This document shows positions 1-64,000 of a stretch of DNA of 64,000 nt, piece by piece (the first letter of the stretch is position 1; every line of letters starts with the position of its first letter). The DNA lies in assembly GCA_002491945.1 (NCBI GenBank), contig DKWX01000042.1, positions 31,192 to 95,191 on the forward strand, given 5' to 3'. The position numbers were made by a program, and so were the translations under genes. This DNA comes from Porphyromonadaceae bacterium UBA7141 (GTDB lineage: Bacteria; Bacteroidota; Bacteroidia; Bacteroidales; Muribaculaceae). The notes beneath the pieces were generated by a model. That model was not told where the DNA came from. It did not search any database and saw only the letters and a program-made list of their open reading frames with translations.

Positions 1-266
1 TGACACTTACTTACCACCACAACCTATAATAACCTCTCTCCTCCTCTATTCTCCTCTTCTATCCTAACATACCCTCTCTTCTTATCCTATCCTCTCTCCT
101 TATCCCCTCCTCTCTTCTCCTCCTCTTCCATTTCTCAACCCCGACATCCCTGCACCTCTCTTCATTCCTTATAACTGCAGACTCTCCTCCGGACTACATC
201 CCGTCGATCAAGTAAGAAAGATTTACTTTCACTTTCTATCGTCGTTTAAACCTGAACACCTATATT

Positions 267-1262
267 ATGCAAAAAAGACGACTCGTGTTCATCATCTCGG
301 CTATCCTGCCGGTGGTGCTCTTTATCCTCGACCTCACATTCGGAGCGGTCAGCATCCCTCCCGGAGATGTATGGAAGGCCCTCACCGGAGGTGATATCGC
401 CCCCACCACACGCGCCATTGTGCTCGACATACGCCTTTTAAAGGCGGTAGTGGCCGTGACCGGCGGCGCCGCACTGTCGGTCAGCGGACTGCAGATGCAG
501 ACACTCTTCCGCAACCCTCTGGCCGGCCCATATGTACTTGGCATAAGTTCGGGCGCATCACTGGGTGTGGCTATGTTTATCCTTGCCTCTCCGTTGATGA
601 CTCTTCCCAAATGGATGTCGGCAATCGGTGTGGCCGGTGCCGCATGGATTGGCGCCGCCGCTATATTGCTTATAATCTCGCTCGTAGGCCGACGCATAAA
701 GGACATTATGGTGATTCTAATCCTTGGCATGATGTTCTCAAGCGGTGTGAGCGCTGTGGTCCAGATTCTGCAGTATATGAGCCATGAGGATGCCTTGAAA
801 TCATTTGTTATCTGGACAATGGGTTCGCTCGGCGAAGTCACTCCGATGCAATTATGGATTCTTATTCCCGCAGTTGCGGCCGGTCTGATTATGGCTGTGG
901 CCGCCATAAAACTGCTCAATCTCTTGCTCTTCGGAGAAGAGTATGCCGTCACTATGGGTCTTGATACACGCCGTGCGCGTATACTGCTGTTTGTCTCTAC
1001 AACGCTGCTGGCTGGCAGCGTCACTGCATTTTGCGGACCGATTGGGTTCATAGGGCTGGCCATACCTCATGTGTGCCGTATGCTATTCTATGATGCCGAC
1101 CATCGCGTACTCGTGCCTGCCTCGATGCTGACAGGGGCGTCGGTGCTGCTCCTTTGCGACATTATATCCAAAGCCTTCACTCTCCCTATAAACTCAATCA
1201 CTGCCATACTCGGCATTCCGGTCGTGGTGTGGGTAGTGGTCAGAAACTCCGCCCGCTCATGA
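267..1262 (+). CDS. FecCD/BtuC-family ABC permease (cobalamin or iron-chelate uptake)
   Basis: Multi-TM protein with LQMQTLFRNPLAGPYVLGISSGA and GPIGFIGLAIPH motifs typical of FecCD/BtuC. Confidence 0.9.
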   Translation: MQKRRLVFIISAILPVVLFILDLTFGAVSIPPGDVWKALTGGDIAPTTRAIVLDIRLLKAVVAVTGGAALSVSGLQMQTLFRNPLAGPYVLGISSGASLGVAMFILASPLMTLPKWMSAIGVAGAAWIGAAAILLIISLVGRRIKDIMVILILGMMFSSGVSAVVQILQYMSHEDALKSFVIWTMGSLGEVTPMQLWILIPAVAAGLIMAVAAIKLLNLLLFGEEYAVTMGLDTRRARILLFVSTTLLAGSVTAFCGPIGFIGLAIPHVCRMLFYDADHRVLVPASMLTGASVLLLCDIISKAFTLPINSITAILGIPVVVWVVVRNSARS

Positions 1263-1975
1263 TCTCAATCAGTAATCTTAATTTAGGCTTCAGGGCGAGA
1301 ACTCTGCTCGCCGAAGTATCAACCGACTTTCCACAAGGATGCCTTACGGCTCTTATCGGCCGCAACGGCACCGGCAAATCAACACTTCTCCGTGCTTTGG
1401 CCGGACTCAACAACCGCTATACAGGCGACATACTTATCGATGGTTCCCGACTACGCGACCTCGGCCGACCGGAAATGGCCCGGCGTCTGGCATTCGTAAA
1501 TACGGAGCGTACCCGAATCCCGAATCTCCGCTGCCGCGATGTGGTGGCAATGGGACGCGCCCCCTACACCAACTGGATCGGACGACTCTCCGAGAACGAT
1601 GCACTGGCCGTTGACGATGCTCTTAGGGCCATCAATATGCAGGATTATGCCGACCGCACAATGGACCGCATGAGCGACGGCGAGTGCCAGCGTATCATGA
1701 TAGCCCGCGCTCTGGCCCAGGACACTCCCAATATCCTGCTCGATGAACCCACTTCTTTTCTCGACCTGCCCAACCGATATCGGCTCGTCGAACTGCTCGG
1801 CGAGCTCGCACACTCACGCAATAAGTGCATCATCTTTTCCACCCATGAGCTCGATATAGCCCTGCGCCGCACTGACCGCATTGCACTCCTCGCCGACTGC
1901 ACACTCACAAATCTCACGGCTGAGGAAATGAATGAATCTGGCCTGATTCCCGACAAATTCGGCATCTCACTCTGA
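1259..1975 (+). CDS. ABC ATP-binding subunit (BtuD/FecE-like)
   Basis: Walker A GRNGTGKS, signature MSDGE, Walker B ILLDEP. ATG at 1259 overlaps the permease TGA (ATGA). Confidence 0.9.
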   Translation: MISISNLNLGFRARTLLAEVSTDFPQGCLTALIGRNGTGKSTLLRALAGLNNRYTGDILIDGSRLRDLGRPEMARRLAFVNTERTRIPNLRCRDVVAMGRAPYTNWIGRLSENDALAVDDALRAINMQDYADRTMDRMSDGECQRIMIARALAQDTPNILLDEPTSFLDLPNRYRLVELLGELAHSRNKCIIFSTHELDIALRRTDRIALLADCTLTNLTAEEMNESGLIPDKFGISL

Positions 1976-2019
1976 TTTATCTCTGATTTCCCGGTTTTTT
2001 TTATTTTTTGACCGGAAAA

Positions 2020-2051
2020 TTTGGATATTCCGGATTTCTATATTACTTTTG
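2020..2051 (+). promoter_or_regulatory. Bacteroidetes primary-sigma promoter
   Basis: TTTG (2020-2023), 20-nt spacer, TACTTTTG (2044-2051). Confidence 0.7.
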
Positions 2052-2052
2052 C

Positions 2053-2076
2053 AGTGTATTAGTAATGTAATACACT
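2053..2076. promoter_or_regulatory. Probable GntR/YtrA operator palindrome
   Basis: Perfect inverted repeat AGTGTATTA-gtaatg-TAATACACT over the predicted start site of the operon that encodes the YtrA-like regulator. Confidence 0.7.
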
Positions 2077-2267
2077 ACTTCACTAATATTGAGACCTGAT
2101 TCTCATCCCCCTGGCCCCGCACGCGAAGTGCGCTCCTGCATAGCCGGATAATGAGAGGAGGCTCTCGGATTGCAAACTATATCTTTTCATCCGGCTCGCC
2201 CGGAACCTGGCATTCGGTGTGTCGATGCCTCTTTCTGTGGCAGGCCAAAATCTATTTGTTGTGCGTT

Positions 2268-3113
2268 ATGCTTAAAGTCAACGACATCTCTTTCTCTTAC
2301 AGTCGCCGGCGCCCGCCGGTGCTGAAGGATTTCTCTCTTTCTATTGCCGAGGGTGGAGTCTACGGTCTGCTCGGTTCCAACGGCGCCGGTAAATCCACGC
2401 TTTTATATCTTATCACCGGACTGCTAACTCCCGACTCGGGTAATGTCACCTTCCAGGGTATCGACACTCGCAAGCGACTGCCTCACTCCATGGCCGATAT
2501 CTTCATTGTGCCGGAGGAAATCGACCTCCCGTCAATGTCGCTCCAAAAGTTTGCCGAACTCAATGGGGCTTTCTATCCTAACTTTTCTATGGAGCAGCTG
2601 CTCGATAATCTCTTCCTCTTCGAACTCACGCCCCAGATGAACATCGGACGCCTCTCAATGGGACAGAAGAAGAAGGTGGCCCTCTGTTTTGCAATGGCAT
2701 GCAATACGCGCCTTCTGATTCTTGATGAACCGACCAACGGACTCGACATACCCGGCAAAGCCGCATTCCGCCGATTTATCGCGGCCTCCGAAGCCGAAGG
2801 GCGCATCATAATAATATCTACCCACCAAGTGCGCGATGTGGCCCAGATTCTCGACCATGTCATTATAATCGACCGGCACCGTGTGCTATTCAACCACAGC
2901 ACCAGTGATATCCAGGCTCACCTGAAATTCATCGACACGGCAAACCCCGCTCTTATCGACCGCGCAATTTATGCCATAGGCGCGCCCGGGGGGGCGTCTA
3001 TCATTATCCCCAACACGGATGGCGAGGATACGGAAATCAATCTCGAACTCCTGTTCACCTTCGCCCACGAAGACCCCGACACTCTGACCCGCATCTTCGC
3101 AGGCTCCGACTGA
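2268..3113 (+). CDS. ABC-2 type exporter ATP-binding protein (YtrB-like)
   Basis: GSNGAGKS, LSMGQ, LILDEPTNGLD. Start placed at MLKVNDISF. Confidence 0.88.
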   Translation: MLKVNDISFSYSRRRPPVLKDFSLSIAEGGVYGLLGSNGAGKSTLLYLITGLLTPDSGNVTFQGIDTRKRLPHSMADIFIVPEEIDLPSMSLQKFAELNGAFYPNFSMEQLLDNLFLFELTPQMNIGRLSMGQKKKVALCFAMACNTRLLILDEPTNGLDIPGKAAFRRFIAASEAEGRIIIISTHQVRDVAQILDHVIIIDRHRVLFNHSTSDIQAHLKFIDTANPALIDRAIYAIGAPGGASIIIPNTDGEDTEINLELLFTFAHEDPDTLTRIFAGSD

Positions 3114-3256
3114 CGATGCTGATACAGAGTCCGCCATCTCGGCTCTACGGCACGCCACAACGGCCTAAATATATGCCCGTATGCCATTTATGACCAGAGA
3201 CATACGTCAGCATACATACTCGACTATAATTTTAATCCCCAATCTCCCACTATATT

Positions 3257-4114
3257 ATGACAAACCAGATATTCTCACAATCACGTTTCTTGGCGTATCT
3301 GAAAAAACATATCTATGATACCCGCTCGCGTCTGGCCATTAATGCCGGAATCATCCTGATGCTCCCGATACTCTTTTGTGTCGGTATTCCGGCCATACGC
3401 AACTGCTACGACTATCCCCCCATGCCGCATCTCACAATAGCCGACCCGATGTGGGGAAATGAAATCTTGTTTTTCATATTCTTCGCTCCTGCCATCGGCG
3501 CCGCTTTCGGCTCTGTATTCTACGAGACGATGAAGAGAAAGACATCTCGCATCGCCACCCTCACCAATCCGGCAAGCCAGCTGGAAAAGTTTGTCGCTTA
3601 TTTCTGCATCTATATTCTGTTCTTCTCCATCATTTCAATAGCCTCGCTGTTTCTGGCCGATGCGATACGCGTATGGATTTACTCCGGCACTCAGAATCCC
3701 GGGATTAAAGTTGGCTACCTCACCCCCGACATGCTCTTCACTATGGGCGCCACTATACCGAAGCCCAATGAAATCACACCATTGATTGCCGATGTCGACA
3801 TGGTAAAGAGCACCATCATATTCTCATCGATTGCGCTGCTTCAGGCCGTATATGCTCTCGGATGCGCCGTATGGCCCAGAAATTCGTTCCTGAAGACGAC
3901 TGCATTACTCTTCTCGTTGAATATGGCAAGCGGCTATCTGCTCTTCCTCGGATTCCAGACTTTCGTCATGGATGAAGCCATAGTGCCGAGATTTGATTTG
4001 CAGACCGGCACCGTCACTTTATCGATTGCAGTAATAAGCGCCGCCCTGGCAATCTTTATCTGGTGGATCGGCTACCGCCGATTCTGCGAGTCTGAAGTCG
4101 TGGAACGCTGGTAA
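3257..4114 (+). CDS. Multi-pass membrane protein, probable ABC-2 permease
   Basis: About 6 hydrophobic segments and a LTNPASQLEKF motif, between the ATPase and GntR genes. Confidence 0.7.
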   Translation: MTNQIFSQSRFLAYLKKHIYDTRSRLAINAGIILMLPILFCVGIPAIRNCYDYPPMPHLTIADPMWGNEILFFIFFAPAIGAAFGSVFYETMKRKTSRIATLTNPASQLEKFVAYFCIYILFFSIISIASLFLADAIRVWIYSGTQNPGIKVGYLTPDMLFTMGATIPKPNEITPLIADVDMVKSTIIFSSIALLQAVYALGCAVWPRNSFLKTTALLFSLNMASGYLLFLGFQTFVMDEAIVPRFDLQTGTVTLSIAVISAALAIFIWWIGYRRFCESEVVERW

Positions 4115-4161
4115 ACTCTCCCTCCGACATTACGTCAGCCACCCTTCAAAACCTAAAAATC

Positions 4162-4545
4162 ATGCTATTTGAAGAGAACAACAAGGCTATTTATATCCAA
4201 ATTTCCGACCGCATTTGCGACGAAATAATCAATGGCACGTATCCGCCTGAATCTCGACTCCCCTCTGTACGGGAATATGCCTCCGACATGCAGGTCAACG
4301 CCAATACGGTGATGCGTTCTTACGAGCGCCTCGCTCAGCGCGGACATATCTACAACCGGCGTGGCATAGGATTCTTCGTCGCGGCAGATGCCCGACAGAG
4401 GATACTCGATGAGCGTGGTTCCGACCTCATCGACAAACGCCTGGACAACATTTTCAGCCTGCTGCAACATCTCGACATCACACCCGACACGCTGCGAGAC
4501 GCTTACAGCGACTATCTGAGACGCCAGGCCGACAACAAAAATTGA
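4162..4545 (+). CDS. GntR-family (YtrA subfamily) regulator
   Basis: IYIQI...RLPSVRE...VNANTVMRSY...RRGIGFFV wHTH with a short C-terminus, 127 aa. Confidence 0.92.
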   Translation: MLFEENNKAIYIQISDRICDEIINGTYPPESRLPSVREYASDMQVNANTVMRSYERLAQRGHIYNRRGIGFFVAADARQRILDERGSDLIDKRLDNIFSLLQHLDITPDTLRDAYSDYLRRQADNKN

Positions 4546-4570
4546 CACAACCCAATAACCGGTATATTTT

Positions 4571-4669
4571 ATGAAGACCACCACCTATATCATCATCGGC
4601 CTCATCGCCGTGATTCTCTTGTTGAGTTTCTTTCTTCCGTTGATTTTCTTCACGACTCCCGCCATGTGA
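4571..4669 (+). CDS. 32-aa single-TM peptide (not in ORF track)
   Basis: MKTTTYIIIGLIAVILLLSFFLPLIFFTTPAM*, AT-rich leader, 25 nt after gntR. Confidence 0.5.
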   Translation: MKTTTYIIIGLIAVILLLSFFLPLIFFTTPAM

Positions 4670-4732
4670 ACAATCTGATGCATCCTGACGTATAGTATTA
4701 TAAATTACAAACCATATAAACTATACACTACC

Positions 4733-4972
4733 ATGCGCCATACCCGCCACCTGATGCATATCACCGGACTTCTCGTAGCTCTCGGTTTATTCCTTGCCAT
4801 GGGAAGCTGCGGCACGACAAGAGCCCATATCGGATTAGACCACGATGTGGCCTACCATTGGAACGGAGGATATTACGATGACGCCCCTCCGCGACATCAT
4901 AAACATAAGAAACCGCCAAAACCAAAGAAGAAACATCATAAAAAATCGAAAAAACACCACCATCACGACTGA
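4733..4972 (+). CDS. Small lipoprotein with His/Lys-rich tail
   Basis: Signal peptide with lipobox MGSC. Tail RHHKHKKPPKPKKKHHKKSKKHHHHD. Confidence 0.75.
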   Translation: MRHTRHLMHITGLLVALGLFLAMGSCGTTRAHIGLDHDVAYHWNGGYYDDAPPRHHKHKKPPKPKKKHHKKSKKHHHHD

Positions 4973-4992
4973 CTCTCATCCCGCTATAATCG

Positions 4993-5027
4993 GAAAGCCG
5001 GATACGCGCAATGCGTATCCGGCTTTC
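4993..5027. terminator. Intrinsic terminator between convergent genes
   Basis: GAAAGCCGGATACGC-gcaat-GCGTATCCGGCTTTC 15-bp stem followed by T-rich sequence. Confidence 0.8.
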
Positions 5028-5085
5028 TTTCAATCAAGTAAGTATTCGTTTTTAAATTCAGCAGTCACATGGACTCCTGACATAT

Positions 5086-8000
5086 TCATCTTACAGCTAT
5101 CTTAAAGCTGCGACTACCCTGACGCACAACATATATACCCGGGAGAAGCGACTCTACTGAATCGGCCACCTTCACGCCATTCAGATTGTAGACTTCTACC
5201 GATGCATCCTCGTCAAGAATCATATCCACACCAGACACCGTGATATCCACAGGATTACTCAGATATACCAGATTAGGGAATGCGGCATTGGTCATCACAC
5301 AGAGTGCATCCTTGACCGAAGTGTTAAATGTGAACACTCCATCGTTCTCGTCATAATCCACTCCCTCTGCAAGCTCATCGCCCATGATTGTGCCGTCGTC
5401 CCCAAGGAAGGCGCTACGGTCGCGGAACCAACGGTAGTTCGTGCGGTTGACTCCCACCATCAGCTGGTCGGACAGGTCGATTGTATTGCCATTCTCTATG
5501 ACTACGGGATAGAGAGCCTGACTCGCATAGTAGTAAAGGTTATAGGTTGAGAGCACTCGAGGCAGTGTGGTCAGCGTGAAGCAGTTGGACGTCAGATCCA
5601 TCACCTTGAGGTTGCTGAGCATCGTGACGTCGAGTTCGCGAAGTTTGTTGTTGTCGAGCCATAGCTGTTCCATTGCGGGCACTCCCGACAGGTCAATATG
5701 CTCAAACTGATTGCCAGATGCCATCAGCTCCCACATGACAGGATTGTCGAGGCTTATTTCTGTCAGTTCATTATTGCTCACCACCAGACTCTGCAGCGAC
5801 TTGCAGGAAGTGGCATCGAAGCTTTTGAGGCCGCAATTCTGAAGCTCAAGATGCTGCAACTCGCCATATACACTGAAGTCAATGCCGGTCACATCACATC
5901 CGGAGAGGTTCAGCTCCCGAACTGAAGTGGCAGGGAGTTGAATTGTGGATGCGGCAAGCCCCGAATTCGACAGATTGACTGCAAACACATCACTCATCCG
6001 GGAAAGATCAATATTGGCAAGAGGCACATTCGACATGCTGAACACCGAGATTGCATCACGGTCATCATAGGTATAGACTTTTACATCGGCTCCGGCATAT
6101 GTCTCAATGGGGAATATGGTGTAGATCCGGTCACTGAGTCTGTACTGCTCCAGATTGCCGTCGCCCCCCCAGTCGATATATACGAAATTGCCCGGTATGG
6201 CTGACGTCAGGATAATGCTTGAGCTTACAGCCTCTCTGGTAGTAAAGGAGGCAGCTACATGTGTCGGCCGATCGGCAGGCTTCACATTTGAACTGCGATA
6301 GATATCCGCACCCTTGAAATCGGGGAAAGCGGCATTTGTCCATGTGGCGTATATTTCACCTATGTCGGTGGCATTGAAGATAAACTTTGCGCCATTGGCT
6401 GTCACTTCATCCGATGTCAGTTCGCGCCCGTCGGCCGCCGCATACCATTTGAACTCCGTAGAATGCCCGTCGACAGTCACCATCTGCTCCGACAGATTGC
6501 ATGAAGGTGCCTTTTCCGGCATCATCCACTCCTGCTGCGGTGCATACGTGTAGGTTTCAAACGAGCCGTGAGACGGGAGTGTCGACAGAGGGAAGCGGTT
6601 GCCTGAGATGTTTAGTTCGCGAAGCGGCGTGTAAGCCGGCACTTTGATCGAAGCCAGATTATTGCCGGCTACATTGAGACTCGTCAGAGCCTCGCAGTCC
6701 TGAAGGTCTATATCGGTGAGCTGATTGCCCGAGACATCCACACGCTCTATATACGAGCACTTGGAGAGGCTGAACTCCGTGAGTTTATTGTCGGCCAGTT
6801 CAAGCACCAGAGGCGTACGGTTCTCGGTCGTGGTGAAAGAGGCAATCCGGTTTCGGTTTGCATATACTTCGGTGAGGAGATTCTTAGAGTGCATCATCTC
6901 TGCTCCGGTCAGATCAAGTGTCTCAAGGGCATTGCCGCTGAGGTCAAGCATACGCAGACAGCGGTTGTACTGCAGATCGATGCTGCCCACACCGCAGTCA
7001 GTCACCGAAAGGTAAGCCAATGAGCGGGCCGCCGTCACATCAATTGAGCCGAGCTGCACATCGCTGATGCCGAATGCCGTGAGGTCTTCTCCCTCTGGAA
7101 TATATACGGTCATCGCTCCCACCATTTTCTTGTCGCCCTCTGCGTTGGGTGTGTCCGGAAGCAGATTGGTGGCAGTGGTGAAATCCACTGGATTGCCATC
7201 GCCGAAATCCACACTGAATCGTTTCGGATTCTCGGGAGTGGCTCCGGCTATACCCACACGCAGTGCCACCGATTTGGCAGAAGGTTTAAGACGGTAAGTC
7301 ACCATCGCCGCATCCTTGCCCAATTCCTCTGCCGTCTTCACGACAAACTTCGATGTAGTCAGCGGGAAATCAGCAAACATAGAGTTACTGAACGAAAGAT
7401 ATACACTGTCCGGTGTGGTCTTGTAGAACTCTATGATGCCCTGCGCATAGTTGTAGTAGTCATCGCCGAGTTCCTTGTCGCCACACATAAGACGTGCTGT
7501 TGTCGTGGTGCCCGGACGTTCCAGACGCGATTCAAGGTCAATCTCGCTGCCTACTGCATAACTGCGTGACAGAGCGATTGCCCGCTGCTCGTAATAATAC
7601 TCGCGGATGGTCTCGCGAGGTGCCGGCAGGGTCACAAAGTCCATGTCGTTCTTGGATATGTTGACCTGATAGAGGTCGGGCGACCCTGAGAAGTCGATGG
7701 TGCGGAGATAATTGTTGGATACCGACAGATCCCGCAGGTTGGGATTGCCTGTGATATCGAGGTCGGTAAGAAGATTGTCTGACGCGAAGAGATACACAAG
7801 ATCCGGGCACATCGACACATCGAGTGTGCGCAGTTTGGTCTCACTGTTGACATTACCCGAGTTCGAGCAGTACAACTGCTGCAGCTTCGTATTGGCCGTG
7901 AGGTCAATCTCCGTCACATGTGTCTGCGAAATGCAGAGAATGAGCAACTCCGGATTCTTGCTTACGTCAAGAGTCTCAACTCCGGTCATATCGATCGACA

Positions 8001-8664
8001 GACGTGCCAGTCTGGGGCATCCCGTGGGATCACAGTGGCGCAAGTCGAGCGTATGATATGCATCGAAACTCACAAGATTGGGATAGTCCGATATATTGAA
8101 TGACTGATCTATGGATCCCACATTCTCCATCTGTATCAGCATCAGTTCCGGATGATTCGGACCTATCAGCAGCGGCTTCCGGTCAAAAGGGTTGTCGGAT
8201 ACATAAAGCGCCTGGAGATACTTCATGGCGCTCAAGTCGAGTTCGGGAATGATGTTGTGTTCTACATTCAGTATGTCGAGATTGACGAGCTGAGAGATAT
8301 CGAGTTCATCGATATATACACCCTCGAGGTTGAGATAATCGATAGCCAGCGGATTCCCATAGATTTTGACTATACCGTCCTCGCTTACCTGTCCGGAGAT
8401 AATTGTGCCATTAATCTCACCGGTATTGACATCGAAATCAGCCGAACCGATTTTATACTCAACCGGACCGAACCCGAAATCTATATCCACATATGTGTCT
8501 TCGATGGCCCCGAGCGAAATCGAAAATACGTTCTCCGCACCCACCATATCATAGCGCTGCGTATGGAACGTCATCATAGGCTCTTGCGTCTGGGCACTGA
8601 GTGGCAGTGAGGCCGCCGCCGTGAGCAATGTGGCGGCAATTAGAGTCTTGATAGGATTAAACAT
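5086..8664 (-). CDS. Secreted leucine-rich-repeat protein with three tandem modules and T9SS-type C-terminus
   Basis: Signal peptide, many LxxLDxSxNxLxxLD repeats, C-terminal VYNLNGVKV...PGIYVVR...KIAVR. Confidence 0.85.
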   Translation of the reverse strand: MFNPIKTLIAATLLTAAASLPLSAQTQEPMMTFHTQRYDMVGAENVFSISLGAIEDTYVDIDFGFGPVEYKIGSADFDVNTGEINGTIISGQVSEDGIVKIYGNPLAIDYLNLEGVYIDELDISQLVNLDILNVEHNIIPELDLSAMKYLQALYVSDNPFDRKPLLIGPNHPELMLIQMENVGSIDQSFNISDYPNLVSFDAYHTLDLRHCDPTGCPRLARLSIDMTGVETLDVSKNPELLILCISQTHVTEIDLTANTKLQQLYCSNSGNVNSETKLRTLDVSMCPDLVYLFASDNLLTDLDITGNPNLRDLSVSNNYLRTIDFSGSPDLYQVNISKNDMDFVTLPAPRETIREYYYEQRAIALSRSYAVGSEIDLESRLERPGTTTTARLMCGDKELGDDYYNYAQGIIEFYKTTPDSVYLSFSNSMFADFPLTTSKFVVKTAEELGKDAAMVTYRLKPSAKSVALRVGIAGATPENPKRFSVDFGDGNPVDFTTATNLLPDTPNAEGDKKMVGAMTVYIPEGEDLTAFGISDVQLGSIDVTAARSLAYLSVTDCGVGSIDLQYNRCLRMLDLSGNALETLDLTGAEMMHSKNLLTEVYANRNRIASFTTTENRTPLVLELADNKLTEFSLSKCSYIERVDVSGNQLTDIDLQDCEALTSLNVAGNNLASIKVPAYTPLRELNISGNRFPLSTLPSHGSFETYTYAPQQEWMMPEKAPSCNLSEQMVTVDGHSTEFKWYAAADGRELTSDEVTANGAKFIFNATDIGEIYATWTNAAFPDFKGADIYRSSNVKPADRPTHVAASFTTREAVSSSIILTSAIPGNFVYIDWGGDGNLEQYRLSDRIYTIFPIETYAGADVKVYTYDDRDAISVFSMSNVPLANIDLSRMSDVFAVNLSNSGLAASTIQLPATSVRELNLSGCDVTGIDFSVYGELQHLELQNCGLKSFDATSCKSLQSLVVSNNELTEISLDNPVMWELMASGNQFEHIDLSGVPAMEQLWLDNNKLRELDVTMLSNLKVMDLTSNCFTLTTLPRVLSTYNLYYYASQALYPVVIENGNTIDLSDQLMVGVNRTNYRWFRDRSAFLGDDGTIMGDELAEGVDYDENDGVFTFNTSVKDALCVMTNAAFPNLVYLSNPVDITVSGVDMILDEDASVEVYNLNGVKVADSVESLLPGIYVVRQGSRSFKIAVR

Positions 8665-8685
8665 GATTTATAGCTGTTGGATTAG

Positions 8686-11028
8686 TTATTTCACTACTAT
8701 TTTCTCTGTATGCACACCATTGATGTTGAGCAGGTATACCCCCTTGCCAAGCGATGAGACAGCCACGGTCCCCTCATTTGAGTCACTGCTCATGGAGGCG
8801 GCCTCTGCCCCGGTCATGTCGTAGACCCTCACCTCAAGGCGCGAAGCTCCGGCGGCCACGACATGATATCCCCCGGCCACGGATGTCACCATGAAGGAGC
8901 GTCCGGGCTCCGCCTCGATGTCGGCTACGGAGTCGATACCCATGCGGCGCAGCACCTCTACAAGCCCCGCACGCGCATCAAGTTTCCCGGCTCCCCACTT
9001 CACGCTGAGCGAGGGATCGGACGTCACGTCGGCATCCTTGCGCGCCGTGGTCTCTATGATATCGCGGATATCGGAATAGCTCAGAGTCGGGTCGGCTTCT
9101 TTCCAGAGTGCCACAGTGCCCGACACTACGGGTGTGGCCATCGAGGTGCCCACACACTGATGCCAGCTGTAACGCCGTCCATCGGCTTCGGCCGTGGCTT
9201 GAAGGTTGTCGATGCCGATGCTGTTGTCCTGTAGATAATACTCGTTGGTGGAGGAAATCACCGTGGCTCCGGGAGCACATACTGTGGGAAGCCGGCGTCC
9301 GTCGACGAGTGTGCCCCATGAGGAGAATGACGACACCTCTTCGCCATGGAAGAGATCGTATGAATACAGTTCGCCATCAAGAGAGGCCCACGCGTCGCGG
9401 GTGTTGTAGGATCCGACGACAATCGTATTATGTCCTGTGGCGGTGTCGCATATCGACCCGTCGCATGTGCCCGGAGTCACTCCGAGTGCCGACAGGCCAT
9501 GGTCGCCGAACTGGAAGAACTGGCCGTCGGCAAACATGTCGACTCTCTGTCCGGCTGTGCCTTTGACCTGAATCACCAGTACATAATTGCTACGGTTGGC
9601 CTCTGTCTCCCAAAGCATCGCGTCCACTACTCCGAAGTAGCGCCCGCTCTCTAACGAATCGAGCATACCCGACACTCCGATATACCCCTTGAAATACTGG
9701 GCAAGCTGTGGCGACACCACATCCGAGTCATAACTTGAGAATTCGGGAGAGCTTACATAATATAAGTCTTCGCCCGAACCATCGGCCTTGGCCACGGCCC
9801 GGAACACGACTGTGCCACGCTCCTTATTGTAGATCAACGCCTGCACCTCAAACGGCTCTTCGGTGTCGGAGTATATGTAGACAGGGCCGTTCACTACGTT
9901 AGGGTACTCCACCGGATCAGTATCAAACGACTCCATACCCACAAGCAGCGTATCATCCCCTTCGGCAAACACCTTATGTGCCGCTATGTTGAGGTCGCCT
10001 TCATTGCCGGCGGCCACACATACGGTGTTGCTGGTGTGACCCTTTTCGCTTACTTCGTCAAGATAGGTCGCAAGCAATCCTGTCCCGTCGTGCGGACCAA
10101 GGTTGGTTCCCATCGAAAGATTGATTACCACCGGATAAGGATGCCCGAGCTGAGCCTGACGCTCACTGGCGAAGTTGAGTATCTCATCGATGCCGAGCGC
10201 GATATAATAATCGGTTGACACTCCGGATGCCACTGCGATGTCGGCCTCCGGTGCAATGCCGTAGTAGGGATTGTCGATTTCGCTGATTTCGACAGAAGGC
10301 CCTGACTGGCCGGATGACGACTCGGCCATCTGCGCGGCATTCACCTTGCCGCGGTAGCCTCCGGCCATGATGCCGAGAGTGTGGGTGCCGTGGAACGTAG
10401 TGGAGTTCTCGGTATCGATTTGCGGCATGTAGTCTGGCCCATAATTTTCGGTAGCGGGATCGCCATACTCTGTGGGGCGGAAATAGGTAAAGTTGAGTAT
10501 GCGGCTGCTCCCGTCAGGATTGCGGAAGTTGAGATGATTCGGGTCGTAACCTCCGTCGACTGCCGCACAAAGCACTCCTTTGCCCGTATATTTATAATCA
10601 AGCACTTCGCCGGCCTGAAGGGCATCGGCTCCAATGGAGGCTCTCACACGGTCCATCTTGCCTGTCACGGTGCGCTCCAGACGGAGTGTGGCCACTGCGG
10701 GATGAGAGGCTATCCGCTCTACTTCGTCAAGCGGAATACGCGCCAGATAGAAATCTCCACGGGTGGCATGCAATGACAGTCCTTCGGCCTCAAGGTCGGA
10801 TGCTGAATATCCGGCGTTGAGAGTGATGAAGGCTCCCACTGTCTGCACTGACTGTCGCTCTGACTGGCTTTTACGCATCAGGTGTCCCTTGCCGTCCGGG
10901 CGTGTGCCGACACTATATCCGGCACGCCGACTCCTAAGGGTGGCCGATGTCCCGGGATCAAGCGGTGTCTGCGCAAGCACTGTCGAGGCGGCAGCAAGGG
11001 CCAAGAGTGGAAGAATATTTCGTTTCAT
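8686..11028 (-). CDS. S8 subtilisin-like serine peptidase with T9SS-type C-terminus
   Basis: Triad motifs AVDGG, HGTHT, GTSMATP. Signal peptide. C-terminal VYDMTG...KGVYLL...KIVVK. Confidence 0.9.
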   Translation of the reverse strand: MKRNILPLLALAAASTVLAQTPLDPGTSATLRSRRAGYSVGTRPDGKGHLMRKSQSERQSVQTVGAFITLNAGYSASDLEAEGLSLHATRGDFYLARIPLDEVERIASHPAVATLRLERTVTGKMDRVRASIGADALQAGEVLDYKYTGKGVLCAAVDGGYDPNHLNFRNPDGSSRILNFTYFRPTEYGDPATENYGPDYMPQIDTENSTTFHGTHTLGIMAGGYRGKVNAAQMAESSSGQSGPSVEISEIDNPYYGIAPEADIAVASGVSTDYYIALGIDEILNFASERQAQLGHPYPVVINLSMGTNLGPHDGTGLLATYLDEVSEKGHTSNTVCVAAGNEGDLNIAAHKVFAEGDDTLLVGMESFDTDPVEYPNVVNGPVYIYSDTEEPFEVQALIYNKERGTVVFRAVAKADGSGEDLYYVSSPEFSSYDSDVVSPQLAQYFKGYIGVSGMLDSLESGRYFGVVDAMLWETEANRSNYVLVIQVKGTAGQRVDMFADGQFFQFGDHGLSALGVTPGTCDGSICDTATGHNTIVVGSYNTRDAWASLDGELYSYDLFHGEEVSSFSSWGTLVDGRRLPTVCAPGATVISSTNEYYLQDNSIGIDNLQATAEADGRRYSWHQCVGTSMATPVVSGTVALWKEADPTLSYSDIRDIIETTARKDADVTSDPSLSVKWGAGKLDARAGLVEVLRRMGIDSVADIEAEPGRSFMVTSVAGGYHVVAAGASRLEVRVYDMTGAEAASMSSDSNEGTVAVSSLGKGVYLLNINGVHTEKIVVK

Positions 11029-11088
11029 AATGATATCTGGATGGTTTTATTTGTATCCAATGGTGATATATGTATCTGTTCAAGTCAA

Positions 11089-11203
11089 TAAGCAAGTGTT
11101 CAGACTTAACCGATAGTAATTGATGATAAATCTTTTATATCATCCACGGCTTCTTTTTTGCCGCTTCCGGCTTGTCGCTCAGTCGAATCTCGCTCAGTCG
11201 AAT
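11089..11203 (+). mobile_element. Truncated copy of 172-bp MITE-like element
   Basis: Matches the left part of the copies at 13509 and 44533. Ends in a tandem duplication of TCGCTCAGTCGAAT. Confidence 0.75.
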
Positions 11204-11211
11204 TATACTTG

Positions 11212-13353
11212 TCAGCGCAGCCATACCTTGCGCCCGGAGATGATGTAGCATCCGCGCGGAAGAGCACGGAGTGCGGCTGTATCGGCTTCTTTAAGCACAC
11301 ACACTCCCTGCAGTGAATATACATCGGCTCTATCGCCCCCTTCTATAGCGGAGATTCCGGAGACTGTGCCTGCGCTGACTACGATTGTGCACGATTCTTC
11401 TACTATGAAATTATAAGCACCTTCTGAATCGGCTAAAATCTCGCGTTCGCCGGCCATGACTTTGATTTCAGTCGCAGTCGCCGGCTTAACGGTAATCATC
11501 GTGCCGGCGGGAAGAGTCAGAGCTTCTGAGGCAGACACTTCAGCCACAATGTCGTGCATCACGATTGCATCCACTCCATCTTCCACTTCAAGGCGCACAT
11601 CGCACATGGCCGGAAGCCCTGCATATAATTTCACTACCGAACCATCTTTCAGGTCAATAAGGCTAAACATATCCGATGATATGGCATCGCTGCATAATTC
11701 GCCGTCAAAATACATATAATATTCCGGCACACCACAGCGCACCTCAAACTCGAATGGCATGTCATCGGCATTGAATGACACCAGATTATAGCCGGCTGTA
11801 AGGTCGATTACCTGTTTCTTAGATTCATCGTCCCCGCAGAGTGTGACTCCACAGTAATTCCATTCCATCGCCGGGTCAAGATATACCGAGGCCTTGAGAT
11901 CGCGGGCATATTCTTCCACATATACTTCTACAGTGGCATTGCCGGATACCTGAAAATCGGTTGTCCCCTCCACACCGTCTACATATACGTATGTGACAAG
12001 CCATCCTTCATCCGGCACAATGCGAATACGGTTGAGATTACGTGCCACCGACACTACCGTCTCATCCTGTCCGGTCATCTCTACAACATCATCATTCATA
12101 TTGCCGCGAAGCACGTGGAAGTGGGCCGGGAGACTCTCATAGTAGAAGGTCACCTCATATGGTGCCATCGGTTCTGCCGTCACTTCTATATTATAGCCGG
12201 CCTCATCTGTAGCAGTAAATGAAAGACTATTACCCTCGACGGGGCGACCGTTGAAGTCGGCGCTTACTGTATAATTGGCCGCGTCAAGCTCCACATGCAC
12301 CACTGTGCCCATCTTTACCGTGAAATCCGGGGCAAGCCACTGCTCACGCGGAATGACGTTGAACTGTGTGTCGGATACCCTCAGCACGGCTCCCTCGGTG
12401 TCCGGATTGACAAACGACAATCTCACCGGAATATCCTTGTCAGGATAATCCGCATCAATCGTAATCACGCCATTGTCGGCCAGTTCGGCAATCTTATATG
12501 AGCCATCGGATGGGATTATCTCAGTCCCGTCAGCCATCACGCGATAGAATGTATGACCGTAGATATTTGGCTCTATGCGTATCGGGAGGTCAAAGTCGGG
12601 ATTGAATGCAATGGGGGCATTGAGCGCATCGCCGGTAATGTCGTAAGAGTCGCCGGCCAGACGCAGACTTACAGATGCCGGGTCGCCGTTGACTATGACT
12701 GTGAAATGGCTGCTACGCTCGTCTGCCATTGAATAGGATGACACTTCCACCCGGTTGTCGCCCGGTTTAAGGGTCGACGGATAGAGCGTGAAGGTGCGTG
12801 AGCCCGGCTGGAGTTCATTATTGCCGTTTACGTTGACTCCCTGCAGTCCGAAGCCGTCGCGGGCTGAAATCGTCACGCTTGAATATGGGTCCTGAAGAGT
12901 GATGGAGAGCGTGCCGGCATCCCAGCTTGACTCGTCATATGTCTGATACATATATGCCACTTTAATCTGCGACGGATCGCCATAGATGGTCACATTTGTC
13001 TTAGGCCGCTCCGAAGCCTGCACAATGAGTGTGCACCCATCGTAGAGTGCGGATGGATTTACATAATAGTTGGAGGTTATGTCATTGGCAATCTGTTCTC
13101 CATCAAGCGATATGGAATTAATGACATATCCTGAGTTGACGTTAAGATTGATATTAGGGTCTTCTCCTTCCTTAAAAGTCAGAATCATGGCGCCTTCGGA
13201 ATTCCAATCATGACGCTCGGCATTGTAGCCATTGATTAACACTACGAAGGAAGCAATCGGTGAGTTGGTCTCCAGATGCACCGTAATGTCGGCCTTTGCA
13301 GATGATGGCACGAGTATCGCCAGCAACGTTAACAGCAAGTAGAAATGTCTCAT
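11212..13353 (-). CDS. Secreted beta-rich repeat protein with T9SS-type C-terminus
   Basis: Signal peptide, recurring GYVINSISLDG/GFGLQGVNVNG/GWLVTYVYVDG motifs, C-terminal VYSLQG...GCYIISGRKVWLR. Confidence 0.75.
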   Translation of the reverse strand: MRHFYLLLTLLAILVPSSAKADITVHLETNSPIASFVVLINGYNAERHDWNSEGAMILTFKEGEDPNINLNVNSGYVINSISLDGEQIANDITSNYYVNPSALYDGCTLIVQASERPKTNVTIYGDPSQIKVAYMYQTYDESSWDAGTLSITLQDPYSSVTISARDGFGLQGVNVNGNNELQPGSRTFTLYPSTLKPGDNRVEVSSYSMADERSSHFTVIVNGDPASVSLRLAGDSYDITGDALNAPIAFNPDFDLPIRIEPNIYGHTFYRVMADGTEIIPSDGSYKIAELADNGVITIDADYPDKDIPVRLSFVNPDTEGAVLRVSDTQFNVIPREQWLAPDFTVKMGTVVHVELDAANYTVSADFNGRPVEGNSLSFTATDEAGYNIEVTAEPMAPYEVTFYYESLPAHFHVLRGNMNDDVVEMTGQDETVVSVARNLNRIRIVPDEGWLVTYVYVDGVEGTTDFQVSGNATVEVYVEEYARDLKASVYLDPAMEWNYCGVTLCGDDESKKQVIDLTAGYNLVSFNADDMPFEFEVRCGVPEYYMYFDGELCSDAISSDMFSLIDLKDGSVVKLYAGLPAMCDVRLEVEDGVDAIVMHDIVAEVSASEALTLPAGTMITVKPATATEIKVMAGEREILADSEGAYNFIVEESCTIVVSAGTVSGISAIEGGDRADVYSLQGVCVLKEADTAALRALPRGCYIISGRKVWLR

Positions 13354-13508
13354 GTGTTATTTAGTTTAAATTGAAAATATTTTGCATCATAAGCCAGTCT
13401 TCAAATTGAATTTATACAATGAAGTCGCTTAAACTTTCTAAGGAATCATAAAAAGTGTCTGGATATGTTTCTTTCAATGCCAAAATCTTAATGAATCTTA
13501 CTAAGAGG

Positions 13509-13680
13509 GTGTTCAAATTTAACCGATAGTAATTGAAAGGGGATCTTTTATCCGATCTACGGCTTCTTTTTTGCCGCTTCAGGCTTGTCGTTCAGTCGAA
13601 TATGTCGATATCCTCCTTCACTCAGCACCGGAATCGACTAAAAAATAAGCCCGCATATTGTATAAATTAAATTTGAACAC
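13509..13680 (+). mobile_element. 172-bp palindromic MITE-like element (full copy)
   Basis: Terminal inverted repeats GTGTTCAAATTTAA / TTAAATTTGAACAC, long internal imperfect stem, same length as the copy at 44533. Confidence 0.8.
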
Positions 13681-13784
13681 GTACTTATTGAAAGACACTT
13701 AAATGACTTCTGAATTTGAATACTTACTTACCTTGACTTGAAGTCTATGAAAATGATAATCTGGAACATCTAAATCAAGATGCA

Positions 13785-13816
13785 CAAAATTAAGAGTTTT
13801 TGACTACAATACCAAA
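13785..13816 (-). promoter_or_regulatory. Primary-sigma promoter for the T9SS-cargo gene cluster
   Basis: Minus strand TTTG (13816-13813), 20 nt, TAATTTTG (13792-13785). Confidence 0.55.
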
Positions 13817-14035
13817 TTTTTACACTACATTAGCTGAGTAGTCATATATTCATCTCAGCTCCGTATCCTGTCATATCCCTACTGTTTATCTTGCCTTATT
13901 CCATGACTATATCTGAATCTATAAGGATGTATCATTGACCTCATGTCAATTTGATATGATATGCGACTTATTCGGAAGATGAAGAAAAACACAGGAATCT
14001 AAAATATTTAACTTTTATTAACATGACGACTTTCT

Positions 14036-14073
14036 ACAAAAATAGACCGGAGGGGGGCGCCCCTGCGGTCTAT
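14036..14073 (-). terminator. Intrinsic terminator after icd
   Basis: ATAGACCG...CGGTCTAT stem followed by a U-run on the minus strand. Confidence 0.65.
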
Positions 14074-14097
14074 CATACGTTAAGTCTATTATGTTGT

Positions 14098-15306
14098 TCA
14101 GTTCATACGGCGGTCAAGACGCTCGCGGATTGCGTGAAGGAAGTCGGCAGAGTTTACTGCCTTGGGCTCGATGCCTTCCATAAGATTGACAAGGTCTTTG
14201 GTCACTATGCCGTCGTTGAGAGTGTCGAAGCATGCGTCTTCAAGCTGATTGGCGTAATTCACAAGTTCGGGCAGACTGTCAAGTTCGCCGCGTTTGCGAA
14301 GCGCACCGCTCCATGCGAAGATGGTGGCCATGGGATTAGTAGAGGTCTCTTCTCCTTTGAGATGCTTGTAGTAATGGCGTGTCACTGTGCCGTGTGCCGC
14401 CTCGTACTCATACTTGCCGTCGGGCGATACGAGCACTGAAGTCATCATGGCAAGTGAACCGAAAGCCGTCGACACCATATCGCTCATCACATCGCCGTCG
14501 TAGTTCTTACAGGCCCATATAAAACCGCCATGACTGCGGATCACGCGCGCCACGGCATCGTCGATCAGCGTATAGAAGTACTCTATGCCGAGACGCTCGA
14601 AGTCGCTCTTATACTCTTCGTAGACGGCCTCGAATATCTCGCGGAAACGAGCATCATATTTCTTGGAGATGGTGTCTTTGGTAGAGAACCACAAATCCTG
14701 ACGCGTATCAATTGCGAATTTGAAGCAGGCGTGGGCAAAGGATGTGATGGATTTGTCGGTGTTATGCATCCCCTGGAGCACTCCGGGGGCCTTGAACTCA
14801 TGAATCACGAGTTCCTCGCGCTTCCCCGACTCTCCTTCAAACACGAGTTTTGCGACTCCCGCTTCTTCGGCTCTGATTTCCACATTCTTGTATACATCGC
14901 CATATGCATGACGAGCGATGGTGATGGGCTTCTCCCACGATTTAACCGCAGGCTTGATGGTGGGGATTGTGATGGGGGTGCGGAATACGGTGCCGTCGAG
15001 CAGCGAACGTATTGTGCCGTTAGGACTCTTCCACATCTGATGGAGATTATACTCCGTCATGCGCTGGGCGTTGGGTGTGATGGTGGCGCATTTCACTGCC
15101 ACGCCGTATTTCTTCGTAGCCTCGGCCGCATCTACGGTGATGCGGTCATCGGTCTTGTCGCGCTCGGGCAGACCCAGGTCATAGTATTCTGTCCTGAGGT
15201 CGACGTAGGGAAGAATAAGCTCTTCTTTGATCATCTTCCAGAGGATACGAGTCATTTCATCGCCATCCATCTCAACAAGGGGGGTGGTCATTTTGATTTT
15301 TTCCAT
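14098..15306 (-). CDS. icd: NADP-dependent isocitrate dehydrogenase (type II, eukaryote/clostridial-like)
   Basis: [47 protein letters not shown]. Confidence 0.95.
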
Positions 15307-15410
15307 GGTATTGCTGTTTTACGACGGTCTGCGCAAGCGGCTGTACGTGCTCTGCTCGCGCAGACTGTCCGGTTTATATAGGTTGATTCAGATTTCCGCG
15401 ATGCGGCACT

Positions 15411-17657
15411 TTATTTCTTGCGGGCCGCATAATAGTTCATCAGGCATCCGTCGGCCAGAATCTGACGTTCATCTGCGGTCAGCGGGCTGAAGTGGAGCCG
15501 GATGTCGGTCACACTGCCATCGGCTTTGATTATCTTGGCGTCGGCCTCTTCCTTGCCGCCGAGGATTGCCTCACGTATCCCTGCGACGAATACATAGTCG
15601 CCGGCGCTGCAGTCGAACACTGTATCCTTATCGATTGTGAAAGGCACGATTCCCCAATTGATGCAGTTGGAGCGATAGCGCTTGGTGGCGTATTCATAGC
15701 AGATGTTGGCATCGCCCCCCAGCACTTTCTGACAACTTGCCGCCTGCTCTCGGGCAGAGCCGTCGCCGGGGCGATTGGCGAATACACACGACCCGAATGA
15801 CGTATCGGCACTCTTTGCCCCCACCTTGGCCAACACCTCTTCGATATGCGCCGGGCAATGGCCGTCGCGGCGTTCAAGGTCTTCTTTCTGTATGCGCTTG
15901 CTCAGCCCCACATATTCAGGCACACGGCGTGAGAGAGCGAACTCGGAGAGTTTCAGCGGGTTGGAGCGATAGCTTGATGTCTCGCCCGAAGGGATAAGCT
16001 CATCGGTGGTGGTGACGGGGTCGTGTATCACTGCGGCAAGCTCAAGCAGCATATTCTCCTGCATGGGATACATGCGCGGCCAGTCCTTGATGTTCGGGCC
16101 GTAGCGCAGTTCTTCGTCAAGGTTCTCCTTGCGGAATCCCTGATATACACGGCGCTCATAGATTTTCGGGTCATATTCGTAGGGCTTGTGCTCGTTGGTG
16201 TAGTCCACATCTGTAGCGGCCGTAATCACACCGCCGTTGGCGGCTGTGGCGGCTATCGAGCGGGCATCCATCAGAGCCACAAGCGAAATCTGACCCTGAC
16301 CGGGTTTGGAGCCTTCGCGGTTGGGGAAATTGCGGGTGGTGTGGCGGATTGACAGGCCGTTGTTGGCAGGCACATCGCCGGCGCCGAAGCAGGGTCCGCA
16401 GAATGCGGGCTTGATTACGACTCCGGCCTCAAGTAGCTCGGTGGCTATCCCGTCGCGGGTTGTGGCCATATACACGGGGGTGGACTGCGGATAGGCCGAA
16501 ATCGTGAAGTAGTCGTTGCCTACGCTTTTGTCTTTTAGTATGGACGCGGCTTCGGCAAGGTTATCATATGTGCCCCCCGAACAACCGGCTATGATACCCT
16601 GGTCAGCATAGACCTTCCCGTCGCGCACTTTGCCCGCCAGGTCGATTTCTATCTTGTCGCCAAAGCGCTTGCGTGCGTCTTCCTCCACTTCGCGGAGTAT
16701 ACGCTCCGGGTCGGCCTGCAATTCATGGATGGTGTAGGCGTTGGATGGATGGAACGGCAGTGCTATCATGGCCTCCTGCCGGGAGAGGTCGATGCGTATC
16801 ATGCCGTCATAATAGGCCACTTTGCCAGGGCGCAGCTCGCGATAGTCCTCAGGCCGGCGGTGTATCTCGTAGTGATGGCGCACTTCATCGTCGGTCACCC
16901 AGATGGAACTGAGACAGGTAGTCTCGGTGGTCATGATGTCGATGCCGTTGCGGAAGTCGATGGGGAGATGCTTCACGCCGGGACCTGCGAATTCAAGCAC
17001 TTTATTCTTGACGAATCCACTGTCGAATACGGCCTTTACGAGTGAGATAGCCACGTCATGCGGACCTATACCCTTGCGCGGTACCCCCTCAAGCCATACG
17101 AGCACCACTTCAGGAGCCTTTATGTCCCAGGTGTTGTTGAGCAGCTGCTTCACGAGTTCGCCGCCGCCTTCGCCGACACCCATGTTGCCGAGTGAGCCAT
17201 AGCGGGTGTGACTGTCTGAACCGAGTATCATGTTGCCGCATTTCACCATCATCTCGCGTGCGTACTGGTGTATGACCGCCTGGTTGGCCGGCACGTAGAT
17301 GCCACCGTACTTCTTGGCGGCCGACAGGCCGAATACGTGGTCATCTTCATTGATTGTGCCTCCCACGGCGCAGAGAGAGTTGTGGCAATTGGTCATTGCA
17401 TATGGTATCGGGAACTTCTCAAGTCCCGAAGCGCGTGCTGTCTGGATGATACCTACATATGTGATGTCATGGCTCATCATGGCATCAAACTTGATGCGCA
17501 TGGCATCGTCTTTGGAGCCGTCGGCATCGTGGGCACGGAGTATGCCGTAGGTGATGGTATTCTCTCGGGCTTCGGCAGGTGCGGGAAGTCCGGTAGTGTC
17601 GGTGGCGATGCGTTCGCCGTCGAGGAGATAGACTCCTTTGTCGATTACTTCAACCAT
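15411..17657 (-). CDS. Aconitase-family hydratase, YbhJ type
   Basis: SHDITYVGIIQTA, TNCHNSLCAVGGTIN, GSDSHTRYG, IAGCSGG, FCGPCFG, RNFPNREG, GSAREQA. Confidence 0.88.
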   Translation of the reverse strand: MVEVIDKGVYLLDGERIATDTTGLPAPAEARENTITYGILRAHDADGSKDDAMRIKFDAMMSHDITYVGIIQTARASGLEKFPIPYAMTNCHNSLCAVGGTINEDDHVFGLSAAKKYGGIYVPANQAVIHQYAREMMVKCGNMILGSDSHTRYGSLGNMGVGEGGGELVKQLLNNTWDIKAPEVVLVWLEGVPRKGIGPHDVAISLVKAVFDSGFVKNKVLEFAGPGVKHLPIDFRNGIDIMTTETTCLSSIWVTDDEVRHHYEIHRRPEDYRELRPGKVAYYDGMIRIDLSRQEAMIALPFHPSNAYTIHELQADPERILREVEEDARKRFGDKIEIDLAGKVRDGKVYADQGIIAGCSGGTYDNLAEAASILKDKSVGNDYFTISAYPQSTPVYMATTRDGIATELLEAGVVIKPAFCGPCFGAGDVPANNGLSIRHTTRNFPNREGSKPGQGQISLVALMDARSIAATAANGGVITAATDVDYTNEHKPYEYDPKIYERRVYQGFRKENLDEELRYGPNIKDWPRMYPMQENMLLELAAVIHDPVTTTDELIPSGETSSYRSNPLKLSEFALSRRVPEYVGLSKRIQKEDLERRDGHCPAHIEEVLAKVGAKSADTSFGSCVFANRPGDGSAREQAASCQKVLGGDANICYEYATKRYRSNCINWGIVPFTIDKDTVFDCSAGDYVFVAGIREAILGGKEEADAKIIKADGSVTDIRLHFSPLTADERQILADGCLMNYYAARKK

Positions 17658-17746
17658 GTTGTCAGGTGTTTGGATGTTTAAGGTTGTGTGAATAAATTCC
17701 CATGGCTCTGCCTACGCTTCAGTCAGGCCGGGACGGGAGGAGGATA

Positions 17747-17779
17747 TGTGTCAGGTTTGTATCTGTGTCAGGTTTGTAT
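17747..17779. repeat. Tandem 16-bp direct repeat TGTGTCAGGTTTGTAT x2
   Basis: Exact copies at 17747-17762 and 17764-17779. Confidence 0.9.
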
Positions 17780-17808
17780 TACGGAGGCTCATGAGCCTCC
17801 GGTTTTTG

Positions 17809-19545
17809 TCAGCGGCAGCTGACTGCACGCAGGAAGAATGCGAGGGCGAGCATGTCGGCAGCTCCGCCGGGAGATATTCTCCGGGCCATGAAGTCGGCAT
17901 CGAGTTGCCTCAGAAGCCCCGGCATCTCCGATTCGGAAACTTTAAGGGCCTGCCGGCTGACGGTCTTTACGTAGGCCGCTCCATCCGCTCCGGCGCGATG
18001 CCAGACATTGGAATCCTCTATCCTGCTCATCAGCGACAGCAGCATCCGGTGAGGGTCAGACATCGACGCCACATGGGCGGCTTCCGGATAGCCCTCGCGT
18101 GCGGCCTCAAGAGCGCCGGGGATGCCGTAACGCTTCCTTACCCCATCCCCATGGGTGCCTTCCGGCCGGGGCATCCTGCAGGCGATCGAACTTATCATCT
18201 TTCTTATTGCGGAGATTGTAAGGCATCGGCCAAGTGAGTGGATGCGTGCGGCCGCCACTACGGCAAGTCCGATGGAGAAAAGTGCTCCCCGATGCGTATT
18301 GACGCCCCCGGTGGCCTCCAGCATACGCCTCTCCCCTTCGATGCCGATGGTCTGGAGGTCGGCCGCATCGGGTTCTCCATTAATGGCGATTTCGGCAAGA
18401 CGTGCGAACACGGGTTCAAGCGCAGTGATGCTCCGCATCATCATCGGATAATCCATATCCCGGTGGGCACCTCTGTTGGCACGGTCTACAAGACCGGGTT
18501 TCGGAGTCAGGTCAAGCTCGTCCCGCAGCGCTACCGATGCCGCACGGGCCAGCACATTGGGGATGGCGGCTTCTGCCACAAGGGACAATGCCTCGCCACT
18601 GCGCCCGGTGTCGATCAGTTCTCTCACCCGCGATGCGCTTACAGGCAATCCGTCGCACCCGGTAGCGAGGCGGGGAATCTCACGCAATTCAATGCCCGCC
18701 GACGGCAGACGCCGATGCATCTCTTCGTTGTAGGCGGCCGTAAGGGGATCTTTCGTTTCCGTGCCCACAAACCTTACATCGACACTCAATGCCGGAGCTA
18801 TATGCCGCAGGAACAAGTCGAGGTCAAGACTTATATGGGCGGCCGTCACATCGCTCAGTTCCTTGATGAAGTATGAGGGGAATGTGGAGCGGCTGACCGC
18901 ATACGGACTCCCCTCCACCACCTGCACCGACGGCAAATGCGCCGTGGCACGCCGAAGTATCCTGACGCGACAACGATAACTGAATCCTCCGTCAATATCA
19001 TCGGCCACGGGGATTACGAAGAGGGTATCCGTCTCTGCGGCGGCTTTTTCTATCAGATAGAGATGGCCTATGGTCATCGGATTGGCATTGACCACGATGC
19101 ATCCCACACGGCCGTGGCGTTCGAGCTGGCCCAGATAATCGCAATAGCGCCTGAGCCGACCGGGATCCTGCTCCATCATCACGCATCCTTCCCCTTCTCC
19201 TGTCTTGTGGAAGGCCATCAATGCGAACGCACTCTCATACTCCGGCTTGGTGAATACCCTAAGATTCCTGATTCCATGCCGCGAGGCATATTCCATAATG
19301 GATGTCAGCATGGCCGGAGTCAGCGACTCTCCTCTGACGCAGGGGGCAGTAGCCACGCATTTTATCACATCGCCGCTCAACGAGGCTGTGCCCACAAGGC
19401 GGTCGGAGCTGTCGTATACGCCTACGGCGTAGTCTGCAGGTTCACTCCGCAGACCGCAAGAGGCCAGAAATTCATCGCGTCGCTTAGCCATAAAATCCAG
19501 CGACAACGGCATGTCGCGCAGTTCAAATCCGCTTGAAGTATCCAT
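17809..19545 (-). CDS. citC-citG: Fused CitC ([citrate lyase] ligase) - CitG (triphosphoribosyl-dephospho-CoA synthase)
   Basis: N part: GNAT-like region, NANPMTIGH, YAVSRSTFPSYF, VRFVGTE, VSASRVR. C part: ELDLTPKPGLVD, GAHRDM, NTHRGALF, SPGGAADML. Start is 19545 or 19566. Confidence 0.88.
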   Translation of the reverse strand: MDTSSGFELRDMPLSLDFMAKRRDEFLASCGLRSEPADYAVGVYDSSDRLVGTASLSGDVIKCVATAPCVRGESLTPAMLTSIMEYASRHGIRNLRVFTKPEYESAFALMAFHKTGEGEGCVMMEQDPGRLRRYCDYLGQLERHGRVGCIVVNANPMTIGHLYLIEKAAAETDTLFVIPVADDIDGGFSYRCRVRILRRATAHLPSVQVVEGSPYAVSRSTFPSYFIKELSDVTAAHISLDLDLFLRHIAPALSVDVRFVGTETKDPLTAAYNEEMHRRLPSAGIELREIPRLATGCDGLPVSASRVRELIDTGRSGEALSLVAEAAIPNVLARAASVALRDELDLTPKPGLVDRANRGAHRDMDYPMMMRSITALEPVFARLAEIAINGEPDAADLQTIGIEGERRMLEATGGVNTHRGALFSIGLAVVAAARIHSLGRCLTISAIRKMISSIACRMPRPEGTHGDGVRKRYGIPGALEAAREGYPEAAHVASMSDPHRMLLSLMSRIEDSNVWHRAGADGAAYVKTVSRQALKVSESEMPGLLRQLDADFMARRISPGGAADMLALAFFLRAVSCR

Positions 19546-20029
19546 CGTGCAATCTGAGGATTTCATCCGTAAGTTCGCTTATCGTATGGCGCCCGCTGCG
19601 CATACACACACGGGCGTCGTCGCCGCAGAGCAGACACCGCCGATTGCCGTGTCCTCTGGTAAGGCGGCTCAGGGGCACTCCGTCGCGACCTATGACATCT
19701 ATATCCATCAGACGCCCGAGAGGATGCGTGTCTTCTATCTCAACCGAAAGGCTCTTGGCCTCCTCTTCGTCGGAATCGACAAGGAGGAAGGCCTCGAAAC
19801 CTGTAGGCAGATCATTGACTGTCAGCTCTTGCAACTTCTGACCGAACCGTTCTCTCAATACCCTCACTCCCTCATGGCCTATGTCGCGGCTCTCGGGTGT
19901 CTGTTTTATATTGCCGGGGATATTGACCGTGAGCACTATAAGGGCAAGCTCCGGATGCGCCTCCAGGAGACGGATCTGGAGGTCGCGCCGACGGTCGCGT
20001 GCGGCAAGAAGCTGGTCGAGTGTTATCAC
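19523..20029 (-). CDS. citX: Apo-citrate lyase phosphoribosyl-dephospho-CoA transferase
   Basis: LDQLLAARDRR, NIPGNIK, IEDTHPLGRLMDIDV, RRCLLC, CMRSGRH. Confidence 0.92.
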   Translation of the reverse strand: MITLDQLLAARDRRRDLQIRLLEAHPELALIVLTVNIPGNIKQTPESRDIGHEGVRVLRERFGQKLQELTVNDLPTGFEAFLLVDSDEEEAKSLSVEIEDTHPLGRLMDIDVIGRDGVPLSRLTRGHGNRRCLLCGDDARVCMRSGRHTISELTDEILRLHDGYFKRI

Positions 20030-20033
20030 GTTG

Positions 20034-21572
20034 TCAGTCGGCTATGTTTCTTATTACGTCAAGCACGTTGCCGTCGCGGTTCATCACCACGCCTACCACC
20101 CTGTCGCCGAACGGGAGCGCCGCCGGGGTGCCAATGATTGAGAGGGCTTTGTCGCGGAGGGCTGTGATTTCGGTCACATCAAGTCCGGCAGCCCGCAGGC
20201 GTCCGGCGAGCTCGGGACGGCGCGGATTGACGGCAATCCCATATTCGGTCACTATCACATCGACTGATGAGCCGGGGGTGATAAGTGTGGTCACTTCATC
20301 CACCACACATGGTATGCGTCCGCGAAGCAACGGACATACGATTATCGACAGGGCCGAATCGGCGGCCGTATCGGGATGGCCACCGATGGCGCCGCGGATT
20401 ATTCCATCGCTGCCCACAAGCACGTTGACGTTGAAGTTGACATCCACCTCCAGAGCTGAGAGTATCACCATGTCAAGATAGTGCACTGCCGAACCCGGCT
20501 CATCGGCCGAGGCGTATTCATTGGCGCTGACCTCCTTGTGCATCATATCGCTCTTGAGCGATTCGGCCGCCACCTTGTCGAACGACTGCACGTCGATCAG
20601 GCGTTCAATCAACCCCTCTTCATGCAGTCTGACCATATGGGCGGTGATGCCTCCCAATGCGAAGGAGGCCTTGATGCCTCGGTCAATCATGCTCTGGCGG
20701 ATGTATTTCACCGCTGCGAGCGAGGCTCCGCCGGTGCCGGTCTGTATCGAGAAGCCATCGTTGAAGTAGCCGCTGTTGATGATTACCTTGGCGGCTTTCT
20801 GGGCCAAAAGGATGTCGCGGGGGTTCTTGCTGTCGCGGATTGCCCCGGATGAAATCTTCGAACTGTCACCTACGGAGTCGATTTCCACCACGTAGTCTAC
20901 CTGTCTTTCCGATATGGAACAGGGGGTGTTGGGATAGTCCACAAGGTCATCGGTGAGTATCACCACCTTGTCGGCATACTGTGCGTCGGGAAGCGCATAA
21001 CCCAATGAGCCGCAGATTGACTTGGCGTTTTCAGACCGTGAGTAGCCGCAGGCGTTGCCAAGAGGATCGGCCGAGGAGGCTCCGAGGAATGCCACGTCGA
21101 TGTGCAGGTCGCCGGAGGCGATCGCACTGCCACGGCCTCCATGACTGCGGAATATCACTGGTTCTTTCATAAGGCCGCGTGAGATACGGTCGGCCAGCTG
21201 ACCGCGCAGTCCGGAGGTGGAGATTCTGGTGATTACGCCGTTCTCTATATGCTCAATGAGCGGAGCGTGCACATCCGACAGGCTGGACGCGGCGAGGTGA
21301 AGGTCTTTGAACCCCATCTCTGCCAGACGCCCCACTACGAGATTGACAACCTTGTCGCCGCCACGGAAGTGATGATGGAATGATATCGTCATACCGTCTT
21401 TCAGTCCGCTGCGGCGTATGGCCTCATCAAGTGTCACCAGTTTGGGCGACGCTTTCTGGAGCTCCATGCGCGGAGTGGGGTTCTTGACTGATGTCTCGGG
21501 ATGACTTACGGTCTTGTTGAGTTGTTCGGCCGCCTTCTCCGCAAGGGGCGCGCGTTGACTGATGCTGCTCAT
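20034..21572 (-). CDS. citF: Citrate lyase alpha subunit (citrate CoA-transferase)
   Basis: GLKDGMTISFHHHFRGGD, RSHGGR, GSLGYA, QTGTGG, GGHPDTA. Confidence 0.95.
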   Translation of the reverse strand: MSSISQRAPLAEKAAEQLNKTVSHPETSVKNPTPRMELQKASPKLVTLDEAIRRSGLKDGMTISFHHHFRGGDKVVNLVVGRLAEMGFKDLHLAASSLSDVHAPLIEHIENGVITRISTSGLRGQLADRISRGLMKEPVIFRSHGGRGSAIASGDLHIDVAFLGASSADPLGNACGYSRSENAKSICGSLGYALPDAQYADKVVILTDDLVDYPNTPCSISERQVDYVVEIDSVGDSSKISSGAIRDSKNPRDILLAQKAAKVIINSGYFNDGFSIQTGTGGASLAAVKYIRQSMIDRGIKASFALGGITAHMVRLHEEGLIERLIDVQSFDKVAAESLKSDMMHKEVSANEYASADEPGSAVHYLDMVILSALEVDVNFNVNVLVGSDGIIRGAIGGHPDTAADSALSIIVCPLLRGRIPCVVDEVTTLITPGSSVDVIVTEYGIAVNPRRPELAGRLRAAGLDVTEITALRDKALSIIGTPAALPFGDRVVGVVMNRDGNVLDVIRNIAD

Positions 21573-22460
21573 TTACACTTCCTCCTCTTTTAATATTCCT
21601 GATGCGATTGCAAGATCTATGGTGCGCTGGGCTCGTATCACTACCGGACGGTCCACCATCTTGCCGTTGACGGCTATCACACCCGAGCCCTTTGCTTCGG
21701 CCTCCCGTATGGCGGCCAGTATGATGCGCGCCTTCTCAATGGCTTTTTCAGTAGGCGCGAACACTTCATTGACAATTTCGATCTGACGGGGGTTGATGAT
21801 GGATTTTCCGTCGAATCCGAGTCTATGAATAAATTCCACTTCTTTGCGGAATGTCTCCATATCTTCGAGATTGGAATATACTGTATCAAGCGCTGCTATG
21901 CCGGCGGCGCGGGCGGCCACTACGATTGTCTCGCGGGCCAGACGCAGTTCGTCGCCATCGGGTGTGCGCTGGGTCTTGAGATTCGCACAATAATCTTCGG
22001 CACCCAGAGCTATGCCCATCATGCGTGGAGATGCGGTGGCTATGGCATAGGCGTTGCAGATGCCGAGGGCGCTTTCGATGGCTGCCATGATGAGCGTGCG
22101 CCCCTCGCATCCTATCTCTCGCTCTACCCTCTCTATCTCTCGCTCCACTTCCACTACCTCTTCAGCAGTCTCTGTCTTGGGCATGCGTATCACATCCACG
22201 CCGGCCTTTACTACAGCCTCTATATCTTTCTTGCCGTAAGGTGTGTTGAGGGGATTGATTCGCACCACCATCTCTGTATCGCCGTAATCCACGCTTTTAA
22301 GAGCGTTATAGACAAGAAGCCGGGCTGTGTCTTTCTCAGCCATTGTCACTGAGTCTTCAAGGTCGAGCATGATGGAGTCCGGCCTATAGATATGGGCATC
22401 GGCCATCATTCCGGGATTGTTGCCCGGCACGAACATCATTGTCCGTCGGAGTCTTTCCAT
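21573..22460 (-). CDS. citE: Citrate lyase beta subunit (citryl-ACP lyase)
   Basis: RRTMMFVPGNNP, DLEDSV, GFDGKSIINPRQI, GKMVDRP. Confidence 0.95.
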   Translation of the reverse strand: MERLRRTMMFVPGNNPGMMADAHIYRPDSIMLDLEDSVTMAEKDTARLLVYNALKSVDYGDTEMVVRINPLNTPYGKKDIEAVVKAGVDVIRMPKTETAEEVVEVEREIERVEREIGCEGRTLIMAAIESALGICNAYAIATASPRMMGIALGAEDYCANLKTQRTPDGDELRLARETIVVAARAAGIAALDTVYSNLEDMETFRKEVEFIHRLGFDGKSIINPRQIEIVNEVFAPTEKAIEKARIILAAIREAEAKGSGVIAVNGKMVDRPVVIRAQRTIDLAIASGILKEEEV

Positions 22461-22493
22461 GGTAATTTCTGATGTAGGTTGGTTAGATTGGTT

Positions 22494-22775
22494 TCAGTCG
22501 GCCCAGACGTCCTTGCCTGTGGCCCGAACGGCTGCCGCCGTCACTCGTGCGCGGATTGTACAGTCGAGTGCTCCTTTGTCGGTAGCATTCACTTCAGCCG
22601 AATCTATACCGAGCTCCGCAAGGGTCTCGGCTATTACCCGGCGTATCTGGTCGCCGAACTGGCAGGCCACCGAACTCTCCAGATGGATTGTAAGTCCGGG
22701 TGTCGGACTCGGCATCAGGCGCACATGGATGTCGCCTGACTCAAGGGTGCCCGCAAATGATTCTTTCAGTTGCAT
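22494..22775 (-). CDS. citD: Citrate lyase acyl carrier protein (gamma subunit)
   Basis: AGTLESGD attachment-site motif and DKGALDCTIRAR. Confidence 0.95.
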   Translation of the reverse strand: MQLKESFAGTLESGDIHVRLMPSPTPGLTIHLESSVACQFGDQIRRVIAETLAELGIDSAEVNATDKGALDCTIRARVTAAAVRATGKDVWAD

Positions 22776-22864
22776 AATCTGTGCTTTAGGTATGTAGATT
22801 TGACCGCAAATTTAGCTTTTTTTTTGAATATGGAAGAGTCTCTCCTCACTTTTTATCATACATT

Positions 22865-22910
22865 ATCCCGCTCCCATCCATCGGTAGCTATCGATGGGTG
22901 AAAGCGGGAT
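22865..22910. terminator. Hairpin between M3 peptidase and citD, probable terminator
   Basis: ATCCCGCT..CCATCG...CGATGG..AGCGGGAT interrupted stem. A minus-strand TAAATTTG box at 22814-22807 precedes citD. Confidence 0.5.
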
Positions 22911-23004
22911 ATTTATGGTTGCAAAACTATGTTGCAGAGTTATTTTTCGAGTGTGTGCCATATGCTTCGACATGACGCATACGGCGACTCGCCGTCAGTG
23001 TGTG

Positions 23005-25176
23005 TTATTTGCCTGACTCGGGTTTGATGCCGTCGCGCACAAGAAGGGCGTCGGCTGTAGGCTTCTTGCCTCTGAATTCGATATAGAGTGTCATCGGGTC
23101 GACAGTGCCGCCGGCCTCAAGCATCTTGTGGAAGCGTCCGGCAGTCTTTTTGTCGAATATGTCGCCTGTCTCTTTGAATGCGGCAAAGGCATCGGCATCG
23201 AGTTCCTCGCTCCATTTGTAGCCGTAATAGCCTGCGGCATATCCTCCGGAGAACACATGGCTGAAAGCGGGAGATATGAGGCATCCCTTCTCGGGTTCGA
23301 AAATCTGCACCGGTTCGATGGCCTTTATTTCAAATGCCTCTATATCGTCAGACGCACGAAGGGGATTCTCTATCATATGGTAGGCCATGTCGAGGAAACC
23401 GAAGTTAAGCTGACGCATACAGCTGTAGGCCGCGCCGAACTGCGATGATTTTATAAAGCGGTCCAATAGCTCTTTGGGCATCTTCTTGCCGGTCTTGTAG
23501 TGGCGTGCGAATCCGTCGAGATACTCCTGCTGCGTCAGATAATTCTCGTTAAACTGAGAGAAGAGTTCCACAAAGTCGTGATATACGTTGGTGCCGGATA
23601 TCGATGCATATTTGGCCTGGGCCGAAAGACCGTGAAGCGCGTGGCCGAACTCATGAAGGAATGTCTCGACTTCGTAGGGAGTGAGCAGTACTTCCTTGTC
23701 GCCCACAGGCTTTGAGAAGTTGGTCACTATGGATATGAGCGGCAGTGTGCGGTTGCCGGCATCATCCTTCACTTCTGTCTGATATTCGGTCATCCATGCG
23801 CCGGGAGCCTTGCCGGGACGATAGAAGAAGTCGGCATAGAGGATGCCGAGCAGTTTCTTGTCGGGACCGTAGACATCGTAGATTTTCACATCCGGGTGAT
23901 AGCCTGGTATCTCTTTATTCTCCTTGAATGTATAGCCATATAGTTTCGTTGCAAGTCCGAACACCCCTTTGATGGTGTTGTTGAGCTCGAAATATGGCTT
24001 CATGTCTTCGTCGTTGAAGCTGTATTTCTCCGATTTGAGTTTGTCGCTCCAATAGGAGTAGTCCCAGGGTCGGAGCTGGAAGTCAGGGCCTTCGGTCTGG
24101 CGTGCGTATTCCTGGATTTCCGAGATTTCAGCCTTCATAGGCTCAGTATAGGCTTCGCGCAGCTCGTTGAGCATGGCATATACGTTGTCAGTGGTCTCGG
24201 CCATCGTGTGCTGCAGCTGATACTCTGCGAAGTTATTCTTCCCCATGAGATCGGCTATCTCCCGACGCACGTTGGCGATGTCAATGAGCACGGGGATATT
24301 GTTGTATTCCCCTTCGGAGTTGCGCGTGTTGTAAAGGCGATACATCTTTTCGCGCAGGCTGCGGTCTTTGACATATTTGATGAAGGGTGAATAAGAGGGG
24401 GCGAATACGGTAAAGAGATAGAGCGATTCGTCGTCGGCCTTCCCTTCGGCCACCAGTGCATTCTTGGCTTCTTCACGTGCGGCCTGTATGATATCGGCGG
24501 GCACTCCTTCGAGCTGTCCGGCGGTAAGCCATACACGGCGGGCAGGGTCAGCCATACCGTTGGTCACATTCTGCGAGAATTTCACATTCAGGTCGGAGAG
24601 TTCGGCCATGAGCTTACGGTATCTCTCGCGGTCGGCGCCCTGCAGGGCAGCTCCGTTGAGAGCGAATCCCTTGTAGATTTCGTCGAGCAGACGCATATCC
24701 TCAGGTGTAAGCTGCGATTTGATGGCATCACGCTGGTCGTAGACGGCCTTGATGCGCTGCCAGAGTTTTTCGTTGAGCATTATGGCTGCCTCATGCTCGG
24801 AGAGGAGGGGTGTCACATCAGCCAGCACCTTCATCATGGCCGGATCGCCCACGGCATGTTCAATATTGCCCAGCGCGAGCATGGCACGGCCAAGTTCGGC
24901 TCCGGAGCGGTCATATGCCACAATGGTGTTCTCGAATGTGGCAGGAGCGGGATTGCTTACGATCACATCGATATTGTGGTTCTGAAGGGCGATGGCTTCT
25001 TTCACTGCCTGCTCGTAGAGTTCGGGAGTCAGGCGGTCGAAGGGTATCGCACCATATGGGAGGAGTTCGGTCTGAAGCAGAGGATTGGTGCCGGTGTATT
25101 CGGCAAAGCTCTGCGATACTGAAGCGAATGTCATGATTGTTAATGCGGCAAGACCGCGGATAATCTGTTTTCTCAT
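23005..25176 (-). CDS. M3-family metallopeptidase (Dcp-like), exported
   Basis: HEFGHALH, DFVE, GYAAGYYGYKW, signal peptide. Confidence 0.92.
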   Translation of the reverse strand: MRKQIIRGLAALTIMTFASVSQSFAEYTGTNPLLQTELLPYGAIPFDRLTPELYEQAVKEAIALQNHNIDVIVSNPAPATFENTIVAYDRSGAELGRAMLALGNIEHAVGDPAMMKVLADVTPLLSEHEAAIMLNEKLWQRIKAVYDQRDAIKSQLTPEDMRLLDEIYKGFALNGAALQGADRERYRKLMAELSDLNVKFSQNVTNGMADPARRVWLTAGQLEGVPADIIQAAREEAKNALVAEGKADDESLYLFTVFAPSYSPFIKYVKDRSLREKMYRLYNTRNSEGEYNNIPVLIDIANVRREIADLMGKNNFAEYQLQHTMAETTDNVYAMLNELREAYTEPMKAEISEIQEYARQTEGPDFQLRPWDYSYWSDKLKSEKYSFNDEDMKPYFELNNTIKGVFGLATKLYGYTFKENKEIPGYHPDVKIYDVYGPDKKLLGILYADFFYRPGKAPGAWMTEYQTEVKDDAGNRTLPLISIVTNFSKPVGDKEVLLTPYEVETFLHEFGHALHGLSAQAKYASISGTNVYHDFVELFSQFNENYLTQQEYLDGFARHYKTGKKMPKELLDRFIKSSQFGAAYSCMRQLNFGFLDMAYHMIENPLRASDDIEAFEIKAIEPVQIFEPEKGCLISPAFSHVFSGGYAAGYYGYKWSEELDADAFAAFKETGDIFDKKTAGRFHKMLEAGGTVDPMTLYIEFRGKKPTADALLVRDGIKPESGK

Positions 25177-25300
25177 TAATTCTTGGTATTAGTATCAACA
25201 AGTGACAGACCCTCAGGGTTGCCACGCATGGCCCCGCTGAAGGTCTGTTACATTTTTACTTACGTTCTATGATAGTTTGCCATCATAAGATGATTGCGCA

Positions 25301-28126
25301 TCACTCCACAGGCACGCCGTTCATTACGACCTTGATGTAGTTGCTGCCACCATTGTTGATGCTCTTGACGAATTCATTGAACTTGTCGATTGTCAGGCCG
25401 CGCAGATAAGTGTCACGTCCCACACCAGTGTCGAGACCGCGCTCTTTATTCATCAGCGCGCTGACCCAGAAGCTGTTGGTACGCTCCTGAATGGTGTATT
25501 GATTGATAGCGGCTTCTTTTACCTGATTGAACATATCCTCCTTCGCACCGTTGGCAAAAAGATTCATTGCCTCCTTGTAGGCACGCTCCTGAAGACGCTC
25601 GCTCATCTCGGAGTTGGTGATGAATATATAGGCGAGCATCCACTGATTGGAAGAGGGATAGATTGAGCCGAACGCACCCGGGCTATATGTGCCGCCTTCC
25701 TCTTCGCGAAGAGTGAGCGTGTAGATATTGCCGAGCACATCGCCGAGCATATTAATCTGCGACGAGTTGGCCATGGTGTAGGGCAATTCGCCATTGAATG
25801 CACCGAACACCTTGACCTGCGGAGTCTGCATCTTAAGGTCGAACACGTCGGAGGGACGTCCCGTAGCCAGAGCTATAGGACTCAGCACGGCTGCTTTGCC
25901 AGGCTTGCCGAGCGACGGCAGCGAAGCCGCATATTTTTCAAGAAGCGGACGCAGTGTGGCGGCATCGATATTGCCTACGACTGTGAGTGTGAAGTCGGCT
26001 GCATTGGCAGTAGCTGATTTCAGCAGCGACAGCACTTCATCGTATTTCACTTCACCCAAGCTCTTGGCTGTGATTACTTCCATCATGGCATTGTGGTCCC
26101 ACTCTGTGGAATTGAGATGCTGGCTGAAGATGTAATCCGGATTGACTGCCGCAAGCTCTAACTGGCGCACATAGTTGGCGCGATCCGTCTCAAACTGCTC
26201 TGCATCCGGACTCACCTGAGACATCGATGCATAAAGCAGCTCCATCAGTGTCGGGAAGTCCTTGACGGTCGACTCGCCGGAGAAGTAGAATGTCTGCATT
26301 CCCATGTTCGCCTCGAGCATCAGCTGCTTGCCTTTGAGGTATTTTACGAGTGTCTTCTTGTTGAAGTTGCCAAGTTTGCTGGCATCAAGAGCGAGTTCCA
26401 GTGCATCGATATTGGAAGCCTGAGACGCGGGATAGTATATCTTGCCTCCGTTGCTCCAGCACTGTATAAGTATCTGGTCGGCGTTGAAATCTGTCGACTT
26501 CAGCACTACCTTCATGCCGTTGGAGAGGGTAAATTCTGTAGTGTCGTACTCTCCGGCCTTTTCAGCTGTGATTTTACCGGCCACAGGCTCTGACGGGAGC
26601 AGCGGGTCGGTGATTACCTCATCGACATAGGCTTCATACTGCATGTTGAGCACTTCGTTGAGGGCATTGAGCATAGACTCCTTGCCAGGAAGTGTAAAAC
26701 CGTCTGCCTTGGGCTGAGTCACAACGATTACCTGATTCTCAGGAGTCAGAAGCATGGAGGCTATCATGTTGACCTGCTCTACAGGTATCTGAGTCAGTAT
26801 GCTGCTTGCGATCTGATACTCTGCCTCGGCACCGGGAGCCGGGATATTCTCCACGAAATGGCGGATTATCTCTTTTGCACGAGTCGAGGTGTTGGTATTG
26901 TCGCGCTCCTTGAACATGCTTTCAAGCTGAGAGAGAATATCCGTATTCACACGCTCAAGCTCTGAATCGGTAAAGCCTGTCTTGCAGGCACGGGCCACTA
27001 CCGACATCATGTCCTTGTAGGCAGCCACAGGATCACCCTTGGGGATGACGTTGCAGAAGAAGGCTTCTTTAGTCTTTGCCACGTAGTACTGGCCGAAATA
27101 GCAGGCTGCCATCTGATAGTCGCAGTCCGGATTCATGGAATACTCTTCGAGACGGTTGTTGATCAGTCGAGTAATCACAGCTTCCATCAGATCATTGTTG
27201 ACATACATCTCAAGCGTGTTGCGCATCTCGAAGGGGACGCGGTCGGTCTTGAATGCAGTCATAATCATCGGACTCTTCAGTTCGGGGTCCTCAAACTCAA
27301 AGTAGATCGGCTCCTTGTTGTCGCTTACGTGGGCGTAAGTACGCTCCGGGGCATTTTCGGGCATAGGTATCGGTGAAAAGAGATCTATGATTTTCTTCTC
27401 CATCTCTTCTGCATCGAAGTCTCCGACCACCACGATACCCTGCTGGTCGGGACGATACCAACTGTGATAGTAGTCGCGCAGCACCTCTGGCTTGAAGTTC
27501 ATCACTACCTCCATTGTGCCGATAGGCGACTGCTTGTACTGATATTCCTCGAAAATCACGGGGAGCATCGCCTTGAACATGCGGTCAGAGGCATCGTTAC
27601 GGCTGCGCCATTCCTCCTGGATCACACCGCGCTCGGCCTCGATTTCGGCATCTTCAAGCAGCAGGTCGCAACTCCAGTCACGGAGCACGAGCAGCACACT
27701 GTCAATCAACGCCACATCTGAAGTGGGGATATTGTCGAGGTTATAGACTGTCTCATCGAAATCAGTGTAGGCATTAATGTCATCGCCGAAACGGATACCC
27801 TTGTTCTGGAGATAGTTGAGCATCGTTTTGCCCGGATAGTTCTTTGTGCCGTTGAATGCCATATGCTCCAGGAAGTGGGCAAGGCCAAGCTGCTCGGGAG
27901 TCTCAAGTGTCGAGCCTACCTTCTGCGCTATGTAGAAGTTGGCACGCCCTTTGGGCTTTTCATTATGCAGCACGTAGTAAGTCAGTCCGTTGGGCAGTTT
28001 GCCTGTGCGCAGCCCCGGCATTTCAGGAAGCGGGGTGAGTTGTGGCATACCCTGGGCACTTACTGAAGTGACTCCTATGATGACGCTCAGCGCCATCAGG
28101 AGAAGTGAGAAGAATCTTTTCTTCAT
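25301..28126 (-). CDS. M16-family zinc peptidase (PqqL-like), exported
   Basis: GLAHFLEHMAFNGT (HXXEH), NAYTDFDETVY, signal peptide. Confidence 0.92.
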   Translation of the reverse strand: MKKRFFSLLLMALSVIIGVTSVSAQGMPQLTPLPEMPGLRTGKLPNGLTYYVLHNEKPKGRANFYIAQKVGSTLETPEQLGLAHFLEHMAFNGTKNYPGKTMLNYLQNKGIRFGDDINAYTDFDETVYNLDNIPTSDVALIDSVLLVLRDWSCDLLLEDAEIEAERGVIQEEWRSRNDASDRMFKAMLPVIFEEYQYKQSPIGTMEVVMNFKPEVLRDYYHSWYRPDQQGIVVVGDFDAEEMEKKIIDLFSPIPMPENAPERTYAHVSDNKEPIYFEFEDPELKSPMIMTAFKTDRVPFEMRNTLEMYVNNDLMEAVITRLINNRLEEYSMNPDCDYQMAACYFGQYYVAKTKEAFFCNVIPKGDPVAAYKDMMSVVARACKTGFTDSELERVNTDILSQLESMFKERDNTNTSTRAKEIIRHFVENIPAPGAEAEYQIASSILTQIPVEQVNMIASMLLTPENQVIVVTQPKADGFTLPGKESMLNALNEVLNMQYEAYVDEVITDPLLPSEPVAGKITAEKAGEYDTTEFTLSNGMKVVLKSTDFNADQILIQCWSNGGKIYYPASQASNIDALELALDASKLGNFNKKTLVKYLKGKQLMLEANMGMQTFYFSGESTVKDFPTLMELLYASMSQVSPDAEQFETDRANYVRQLELAAVNPDYIFSQHLNSTEWDHNAMMEVITAKSLGEVKYDEVLSLLKSATANAADFTLTVVGNIDAATLRPLLEKYAASLPSLGKPGKAAVLSPIALATGRPSDVFDLKMQTPQVKVFGAFNGELPYTMANSSQINMLGDVLGNIYTLTLREEEGGTYSPGAFGSIYPSSNQWMLAYIFITNSEMSERLQERAYKEAMNLFANGAKEDMFNQVKEAAINQYTIQERTNSFWVSALMNKERGLDTGVGRDTYLRGLTIDKFNEFVKSINNGGSNYIKVVMNGVPVE

Positions 28127-28364
28127 AATGTGTCGGATATAGTTATTGTATAATCTTCAGTCGTATAAGGATGTGATGTGTTTTATACAATATCCGGCAT
28201 CAATCAAACCGCATACAGTATAAAGGATTTGCACTCACTTATAAAGCCTTCTGCATCCCCCTGACACTGGGATAAATGCTCGTGCTTATGGTAGAATCTG
28301 TACTCTTCTTTATTTGAGTGCTTCAAAGTTAAACAATTTTTGCCATTATGCAAGCACTGAAATA

Positions 28365-28414
28365 ATAAAAAAATGGATTCATCCGCGCTTTTCTTATGTT
28401 TGCGCGGATGAATC
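28365..28414 (-). terminator. Intrinsic terminator of the ldt-ftsK...cyclo-ligase gene string
   Basis: 13-bp stem GATTCATCCGCGC/GCGCGGATGAATC, then a U-tract on the minus strand. Confidence 0.75.
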
Positions 28415-28529
28415 ACAAGTGTCGTGCAATCTTTTTCCTGTTTGCTCCGTTATGCGGAGAGCCTCGCCGGACGGATTCCGGCGAAGAGAAGAGTGCAGTG
28501 TGCGCCGGGGATTGGCCGGATATGGTGTG

Positions 28530-29078
28530 TCAGTGCTTGACGGTAATCGTGGTGTACTGCGTGATTACCATATCCATCGGCACATCGTGCGCCTCTGTCG
28601 GGATGTCGTCGACGAGCTGGAATTCATATCCTATGCCGATTTTTGTGGCGCATACGCTGCTGAGCATACGGTCGTAGAATCCTTTGCCACGCCCCAGACG
28701 GTTGCCTCTCCTGTCGTAGGCCACGGCCGGTATTACCATCAGTTCGATTTCAGACGGGGCGACTGTATCTTCTCCTGTGGGTTCTTCGATATGGAATGAC
28801 CCGAGTTCGAGGCGTGTCTCATCATAGGGAAGTATGTCGAGGTCTGCGCCGTTGACCCTTGGAAGGAAGAAATGCTTTCTACTCCCCCATTTCCGCAGGA
28901 AACTGCGGGTCGACAATTCATCGGGAAGAGAGTGATACATCAGTACTTTGTCGGCCATCAGAAAGGCTGCCGTCTGCTCCAGACGTGCAAACACATCGTC
29001 GGCCGCCGCCATACGCTCTTCTTCCGACAGCATTCGGCGCATGGCATTTATTTTTCGGCGGATTTCCGATTTTTCCAT
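28530..29078 (-). CDS. 5-formyltetrahydrofolate cyclo-ligase
   Basis: IPAVAYDRRGNRLGRGKGFYDR, HDVPMD. Confidence 0.93.
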   Translation of the reverse strand: MEKSEIRRKINAMRRMLSEEERMAAADDVFARLEQTAAFLMADKVLMYHSLPDELSTRSFLRKWGSRKHFFLPRVNGADLDILPYDETRLELGSFHIEEPTGEDTVAPSEIELMVIPAVAYDRRGNRLGRGKGFYDRMLSSVCATKIGIGYEFQLVDDIPTEAHDVPMDMVITQYTTITVKH

Positions 29079-29090
29079 ATCTTTCTCTGT

Positions 29091-30761
29091 TTAGTTTTTC
29101 TGCTTCATCTTTTTTGCAGCCTCCACAAACTCTTCTTCCGTGGGATGTATCAATACGGGTGACTCGCCGGCCTTTAAAGCCCGCAATGCCTCAGCCACCG
29201 TGGGGTCGCTCTGATTGAGCATCTCCACAAAAGCGGAATATCCAAGGGTGTCGCGCGCTATGATGGCTTTGAGCTGGCTCAATATTAGCTGGCGGCTCTT
29301 GCGGATATAGTACCATCGGGCAGGCACACCATTGGCTGCTGCATATTCAACAAATCCCTCAAGCAGAGTGTTGTCGCGCGGCAATACTTTATTAAACTGA
29401 GTTAGGTTTCTGGCATTCTGAAGCACTTCGCGGTAGCTTTGAGCCACTTTGTATGCATATTTCTGTATCAGACCGGCATTTACGACCTGGAGATAATAAC
29501 TCGTCAGGCCGGTGGTGTCTTCGGGCACGAAGAGATCGGGCATGATACCCCCGCCTCCATAGACCTTACGCCCGGTGCCGGTGTAGAATATGCGCGACTC
29601 GTCAAGCCGGATGCTGTCGCGGCTATAGAACTCGCCGTGGGCAAAACGGTTGGAGATGTCGAGGTCATAGCCATCGATGCCACCGGCTTTATAGTCTTTC
29701 TGAATGGAGCGTCCGGAGGGTGTATAGTAGCGGGCTATGGTCAGACGCACTCCGCTGCTGTCGGGCAGAATAGTCTGATTCTGCACAAGTCCTTTGCCGA
29801 ATGACCGGCGTCCCACTACAAGGCCGCGGTCGTTGTCCTGTATCGCGCCGGCAAAAATCTCGGATGCCGACGCAGAGTATTCATCCATAAGCACTACGAC
29901 GGGAAAGTTGAGGAACTGACCGCTCTCTTCGGTGATGGCTATCGACTGGAATTCGGGCATCTTCCCTTTCGTGTAGACTATCATGCACCCCTTGGGAAGG
30001 AACTCCTGCGCCATGAGTATCGCCTGATCCATGTATCCACCGGAATTGCCTCGCAGGTCAATCACGAAATTTCGGGCGCCATCGAGCCTTAGTCCTGCCA
30101 GTGCCTGGTGAAACTCATTGTAGGTGGTGCGGGCGAATTTGCTGACCTTGACGTAGCCGATGGTGTCATTGAGCAAGTAGTCGGCATCCACGCTGTTGAC
30201 CGGCACATCGCCGCGCACCACGTCATACGTCAGAGGTTTCTTTGATGTGGAGCGGTCGATGAGCAGACTCACCGAAGTCCCTTTCTGACCGCGCAGGTTC
30301 TTGAACACCATTTCATTGGATGCCCCCTTCCCGGTCAGGTCCACACTGTCGGCCTTCAGTATCTTGTCGCCTGGCAGAAGTCCCACTTTCTCGGCAGGAC
30401 CGCCGGCCACTACCTCTATGATATTGACTGTGTCATTGAGTATCTGAAACGACACTCCCACCCCGCTGAACGAGCCCTCAAGGTCTTCAGTCACTGCCTG
30501 CAGCTCGGATTCCGGTATATATGCCGAATGAGGATCAAGAAGCGAGAGGAGTTTCGGATAGAGTTGCTCAAGAAGCGAGTCCATATCCACCTCATCCACA
30601 TACTGCTCCTCAATCATCTCCAGCATCGTATGCAGCTTCTGCTCGCGCGGGTCAAGGCGGGTGGTGAAGAAGTATCGTCCCATAAGGATGCCCCCAGCTA
30701 TCCCCACTGCGAAGAGCAGCGGCAGCAGGAGCATGGAGGGAGTGCGTTTTGCTTTAATCAT
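29091..30761 (-). CDS. S41 carboxyl-terminal processing protease (PDZ)
   Basis: LDPHS, IDLRGNSGG, SASASEIFAGA, SFGKGLVQ, RYYTPSGRSIQ. Confidence 0.93.
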   Translation of the reverse strand: MIKAKRTPSMLLLPLLFAVGIAGGILMGRYFFTTRLDPREQKLHTMLEMIEEQYVDEVDMDSLLEQLYPKLLSLLDPHSAYIPESELQAVTEDLEGSFSGVGVSFQILNDTVNIIEVVAGGPAEKVGLLPGDKILKADSVDLTGKGASNEMVFKNLRGQKGTSVSLLIDRSTSKKPLTYDVVRGDVPVNSVDADYLLNDTIGYVKVSKFARTTYNEFHQALAGLRLDGARNFVIDLRGNSGGYMDQAILMAQEFLPKGCMIVYTKGKMPEFQSIAITEESGQFLNFPVVVLMDEYSASASEIFAGAIQDNDRGLVVGRRSFGKGLVQNQTILPDSSGVRLTIARYYTPSGRSIQKDYKAGGIDGYDLDISNRFAHGEFYSRDSIRLDESRIFYTGTGRKVYGGGGIMPDLFVPEDTTGLTSYYLQVVNAGLIQKYAYKVAQSYREVLQNARNLTQFNKVLPRDNTLLEGFVEYAAANGVPARWYYIRKSRQLILSQLKAIIARDTLGYSAFVEMLNQSDPTVAEALRALKAGESPVLIHPTEEEFVEAAKKMKQKN

Positions 30762-31194
30762 TTTCTATACTCTCAAAGGGTAGGCAGATGGTCTCGACCC
30801 CTGCTGCCCGCAGAAGGTCGAGGCCATCGGTGATTCTGTACATTTCGGAGAATACCACGCGGCGTATCCCTGCCTGTATGATAAGTTTGGAGCATTCCAT
30901 GCAGGGTGAGGCGGTGACATACAGTGTGGCGCCCTCCGAGGAGTTGTTGCTGCGCGCCACTTTGGTTATGGCATTCGCCTCGGCATGGAGCACGTATGGG
31001 AGTGTGTCGCCCGACTCCCCCTCACATACATTGTCGAATCCGGATGGTGTGCCATTATAACCGTCGGAGATTATCATCTTGTTTTTTACAATAAGCGCTC
31101 CTACCTGACGGCGGCGGCAATAGGAGTTTTCGCTCCATATACGTGCCATACGGAGATAGCGGCTGTCGAGCACGCGTTGTTTCTCTGAATCCAT
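30754..31194 (-). CDS. dCMP deaminase family protein
   Basis: GYNGTP, HAEANA, SPCMEC. Confidence 0.92.
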   Translation of the reverse strand: MDSEKQRVLDSRYLRMARIWSENSYCRRRQVGALIVKNKMIISDGYNGTPSGFDNVCEGESGDTLPYVLHAEANAITKVARSNNSSEGATLYVTASPCMECSKLIIQAGIRRVVFSEMYRITDGLDLLRAAGVETICLPFESIEND

Positions 31195-31224
31195 AATCTA
31201 TTTAGCGTGTGGGGTGATTCGTGA

Positions 31225-32163
31225 TTAATGTTCCATCAGGAAGCGCTCCGCATCAAGTGCGGCACGGCAGCCTGTGCCGGCAGCCGATACTGCCTGTCGA
31301 TAAATCGGGTCAGCGCAGTCGCCGGCCGCAAATACCCCTTCCACGTTAGTGCGGGTTGTGGGAGCGGCCGTGATCAGATATCCTTCGGCATCCATGTCGA
31401 GCTGACCACGGAAGATGTCGGTGTTGGGTTTATGGCCGATAGCGAGGAAGAAGCCATCGATGCTGATGTCAAATATCTGTTCGCGTTCTGTGCCTTTATG
31501 CTCCACAATTTTCGCTCCCTCTACGCCGTCTTCGCCGAAGAGGCCCACTGTGTTGCAGTTGAAGAGTATCTCGATATTCTCTTTTTCACGCACACGCTTC
31601 TGCATCACTTCAGATGCACGCAGATAGTCTTTGCGCACAATCAGATATACTTTTTTCGCCAGAGTGGAGAGATAGAGGGCTTCCTCGCAGGCTGTGTCGC
31701 CGCCTCCGACTACGGCCACATTCTTCTTGCGGTAGAAGAACCCGTCGCATGTAGCGCAGGCGCTCACGCCCAGACCGCGGTATTTCTCTTCGTCAGAGAG
31801 GCCAAGATATCTGGCCGATGCCCCGGTGCTCACGATTACGGTCTCAGCCAGCACCTCGTTGCCGTCTTCATCTACGCATAGGAACGGACGGCTGGAGAAA
31901 TCCACACGGGCTATCGTCTTCGATTCGATGCGGGCCCCGAATCGCAAGGCCTGCTGTCGGAGCTGGTCCATCATCTCCGGCCCCTGAATCCCCTCCGGAT
32001 AGCCGGGGAAGTTCTCTATTTCGGTGGTCTGCGTGAGCTGGCCTCCGGGCTGGTTTCCCTCGTAGATTACGGGATTCAGATTGGCGCGCGACGCATATAT
32101 GCCTGCGGTATATCCGGCAGGGCCGCTACCGATTATCAACACTTTTACGGTGTTCTTTTCCAT
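31225..32163 (-). CDS. trxB: Thioredoxin-disulfide reductase
   Basis: GSGPAG, CATCDG, GGGDTA, VFAAGD. Confidence 0.96.
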   Translation of the reverse strand: MEKNTVKVLIIGSGPAGYTAGIYASRANLNPVIYEGNQPGGQLTQTTEIENFPGYPEGIQGPEMMDQLRQQALRFGARIESKTIARVDFSSRPFLCVDEDGNEVLAETVIVSTGASARYLGLSDEEKYRGLGVSACATCDGFFYRKKNVAVVGGGDTACEEALYLSTLAKKVYLIVRKDYLRASEVMQKRVREKENIEILFNCNTVGLFGEDGVEGAKIVEHKGTEREQIFDISIDGFFLAIGHKPNTDIFRGQLDMDAEGYLITAAPTTRTNVEGVFAAGDCADPIYRQAVSAAGTGCRAALDAERFLMEH

Positions 32164-32190
32164 GATATTTTAGATTGTTATTTTGTTTGG

Positions 32191-32805
32191 TTATCTTAAA
32201 TCCGTGATTTTGATTCCGGGGTATCTGCTCTTGGGGAATGTGAATGCCCCGGCATCTATCTTGCTCCCGAGATTAAGTTTTCTGATGGTTATTGTCGTGC
32301 GTCTTCCACCGGCCGTTATCTCCATCGCTTTGGGGAGCATGGTGGAGGCATTGATGGTGAGGCGTATCGACTTTACGTTTCCTCCCCGCCGACGCGGTGT
32401 GAGCACCAGAACTTTCACACCTTTCCCACCCGTGGCGGAGGCCACATTATAATTTTTGGCCATCCCAAGATATATCAGCGGATTGGATTCTGCGAGTTCC
32501 GAACCTGAAGGTGTCCATATGGTGGCCTCGCGTGATGCTGAGGTATAGACTGTCATGGAGCTTCCGTCATACCATGTGGATGACGTGGGTGTCAGCAAGG
32601 CGAATTTCTTTCCCTGCGATTTTAATGAACCATTGACGCTGTGGCCGCCCGATGTCAATGTGAAGTCGGCTGTTATGCCCGAAGCTCTACCGATACGGTC
32701 GGCCACCTGCTGAAGCTCGGCGGCGGGGGTGTCGGCCGATACGGCCAGTGTCCACACCATTGCTATCAGAGAGAGAATATATTTTGTTGTCTTGAAATTT
32801 GTCAT
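32191..32805 (-). CDS. LolA-like lipoprotein carrier
   Basis: Signal peptide, WYDG motif, C-terminal F.F.K..YP...I.DLR, conserved position after ftsK. Confidence 0.75.
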   Translation of the reverse strand: MTNFKTTKYILSLIAMVWTLAVSADTPAAELQQVADRIGRASGITADFTLTSGGHSVNGSLKSQGKKFALLTPTSSTWYDGSSMTVYTSASREATIWTPSGSELAESNPLIYLGMAKNYNVASATGGKGVKVLVLTPRRRGGNVKSIRLTINASTMLPKAMEITAGGRRTTITIRKLNLGSKIDAGAFTFPKSRYPGIKITDLR

Positions 32806-32864
32806 AAATTATAGGGCATTAAGCAAGTGTTGAAATTTTAACTCTTGCTTGTAATAACTCTGAT

Positions 32865-35765
32865 TCATCCTATGCCTATTGTGCGCATCAGTTCCTGAAG
32901 TCCGTACAGATCCATCAGCACCTGTCGCGGCTTGCCGCCAAGCGAGGGGCCTACCACACCATAGTGTTCGAGCTGGTCCATGATTTTGCCGGCACGGTTG
33001 TAACCTATCGAATAGCGGCGCTGTATCCCCGATGTGCTGCCCACACCTGAAGAGACAACAAGTTCGGCCACCTCTCCGAACAGCGGGTCGCGCTCGCCTC
33101 CGGCCATCTGCCCCCCTGCGGCGCCCTCGCCATCGGCAGCGGGAAGTGGCTCGGGAAGTATGTATGGCCCGGCATTGAATGGCTGACGCTTTATGTATTC
33201 ACATATGGCCTCGACCTCTGGTGTGTCGATAAAGGCGCACTGCACTCGCACCATCTCCGAGTTATACGAAATCAGCATATCGCCGCGTCCTATCAGTGCC
33301 TGGGCGCCTGTGGCATCAAGAATGGTCTTCGAGTCGACTCCGGACGACACCTTGAATGCTATGCGCACCGGGAAATTGGCTTTGATGATACCTGTGATTA
33401 CATTGGTCGACGGGCGCTGTGTGGCGATAATGACGTGTATGCCAATCGCTCGCGCCTTCTGGGCCAGACGTGCAATCGGGGTTTCCACCTCTTTGCCGGC
33501 CGTCATGATGAGGTCGGCAAACTCATCTACCACGAGCACTATGTAGGGCATAAAACGATGGCCGTCTTCTTCTTTGAGCAGATTCTGGGAGAGTTTGCCA
33601 TTGTACTCCTCAATGTTGCGCACCTCTGCGGTGCGCAGCAGCTTGTAGCGGTTGTCCATCTCTACGCAAAGCGAATTGAGCGTATCCACCACTTTCGACA
33701 TATCGGTCACGATGGCATCTGAATCCTCAAGCTTGGCCAGATAATGCTGTTCGATTTTAGCATAAAGTGAGAATTCCACTTCTTTCGGGTCAATCATCAC
33801 AAACTTCAGTTCATCCGGACGCTTCTTATATAACAACGATGCTATGATTGCGTTCAGACCTACTGATTTTCCCTGACCTGTGGCTCCGGCCACAAGCAGG
33901 TGAGGCATTTTCGTAAGATCGGCCATGTAGACATCGTTGCCGATTGTAGAGCCGATTGCCACGGGGAGTTTATAATGCGATTCGTTGTATTTGCGGCTCA
34001 TTATGATGGAGCGCATCGACACTGTCTGGGGTTCGCTGTTGGCCACCTCGATACCGACTGTGCCGCGTCCGGGAATCGGAGCGATGATACGCACGCCTCG
34101 GGCTGCCAGCGAGAGGGCTATGTCGTCGGCGAGATTCTTGATTTTTGAAATCTTGATACCTTGCCCGGGACGTATCTCATAGAGTGTCACCGTCGGACCC
34201 ACGGTAGCCTCGATGCTCGTAATCGGGATACCATGATATCTGAGGGTGTCACGGATGCGGTCTTTGTTGGCCTGCTGTTCCTCTACATCCACGCTCACCT
34301 TCTGCTCTCCTTCGCGCAGCAAAAGCGGAGAGGGGAATTTATAAAGATGCTTTATCGAGCCTTGCGCCGATGTGCGGGCGTCCTGAAGTGTCTTTTTGTC
34401 AGTCTGGGCGATGGTGTTGACGTTGACCACCATCCCAAGGTCTTCCTCTTCTTCTTCCATCTCTTCCTCTCGGGCGACTTCGGGCGCAGTGGCAGGCGTT
34501 ACAGCTGCCGACGGAGCCACTTCCGACGGAGCCGACGGGATGTCGGCAACCGGTCGGGCCGACTGATTGTCAGCGGCTGTCGCAGGTCCGGCAGGTGCGA
34601 CTGCCGGACTCACTGCAGGGGCCGGTGCAACCGCAGCATCGCCCCGGGGTGCAGCCGCCGGAGCCTCTTCAGCATAAAGAGACTGTCGCGCCGGAGCCGA
34701 CTGCGGCGCCACCGGTTCCTCATCCTCGATTTCATAGGCACGTATTGAAGGATCCATTGACGAATCTGCGGCTGAGAATGTCACTACATTTTCATCTTCA
34801 TCCGGCTCCTCCACACCTTTCTCCTCTCCGGCGCGGATCGCGTCCAGACGCTCTTGATGACGCATCTCCTCGATCTCGCGCTCACGGCGCAGGCGCTCTG
34901 CTTTGATTTCGGCTGCCTGACGGCGCTTTTCAGCCAGCTGGGCACGCTTGCGGAGCACCCAGTTGACAAAATCCCTCAGACATATCACAAAGAATGTGGC
35001 CACAAGCAGCAGGCAAAGAATCACGGCGCCCGACCACCCGGCAAAGCCTATGATGAATTCATTGACATAGCGCCCATGATACCCCCCCCAGTTCACTACA
35101 GAGTCGAACGACACCGTAAGCAATCCGATGATGAGCGACACCGTAATCAGGGCCACAAGACATTTGATTGTAAAATTGACCGTTTTGAACCGAGGCCGGC
35201 CGCACAGAAGTTTCAGAGCGATGGCCACAAGCCATATAATCAATACGAATGAGCCAAGTCCGAATGATTCGTTAATGAGTAGCTCGGATATGCGGGCCCC
35301 GCCTTCTCCACCGGCATTCCCCACCTGAGGCAATCCTCCCACCGGGGTGTTGGATATGGCCGCCTGGTCGGCGATGCAGTTGGTGAAGTATGATATGAAG
35401 GCCACGAAAAGATAAAGTGCGAATCCGCCTATGAAGATGCCCGTCAGCCAGCGGCATGTCTGCGAGGCAAGGGCATCTCTGACACGCTGCCAGATGCCGA
35501 TTGCCGACACTTTCTGACGCATGGCAGTGTTTGCCGATTGCTTTATTGGCTGGCGGCGGATTTCCTGTTCTTTTGGTTTCTGCCGCTTCTTGACCGGTCT
35601 GACGGTCCGCGGGCGCCCCTTGTCGTTGCGTCCGGGAGATTCCTTGGGTTGTTCAGGCAGAGGCTCAAGGGGAGAAGTCTCTCTGGAATCGCTTCGCTCG
35701 TCGATGTCGAAAACCGGACTGTATGTATCGTCGTAACGCTGATTGTTTTGGTTGCTGTCTGTCAT
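32865..35765 (-). CDS. ftsK: DNA translocase FtsK
   Basis: N-terminal TMs, Ala/Pro-rich linker, HLLVAGATGQGKS, VVDEFADL, ATQRPS, gamma-domain IGYNRAG. Start at ATG 35765 (track uses TTG 35777). Confidence 0.95.
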   Translation of the reverse strand: MTDSNQNNQRYDDTYSPVFDIDERSDSRETSPLEPLPEQPKESPGRNDKGRPRTVRPVKKRQKPKEQEIRRQPIKQSANTAMRQKVSAIGIWQRVRDALASQTCRWLTGIFIGGFALYLFVAFISYFTNCIADQAAISNTPVGGLPQVGNAGGEGGARISELLINESFGLGSFVLIIWLVAIALKLLCGRPRFKTVNFTIKCLVALITVSLIIGLLTVSFDSVVNWGGYHGRYVNEFIIGFAGWSGAVILCLLLVATFFVICLRDFVNWVLRKRAQLAEKRRQAAEIKAERLRREREIEEMRHQERLDAIRAGEEKGVEEPDEDENVVTFSAADSSMDPSIRAYEIEDEEPVAPQSAPARQSLYAEEAPAAAPRGDAAVAPAPAVSPAVAPAGPATAADNQSARPVADIPSAPSEVAPSAAVTPATAPEVAREEEMEEEEEDLGMVVNVNTIAQTDKKTLQDARTSAQGSIKHLYKFPSPLLLREGEQKVSVDVEEQQANKDRIRDTLRYHGIPITSIEATVGPTVTLYEIRPGQGIKISKIKNLADDIALSLAARGVRIIAPIPGRGTVGIEVANSEPQTVSMRSIIMSRKYNESHYKLPVAIGSTIGNDVYMADLTKMPHLLVAGATGQGKSVGLNAIIASLLYKKRPDELKFVMIDPKEVEFSLYAKIEQHYLAKLEDSDAIVTDMSKVVDTLNSLCVEMDNRYKLLRTAEVRNIEEYNGKLSQNLLKEEDGHRFMPYIVLVVDEFADLIMTAGKEVETPIARLAQKARAIGIHVIIATQRPSTNVITGIIKANFPVRIAFKVSSGVDSKTILDATGAQALIGRGDMLISYNSEMVRVQCAFIDTPEVEAICEYIKRQPFNAGPYILPEPLPAADGEGAAGGQMAGGERDPLFGEVAELVVSSGVGSTSGIQRRYSIGYNRAGKIMDQLEHYGVVGPSLGGKPRQVLMDLYGLQELMRTIGIG

Positions 35766-35773
35766 CGTATGTT

Positions 35774-36784
35774 TCAATTGAACAACGGGTCGGCCGGATC
35801 AGGCTCGGCCATATTCGTTTTTTCCGCTTCGGTGCCGATGGTGTCCGGCGGAGTGCCGCCGGATTCCGCCGGCAAGGTGTCGATGGTGTCAGGCTCATGC
35901 TGCCGGACTGTATTAAGCGAGTCAGGCTTGGATTCGGTCTCCTTGGTCTCCGGCTTCGCTGCATTTGGAGATACAGCGGCCGCCTTGCACCGCGGCCGCC
36001 CCGGAATAACCGGAACAGAGGGGATGTCGTAACCCTCTTCTTCATTGACCGCCATATCCTTCGGGCCCGGCGACACTATCACCGGCCATCCGGGCCTGCA
36101 GATTTCGGCAAAGCGCAGGATATTCTCGTTGGTCATGCGTATGCAGCCGTGCGAACGCCGTCCTCCGATGCTCCAGGGGGCCACTGTGCCGTGTATTCCT
36201 ATCTGCGATGAGACGGGAGTGCGCAGGCGCATGAACCTGGGGCCGAACTGTCCCTTGACATCCGAAGTGTTACCGTCATCGTCGGTATAAAGCCAGTCGG
36301 TGGAGTTGTATATCCCTTCGATTGTAAAATACCCCTCCGGAGTGCGGTTGTCGCGCCGCTTATGCTTTGAGCCGTATGGTTTGGCCACGGCCACTCCTAC
36401 CCGCTCCTGCTCCACTCCGTATCTGTCGTAGCGATAAAGTTTCATCGTGGCTTTATCAACGATAAGGAAGCCTTCTTCTTCATTGACGAGAAGACGCCCG
36501 GCATATTCCGGCACATCTCTGGCCATCTGAGGGAGTATCCCCCTGGCATATGCCGCGCTGTCGGCCGAACTGGCCATCGCACGCAGAATCTCATCTGTAG
36601 TGTTAAGCACAACCGGAGCGACTTCAGGCTCCGGTTCAGTCTCTTCAACAAGAGTATCGGGCATCTCTGCCGGGATTTCCACATGCGTGGCCGGCACTGC
36701 GGCATCTCTGCGATGGCATCCGGCCAGCAGCCACAGCACCCCGGCCAGTGCGAATCCGTAAAATCTGATACCTTTGGTGTCCAT
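35774..36784 (-). CDS. L,D-transpeptidase (YkuD domain) lipoprotein
   Basis: Lipobox LAGC, TPEG, IGIHG...SHGCIRM. Start MDTKG lies downstream of a minus-strand TATCTTTG box (36885-36878). Confidence 0.85.
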   Translation of the reverse strand: MDTKGIRFYGFALAGVLWLLAGCHRRDAAVPATHVEIPAEMPDTLVEETEPEPEVAPVVLNTTDEILRAMASSADSAAYARGILPQMARDVPEYAGRLLVNEEEGFLIVDKATMKLYRYDRYGVEQERVGVAVAKPYGSKHKRRDNRTPEGYFTIEGIYNSTDWLYTDDDGNTSDVKGQFGPRFMRLRTPVSSQIGIHGTVAPWSIGGRRSHGCIRMTNENILRFAEICRPGWPVIVSPGPKDMAVNEEEGYDIPSVPVIPGRPRCKAAAVSPNAAKPETKETESKPDSLNTVRQHEPDTIDTLPAESGGTPPDTIGTEAEKTNMAEPDPADPLFN

Positions 36785-36942
36785 AATCTCAAAATCTGCA
36801 GGTGTAGGCGGGCACTGAGGCAAGCCGGCGTCCACCGCAAGAGCCCCGGCCGCACCACGGCGACCCGCTTCTGAGTGCAAAGATAGTAAGAATTTGACAA
36901 TTTATGGCGAGAGATTCAGTATTTTTTGCTAATTTCGCATCA

Positions 36943-37161
36943 ATGAAACATAATAATTCCCCCTCGGGCAATGACACCGGGAAATTAGCCGGCCTTATCT
37001 TATTGGCTCTCATATGGGTTTGGCTGGTGTATATGCTTTTCTCGCGTGGAGGCTTTGATTTGCGCAACATTCTCACAGCAGCATTCTCGGGGATCATCAT
37101 ATTCGTACCATTATGGAAGAGATACCTGCAGCCAATCCTGGCCAAGCGATGCAAGAAGTAG
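36943..37161 (+). CDS. Small two-TM membrane protein (72 aa)
   Basis: Two hydrophobic helices, basic C-terminus, directly behind a TAATTTCG box. Confidence 0.6.
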   Translation: MKHNNSPSGNDTGKLAGLILLALIWVWLVYMLFSRGGFDLRNILTAAFSGIIIFVPLWKRYLQPILAKRCKK

Positions 37162-39137
37162 AGGAATCCGCTTTCGGTTGCTACGCTCAGCTTCTGCCGG
37201 CCCCCTCGGCCGAGGCCGGCTGCGCGGATGTACCCCCTCTGCTGGCGCGAATCAATTCGCCGGCCGACCTCCGGCGACTCCCGGTGGAGGCTCTCCCTGA
37301 CGTATGTCAGGAGCTACGCAGATTCCTGATTGACTCGCTTTCGGAAAATCCCGGACATTTCGCCTCAAGCATGGGTGCCGTCGACATAATCGTGGCTCTG
37401 CACTATGTCTTCAATACCCCCGACGACCGCATCGTCTACGATGTCGGTCATCAGGCTTATGCCCACAAGCTCATCACCGGCCGACGCGATCTCTTCAAGA
37501 CTCAGCGCACTCTGGGCGGATTGAGCGGTTTCCCGAATCCCATGGAGTCTCCCTACGACACGTTTATGGCCGGTCATGCCTCCAATTCAATCTCGGCTGC
37601 CTTGGGAATGGCGATTGCCGACAAGCTCACCCCGGGGTGCGAGGAGCGCAAGACTGTGGCCGTAATCGGCGACGCCTCAATCAGCGGAGGTCTGGCTTTC
37701 GAAGGACTCAACAACGCCGCCAACAACCCCAATGACCTGCTGATAATCCTCAACGACAACGAGATGAGCATCGACTCTAATGTCGGCTCTCTTCACAGAT
37801 ACCTGTCGGAACTCTCCACTTCGCTGCATTACAACCGCGCCCGAAAGAAAATCTACGATTTTTTCCGCACTAAAGGTTATATCGGCGACAACGGCAAAGG
37901 GCGCATCCTGCGTTTCAACAATTCAATCAAAGCATTGATTTCCAAGCAGCAGAATATTTTTGAAGGGCTTAATATCCGCTATTTCGGCCCGTTCGACGGC
38001 AATGATGTGACAAAGGTGGTAAAGGTGCTTCAGGAAATCAAGGATATGAAGGGGCCTCGCATCCTGCATCTGCACACCACCAAAGGGAAAGGATTCGAGA
38101 AGGCCGAAGCCGACCCCACCACATGGCATGCACCCGGCAAGTTCTGCGCCGCCACAGGGCGTCGCATCGCGGCGGTTGCCGACAGCCGCGAACTCTGGCA
38201 AGAGGTGTTCGGAAAGTATCTCGTCAGTTTAGCCGAGACCGATCCTAAAATCATGGGCATCACGGCCGCCATGCCGTCCGGCACTTCCATGATACGCATG
38301 CTCCGCGCAATGCCGACACGCACATTCGACGTGGGTATTTCCGAAGGTCATGCGGTGACGTTCGCCGGTGGCCTGGCCGCCGCAGGCAAGCACCCTTTCG
38401 TAGCCATATACTCCTCTTTTCTGCAACGCGCCTACGACAATATCATTCACGATGTGTGCATACAGAACCTGCCGGTGACATTCTGCATCGACCGATCCGG
38501 TCTTGTCGGCGAGGACGGAGTGACGCATCACGGTCTGTTCGACCTCGTATATCTGCGCTGCATCCCTAATATCACCGTGGCGGCTCCTATGGATGCCCCG
38601 ACTCTACGCTCGCTGATGCTCACCGCGTCACGCCATGCCGGGCCAATGGCTATCCGCTATCCGCGCGGGAAGGCGCCCGCCGAAAACGGCTCTGCACCCG
38701 AGCCCTCACTGCTGCAGCCGGGTTCCGGACGAAAAGTCACCGACAATCCCGGCGCTTCTGTGGCAATACTGTCTTTAGGCGAAATAGGCAACGAGGCGCT
38801 CAAGGCTGTCGATATTCTGGCTAAAAAGAATATCGCCGCGGATCTTTATGACATGATATGGCTCAAACCCCTCGACACGGCTCTGCTTGAGAATATCGCA
38901 GCGCACTACCCGCTGATTCTTACAGTCGAGGACGGCGCCGTGACCGGAGGGTTTGGATCCGCTGTGTCGGAATGGCTTGATGCCCGCAGGGCAGCCGACC
39001 CCTCGCTTCCGCAGCCGCGCCATCTGGCCGCCGGAATCCCCGACCGATGGATAGCTCAGGGTTCTGTCGCGCAGCTTCGTGCCATAGCAGGCATCGATGC
39101 CGAATCAATCGCCTCAACCATAACCGGCAACCTATGA
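37149..39137 (+). CDS. dxs: 1-deoxy-D-xylulose-5-phosphate synthase
   Basis: DVGHQAY, GHASNSISA, IGDASISGG...LNDN, DVGISEGH, DGVTHHG. Start 37149 or 37113. Confidence 0.95.
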   Translation: MQEVEESAFGCYAQLLPAPSAEAGCADVPPLLARINSPADLRRLPVEALPDVCQELRRFLIDSLSENPGHFASSMGAVDIIVALHYVFNTPDDRIVYDVGHQAYAHKLITGRRDLFKTQRTLGGLSGFPNPMESPYDTFMAGHASNSISAALGMAIADKLTPGCEERKTVAVIGDASISGGLAFEGLNNAANNPNDLLIILNDNEMSIDSNVGSLHRYLSELSTSLHYNRARKKIYDFFRTKGYIGDNGKGRILRFNNSIKALISKQQNIFEGLNIRYFGPFDGNDVTKVVKVLQEIKDMKGPRILHLHTTKGKGFEKAEADPTTWHAPGKFCAATGRRIAAVADSRELWQEVFGKYLVSLAETDPKIMGITAAMPSGTSMIRMLRAMPTRTFDVGISEGHAVTFAGGLAAAGKHPFVAIYSSFLQRAYDNIIHDVCIQNLPVTFCIDRSGLVGEDGVTHHGLFDLVYLRCIPNITVAAPMDAPTLRSLMLTASRHAGPMAIRYPRGKAPAENGSAPEPSLLQPGSGRKVTDNPGASVAILSLGEIGNEALKAVDILAKKNIAADLYDMIWLKPLDTALLENIAAHYPLILTVEDGAVTGGFGSAVSEWLDARRAADPSLPQPRHLAAGIPDRWIAQGSVAQLRAIAGIDAESIASTITGNL

Positions 39138-40468
39138 AGATTATCATTGCAGGTGCCGGCGAGGTAGGCACACATCTGGCAAAGATGCTCTCAAATGAGG
39201 AGCAGGACATCATCCTGCTTGACAGTGAGCAGGAAAAGCTCGATGCAATCGACAGTAACTACAATCTGATGACCTATTGTGGCAGCACATCTTCTTTCAG
39301 CACCCTGCGTGAAGTGGGAGTGGATGAATGCGACCTCTATATCGCTGTCACTCCATTCGAGACACGCAACATCACATCCTGCTCTATCGCAAAAAGGCTC
39401 GGTGCGAAAAAGACTGTGGCCCGGATTGATAATTCGGAATTCCTAAAGCCTGAGAACGGCCGGATACTCAAAGAAGTCGGTGCGGACTTCCTGATCTATC
39501 CTGAGAATCTGGCTGCTACCGAGATAAATCAGGCCATGACCCACAACTGGGCACGCTACTGGGGGGAACTCCACGACGGGAGGCTGGTGCTTATCGGAGT
39601 CAAGCTGCGCGACAATAATTCGCTCATCGACATGCAGCTTAAAGACATCACTTCCGCCCGGCATGACTTCCATGTGGCCGCGATAAAACGTAATAACGAG
39701 ACCATCATACCGACGGGCCATGATGTGCTGCGACGCGACGACATTGTGTATTTCATCACTACGCCTCCGTTCATTGATGAGGTGCGCGAGCTTTGCGGCA
39801 AACGCAAACGCGTGATTCGCAGGGCTCTTATAGCCGGGGCCACACGCATCTCCTCTCGTTTCGCACAACTCTTCAGCGACAAGTATGATTTACGAATCAT
39901 CGATCCCGACCGAAATGTATGCGAGCGATTCGCCACCAGATTCCCCGAATGCGAACTGGTATGCGGCGACCCGCGCGACATCGAGGTGCTGCGTGAAAAC
40001 AATATATATCAGTATGATGCTTTCCTCGCATTGACCGACTCGTCGGAGACCAATATTCTTTCCTGTCTGACAGCCAAGGAGTTCGGAGTACCGAAGACGA
40101 TTGCCGATGTCGAGAACCTGCAGTTCTTCTCGCAGGCCGAGAACCTCAATATCGGCACCATTCTCAATAAGAAACTCCTCGCTTCCTCACGAATCTTCAA
40201 GATTCTTCTTGATGCCGATGAGAGCAATGCCAAGTTTCTTGTGCTTGCCGATGCGGAAGTGGCGGAAATGCAGGCTGCCCGTCATTCCAAGATTACACGC
40301 GCTCCGGTCAAAGACCTTCATCTGCCGTTCGGCATGACGCTGGCCGCTCTTGTGCGCGGCGACCATTGCGAACTGATATCGGGTCTGACCCACATCGAGC
40401 CGGGCGACTATGTGGTGGTATTCTGTCTTACCGGCACCTTCGCAAAAGTTGAGAAATGGTTTGCCTGA
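39134..40468 (+). CDS. trkA: Trk potassium uptake regulatory subunit
   Basis: MKIIIAGAGEVG, duplicated RCK domains, ATGA overlap with dxs. Confidence 0.93.
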   Translation: MKIIIAGAGEVGTHLAKMLSNEEQDIILLDSEQEKLDAIDSNYNLMTYCGSTSSFSTLREVGVDECDLYIAVTPFETRNITSCSIAKRLGAKKTVARIDNSEFLKPENGRILKEVGADFLIYPENLAATEINQAMTHNWARYWGELHDGRLVLIGVKLRDNNSLIDMQLKDITSARHDFHVAAIKRNNETIIPTGHDVLRRDDIVYFITTPPFIDEVRELCGKRKRVIRRALIAGATRISSRFAQLFSDKYDLRIIDPDRNVCERFATRFPECELVCGDPRDIEVLRENNIYQYDAFLALTDSSETNILSCLTAKEFGVPKTIADVENLQFFSQAENLNIGTILNKKLLASSRIFKILLDADESNAKFLVLADAEVAEMQAARHSKITRAPVKDLHLPFGMTLAALVRGDHCELISGLTHIEPGDYVVVFCLTGTFAKVEKWFA

Positions 40469-40513
40469 CCCATGCGACAGAAGTCGTGACTATCTTAAAA
40501 ACTTAACTTCATC

Positions 40514-41992
40514 GTGCCGACATTCTTCCGACATAAGGCTTATATCAATTTCCCCATGCTGCTCCGCGTAATCGGATGGCTACTGCTCACCGAAGCCGGA
40601 ATCATGACCATACCATGCTTCGTAGGAATGCTGTATGGCGAAGGGTCGGCCCTGCATTTCCTTATATGTATCGGCATCACTGCGACCTGCGGATTCGGAC
40701 TGATGAGCCTGCGCCCGAAATCGCGCGACATGGGAAAGCGTGAGGCCGTGCTGCTGACAGGACTGACATGGATAATCCTCTCCCTTTTCGGGATGCTCCC
40801 TTTCCTGATATGCGGCACTCACTTCTCCGTGGCGGATGCCTTCTTTGAGACGATGAGCGGGTTCACCACTACGGGAGCATCGGTGCTCGACACGCTTGAA
40901 GGCGTCCCTCATTCCATTCTAATATGGAGATGTATCGCCCAATGGATCGGAGGACTCGGAATCATATTGTTTACCCTGGCGATTGTGCCGATGCTCAACT
41001 ATCGCGGAGGCATACAGCTCTTCAATGCAGAAGTCACCGGAATCACCCACGACAAACTGCGGCCTCGGATAGGCAATACGTCGAAAGGACTCTGGATGGT
41101 GTATATCTGCCTGACTGTCCTGCTGATTTTACTCCTGCTATGCTCTGACATGGATTTCTTCGACGCTCTCTGCTACGGCCTCTCCACAATGTCGACCGGC
41201 GGATTCGCCACATCCGACATGTCGCTCGGCAGATGGGACAGCAATTACATCAAAATCGTGATGACGGTATTCATGTTCCTCGGCGGCGTCAATTTCTCTC
41301 TGATTTTCCGCGCCGTCAACGGGCAATGGAGAGACCTGTGGCGGAATGAGGCCCTGCGTGTATACGTCTGGATTATACTCACATGCTTCGTCGCATTCAC
41401 ACTGAATATCGCATTCCGCAGCCTGGGCACCGACTGGACAGACTATACCATCGACCCTCTATTCCAGGCTGTATCCATACTCTCTTCTACCGGCATCACC
41501 GAACCGGATTTCAACGACTGGGGACCAGTAAGCGCAATCCTGCTCATCATCATGATGGTTATGGGGGCATGTGCGGGAAGCACATCCGGAGGCGCGAAAA
41601 TCGACCGATTCATGATTCTCGCGAAGTTTCTGCGGAATGAGTTCTACAGGCTCATGCATCCACATGCTATCCGCACTGTCGTAATCAATGGCAAAGGCAC
41701 TCCCCCGCCAATCGTGATGCGCACTCTGGCATTCCTCTTCTTGTATATAATCGTGATTATTGCCGGCGCAATCGGACTGATGGTGTGCGGACTGCCGCTG
41801 AAGGACGGGTTCTTCTGCGCCCTTTCGGCTGTCAGCAACACCGGACTCGGCACCGACATCACCGGACTGGAAGGCAACTTCTCTCATGTGGCCGACCCGG
41901 CAAAGTGGCTCCTGTCTTTTCTCATGCTCACCGGACGTCTCGAACTTTATACTATCCTGCTAATCTTCACACCCGCTTTCTGGAAGAAATAA
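40514..41992 (+). CDS. trkH: Trk potassium uptake membrane protein
   Basis: FFETMSGFTTTG, STGGF, GSTSGG, GRLELY. Confidence 0.93.
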   Translation: MPTFFRHKAYINFPMLLRVIGWLLLTEAGIMTIPCFVGMLYGEGSALHFLICIGITATCGFGLMSLRPKSRDMGKREAVLLTGLTWIILSLFGMLPFLICGTHFSVADAFFETMSGFTTTGASVLDTLEGVPHSILIWRCIAQWIGGLGIILFTLAIVPMLNYRGGIQLFNAEVTGITHDKLRPRIGNTSKGLWMVYICLTVLLILLLLCSDMDFFDALCYGLSTMSTGGFATSDMSLGRWDSNYIKIVMTVFMFLGGVNFSLIFRAVNGQWRDLWRNEALRVYVWIILTCFVAFTLNIAFRSLGTDWTDYTIDPLFQAVSILSSTGITEPDFNDWGPVSAILLIIMMVMGACAGSTSGGAKIDRFMILAKFLRNEFYRLMHPHAIRTVVINGKGTPPPIVMRTLAFLFLYIIVIIAGAIGLMVCGLPLKDGFFCALSAVSNTGLGTDITGLEGNFSHVADPAKWLLSFLMLTGRLELYTILLIFTPAFWKK

Positions 41993-42207
41993 TCACACAA
42001 TCGAGCCTCGCCTCCGCATAACACTCCATGACTCAAAACGTTGCATTTATCCCATAAACAGGATTAATTTTATATTTAATTTATTCTTAAAGTTTTCCGT
42101 TTTATTTTTCAAACCATTGCAATTCAGTGTTTTATATTTTCAAGTCGCTCAAAAAGTTTTCCAAAAAAAATTTTTTAATACAGACGCCTCATTTTATCGT
42201 TAATCTT

Positions 42208-42239
42208 ATTGCAAAACTTAGAGTTACTTTCTAACTTTG
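42208..42239 (+). promoter_or_regulatory. Promoter of nrdD
   Basis: ATTG, 20 nt, TAACTTTG (42232-42239). Confidence 0.6.
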
Positions 42240-42327
42240 CAGTGCCTTCGGGCGACTTTCTTTATTTCCCCCGGGGACTGACCGGACCCGACCCTTCAGA
42301 AACATAATCCCAAACCCTCATAAAGCA

Positions 42328-44532
42328 ATGATACAGCTCGTAGAAAAACGCGACGGACGTGTGGTAGGCTATAACGAAGAAAAGATAAAAGCCGCCATCA
42401 GAAAAGCCATGCTACAGACAGAATCAGGAGAAGACGAAGCGCTGATACAGCGCATCTCAGACCGTGTGGGATTCTCCGGCACTGACAGAATGACCGTAGA
42501 GGAAATTCAGGACCGCGTGGAATTCGAGCTGATGAAGTCTGCACGCAAGGATGTGGCAAAACGATACATCGCCTACCGCGACCAGCGCTCTATCGCCCGC
42601 CGCGCAAAGACACGCGAAATATTTCTGGAAATAATCGAGGCTAAAAGCAACGACATCACTCGCGAGAACGCCAATATGAACGCCGACTCTCCGGCCGGAA
42701 TGATGATGAAGTTCGCCAGCGAGACAACCAAGCCTTTTGTCGACGACTATCTCCTCTCGGCCGAGGTAAAACAGGCCGTAAAGAATAATTATATCCACAT
42801 CCACGACAAAGACTACTATCCCACCAAATCGCTCACATGCGTGCAGCATCCTCTTGACCGAATCCTCGAAAACGGATTTATCGCCGGCCACGGCGAGTCT
42901 CGCCCTGCAAAACGCATCGAGACAGCCGCAGTGCTCGCATGCATCTCGCTTGAGACAGCTCAGAACGAAATGCACGGAGGTCAGGCCATCCCGGCATTCG
43001 ACTTCTATCTGGCACCTTTCGTACGCGCCTCTTTCATCGAAGAGGTAAAGACTCTCGAAGCTCTCACCGGGCGCGACCTGAATCATTTATATGATTCAGA
43101 AATCGACGACTATCTGCGCCGCAATCTCGATGGGCTTGATGATGACGAGCGCCTCAAGCAACACGCCATCAACCGCACCGTAGGACGCGTGCACCAGGCA
43201 ATGGAGGCTTTCATACATAATATGAACACCATTCACTCGCGCGGAGGAAACCAGGTCGTATTCTCTTCAATCAACTACGGCACCGACACATCTGCCGAGG
43301 GGCGCTGCGTAATCCGCGAAATCCTCCAGACCACCTACGAAGGCGTAGGCAACGGCTCTACAGCCATATTCCCCATACAGATATGGAAAAAGAAAAGAGG
43401 AGTGAGCTATCTGCCCGAGGACCGCAACTACGACCTCTACCGACTGGCATGCAAGGTGTCGGCGCGACGCTTCTTCCCAAACTTCCTTAACCTTGATGCC
43501 ACTTTCAACCGCGATGAGGCATGGCATGCCGACGACCCTGAACGCTATCTCCACGAAGTCGCCACTATGGGTTGCCGCACACGAGTATACGAAAACCGCT
43601 ACGGCGAGAAAACTTCCGTAGGACGTGGCAATCTATCGTTTACCACAATCAACATCGTGCGACTCGCAATCGAAGTGATGTCTATTGCCAATCCCGAGGA
43701 GCGAATCAGTAAATTCTTCCAGAAACTCGACCGTGTGCTCGAACTCACGGCCCGCCAGCTCGATGAGCGCTTCCAGTTCCAGAAGACGGCACTGGCCAAG
43801 CAGTTCCCGATGGTGATGACAGCTCTATGGAACGGCGCATCCTCTCTTCGCCCTGACCAGACTATCGAACCGGTTATAAATCAAGGCACTCTCGGCATCG
43901 GATTCATCGGACTGGCCGAGACTCTCATAGCCCTGACAGGACATCATCACGGCGAAAGCGAAGAGGCCCAGCAACTCGGACTACGCATCATAACCCACAT
44001 GCGCGACCGCGCTCTCGAATTCTCCGACCAATACGAACACAACTATTCCATTCTCGCCACTCCGGCAGAGGGACTGGCCGGAAGATTCACCAAACGCGAC
44101 CGCAAGACTTTCGGCATAATCCCGGGAGTGACCGACAAGGACTACTACACCAACTCCAACCATGTGCCCGTATACTATCACTGCTCGCCCCGCCACAAGG
44201 CCCGCATTGAGGCCCCATATCACGACCTGACGCGCGGCGGACACATCTTCTATGTGGAAATCGACGGCGATGCCACCCACAATGAAGAGGCTATCGCACA
44301 GATCGTAGACCTTATGGACCGACACAACATCGGCTACGGAAGCGTCAACCATAACCGCAACCACTGCCCCAGATGCGGCTATGAGAACGCCGACACTGAG
44401 CAGACGGAATGCCCGAAGTGCGGCGTGAGATTCGAGACCATACAGCGCATCACAGGGTATCTCGTAGGCACCACCGACAGATGGAACTCCGGCAAACTCG
44501 CCGAGCTCCACGACCGCGTGACCCATAAGTAA
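42328..44532 (+). CDS. nrdD: Anaerobic (class III) ribonucleotide reductase with ATP cone
   Basis: VEKRDG ATP cone, MGCRT, ATPAEGL, YYTNS, CxxC...CxxC, RITGYL glycyl-radical motif. Confidence 0.96.
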   Translation: MIQLVEKRDGRVVGYNEEKIKAAIRKAMLQTESGEDEALIQRISDRVGFSGTDRMTVEEIQDRVEFELMKSARKDVAKRYIAYRDQRSIARRAKTREIFLEIIEAKSNDITRENANMNADSPAGMMMKFASETTKPFVDDYLLSAEVKQAVKNNYIHIHDKDYYPTKSLTCVQHPLDRILENGFIAGHGESRPAKRIETAAVLACISLETAQNEMHGGQAIPAFDFYLAPFVRASFIEEVKTLEALTGRDLNHLYDSEIDDYLRRNLDGLDDDERLKQHAINRTVGRVHQAMEAFIHNMNTIHSRGGNQVVFSSINYGTDTSAEGRCVIREILQTTYEGVGNGSTAIFPIQIWKKKRGVSYLPEDRNYDLYRLACKVSARRFFPNFLNLDATFNRDEAWHADDPERYLHEVATMGCRTRVYENRYGEKTSVGRGNLSFTTINIVRLAIEVMSIANPEERISKFFQKLDRVLELTARQLDERFQFQKTALAKQFPMVMTALWNGASSLRPDQTIEPVINQGTLGIGFIGLAETLIALTGHHHGESEEAQQLGLRIITHMRDRALEFSDQYEHNYSILATPAEGLAGRFTKRDRKTFGIIPGVTDKDYYTNSNHVPVYYHCSPRHKARIEAPYHDLTRGGHIFYVEIDGDATHNEEAIAQIVDLMDRHNIGYGSVNHNRNHCPRCGYENADTEQTECPKCGVRFETIQRITGYLVGTTDRWNSGKLAELHDRVTHK

Positions 44533-44704
44533 GTGTTTAAATTTAACCTATCGTAATCAAAAGGGAATCTTTTATACAGTATGAGGCTTCTTTTTTGCCG
44601 CTTCCGGCGTGTCGCTCAGTCGAATATGTTTATATCCTCCTACACACCGCACCGGAATCGACTAAAAAACAGCCCCGCATATTGTATAAATTAAATTTGA
44701 ACAC
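44533..44704 (+). mobile_element. 172-bp palindromic MITE-like element (full copy)
   Basis: GTGTTTAAATTTAA ... TTAAATTTGAACAC. Begins immediately after the nrdD stop codon. Confidence 0.8.
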
Positions 44705-44885
44705 TCACTCTAGTGATTTTTTATACTCTCCGGGTATCTTTTTCCATTCTGTCTACGTTATATAAGTAATCTGAAGTTTTAACCATACCGGTCGGCATAC
44801 ACTCAGACACTCTCCCCCGCATGGCGCAGGAGAAAACGAGTGTATGCCGGCTGATGAATAATACCGTAACGACACTAATTCTATT

Positions 44886-47177
44886 ATGGCAACCGATGCT
44901 AAGTCAATCGACCTGAAAAACGCCGCCCTCGACTATCATGAAGAGGGTCGACCCGGTAAAATCGAAATCACGCCGACCAAACCCTATGCCTCCCAGAGAG
45001 ACCTTTCTCTTGCTTACTCTCCGGGGGTGGCATACCCTTGTCTCGAAATCGAGAAGACTCCACATGATGCCTACCGATACACAAACAAGGGCAATCTCGT
45101 AGGTGTGATATCCAACGGCACTGCGGTGCTCGGGTTGGGCGATATCGGCGCTCTTGCCGGCAAACCTGTCATGGAAGGCAAGGCTCTGCTCTTCAAGATA
45201 TTCTCCGGCCTCGATGCTTTCGACATCGAAATCAACGAGACCGACCCCGACAAGTTTGTGGAAATCGTGAAGTCGCTCGCACCGACTTTCGGTGGAATTA
45301 ATCTTGAAGATATCAAGGCCCCGGAATGCTTTCTGATCGAGGAGCGTCTGAAGAAGGAATGCGACATACCCGTGATGCACGACGACCAGCATGGCACTGC
45401 TATCATCTCCGGCGCCGGACTCCTCAACGCCATAGAGATACAGAAAAAGAAAATCACTGATATACAACTCGTTGTCAATGGAGCCGGAGCCGCAGCTGTA
45501 AGTTGCACCCGACTCTATAAGGCGCTCGGAGTGCGCCCCGAAAATATCGTGATGTGCGACTCAAAGGGTGTGATTCGAGCCGACCGCGACGGACTGACTG
45601 AACAGAAGCGCGAATTCGCCACCTCGCGCGACATACATACTTTGGCCGAAGCCATGAAGGGGGCCGATGTATTCCTCGGACTCAGCGTGGCCGGTGTCGT
45701 GACTCCTGACATGGTGCGCTCCATGGCTCCGCGTCCAATCGTTTTCGCCCTGGCCAACCCTAACCCCGAAATCGATTATTACGCAGCCAAGGAGGCCGCT
45801 CCGGATGTAATCGTGGCTACCGGACGAAGCGATTATCCCAACCAGATCAACAATGTGATTGGCTTCCCCTACATCTTCCGCGGAGCTCTCGACTGCGGCG
45901 CCTCTGCCATCAACGAGGCCATGAAGATTGCCGCCGTTTACGCAATCTCGGCCTTGGCCAAGGAGCCTGTGCCAAGTGTGGTCGATGAGGCCTACGGGCT
46001 GTCTGACCTCCGGTTTGGCCCGGACTATATACTCCCCAAGGCTCTCGACCCGAGGCTGCTGCTCTGTGTGGCGCCTGCCGTGGCTCGCGCCGCAATGGAA
46101 AGCGGGATCGCTGCCCGCCCCATCGAGAACTGGGACAACTACCGGCTACGCCTCCGCAAATTCATGGGCGACGACGGCAAATTCATGCGCTCAATCACTG
46201 AACACGCCTCGCAGAACAAGAAGAAAGTCGTATTCGGTGAAGGCAATCTCGAAAACGTAATCCGGGCTGCCGCGCGACTGCACAACGAAGGCACTCTTAC
46301 CCCGGTGCTTCTGGGTAATGCCGAAATGATCAACCGCCATGCCGACCGGCTGGGAATCGATATCTCTGAAATAGAAATCATCAATCCGCGCCACGACCGC
46401 GAGGATGAACGCCGACAGCGCTACGCCAGAATCCTGAGCGCAAAGAAGGAGCGCCAGGGTGTGACGTTTGAAGAGGCTCTCGACAGAATGTATGCACGCT
46501 CTTACTTCGGAATGATGATGGTAGAGGCCGGCGATGCCGATGCTTTCATGACCAATTGCTATTCTGCAGCCAATAAAATGGCCGAACGTGCGGTATCAAT
46601 CGTGGGGATGCAGGACGGTTTCGACCACTTCGCCACTCTGCATATCATGAACACCCGCGCCGGGATGTACTTCCTGGCCGACACGGCCGTCAATCCGGTC
46701 TCCGACACTCCGGCACTAATCGACATAGCCCGACTCACCGACCGCGCTGTAAGATACTTCAACCATGAGCCTGTCATGGCAATGCTCTCTTACTCCAACT
46801 TCGGATCCAACAGTTCCGACCCGGAACCTTCACGCGTGGCCAACGCCGTTAGCATTCTCCATGAAAAGTATCCTGGAATCCAGGTAGATGGCGAAATGCA
46901 GGCCGACTACGCTCTCAACACCGCTCTGCGTGACGCCACATATCCCTTCAACACAATCAAGGGGAAAAAGGTCAATACTCTGATATTCCCGAACCTCAGC
47001 TCGGCAAATATCGGCTATAAGCTGCTGCTCGGCATGGGTGTCGGAAAGGTAATTGGCCCGGTGCAGGTAGGCCTGAAGAAACCTATATATTTCACCGGTG
47101 CAAGTGCCTCTGTCGAAGAGATTATCGACCTCGCGACTCTGGCGGCTCTCGACGCCATCATCTCTTCGCGCAATTAA
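44886..47177 (+). CDS. maeB: NADP-dependent malic enzyme with PTA-like domain
   Basis: LSLAYSPGVA, GKPVMEGK, INLEDI, HDDQHGT, GAGAA. C-terminal LSYSNFGS and LIFPNL. Confidence 0.95.
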   Translation: MATDAKSIDLKNAALDYHEEGRPGKIEITPTKPYASQRDLSLAYSPGVAYPCLEIEKTPHDAYRYTNKGNLVGVISNGTAVLGLGDIGALAGKPVMEGKALLFKIFSGLDAFDIEINETDPDKFVEIVKSLAPTFGGINLEDIKAPECFLIEERLKKECDIPVMHDDQHGTAIISGAGLLNAIEIQKKKITDIQLVVNGAGAAAVSCTRLYKALGVRPENIVMCDSKGVIRADRDGLTEQKREFATSRDIHTLAEAMKGADVFLGLSVAGVVTPDMVRSMAPRPIVFALANPNPEIDYYAAKEAAPDVIVATGRSDYPNQINNVIGFPYIFRGALDCGASAINEAMKIAAVYAISALAKEPVPSVVDEAYGLSDLRFGPDYILPKALDPRLLLCVAPAVARAAMESGIAARPIENWDNYRLRLRKFMGDDGKFMRSITEHASQNKKKVVFGEGNLENVIRAAARLHNEGTLTPVLLGNAEMINRHADRLGIDISEIEIINPRHDREDERRQRYARILSAKKERQGVTFEEALDRMYARSYFGMMMVEAGDADAFMTNCYSAANKMAERAVSIVGMQDGFDHFATLHIMNTRAGMYFLADTAVNPVSDTPALIDIARLTDRAVRYFNHEPVMAMLSYSNFGSNSSDPEPSRVANAVSILHEKYPGIQVDGEMQADYALNTALRDATYPFNTIKGKKVNTLIFPNLSSANIGYKLLLGMGVGKVIGPVQVGLKKPIYFTGASASVEEIIDLATLAALDAIISSRN

Positions 47178-47195
47178 TCCGCTGATTCTCTCTTA

Positions 47196-47675
47196 ATGAC
47201 CCGCAACATCGTATTCAATGTCCTGGACATCCGCCGTGGCACCACGGTGGATGGTCCGGGACTTCGCACTTCAATCTATCTGGCAGGATGCACCCACGCA
47301 TGCCCCGGTTGCCACAACCCTGATTCATGGGATTTCAAGGGGGGTGTGACAATGACTCTCGATGAAATAATGGAAGTGATCGACGACGAGGACTTCAATG
47401 TCACTCTCACCGGTGGCGACCCTCTTATGCACCCTCACACCCTCCCGGCGCTCATTCATGCCATCAAGGAGAGAGGGAAAAGCGTATGGTTATACACCGG
47501 ATATACCATCGAGCAGATAGAGGCCGACCCCCTGCTGGCCGAAGCCGTGACAGAGGTCGACACAATTGTGGATGGGCCTTTCATAACTACTCTCCGCGAT
47601 CCTGACCTTCTGTTCAGAGGCTCGTCCAACCAACGCATCATCGACATGCATGAGCGCCATCATCTACATATCTGA
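47196..47675 (+). CDS. nrdG: Anaerobic RNR activating enzyme (radical SAM)
   Basis: VDGPGLR, CTHACPGCHN, TGGDP, FRGSSNQR. Confidence 0.95.
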   Translation: MTRNIVFNVLDIRRGTTVDGPGLRTSIYLAGCTHACPGCHNPDSWDFKGGVTMTLDEIMEVIDDEDFNVTLTGGDPLMHPHTLPALIHAIKERGKSVWLYTGYTIEQIEADPLLAEAVTEVDTIVDGPFITTLRDPDLLFRGSSNQRIIDMHERHHLHI

Positions 47676-47707
47676 TTTGCATATCCAAGTATTTTGGAGT
47701 AATTTTG
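47676..47707 (+). promoter_or_regulatory. Promoter of ftsY-rimO
   Basis: TTTG, 20 nt, TAATTTTG (47700-47707). Confidence 0.65.
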
Positions 47708-47734
47708 TAACAGACAAACAAAAACCGAATAAAC

Positions 47735-48706
47735 ATGGGACTATTTAACAGACTTTTCTCCCGTGAGAAGAAACAGGAGAAGCTCGACCAGGGTCTTGAA
47801 AAGACAAAACAGGGCGTATGGGAGAAAATCACCCGTGCAGTTGCCGGCAAATCCACGATTGACGATGAAGTGCTTGACAATCTCGAAGAAGTGTTCATCA
47901 CATCCGATGTAGGTGTCGACACCACTCTCGACATAATCAGGCGGATTCAGGACCGGGTGGCCCGTGACAAATATGTCTCTACTTCCGAACTCCACAATCT
48001 TCTTGCCGAAGAAGTGGCCGATATGCTGGCCCCGGTCCACAGAGACACTCCGGAACTCGGCGATTTCGAAGTGCCTGCCGACTCTAAGCCCTATGTGATT
48101 CTCGTGGTCGGCGTCAATGGAGTGGGAAAGACCACTACCATCGGCAAGCTCGCTCACCAGTATGCCATGGCCGGCAATAAGGTATTCCTCGGAGCAGCCG
48201 ACACCTATCGTGCCGCCGCAATCGAACAGCTCCAGACCTGGGGCGAACGCGCAGGTGTCACCGTAATCTGCCAGAAGATGGGTTCCGACCCAGCCGCCGT
48301 GGCTTTCGACACCATCAATGCCGCCAAGGCACAGGGTGCCGATGTGGTGATTGTCGACACTGCCGGACGCCTCCACAATAAGGTCAATCTGATGAAGGAA
48401 CTCGAAAAGGTGTCGAGAGTAATGCAACGTGTCGTGCCCGAAGCTCCGCAGGAAGTGCTGCTCGTGCTTGACGGCTCTACAGGACAGAACGCCTATGAGC
48501 AGGCGCGACAGTTCGCTTCGGTCACCAAAGTCACAGATCTGGCCGTAACCAAACTCGACGGCACGGCAAAGGGGGGGGTCGTAATCGGCATCTCCAACAA
48601 GCTTAATATCCCTATCAAATACATCGGTCTGGGTGAGAAAATCGATGACCTGCAGATATTCGAACCCAAGCAATTTGTAAAATCCCTCTTTAAGTCAAAT
48701 GGTTGA
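47735..48706 (+). CDS. ftsY: SRP receptor FtsY
   Basis: [26 protein letters not shown]. Confidence 0.96.
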
Positions 48707-50048
48707 TACCTCTGTACAACCTCTCTTCACCATGGGGCGGGTGGATGTAATATCCATGGGTTGCTCCAAGAATCTTGTCGACTCCGAACGCCTCTTGCGC
48801 CGGCTGCAGGCAAAAGGTTACCATACCGTCCATGACTCAGATGCCCCTTGCGGCGAATGGGTGATGGTCAACACCTGCGGATTTATCGGCGATGCCAAGG
48901 AGGAATCAATCAATCTTATTCTCCAGCTGGCCGAGGCAAAAAGCGAAGGCCGTATCGGCCATATCGCTGTAATGGGATGCCTCGCGGAGCGATATCTCGC
49001 CGAACTGACAGAGGAAATCGGCGAGGTCGACCGCTGGTATGGCAAGTTCAACTGGAATCTATTCATTGATGAGCTCCCCGACCGCTCTGTTGATACGGTT
49101 CACCCTCGCCCTTGGGAACGCAAGCTGACCACCCCCCTCTGGAGCGCATATCTCAAGATTTCGGAAGGGTGCAACCGTTTCTGTGCCTTCTGTGCGATTC
49201 CTCTTATCACAGGGCGCCATAAATCCCGCCCGCGTGCGGAAATCCTTGAGGAAGTCCGTGAGCTCGTGGCCCAGGGAGTAAAGGAATTCAATATCATCGC
49301 TCAGGACCTTTCTTCTTATGGTCTTGATCTCTCAGGGTCCTCTCAGCTGGCACAGTTGCTCGATGAGATAGCCGACATCCACGGTGTGGAATGGATTCGC
49401 CTGCATTACGCATATCCGGCCGACTTCCCGATGGATATTCTCGATGTAATGCGCCGTAGGCATAACATATGCAACTATCTTGATATCGCCCTGCAACATA
49501 TTGCCGACCCGGTGCTATCCAATATGCGTCGGCACATCGACAAGGAAGGCACTCTGCGCCTGCTTGATGAAATACGCCGGCGTGTGCCCGGGATACGCCT
49601 GCGCACCACTCTGATGACCGGATTCCCCGGCGAAGGTGAAAAGGAATTTGATGAGCTGATGGACTTTGTGCGCACCCAGAGATTCGACCGCATGGGGGCA
49701 TTCGCTTATTGTGAGGAAGACGACACATGGAGTGCACGGCATCTTGAGGATTCAATACCCGAAGATGTGAAGCAAGAGCGTCTGCAACGCCTTATGGACC
49801 TGCAGGAAGAAATATCGCTCGAACTCAATACACAGCTCATCGGACAGACTCTGCGCGTGCTCATAGAAAAAAATAATGCCGACTCCCCTGACGACTACGC
49901 CATAGGACGCACCCAATGGGACTCGCCGGAAGTCGACCCGGAAGTGCTCGTCAGAGACTGCACGGCCCGTCCCGGTGAATTTGTCGATGTAATCATCACT
50001 GCCGCCGAACCATTCGAACTTATCGGCCGACAGGTAAGCAGCGACTAA
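48699..50048 (+). CDS. rimO: Ribosomal protein S12 methylthiotransferase
   Basis: GCSKNLVDSE, NTCGFI, EGCNRFCAFC, SPEVD. Confidence 0.94.
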   Translation: MVDTSVQPLFTMGRVDVISMGCSKNLVDSERLLRRLQAKGYHTVHDSDAPCGEWVMVNTCGFIGDAKEESINLILQLAEAKSEGRIGHIAVMGCLAERYLAELTEEIGEVDRWYGKFNWNLFIDELPDRSVDTVHPRPWERKLTTPLWSAYLKISEGCNRFCAFCAIPLITGRHKSRPRAEILEEVRELVAQGVKEFNIIAQDLSSYGLDLSGSSQLAQLLDEIADIHGVEWIRLHYAYPADFPMDILDVMRRRHNICNYLDIALQHIADPVLSNMRRHIDKEGTLRLLDEIRRRVPGIRLRTTLMTGFPGEGEKEFDELMDFVRTQRFDRMGAFAYCEEDDTWSARHLEDSIPEDVKQERLQRLMDLQEEISLELNTQLIGQTLRVLIEKNNADSPDDYAIGRTQWDSPEVDPEVLVRDCTARPGEFVDVIITAAEPFELIGRQVSSD

Positions 50049-50087
50049 TAATCCTGACCCGTAATATTTCATTCCTGCCGGCTGCTT

Positions 50088-51179
50088 ATGAATCTATTCA
50101 GAATCGCATTCCCGACGTCAGGCGCTGTCTCAAATAAATTTGATGACGGACTCAGAATCATATTTTCCGGCATAGCTGAAGAGCTCACCGAGGGATTGCC
50201 CGACAACGGTTTCTTCTTCTCGCAATTCGGCATCGACGCCCCGTTATACGGCATTCCTGTGACGGCCGACATCCGGCCGGCCGACGCACATATGACCGAT
50301 GCCATCTGTGAGGCCAACGACTCCCGACTCCCTCCGCGACTCACATCCACCTCCAGGCAGACCCATCTGCGACTTGTGGAGGATATCCGCTCTTTGCTGC
50401 GGACGCTGGATGGTGATTCTCCGGTGGCACACCATAAAATAATTGCCGCCCGCGTGAGCAGTCTCCGGATGTCAGTGTCTCCGGCTGAAATATACGACCG
50501 TCTCTGCCTCGCCCACCCTCAGGCCTGCGTGTTTCTATTCTCCACAACCATGACCGGCACATGGATCGGGGCATCGCCCGAACTGCTCCTTGATGTGTCG
50601 CCACGCGGAATCCACACCGTAGCTCTGGCCGGCACAAGACCCTCCGGCACGCCGGCCGGAACACCCTGGGACAGCAAGAATATCGAGGAACAGAAGATTG
50701 TGGCGGATTTCATACTCTCCATTCTACGTGAGGAGGGGCTCGACCCGGAAATTTCCGACACCTTCACGCATCCCGCCGGAAAGATAGAACATATCTGCAA
50801 CTACATCTCCGCCTCTTTCCCCAAAGTGGAGATGCCCCCCGCATTCAGCGATAAGCAACGTCAAAAACTCGATATCCTCACCGATACTCTTATACGTCGC
50901 CTATCCCCGACCCCGGCGCTAAGCGGATTCCCGCAGCGCGAGGCCGCAGACTATATCAATGCCCATGAGGCCAATCCTCGCGGATGCTACGGTGGAGTGG
51001 TAGGGTTTCATACAGCTGAGGCTACGAAAGCCTACGTCAATCTGCGAAGCGCACGCCTTGATGTCAGCTCCCATATGGCATGGCTATATGCCGGAGGGGG
51101 AATCACACGTGATTCGATCCCAGAAGAGGAGTGGGATGAGACTTGCCGAAAGATTTCCACCATGACCGGATGCATGTAG
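50088..51179 (+). CDS. Chorismate-binding enzyme, isochorismate synthase (MenF-like)
   Basis: WIGASPELLL, ALAGT, KNIEEQ, PTPALSGFP, YVNLRS, AGGGI. Confidence 0.8.
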   Translation: MNLFRIAFPTSGAVSNKFDDGLRIIFSGIAEELTEGLPDNGFFFSQFGIDAPLYGIPVTADIRPADAHMTDAICEANDSRLPPRLTSTSRQTHLRLVEDIRSLLRTLDGDSPVAHHKIIAARVSSLRMSVSPAEIYDRLCLAHPQACVFLFSTTMTGTWIGASPELLLDVSPRGIHTVALAGTRPSGTPAGTPWDSKNIEEQKIVADFILSILREEGLDPEISDTFTHPAGKIEHICNYISASFPKVEMPPAFSDKQRQKLDILTDTLIRRLSPTPALSGFPQREAADYINAHEANPRGCYGGVVGFHTAEATKAYVNLRSARLDVSSHMAWLYAGGGITRDSIPEEEWDETCRKISTMTGCM

Positions 51180-51191
51180 CCCACCAATCCC

Positions 51192-51222
51192 TTTGCAGCT
51201 TTAAAATATTTGATTAACTTTG
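51192..51222 (+). promoter_or_regulatory. Promoter of M13 peptidase gene
   Basis: TTTG, 19 nt, TAACTTTG. Confidence 0.65.
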
Positions 51223-51413
51223 CAATCAGACGTTTTAATCCGACTGGCCTGTATAGCACAGGTTCTCTCTCCCACTCGGCCGCGATATCGCCTCACCTCA
51301 ACGCAGCCCTTGCCTACCCCCCTCCTACTCCCGCAGTGACGGCACAGGCATAACCCTCAAAAGGCCCAAACGGAATCAATCTTCGATTAAGAACCTTTAA
51401 ACAATACAACTTA

Positions 51414-53447
51414 ATGAAAAGTATTCTACTGCTTTCTGCTCTCGCAGCTGTCAGCATGACAGCATCAGCAGAACATCTCAAAAGCATCACTGCCGATGAG
51501 ATTGACAACAGTATCCCCGCAAAAGAGGATTTCTACCGTCATGTCAACCAGCGCTGGATGGATGCGAACCCCCTCACTCCTGAACACGCCCGCTATGGAA
51601 AGTTCAACATCCTCGATGATTCGAGCAAGAACAGAGTGCGACGCATCGTGACCAATCTGGCTTCCACCAACCCTCAGAAGGGCACCGTGGCCTACAAGAT
51701 CGCAGCTCTTTATGAGACTGCCATGGATTCCGTGCGCCGCAACAAGCTCGGCGCACAGCCGGTGCAGGCGCAGCTTCGCAAAATCGATTCGGCCACTCCT
51801 GAGCAGATGGACGATCTATTCCTCTGGATGCACAAGGAATACGGCGCTCCGCTCGTAGGCATCGGAATCCAGGAAGACCTCAACAACTCCTCGCAGTATG
51901 CCATGTATATCGGTTCAACAGGTCTCGGGATGGGCGACCGCGACTATTATCTTAAGACCGATGCCGACAACTCAAAGGTGCGCAAGGCATATACCAACCT
52001 CATCCGCAAGCAGATGCAGCTCGCCGGCTTCTCCAAAAAAGACGCTTCGCGAATCGCATCCAACGTACTGAAAGTGGAGACTCTGCTCGCTGACTCCACA
52101 TGGACACGCGAACAGACACGCAATCTCAACGCCATGAACAATGTGCGTTCGCTCGAATGGGTGAAGCAGAATTACCCGGCATTCCCCTGGGATCGTTTCT
52201 TTGTCGAAACCATGGGAATCGAGACTCCGAAGCAGTTTATCGTAACCGAGATGAACACTGTCGGCCAGGCCAACAAGCTCTACAGCTCTCTCTCCCCCCG
52301 CGAACTCAAGGACTACTATCTCTGGGAATTCCTGAGCGGGGCTTCGGGCGCACTGAGCGACGACTTCACCAATGCCAACTTTGAATTCAACAAGGTAATC
52401 AGCGGCGTGCAGAAAATGCAGCCGCGCTGGAAGCGTTCGCTTGGCGCGGTGGAAAGCAAACTCGGCGAGGCTGTAGGCCAGCTCTATGTAGAAGAGTATT
52501 TCCCTGAATCCTCTAAAGTATATATGGAGGGGCTGGTGGAGAATCTTCGCACTGCTCTCGGCAAACATATCATCAATCTCCCATGGATGAGCGACGACAC
52601 GAAGCTCAATGCCATCAAGAAGCTCAACGCCATCACTGTCAAAATCGGATATCCCGACAACTGGAAGGATTATTCTACTCTTGAAATCGACCCCGAGCTC
52701 TCTTACTACGACAATATCCACAACGCCACTATGTGGCAGGTCAACGACCACCTTCAGAAATGGGGCAAACCCGTCGACCGTTCCGAATGGGGCATGACTC
52801 CGCAGACAATCAATGCCTACTACAACCCGCTCAACAATGAAATCGTATTCCCGGCCGGCATTCTTCAGGCTCCCTTCTTCGATCCCGATGCAAGCGATGC
52901 TGAAAACTATGGCGGCATCGGCGTGGTAATCGGGCATGAGCTTACTCACGGATTCGACGACCAGGGTTGCAATTTCGACGCAGCCGGCAATATGGTCAAC
53001 TGGTGGACTTCCGAGGACGCCGAGGCTTTTGCTTCGATGACACAGGGGCTGGCCGACCAGTTCAATCAGGTTGAAGTGCTCCCGGGTCTGATGGCCAACG
53101 GACAGTACACTTTGGGTGAGAATATCGCCGACCAGGGCGGCCTACGCGTGGCTATGACTGCATTCCTTGACTCTCAGAAGAAAAAAGGTGTCGATGTGAA
53201 TTCGGAAGAGGCCAAAATCGACGGATTCGATCCGATTCAGGTTTTCTACATGAACTATGCTAACCTTTGGGGTCAGAACATACGTGAAGCCGAGATGCGC
53301 AATCTCACCATCAGCGATGTGCACTCTCTTGGCAAAAACCGCGTGAATGTGTCGCTCAAGAATATCGCACCATTCTTCAAAGCATTCGGCATCACAGAGG
53401 GCGACCCGATGTTCCGCCCGGAGTCTGAACGCATCATCATCTGGTAA
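51414..53447 (+). CDS. pepO: M13 metalloendopeptidase (PepO/neprilysin-like)
   Basis: NAYY, GHELTHGFD, GENIAD, signal peptide. Confidence 0.92.
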   Translation: MKSILLLSALAAVSMTASAEHLKSITADEIDNSIPAKEDFYRHVNQRWMDANPLTPEHARYGKFNILDDSSKNRVRRIVTNLASTNPQKGTVAYKIAALYETAMDSVRRNKLGAQPVQAQLRKIDSATPEQMDDLFLWMHKEYGAPLVGIGIQEDLNNSSQYAMYIGSTGLGMGDRDYYLKTDADNSKVRKAYTNLIRKQMQLAGFSKKDASRIASNVLKVETLLADSTWTREQTRNLNAMNNVRSLEWVKQNYPAFPWDRFFVETMGIETPKQFIVTEMNTVGQANKLYSSLSPRELKDYYLWEFLSGASGALSDDFTNANFEFNKVISGVQKMQPRWKRSLGAVESKLGEAVGQLYVEEYFPESSKVYMEGLVENLRTALGKHIINLPWMSDDTKLNAIKKLNAITVKIGYPDNWKDYSTLEIDPELSYYDNIHNATMWQVNDHLQKWGKPVDRSEWGMTPQTINAYYNPLNNEIVFPAGILQAPFFDPDASDAENYGGIGVVIGHELTHGFDDQGCNFDAAGNMVNWWTSEDAEAFASMTQGLADQFNQVEVLPGLMANGQYTLGENIADQGGLRVAMTAFLDSQKKKGVDVNSEEAKIDGFDPIQVFYMNYANLWGQNIREAEMRNLTISDVHSLGKNRVNVSLKNIAPFFKAFGITEGDPMFRPESERIIIW

Positions 53448-53506
53448 ACCGACACTTTTCAGCTACCGACAATAATCTACGGCTACTTTAGCCAATCAAA
53501 TGCCAG

Positions 53507-53536
53507 TCAGGCCATCCGGAAATCCGGATGGCCTGA
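53507..53536. terminator. Terminator hairpin between convergent genes
   Basis: TCAGGCCATCCGGA-aa-TCCGGATGGCCTGA. Confidence 0.8.
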
Positions 53537-53634
53537 ATTCATTTCTTATGCCGGGTCTGTTGTCACGGCCGAAGCATCACGGCGGAAACGAATAAAGAGT
53601 ACATGCAACCACACCTCCGGGGCGATATCTTGAA

Positions 53635-55884
53635 TCATATACGATAGCTCACCGAGAGGATATGAAGCATATCGATTGCCTCCTCGTCCGCCATCAGCGT
53701 AACCCTGTGAAACCGGAATCCCTCAGGATGAAGTCCGCGCAGAGGGGAATAGCCTTCTGCCACACATATCCATTCCGTCATATCATCACTCCCCTCCACA
53801 CGCACATGCGCTGCCGCAGTAACTGCCACGCCACATATCCGCTTCTTTCCAAATGGATTGCCCAACTTCAAGGGGCGAGTCTGCATCATACTCAATCCGG
53901 CCGACTGCCCAACCACGGCAGTTTCACTGTATCCTTCAGAATCGATGCCATTGTCATCTTGCCGCCATGCCACGCTCAGCCGACACAACGATGCCGCGGC
54001 ATCGCCAGTGGTATAGAGCACTCCGCAATCCGACATAATCTCAGCCCCGACTGATACCGGTGCCCCGGCGACTTCATGCCAGGTACGCCCCGCAGTGTCG
54101 AATGCAATCCATCTTCCCTGCGGTGTGGCAATCAGCAGCGATGCCGACCGACCGTCATACAGCATCCGCGACACAGCGATGCCACCCTTCTCCACATCCG
54201 CTGCAACGGAGTCTATGCCATATGACGTCACCGTTCCCGACAATGAGAGGAAACATAATCTTCCATCGGCCACAAACCAGATTCCCGACTCTGACTCCGC
54301 AGTAAGCGGAGCTCCTGTATGCCGCGATGCCCCCACGCAGGAGGCCAACACAAAACGACTGATCAGCCGCGCATTATGGTAGCCCCCGTCGCCGCCTGAC
54401 GTGGCCTGGCGTATGCCGTCGGCACAGAATACATACAGCGCATGCCGCGACTCGGCCGCGACTCCCTTCCTCAATGTAGCCTGCGTCGCGGCCAGAAGAG
54501 GAGCATCGGCTATACGGTCGCGATGACGGTATACCACTCCGTTCTCTTTCATCGGAGTGAGCAGCGTGCCGCCATCGTACAAGAGCACCCCCTCGTCGGT
54601 AAGCGCCCCGCCAACGGCCCTGACCGGAAGAAAATCAGTGAAATCCGGATGCCACTCACCCGCGGCGGCATCTGGATGCCGTAATGCGGCGATTCCGCCA
54701 GTCACCCCCTGCGTGCCTACATCAAGACTCTTCCGCATGGCAGTTACAGATGCCAGCCGTGCAGCCATCGCCGCGCGACTGCACGAGGCAAACCTGAAGG
54801 CGGTGCCGGATGTGCCTGCAGGGAGGCGCGTAAGCGATATGACGCGGGTGACGGGATTGCCCCGTGAATCGAAAGCCGTGCGCCATTCCTGTTCGGGAGT
54901 GAGATAAAATGTCAGATGCGGGAATACAGAAGTCCATGCACGCTGCATGATGGAATACGAATAACTTACCCTCAGCGATACAGGCCGCAACGAAAATTCC
55001 AGTCCGAGCGCGAGCGTGCTGCCGCGCAGCGCCCATGATGCCACTCTCGCATAGGGAGGTTCGTAATCAATCCCGCAATCCTGCGGCTGTGCCGGGAGTG
55101 CCGTGCCGAAGGCAGCCCCCATACGGCATGGAGCAAGCCACATGCCCGCACAACGCGCCGCCGACATATATAGGTCGATTTCACCGCCAACCGCCTCATA
55201 TATTCGCTCCCGCACACTCTCTTCCACACTATTGGAATCGCCGGCCGACAGCCATGCGGCAACCCCGTCTGCGGTAACTTCGAGTCCGTCAAGACTCACA
55301 TCCACACTTATATCCGGCATATTGCCGGCCATACGCACGTAGCCGTCGAGTATTCCGGCCTCGGCAGTGATACTTACAGCCGGAGCCTCCGGGAGGGAGT
55401 CAAGCCATCTGTAATCATCAGCGACGGCGTCATACACGAGCCATCCCAAACCTTCGCTTCCGGCCAGCACCACCATCCCGCGCCATGGCCAGGCTCCGGC
55501 CAGCCGGCCAAGACGTGAAGGCCATATGGCAATATTGCGGCAGCTCCCGGTCCCATCCATCCGCCGCCAGCACAATGCCCCGTTGGCCTGCATGGCTATG
55601 ATATGCCGCACACCGGCCGACGTGTCGGGCCGATGCAGCGTCAACAGCCGGCACCCTGGAGGAAGAGCCACACCATTTTCCGGAATCAGACCTACTTCAC
55701 ATATCTTCGACACATCCCCCTTTGACGGGGCCGATGCGTCAGGATTACCCGAGTCTGGCGACCCACTGTCAGGCTCAAGCCACTCCACATTGCAGAAATC
55801 AGCCACTTCTCCGTCGCGACAGGTGAGGTCAGATCTCCGCGAGGGGCGCACCAGATCAATCATCACATCCTTGCGTCTCTTCAT
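53635..55884 (-). CDS. Hypothetical 749-aa protein, possibly derived from a phage structural protein
   Basis: Long intact ORF, no signal peptide, upstream TAGATTCG box (55912-55905). N-terminal SDLTCRDGEV and C-terminal TRPLKLG...GSDD...FRFHRV motifs. Confidence 0.6.
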   Translation of the reverse strand: MKRRKDVMIDLVRPSRRSDLTCRDGEVADFCNVEWLEPDSGSPDSGNPDASAPSKGDVSKICEVGLIPENGVALPPGCRLLTLHRPDTSAGVRHIIAMQANGALCWRRMDGTGSCRNIAIWPSRLGRLAGAWPWRGMVVLAGSEGLGWLVYDAVADDYRWLDSLPEAPAVSITAEAGILDGYVRMAGNMPDISVDVSLDGLEVTADGVAAWLSAGDSNSVEESVRERIYEAVGGEIDLYMSAARCAGMWLAPCRMGAAFGTALPAQPQDCGIDYEPPYARVASWALRGSTLALGLEFSLRPVSLRVSYSYSIMQRAWTSVFPHLTFYLTPEQEWRTAFDSRGNPVTRVISLTRLPAGTSGTAFRFASCSRAAMAARLASVTAMRKSLDVGTQGVTGGIAALRHPDAAAGEWHPDFTDFLPVRAVGGALTDEGVLLYDGGTLLTPMKENGVVYRHRDRIADAPLLAATQATLRKGVAAESRHALYVFCADGIRQATSGGDGGYHNARLISRFVLASCVGASRHTGAPLTAESESGIWFVADGRLCFLSLSGTVTSYGIDSVAADVEKGGIAVSRMLYDGRSASLLIATPQGRWIAFDTAGRTWHEVAGAPVSVGAEIMSDCGVLYTTGDAAASLCRLSVAWRQDDNGIDSEGYSETAVVGQSAGLSMMQTRPLKLGNPFGKKRICGVAVTAAAHVRVEGSDDMTEWICVAEGYSPLRGLHPEGFRFHRVTLMADEEAIDMLHILSVSYRI

Positions 55885-56116
55885 ACTACACCGTTTTTTA
55901 GATGCGAATCTACACTTTGCAGCGCATAAGCATAAGATATCTGTTGATTTTTCACAGAAAAGAGATGAAGATTATCCCCTTTTATTTTCAGTTTAAGGAG
56001 GGATTTATTAATTTTGCAGTGTATTTGCACGACATCTACGGTCATCCGTCTTTCCGACACGCAGTCATGTCGTCCGCAATACATTGGCTAATAATTAACT
56101 ATCACGTCCGATTAAT

Positions 56117-56944
56117 ATGGCATTCAAAATAGAGGGACTTCTTGAGCGCATCGGCCTCAATAGCCGCACTCCCCGTCTGGGGATAGCTTTCAGCGGGGGG
56201 GGAGCCAAGGGGTTCACGCATATCGGTGCCATGATGGCCTTTGAGACATTCGGCATGAAGCCCGACATCGTCTCTGGCGTCTCGGCCGGCTCTATCGCCT
56301 GCACTCTATATGCCGCCGGACTCACACCCAACGATATGATGGCATGCTTCGAAGAGTATGACTCGTTCGGCGCATTCGCCGAGGTGACTCTTCCGAAGTC
56401 AGGGTTCTTCAAAATGGACCGGTTCGCAAAACTGCTCGACAGCTGGCTCCCGGTGAAGAATCTCGAGGAACTCTCGATTCCAACCGTAGTATGCGCCACC
56501 GATATCGATGCCGGGAAGTCTGTCGGATGGTCGAAGGGGGCTATAGTGCCCCGGGTAATAGCATCTTGCAGCATACCCATCATTTTTCATCCCGTAAGAA
56601 TCAACGGTGTCAATTACGTCGACGGGGGTGTATTGCGGAATCTTCCGGCCTGGGCGATCCGCAAGCACTGTCATACGCTATACGGACTCAATTGCGCCCC
56701 TCTCGACCGCGACTATCACTACAAGGGAACTCTGCTCGACATCACAATGCGCACCTACAGCCTGATGTCGAAATCAAACACACTTCAGGATCTGGAACTG
56801 TGCGACTACGTGGTGCGCTCTCCGGGCACACGTTTCGGCACTTTCGACCTCTCCGCCCTGCGCGAAGCCGTAAGGGTGGGATACGATGCCACATGCAAGG
56901 TAATCGAGGAGGCTCTCGAAAAACCTAACCGAAAGAAAAACTGA
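56117..56944 (+). CDS. Patatin-like phospholipase
   Basis: GGGAKG, GVSAG, DGG. TAATTTTG box at 56009-56016. Confidence 0.92.
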   Translation: MAFKIEGLLERIGLNSRTPRLGIAFSGGGAKGFTHIGAMMAFETFGMKPDIVSGVSAGSIACTLYAAGLTPNDMMACFEEYDSFGAFAEVTLPKSGFFKMDRFAKLLDSWLPVKNLEELSIPTVVCATDIDAGKSVGWSKGAIVPRVIASCSIPIIFHPVRINGVNYVDGGVLRNLPAWAIRKHCHTLYGLNCAPLDRDYHYKGTLLDITMRTYSLMSKSNTLQDLELCDYVVRSPGTRFGTFDLSALREAVRVGYDATCKVIEEALEKPNRKKN

Positions 56945-56948
56945 ACTG

Positions 56949-58790
56949 ATGAACGACTCATTACATAAAGATATTGAAATTGGCCGTGGCAAGGAGCGTC
57001 CGGTAATCTACCAGACTTTCCCCCGCATATTTACAAATACCAATTCCAACAATCGTTTTGCCGGCACGCTCGACGACAATGGGTCTGGCCGACTTGCCGA
57101 CTATACGCCCACCCTTCTGAATTCGCTGAAGGAAATGGGCGTCAACTGTATCTGGCTCACTGGAGTCATCGAACACGCCACTAAATCGGATTTCTCCAGA
57201 TGGGGAATACCCGCCGACAATCCGAATGTGGTCAAGGGGGAGGCCGGCTCTCCTTATGCAATTAAGGATTATTACGATATTGACCCGGCTATCGCCGTCG
57301 ACCCCGAACGCCGTATGGAGGAGTTTGAAGACTGCGTGAAGCGTATACATAATGCCGGGATGAAGGTGCTCATTGATTTCGTACCCAACCACACGGCCCG
57401 CCAATACCATTCAGATGTGGCTCCGGCGGGAATCCGTGACTTCGGTGCCGATGACGACACAACGATGCACTTCCTCGCCTCCAACAACTACTATTACGCC
57501 ACCAACCAGCAGTTTGCTCCCGGATTCGATATCGCGGCGCCGGGCACTCGGCCTTATGTGGAATTTCCTGCGAAGGCCACCGGCAACGACTGTTTTTCCC
57601 CTTTCTGCAGCCGCAATGACTGGTATGAGACCGTAAAACTCAACTACGGCCATGACTTCGACAACAATACCGACCATTTCGATCCTCTGCCCAACACTTG
57701 GCTAAAGATGCTGCATATACTCCGGTTCTGGGCCTCTAAGGGTATCGACGGATTCCGTTGCGACATGGTATTCATGGTGCCTCTTCCTTTCTGGCACTGG
57801 GCTATTCCTCAGGTGAAGCAGGATTATCCCGACGTGGTATTTATCGGCGAAATCTATGATGTGGGTCTTTACCGCCCATTCCTCGGATACGGATGTTTCG
57901 ACTATCTCTACGATAAAGTAAACCTCTACGACAAACTGGTGGGCATCGAACGCTGGAACTATTCGGCTGCCCAGCTTACGTCGGCATGGCAGACTGTAGA
58001 CGGTATCGGCGACAGGATGCTCAACTTCCTCGAAAATCATGATGAGGTGCGCTTCGGATCGGTGGAATTCGCAGGCGACCCGACACGCGTAGTGCCACAT
58101 CTCGTGGTCAGCTCCATGATTTCATCCGGACCAGTCATGATATATTACGGCCAGGAATTAGGAGAGTCGGCCCGCGAGAACGAGGGATTTGCTGGATATA
58201 ACAACCGCTCCACAATCTTCGACTACTGGAGCTACGACACGATGCGCCGATGGTATGACAACGGAAAATGCCACACCAGCAAGCTCAATGCGCATGAGAA
58301 ATGGCTTAGAAATCTGTATGCCCGGGTGCTCAATCTTATCAATGAGCGTCAGGCTCTGCGCCAAGGCGCGTTCTTCGACCTGATGTATGCAAATCTCGGA
58401 CACGAAGGATTCGACCCTCACCATTGTTTCTGCTTCCTGCGCCATTCGGACGAGGAGGCGATGCTGATATGTGTCAACTTCGCAGATAATGATGTCGACC
58501 TGACATTACGCATTCCTGAACTTGCATTCGACATGGCTCGTCTGCATGAGGGCAATATCTCCACCCGCGACCTTCTTTGGGAGCGTCCCGCCTCTCTGCT
58601 ACTCTCCCGCACCGAACCGATGCGACTGCGCATTCCTGCCCGCAACGCCGCCATACTCCCGCTGCGGGGAGAGGCTGTCGCCATCAAGCCGCTGCGCGAT
58701 GCTCAATCAGCCCCGGCTTCCCGCATTCTCTCTCCGGATTCCGGCACACATGACGGAGTGCACGCTTCTCCGGCTGTTTCCCGACAATGA
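56949..58790 (+). CDS. GH13 alpha-amylase family glycoside hydrolase (cytoplasmic)
   Basis: DFVPNH, GFRCDMV, IGEIY, FLENHDE. Confidence 0.9.
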   Translation: MNDSLHKDIEIGRGKERPVIYQTFPRIFTNTNSNNRFAGTLDDNGSGRLADYTPTLLNSLKEMGVNCIWLTGVIEHATKSDFSRWGIPADNPNVVKGEAGSPYAIKDYYDIDPAIAVDPERRMEEFEDCVKRIHNAGMKVLIDFVPNHTARQYHSDVAPAGIRDFGADDDTTMHFLASNNYYYATNQQFAPGFDIAAPGTRPYVEFPAKATGNDCFSPFCSRNDWYETVKLNYGHDFDNNTDHFDPLPNTWLKMLHILRFWASKGIDGFRCDMVFMVPLPFWHWAIPQVKQDYPDVVFIGEIYDVGLYRPFLGYGCFDYLYDKVNLYDKLVGIERWNYSAAQLTSAWQTVDGIGDRMLNFLENHDEVRFGSVEFAGDPTRVVPHLVVSSMISSGPVMIYYGQELGESARENEGFAGYNNRSTIFDYWSYDTMRRWYDNGKCHTSKLNAHEKWLRNLYARVLNLINERQALRQGAFFDLMYANLGHEGFDPHHCFCFLRHSDEEAMLICVNFADNDVDLTLRIPELAFDMARLHEGNISTRDLLWERPASLLLSRTEPMRLRIPARNAAILPLRGEAVAIKPLRDAQSAPASRILSPDSGTHDGVHASPAVSRQ

Positions 58791-58826
58791 TAAGAATTTT
58801 TCATCATCATATTTTTTTCTTTGATT

Positions 58827-59771
58827 ATGAGCAATAGTCTTCCCCCCATCAAGGTGTTTGCAGGCACCAACAGCCAGTATCTCGGCGAGGCGATCTGCAA
58901 GGATCTCGGCATCGAACTCGGCAAGATGAAAGTAGAACGTTTTGCCGACGGTGAATTCGAGGTAGGTTTTGAGGAATCAATCCGTGGTGCGGAGGTGTAT
59001 CTTGTGCAGAGCACTTTCCCCAACTCCGACAATCTGATGGAGCTTCTCCTGATGATTGATGCCGCCAAACGCGCATCAGCAGGAAAAATCATCGCCGTGC
59101 TCCCATATTTCGGATGGGCACGCCAGGACCGCAAGGATAAGCCGCGTGTCTCTATCGCCGCCAAACTGGTGGCCGATCTGCTGAGTGTGGCCGGCATCGA
59201 CCGCCTGATCACCATGGACCTCCATGCCGACCAGATTCAGGGATTCTTCAATGTCCCGGTCGACCATCTCTACGCTTCCTCTATCTTCATCCCCTATCTG
59301 GAGAGCCTGCATCTCAAGGAGATGGTAATAGCTTCGCCCGACGTCGGCGGTGCGAAACGCGCCAATTCTTATGCAAAATACTTCGATGTGCCTCTCGTGC
59401 TCTGCCACAAGCAGCGCGCCAAGGCGAATGTCGTGGAGAAAATGACTGTCATCGGCGATGTGGAGGGTAAGAATGTTGTGCTTATCGATGATATCGTCGA
59501 CACTGCCGGCACCATCACCAAGGCTGCCGACCTGCTCCTCAGCTTCGGCGCAAAGTCTGTGCGCGCGCTCTGCTCGCACCCCGTGATGTCGGATCCCGCA
59601 ACCGACCGCGTGCTCTCATCCGGCCTGACTGAAATCATCTTCACCGACTCTATCCCTTACGTGAAGGACAACAATAAAGCTGTGGTGCTCCCTGTGGCAA
59701 AACTCTTTGCCGACACAATCCGCCGCATCCACAACAATCAGTCAATCTCTTCGCAATATCTCTTCAAATAA
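58827..59771 (+). CDS. prs: Ribose-phosphate pyrophosphokinase
   Basis: FADGE, PYFGWARQDRK, DLHADQIQGFF, SPDVGG, DDIVDTAGT. Confidence 0.96.
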   Translation: MSNSLPPIKVFAGTNSQYLGEAICKDLGIELGKMKVERFADGEFEVGFEESIRGAEVYLVQSTFPNSDNLMELLLMIDAAKRASAGKIIAVLPYFGWARQDRKDKPRVSIAAKLVADLLSVAGIDRLITMDLHADQIQGFFNVPVDHLYASSIFIPYLESLHLKEMVIASPDVGGAKRANSYAKYFDVPLVLCHKQRAKANVVEKMTVIGDVEGKNVVLIDDIVDTAGTITKAADLLLSFGAKSVRALCSHPVMSDPATDRVLSSGLTEIIFTDSIPYVKDNNKAVVLPVAKLFADTIRRIHNNQSISSQYLFK

Positions 59772-59814
59772 TCCTGTTTCCGACACCGTCAGCGCCGCAG
59801 GAAATGCCATAACC

Positions 59815-59846
59815 CAGACGCTTCTCCGGATTCGGGGAAGCGTCTG
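59815..59846 (+). terminator. Terminator after prs
   Basis: CAGACGCTTCTCC/GGGGAAGCGTCTG stem followed by T-rich sequence. Confidence 0.7.
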
Positions 59847-59875
59847 TTGCTTTCATATGCCCGCATATCGCACAC

Positions 59876-59922
59876 AAAAAAAAGACCGACCCACCGGGCA
59901 TATATGCCTTGGCGGGTCGGTC
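59876..59922 (-). terminator. Terminator after the DUF3861-like gene
   Basis: GACCGACCC...GGGTCGGTC stem with a U8 tract on the minus strand. Confidence 0.75.
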
Positions 59923-59989
59923 GAGCTTTTGGATATTACTCGTTGTCGATGCGCTCCCTTTTTGACGGAGCAGAATCTGATTCAGCTGT

Positions 59990-60298
59990 TTACTTTTCCG
60001 AGCAGTCACAGCCGCAGCCAAGCTGTGCCTTGACATTCTTCTTGAAGGCTTCGAACTGGGTACCGAATTCGCTAAAAAGTGCCGAATCGGGGTTCTTTTT
60101 GATTACGTGGTGCATAAATCTCATGGCGAGAACAAACTCCTTGGCATGCTTGTCTTTGGCGAATAGCCCTGCAGCCTTTGTCTTTTCGACCATTGCCGCG
60201 ATGTCATGATGTCCGCCGAAATTGAAATCAAGCACTTCTTTCATCTTGCCGTCCTTGGCCTCAATCATGTTGACGTAGTATGATTTTTTGTCTGACAT
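59990..60298 (-). CDS. DUF3861-like small protein with C-terminal CGCDC
   Basis: F.F..HHDI..MVEK...F..F..QFEAFKK pattern recalled for DUF3861. Confidence 0.65.
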   Translation of the reverse strand: MSDKKSYYVNMIEAKDGKMKEVLDFNFGGHHDIAAMVEKTKAAGLFAKDKHAKEFVLAMRFMHHVIKKNPDSALFSEFGTQFEAFKKNVKAQLGCGCDCSEK

Positions 60299-60482
60299 AA
60301 TTATGTGTTTTTTATAGTATTCTTCAGATGCCGGCGGGGTGTGGCTCCACTCTGTCCTCCTGAGGGAGGGGATGACGACCTTGTCTCTTGCCGGAATCCG
60401 ATATTAAAACACCTCCGACTCACTATCTGTTCGGTGAAAATAGCTGCATAATGATTAAAAAAGTCTAATCCTGCCGACACTT

Positions 60483-63400
60483 CTATTCTTCTTCTGACCT
60501 GACAGTCACTGAAGTTTCTTCCGGAAGCGGAATGCTGTCGGATTCTTCAGGGAGCATCGGCACGCCGTCGTCGCGCCCTGACTCAGAATGGGGCGCACGC
60601 TCAGGCGAAGAGTCAGATGCATTGCCACTCTTGCGGCGGCGCTTGAAAAGACGGTCAAAATCCTTGCGCCATGCCACTCCGAGTCCTTGAGTGGTGAGCG
60701 CGGATTTGAGATAATAGTTCTGGTCGTTGAAATGATTATAGGCTTTGAGTCGCACACTGCCGCTGCGGGTGAGCAGATACTCTATGTCGAAGTCGCCGAT
60801 AAAGGTGGAGCTGCTCGATGTGCGGTCGCGGTATCCGAAGTTGCCGTTGATGAGCAGGCGGTTGTTGAAGAGGCGCGATGATAGAGCGAGGTCTACCTCC
60901 AGATCGGAGAAATCACCTTTGTCGGAACGCAGCGACGGCGCTATGTTGATTTTGTCGGTCAGCTGTCCGAGCATATTTGTGAGCTGCGACGACAATGTCG
61001 ATGAGGCCACAGAGGCCCACTCGCCTCCACTGTTGCCGCCACCCATATATTCAGGGGTGTAGAAACGATTGAGTGCCAGCAGATAGATTATCTGGCGGTT
61101 CATCATATCTTCCGACGATATGATGCTTCGCACCTTCTGGGCCACCTCATCGTTGAGTGTCGGCAATTCAATGTCGAAACTGATGTCGGGTTGCGTCATC
61201 TCCCCCTTCACAAGCAGCATCGCATCGACAGGCACATTCGTGCGGTTTAGGTCATGGTCGGTGGCGAAGCTTTTGTCAAGGTCAGTCAGATTGGTGTTCA
61301 CACGGTAGGCCGCCCGGATGTCGAGCAATCCGTTAAGCGGATCTCCGTTGAATGATATGCTACTTCCGGGTTTTATAATGAAGTCTTTAAGTATCAGGTC
61401 CTGAAGAGAGAAATTGTAGGTGCCCTCGCTTAGAGTGTATTTGCCATACATCTTGATGTCGTTCGACGCTGAGTTGTAGGTCAGGTTCATCGCCCCGCCT
61501 CCATGTGAAGTGATTTTGTCGCCTGCCACCGGATCCATCACTATCGCCAGCCGCGCCGACGGTGTGATTGTGGCGCGGATGTCCATGGCGAACACCGATT
61601 CGTCGGCAGCCTCTTCGGCCACTTTCCGGTTGAAGGCGGCCACTATCTCGTCGGGACTTTCCGGGTCGGCTGCTTCCTCCTGAAGCCGCGCCTCTTTGCG
61701 GCGGTCGGTAAAGGTAAGGAATTTATAGTCGAGCGCCTCCTGCGAGTCAGTGAGCACGAATGTGAAGGCTGACTGACCTACGGTGGTCATGTCGGCCAGA
61801 ATACCCACGTAGCCCGGGCGTCCGATAATCCGTCCGCTTCCGGTGCCGAAGATGCGCCCGTACCATATGGGATTCATTGTGGCGTCGGTATCATAGACAA
61901 GAAGATTGCGGGCATTGCTGATGTTGAACCGGAAGGTCGGGTCATGGAAATAGTTGTGGTTCAGTGTGCCATCCAGTGTAGCGGAGTTGCCGTAGGAGTC
62001 ATGAAGACGGAAGGAGGGGATGGTGATGCGTCCCGGAGCAATCCATACAGAGTCCCTGCCACAGTAAGTGACGTTGGTATAGTCTATCTTCAGACTGATT
62101 GTATCGGCATAAAGCCTGCCTTCCATATCGATATCCTTGAATGTGCCGAATAGTTTGGCTCGCCCGGATGCCCTCCCGTCCACTTTCGACGAGAAGGCAG
62201 ACATAAATGTCTGAAGAAACCCGATACGCACCTTGTCGGCATCCACTCCGAACGACAGCGAGTCGCGTCCGAGCCATATCCCACCGTCGATAAGGGCCAC
62301 ACGGCGTCCCGACTCTGATATATCGGCCCGGATACCCACTCTCCTGGCCTCGGCATCGAAGTCTCCGCGAAGGTCGCCGTCACCAAGCACAGCATGGTTG
62401 TAGCTCAGGTCTTTGACGCTAAGTCGGCGCGTATATGCCTCCGGATGCCCCGACAGCAGGCCGCGCCCCACGGCCTCGCCCGTGGCATGCCCTCCAAAGG
62501 CCACATAGTTGATATTGAGCGTGTCGAATATGTAGTCGAGGTCAATGTCATGCAGTCGGACGTTGATTTCACTCTCAGGATCAGCCGAGGCCACTCCGTC
62601 GATAGTGACAAACTGGTCGGCATGCGATACCGAAAATCCAGTCACATCAATCTGACTGTCCTCATATTTTATCGAGGCCTCCCCTATCTCCCAGCCGGCG
62701 CCATTGAGCCAGAGTGTAGTCGGAAGGATGGAGGCGGTCACTACCTGTCCGGTGGCATTGAGTGCCGGCGCCAGTGCGGCGAGGAGATGCATGTCTCCAT
62801 AAAATGCTCCCAGCTTCTCCTTGTTGAATCCAAGCAGCAGGTCGTATTCTCCACCCCTTGCACGAAGGTCGGCGTCAAGGTCGAGCACCCCCTTCTTGGT
62901 CGGTATGCTTGAATAGAAATCCATTGTCCCTTCGCCATCTGCTATCCGGGCGTCAAGACGCGTCTGCTGTATAAGCTTGTCGCGCCCCTGCTGTATGTAG
63001 GGCGCGCGGAAACCGAATGTCAGCAATCCCTCGGCTTCATTAAGCTCTCCATATATATCTGCCTCATAAAGCAGTCTGACTGGAAGACTGAAAAAATCCA
63101 TCCAGCTGCCGCCCCGCATCACTCTGAAGTCATATTCCAGCCAGTTGTCGGCCGCAGGAACTGCATTATTATGATGTGTGTCGGCTTCAGATGCGTCATA
63201 TGCTGCCGCGCGATGCGTTGCGCCTGCCGCACTGTCAGGATTTATTGCCGATGAGGCAGGCATGACACCGGCAATAAGCGTACGCACTATTCCCGGCAGT
63301 TGCGACGGACGGAAATCGCCCGCCACATTTCCCTGTATCCAGTCCGAATCAAGAGTGTAACGGCGCAGTCCGTCAGCGGAATCTTCTGATGCGAATAGCC

Positions 63401-64000
63401 CAAGATGCCGCAGTGTAAGTGGAGAGCGGCCGTGTCCCAATGGCTGAAGACGCAGATTGTCGATGCTAAAGCTGCCATGCAGCGCATCCGGTGTAAGCCC
63501 GGCTATATCCAGATTCATCTCTCCGGATATGACACAGTCGCGAAGCCTGCCACCCAATGGCACAAGCACCTGCGGATAGACATGCTGTATGTCGGCGCCA
63601 AGCTGCAGCGAAGTCTTTGCTCCGGCGGGATGCAGCTCGCCATTTAATGATATCCGGAAATTCTCGTCGTCACATCCGACCGCTACCACCATGGAATCCG
63701 GATTCTTGTCGACACTCACCGCGAGGTCTTTCAGCGCATATCCGTTGATTTCAGCCGATGCCACCTCTATTTCCGCTCTTAACTCCGGCAGCATCCGGTT
63801 GAGCCTTTCGATGAGCGCCACGCCCTTCCCGTCGGCCACATGAGCCGTGACAGCGCCATGTGCCCCGGGATTGAGAATCCCTTCTGCATGACCGCTGACC
63901 ACGACTGTCCTCAACCGCGAGTCGCCCGAAATCCTGTCGGTTGCAATCCCTTCGGTCGAGAAGGCTGTGCGCAGACTCGTCGCCCCACCGGCGGCACTCG
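60483..64000 (-). CDS. Translocation/assembly module TamB-domain protein (5' end outside window)
   Basis: Frame is open to the window edge. C-terminal LSSRLFNNRLLINGNFGYRD, GDFDIEYLL, TQGLG motifs. Confidence 0.85.
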   Translation of the reverse strand, partial: SAAGGATSLRTAFSTEGIATDRISGDSRLRTVVVSGHAEGILNPGAHGAVTAHVADGKGVALIERLNRMLPELRAEIEVASAEINGYALKDLAVSVDKNPDSMVVAVGCDDENFRISLNGELHPAGAKTSLQLGADIQHVYPQVLVPLGGRLRDCVISGEMNLDIAGLTPDALHGSFSIDNLRLQPLGHGRSPLTLRHLGLFASEDSADGLRRYTLDSDWIQGNVAGDFRPSQLPGIVRTLIAGVMPASSAINPDSAAGATHRAAAYDASEADTHHNNAVPAADNWLEYDFRVMRGGSWMDFFSLPVRLLYEADIYGELNEAEGLLTFGFRAPYIQQGRDKLIQQTRLDARIADGEGTMDFYSSIPTKKGVLDLDADLRARGGEYDLLLGFNKEKLGAFYGDMHLLAALAPALNATGQVVTASILPTTLWLNGAGWEIGEASIKYEDSQIDVTGFSVSHADQFVTIDGVASADPESEINVRLHDIDLDYIFDTLNINYVAFGGHATGEAVGRGLLSGHPEAYTRRLSVKDLSYNHAVLGDGDLRGDFDAEARRVGIRADISESGRRVALIDGGIWLGRDSLSFGVDADKVRIGFLQTFMSAFSSKVDGRASGRAKLFGTFKDIDMEGRLYADTISLKIDYTNVTYCGRDSVWIAPGRITIPSFRLHDSYGNSATLDGTLNHNYFHDPTFRFNISNARNLLVYDTDATMNPIWYGRIFGTGSGRIIGRPGYVGILADMTTVGQSAFTFVLTDSQEALDYKFLTFTDRRKEARLQEEAADPESPDEIVAAFNRKVAEEAADESVFAMDIRATITPSARLAIVMDPVAGDKITSHGGGAMNLTYNSASNDIKMYGKYTLSEGTYNFSLQDLILKDFIIKPGSSISFNGDPLNGLLDIRAAYRVNTNLTDLDKSFATDHDLNRTNVPVDAMLLVKGEMTQPDISFDIELPTLNDEVAQKVRSIISSEDMMNRQIIYLLALNRFYTPEYMGGGNSGGEWASVASSTLSSQLTNMLGQLTDKINIAPSLRSDKGDFSDLEVDLALSSRLFNNRLLINGNFGYRDRTSSSSTFIGDFDIEYLLTRSGSVRLKAYNHFNDQNYYLKSALTTQGLGVAWRKDFDRLFKRRRKSGNASDSSPERAPHSESGRDDGVPMLPEESDSIPLPEETSVTVRSEEE

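Follow-up and report, generated by a model that had tools for sequence, protein, structure and literature searches.

The window, a stretch of 64,000 nucleotides from a Muribaculaceae bacterium of the mouse gut, carries on its minus strand seven co-oriented genes running from citD to icd, an arrangement that a preliminary description of this DNA had proposed and that is confirmed here with the same boundaries. The genes and their associated signals, in order of transcription, are:

22807-22814, minus strand: -7 promoter box of the Bacteroidetes type, TAAATTTG, read from the sequence, 39 nt upstream of the citD ATG
22494-22775, minus strand: citD, citrate lyase acyl carrier protein (gamma subunit); TIGR01608, 100.8 bits against a cut-off of 63.5; PF06857
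21573-22460, minus strand: citE, citrate lyase beta subunit (citryl-ACP lyase); TIGR01588, 453.4 bits against 443.4; PF03328
20034-21572, minus strand: citF, citrate lyase alpha subunit (citrate:acetyl-ACP transferase); TIGR01584, 708.7 bits against 501; PF04223
19523-20029, minus strand: citX, holo-ACP synthase; TIGR03124, 150.9 bits against 105; median identity across relatives 43%
17809-19566, minus strand: citC::citG fusion; PF08218, 167.6 bits, and PF01874, 203 bits
17782-17801, no strand assigned: perfect 20-nt palindrome (hairpin) just past the citC::G stop; 8 bp, -14.9 kcal/mol
15411-17657, minus strand: YbhJ-type aconitase-family Fe-S hydratase; NF008503/PRK11413, 1203 bits against 641
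14098-15306, minus strand: icd, eukaryote-type homodimeric NADP-dependent isocitrate dehydrogenase (IDH); NF006156, 641 bits against 335; TIGR00127, 542 bits
14036-14074, minus strand: intrinsic terminator after icd; 14-bp interrupted stem, then UUUUU; -22.7 kcal/mol, z = -3.7

The first five genes encode a self-activating citrate lyase, CitDEF accompanied by CitX and CitC::G, and the prosthetic-group serine motif of CitD (LESGD) is readable in the sequence. The fusion, which is general in Muribaculaceae relatives, joins an acetate:SH-citrate lyase ligase (residues ~26-333) to a triphosphoribosyl-dephospho-CoA synthase (~338-582) and scores below the equivalog cut-offs of NCBIfam. Spacing is 33 nt between citD and citE, 0 nt between citE and citF and 4 nt between citF and citX; citX overlaps the fusion by 44 nt, and gaps of 151 and 104 nt precede the hydratase and icd, respectively. 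As first described, the usual partners of citrate lyase are absent: no transporter, regulator or oxaloacetate decarboxylase gene lies within the cluster, which is flanked by an M3 peptidase and a 713-aa ORF without a family match.

The seven genes constitute one operon and one evolutionary unit. The former follows from the promoter box before citD, the near absence of such boxes from internal spacers and the terminator after icd: among relatives, TAnnTTTG lies upstream of citD in 58 of 66 cases (50 of these with a TTTG -33 element) and in only 1/76 citCG-hydratase and 1/75 hydratase-icd spacers. Judged by these signals, the two halves are not transcribed independently, an alternative that the preliminary description had kept in view. 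The hairpin that it placed between them is present, but its T-run is on the plus strand, opposite to the genes, and the gene strand has no U-tract; among relatives the spacer itself measures 44 nt at the median and as little as 10 nt. RNA contigs from mouse-gut metatranscriptomes of four studies cover the module, and this presence indicates that it is expressed. In a run containing the identical strain, the depths of the contigs, which allow no proper ranking of genes, are ~100 for icd, 39-58 for the hydratase, 10-18 for the cit genes and 2.6 for the neighbouring peptidase, a pattern that we treat as a weak hint only. Depth over the hairpin spacer is 6, below both sides, which is likewise a weak hint of partial attenuation there.

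The YbhJ-type hydratase

The sixth gene encodes the sole aconitase-family protein of its genome (a single PF00330 match), and we predict that it interconverts citrate and isocitrate. Compared with mitochondrial aconitase, it retains the three cysteines of the cluster and the majority of the catalytic residues, with Ser642, His101, His147, Asp165, His167, Glu262 and arginines 447, 452 and 644 all conserved, and it differs at three substrate contacts (Q72 to H, N258 to I, S643 to A). Its score against the NCBIfam aconitate hydratase model is 305, below the cut-off of 612. It shares 55% identity over its full length with E. coli YbhJ, an uncharacterised protein with no activity on record, whose inactivation reportedly left the residual aconitase activity of E. 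coli unchanged in work attributed to Blank et al. in 2002. The low score, the altered contacts and the E. coli precedent would all fit a module that acts on a hydroxy-tricarboxylate of the methyl- or homo-citrate type, with a hydratase that is not a true aconitase. We regard this as very improbable, given that CitD, CitE, CitF and the IDH score above the curated equivalog thresholds set for citrate lyase and NADP-isocitrate dehydrogenase, that there is no second aconitase-family gene to join lyase and IDH, and that the cluster cysteines, catalytic residues and the three arginines are conserved.

The genomic surroundings of YbhJ proteins also differ. In the E. coli ybhD/ybhH-ybhI-ybhJ cluster, of unknown function, genes for a PrpF-type isomerase and a putative tricarboxylate transporter precede ybhJ, which is also accompanied by a LysR regulator, and on a metagenome contig a YbhJ relative stands in the order LysR, Iso_dh-PrpF-YbhJ-like. 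In contrast, the hydratase described here adjoins citrate lyase and IDH, and PrpF was absent from the five module carriers examined.

Conservation and distribution of the module

The preliminary description had made its idea of a joint module depend on synteny, and the gene order is indeed conserved across Muribaculaceae. It is kept in ~75 of 80 species-level relatives, and in 61 of the 80 loci all seven genes are present in that order at coverages of at least 70%, the remaining loci being mostly cut by contig ends. Flanking genes differ from relative to relative while the seven-gene order stays, and the arrangement is far beyond chance. Within a sample of 121 family genomes, CitF, the hydratase and the IDH occur all or none, with the same five genomes having all three, and icd is restricted to these module carriers. 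In a module-negative congener, synteny on the upstream side continues as far as the M3 peptidase, but the module itself is lacking. Hence, this is an optional unit, and it occurs in hundreds of gut species; its carriers originate from the rumen and from the guts of horses, rabbits, mice and humans. More broadly, of 301 Bacteroidales genomes sampled, only 2 contain a YbhJ-type hydratase. Our literature search found no published description of a citrate lyase-hydratase-IDH module, which represents an unstudied, three-step, optional link between oxaloacetate plus acetate and 2-oxoglutarate.

Metabolic context and direction of flux

No gltA-acn pair, which would have counted against the preliminary proposal, exists elsewhere: citrate synthase (PF00285) has no match in the host genome, which is 84% complete, or in the 121 family genomes, and it was found in 1 of 50 further module carriers; five carriers checked for Re-citrate synthase gave no full HMGL-type match. 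The operon's IDH is the only isocitrate dehydrogenase of the host genome. Citrate carriers of the CitMHS, DASS and 2HCT families are missing from this 84%-complete assembly and from a 99%-complete congener. Among the 50 other module carriers, CitMHS and DASS are both lacking in 17, all of which are also devoid of 2HCT. A KorAB-type 2-oxoacid:ferredoxin oxidoreductase is near-universal in the family, module carriers included, and KorA-type matches occur in 45 of the 50 further carriers. The module is therefore not required for 2-oxoglutarate, to which it is not the sole route, and its distribution is not complementary to that of the KorAB route.

These observations lead us to read the module as a self-contained bridge, operating near equilibrium, that connects oxaloacetate plus acetate with 2-oxoglutarate, CO2 and NADPH, and its action on internal metabolites in a lineage without citrate synthase is the best explanation of the data. 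The preliminary description had offered three models: (a) imported citrate divided between cleavage and glutamate synthesis, (b) a reductive route pulled by the lyase, and (c) citrate formation by CitEF in place of a missing synthase. The present evidence does not separate them, although new facts shift their weights; the premises of the proposal are borne out, and as a whole it is partly supported. Model (b) fits best, and we infer a reductive direction tentatively, at somewhat below an even chance. Here, 2-oxoglutarate would come from glutamate (through glutamate dehydrogenase, GDH, or transaminases) or from succinyl-CoA (through KorAB); the NADP-IDH would carboxylate it to isocitrate, the hydratase would convert isocitrate to citrate, and the lyase, acting in its usual direction, would release acetate and oxaloacetate, the latter entering the malate-fumarate-succinate branch or being decarboxylated. 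With an NADP-linked GDH, glutamate would thus be converted to oxaloacetate and acetate in a redox-neutral and ATP-free manner. Such a direction is in keeping with the 2-oxoglutarate sources (GDH in 5/5 carriers, as well as KorAB), with the encoded oxaloacetate sinks (an MDH-like protein, class I fumarase, FrdA and an OadA-like protein) and with an NfnAB-like NADPH-linked oxidoreductase gene that immediately follows icd in six species. Because 2-oxoglutarate can reach the lyase only through all three steps, it would also explain why icd and the hydratase are strictly co-inherited with the cit genes, and an add-on fits an optional module in a family that almost always has KorAB better than an essential biosynthetic step does. 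To our knowledge, citrate lyase is known physiologically as a cleaving enzyme only. By textbook constants, millimolar 2-oxoglutarate and gut levels of CO2 allow citrate to reach the Km range of the lyase, whereas micromolar oxaloacetate would keep the three enzymes far below saturation if flux ran the other way. Several points weigh against the reductive direction: the three steps lie close to equilibrium, and their reversal is favoured by high acetate and ammonium; the gene order (lyase, hydratase, IDH) is the pathway order of the oxidative direction; 2-oxoglutarate synthesis is what an acn-icd pair normally serves in strict anaerobes; KorAB, leading to succinyl-CoA, would offer a simpler way of catabolising glutamate; our literature searches gave no example of a bacterial reductive route built on CitDEF; and there remain the hydratase's changed contacts, the lack of a known activity for E. 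coli YbhJ and the incompleteness of the host genome.

It is also worth considering that the lyase might run backwards as a synthase substitute, which we judge unlikely, if still a serious contender. CitE would condense acetyl-S-ACP with oxaloacetate, CitF would let acetate displace citrate, and the hydratase and IDH would turn citrate into 2-oxoglutarate and NADPH for glutamate synthesis; if true, this would be an ATP-free and ferredoxin-free replacement of the citrate synthase branch in acetate-rich guts. The missing synthases and citrate carrier, the operon's hold on the only aconitase-family and IDH genes, and the colinear gene order all agree with this, as do the presence of CitC, which would keep the ACP acetylated, an NADP-IDH that would pair with an NADPH-dependent GDH, and an overall reaction to glutamate that textbook constants place at about balance under physiological concentrations. 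A near-equilibrium uphill step would need abundant enzyme, and the catalytic subunits are very strongly conserved (median identity across relatives 86% for citE and 81% for citF, versus 60-69% for a housekeeping peptidase within the genus), which suggests abundant enzymes; Bacteroides, moreover, also keeps two routes to 2-oxoglutarate. However, 116 of the 121 family genomes have neither module nor citrate synthase, and the near-universal KorAB means that model (c) is not needed to account for 2-oxoglutarate supply. In addition, we know of no organism in which CitDEF forms citrate, micromolar oxaloacetate would probably give sub-micromolar citrate and isocitrate, far under usual Km values, and taking up one gltA gene from neighbouring Bacteroides would be much simpler than acquiring six lyase genes.

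Uptake of plant- or host-derived citrate, isocitrate or aconitate by an unrecognised carrier, with the lyase yielding acetate and oxaloacetate and a side stream passing through hydratase and IDH to 2-oxoglutarate, seems to us improbable. In its favour, no role of citrate lyase other than such cleavage is proven, substrate-specific operons typically show a distribution that is patchy and optional, and the module carriers live in guts where plant tricarboxylates occur; the contexts of YbhJ relatives in E. coli and on the metagenome contig look catabolic, and the OadA-like protein is encoded elsewhere in the host genome, outside the cluster. Nonetheless, the lack of classical carriers in the host, its congener and the 17 further genomes weakens model (a), the 80 loci show no recurrent neighbour gene for a carrier, sensor or decarboxylase, and PrpF is missing as described above. 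Import would also leave the strict co-inheritance of icd unexplained, and the module's presence in RNA libraries of mice without a known citrate supply is a further, weak argument against it.

Relation to known systems

Among the closest known systems are the fermentative citrate lyase operons (Klebsiella pneumoniae citCDEFG with citS-oadGAB-citAB; E. coli citCDEFXG-citT), whose subunits (CitD with its serine, CitE and CitF) and three maturation activities (CitX, CitG and CitC) are all present in the module. Unlike them, it has no genes for a carrier, two-component sensor or oxaloacetate decarboxylase, its CitC and CitG are fused, it includes an aconitase-type hydratase and an NADP-IDH, and its host has no citrate synthase. 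Acidaminococcus fermentans, an anaerobic gut bacterium said to ferment trans-aconitate and citrate (Härtel and Buckel, 1996), likewise feeds citrate lyase from an aconitase-type step, but it starts from imported aconitate, ends with a sodium-pumping oxaloacetate decarboxylase and does not involve IDH.

Within the same bacterial order, the oxidative TCA branch operon of Bacteroides fragilis reportedly comprises aconitase, isocitrate dehydrogenase and citrate synthase (Baughn and Malamy, 2002). There too, an aconitase-type enzyme and IDH cluster with one citrate-handling enzyme, and the anaerobe in question has a second, reductive route to 2-oxoglutarate; here, a six-gene citrate lyase system stands in place of the synthase and the hydratase is of the YbhJ type. 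The earlier remark that the lyase occupies the synthase's usual place holds as an analogy with Bacteroides operons and is not evidence that it acts as a synthase. The IDH differs as well, in that a B. thetaiotaomicron control genome has no match to the NF006156 model. Finally, the same three steps, from 2-oxoglutarate to oxaloacetate and a C2 unit, occur in the citrate-cleaving segment of the reductive TCA cycle (NADP-IDH, aconitase, and ATP-citrate lyase or citryl-CoA synthetase/lyase) and in mammalian reductive glutamine metabolism (IDH1/2, aconitase, ACLY), and the module's IDH belongs to the same reversible eukaryote-type family; in contrast to both, its predicted cleavage would be ATP-independent and ACP-bound and would yield free acetate rather than acetyl-CoA.

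Gene content of the operon and identity of its hydratase

The seven genes citD, citE, citF, citX, citC::citG, a YbhJ-type hydratase gene and icd form an operon that we firmly conclude to be a predicted, self-contained three-step link between oxaloacetate plus acetate on one side and 2-oxoglutarate, CO2 and NADPH on the other, acting on internal pools in cells otherwise unable to make or use citrate. The enzymes themselves are already known, and what is new is the operon, which is widespread and occurs in gut RNA libraries. We found no published description of this gene combination in the literature on citrate lyase in Muribaculaceae (S24-7), on reverse citrate lyase, or on glutamate fermentation with reductive carboxylation. 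A 2.17-Mb metagenome-assembled genome of a Muribaculaceae bacterium, 84% complete, includes the window as its contig C49, and the DNA and RNA runs in which the stretch occurs come from the mouse gut.

Genes of the operon, as identified by curated profile models (score in bits against model cut-off)
14098-22775, minus strand: the seven-gene module
Minus strand: citD; TIGR01608, 100.8 against 63.5
Minus strand: citE; TIGR01588, 453.4 against 443.4, passing narrowly
Minus strand: citF; TIGR01584, 708.7 against 501.45
Minus strand: citX; TIGR03124, 150.9 against 105
Minus strand: citC::citG fusion, 585 aa; PF08218, 167.6, and PF01874, 203
Minus strand: hydratase, 748 aa; NF008503/PRK11413, 1203 against 641, over residues 1-747
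Minus strand: icd, eukaryote-type homodimeric NADP-IDH; NF006156, 641.2 against 335, and TIGR00127, 541.6 against 397

Judged from sequence, the lyase genes make up a complete citrate lyase system (EC 4.1.3.6: CitDEF with CitC, CitX and CitG). CitD keeps the motif of the serine that carries the phosphoribosyl-dephospho-CoA prosthetic group (LESGD, residues 11-15), and the citC::citG fusion scores below both NCBIfam equivalog cut-offs (CitC 243.8 against 262.1; CitG 164.7 against 272.3). The preliminary description had stated that the customary partners of citrate lyase are missing from the cluster, and this is borne out: neither the cluster nor its recurrent flanks encode a carrier, a CitAB-type sensor or an oxaloacetate decarboxylase; the same genome does encode an OadA/pyruvate carboxylase B-like protein, on a different contig. 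Because a classical citrate fermentation locus has a carrier, a decarboxylase and a sensor, the module does not belong to that type, nor is it an oxidative TCA branch operon, which would include a synthase. It has parallels in mammalian reductive glutamine metabolism and in the part of the reductive TCA cycle that cleaves citrate; unlike in either of these, the lyase of the module is ATP-independent and would release free acetate.

The hydratase is 55% identical over its full length to E. coli YbhJ, whose gene comes after those of a PrpF-type isomerase and a putative tricarboxylate transporter. Aligned with mitochondrial aconitase (whose numbering is used here), it is identical at the cluster cysteines Cys358, Cys421 and Cys424 and at His101, His147, Asp165, Ser166, His167, Glu262, Arg447, Arg452, Ser642 and Arg644, and departs from the substrate contacts at three positions (Q72 to H, N258 to I, S643 to A), the counterpart of Arg580 lying outside the HMMER alignment. 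With the aconitate hydratase model NF005558 it scores 305, against a cut-off of 612. Nonetheless, genomic context argues for aconitase activity, the operon hydratase being the sole aconitase-family gene of the window's genome; that the module acts on a substrate other than citrate or isocitrate seems to us highly improbable. The operon offers the YbhJ hydratases, an orphan family, a first clear function that can be tested, that of an aconitase.

It is also worth considering a more distant member of the family. On one metagenome contig (L109:4591-10202), a LysR gene, an Iso_dh-family dehydrogenase gene, a PrpF isomerase gene and a YbhJ-family hydratase gene (40% identity) lie together, adjoining two further aconitase-family genes, in what looks, from its gene content, like a catabolic cluster leading from aconitate to 2-oxoglutarate. 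This composition favours the view that YbhJ-family hydratases act on a tricarboxylate. The other distant representatives lie mostly on short contigs with little context, and L109 alone is informative.

Distribution and inheritance of the module

A scan of one genome per species yielded 527 stretches that encode a relative of the hydratase, and the best 80 of these all come from Muribaculaceae-type genomes of rumen, horse, rabbit, mouse and human guts. The arrangement first noticed in a single contig recurs among them: the seven-gene order is kept in about 75 of the best 80 loci, and all seven genes are present at no less than 70% coverage in 61 of the 80. In a sample of 121 family genomes drawn evenly from 35 genera, true CitF, true hydratase and true IDH are all confined to one identical set of five genomes, and across 301 Bacteroidales genomes from 148 families the hydratase is found only in the window's genome and in one other. 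The seven genes are one evolutionary unit, optional in the family. The catalytic proteins stand out for their conservation, with median identities across the relatives of 86% for CitE, 84% for both the hydratase and the IDH, and 81% for CitF, against about 43% for CitX and CitC::G and 60–69% within the genus for the neighbouring peptidase; the module enzymes are under strong constraint. The module is accordingly old and not the product of a recent sweep. Neither the hydratase nor CitC::G points to a donor lineage, since homologue searches with each found close relatives within Muribaculaceae and nothing further afield.

Within the window's own genus the module is present in two of five genomes. 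In the 99%-complete congener that carries it (G087), the module (contig C6) and the M3 peptidase ortholog (contig C10) lie apart. In a congener without the module (G063), upstream synteny is kept as far as the M3 peptidase; a clean empty site was sought there and rejected, as the downstream genes differ and no insertion boundary is defined. That a single genus holds both carriers and non-carriers offers a natural contrast for experiments.

The flanks of the module vary among relatives. In 16 of the best 80 relatives (L039:2136-4440 and 15 other loci), pta-ackA immediately precedes citD in the same orientation, and citD retains its own promoter box at these loci. Directly downstream of icd, six relatives (L034:14149-16431 and five other loci) encode a 760-aa NfnAB-like fusion (NF009414). 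A few species have partial modules at the locus (L080, L073, L036 and L062), consisting of the hydratase alone, hydratase-icd or citCG-hydratase-icd, with unrelated genes in the place of citDEFX; these are possibly intermediates of decay or rearrangement.

Metabolic setting and proposed direction of the three-step link

The absence of a citrate synthase, claimed at first for the cluster, extends to the genomes. A search for Si-citrate synthase (PF00285) gave no match in the window's own genome (84% complete) or in any of the 121 family genomes, and one match among 50 further carriers of the module; a search for Re-citrate synthase/LeuA in five carriers gave partial OadA-type matches and no full HMGL-type match. 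A normal gltA-acn pair elsewhere is ruled against, there being no PF00285 match and no aconitase-family gene besides the hydratase in the window's genome. The lone synthase match (G466:C96:56906-58084; full, 383 bits) may reflect true co-occurrence with the module or the mis-binning of a contig.

Could citrate instead be taken up? Carriers of the CitMHS, DASS and 2HCT families, to which the search was confined, are present neither in the window's genome nor in G087. Both CitMHS and DASS are lacking in 17 of the 50 other module genomes, with 2HCT absent from all 17 as well, and a classical citrate carrier as a constant companion of the module was rejected on these grounds. Uptake of citrate or of related acids by an unrecognised carrier is, in our view, unlikely. 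Use of trans-aconitate by way of a PrpF isomerase was also considered and set aside, no PrpF homologue being found in five carriers.

The candidate for another route to 2-oxoglutarate in these bacteria is a KorAB-type 2-oxoacid:ferredoxin oxidoreductase. KorA-type matches occur in 116 of the 121 family genomes and in 45 of the 50 carriers, and in the window's genome a KorB-type gene adjoins korA; a distribution of the module complementary to this route was therefore rejected. All five carriers examined for further enzymes have MDH/LDH-type and FrdA-type (fumarate reductase flavoprotein) genes, and four have class I fumarase, which was not found in the window's incomplete genome; GDH and an OadA-like protein are also encoded in carriers. 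In most family genomes the CitF model also matches, weakly and only in part, an ORF some 500 aa long that we take to be a putative member of the acetyl-CoA hydrolase/transferase family. Separately, the window's genome and G087 have no LeuC-type match and no full LeuA/IPMS-type (HMGL) match, and most other sampled Muribaculaceae have a LeuC-like gene; given the missing matches, the window's genus may be a leucine auxotroph.

On textbook constants, all three steps of the link have standard free energy changes within about 10 kJ/mol of zero, and the path to glutamate with an NADP-linked GDH is redox-neutral, ATP-neutral and approximately balanced at physiological concentrations, so that direction is set by mass action. 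High CO2 and a high NADPH/NADP ratio would drive citrate cleavage, and high acetate and ammonium would drive formation of 2-oxoglutarate. We tentatively favour the reductive direction, from 2-oxoglutarate through citrate to acetate and oxaloacetate, because the lyase then works in its only known role, because it accounts for the constant presence of the lyase wherever icd and the hydratase occur, because a carrier is not needed, and because this direction is kinetically easier: millimolar 2-oxoglutarate could bring citrate up to the Km range of the lyase. Biosynthesis in the opposite direction, with citrate lyase as the citrate-forming enzyme and flux continuing to 2-oxoglutarate, appears somewhat unlikely to us. 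It would accord with the gene order and with the role that acn-icd usually plays in anaerobes, and it saves ATP, but micromolar oxaloacetate would leave all three enzymes nearly unsaturated, and the optional distribution of the module in a family with near-universal KorAB is more in keeping with an add-on than with a biosynthetic step that cells cannot do without.

The reductive direction invites a further speculation. Nearly all Muribaculaceae encode a branch from oxaloacetate to succinate, together with a CoA-transferase-like protein and, as the candidate for the 2-oxoglutarate step, an oxidoreductase of the KorAB type; adding the operon would therefore close a complete reductive TCA loop. 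In such a loop the ATP-independent, ACP-bound lyase would split citrate, and fixed carbon would exit as free acetate. We consider this closed loop distinctly improbable; if true, it would be a carbon-neutral electron sink and a new kind of CO2-to-acetate route, allowing a gut fermenter to shift to acetate with no C3 skeleton spent on succinate or propionate.

What is known of the central metabolism of Muribaculaceae, which rank among the most abundant bacteria in the guts of mice, ruminants and humans, comes chiefly from genome annotation. An operon held by hundreds of species and found in gut RNA libraries is of interest in this light. If it runs reductively, it would represent a new route of glutamate or 2-oxoglutarate breakdown, possibly closing a reductive cycle; if the lyase runs in reverse, this would be the first case of citrate lyase as a citrate-forming enzyme. 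Either outcome would alter metabolic models of these organisms and of the flow of acetate, succinate and nitrogen in the gut.

Transcription signals and RNA coverage

Promoter element ahead of the operon
22807-22814, minus strand: Bacteroidetes -7 box TAAATTTG, 39 nt ahead of the citD start codon

Among relatives, 58 of 66 species have a TAnnTTTG box in the 250 nt ahead of citD, mostly accompanied by a TTTG -33 element; the box is rare in the internal spacers (1 of 76 for citCG-hydratase, 1 of 75 for hydratase-icd). These spacers are short in relatives, with a median of 44 nt (minimum 10 nt) for the former and 77 nt (minimum 8 nt) for the latter. Downstream of icd there is a strong hairpin with a U-run behind it. 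The preliminary description had also pointed to a hairpin at 17782-17801 that might divide the operon into two halves. The hairpin exists, with its T-run on the opposite strand from the genes, and the element is not general in relatives; with spacers there as short as 10 nt, it was rejected as an operon terminator. No riboswitch or known RNA element was found in the operon (Rfam, E up to 0.1), and a sigma-70 consensus scan was discarded, its counts equalling those of shuffled sequence and the consensus being uninformative for Bacteroidetes. A conserved operator upstream of citD was likewise rejected, a strict GGAA-N2-8-TTCC palindrome occurring there in only 4 of 66 species. Several species (for example at L019, L042 and L005) do have a palindrome of the type CGGAAA-N-TTTCCG some 43 nt ahead of the -7 box, with looser versions visible in more, and it may be a regulator site in those relatives; the window's own promoter has no such palindrome.

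Four metatranscriptome studies of the mouse gut yielded RNA contigs that together span each of the seven genes. In run X14, from an identical strain, contig depth is about 100 for icd, 39–58 for the hydratase, 10–18 for the cit genes, 6 for the citCG-hydratase spacer and 2.6 for the neighbouring peptidase. Contig depth is a poor measure of expression, and these values hint at strong expression, with some extra transcription or stability of hydratase-icd in this strain. Contigs bridging citCG and the hydratase occur in runs X15 and X17, with a depth that is flat over more than 20 kb and possibly reflects DNA carry-over; for this reason, and because a contig is not equivalent to one transcript, they were rejected as proof of a single transcript.

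Two smaller features of these libraries deserve mention. At the citF-citX junction (20046-20056), the contigs of X15, X17 and X19, from a strain about 1% divergent from the window, all break and continue with a different short sequence, which indicates a strain-level junction variant. Just downstream of the operon lies a fold-back repeat of about 172 bp (13509-13680); short contigs of the RNA libraries are very deep over 13600-13920 (up to 466 in X15 and 161 in X17), and loose contig ends are abundant at 13626-13730, a pattern consistent with either a multi-copy element or a small transcript present in abundance.
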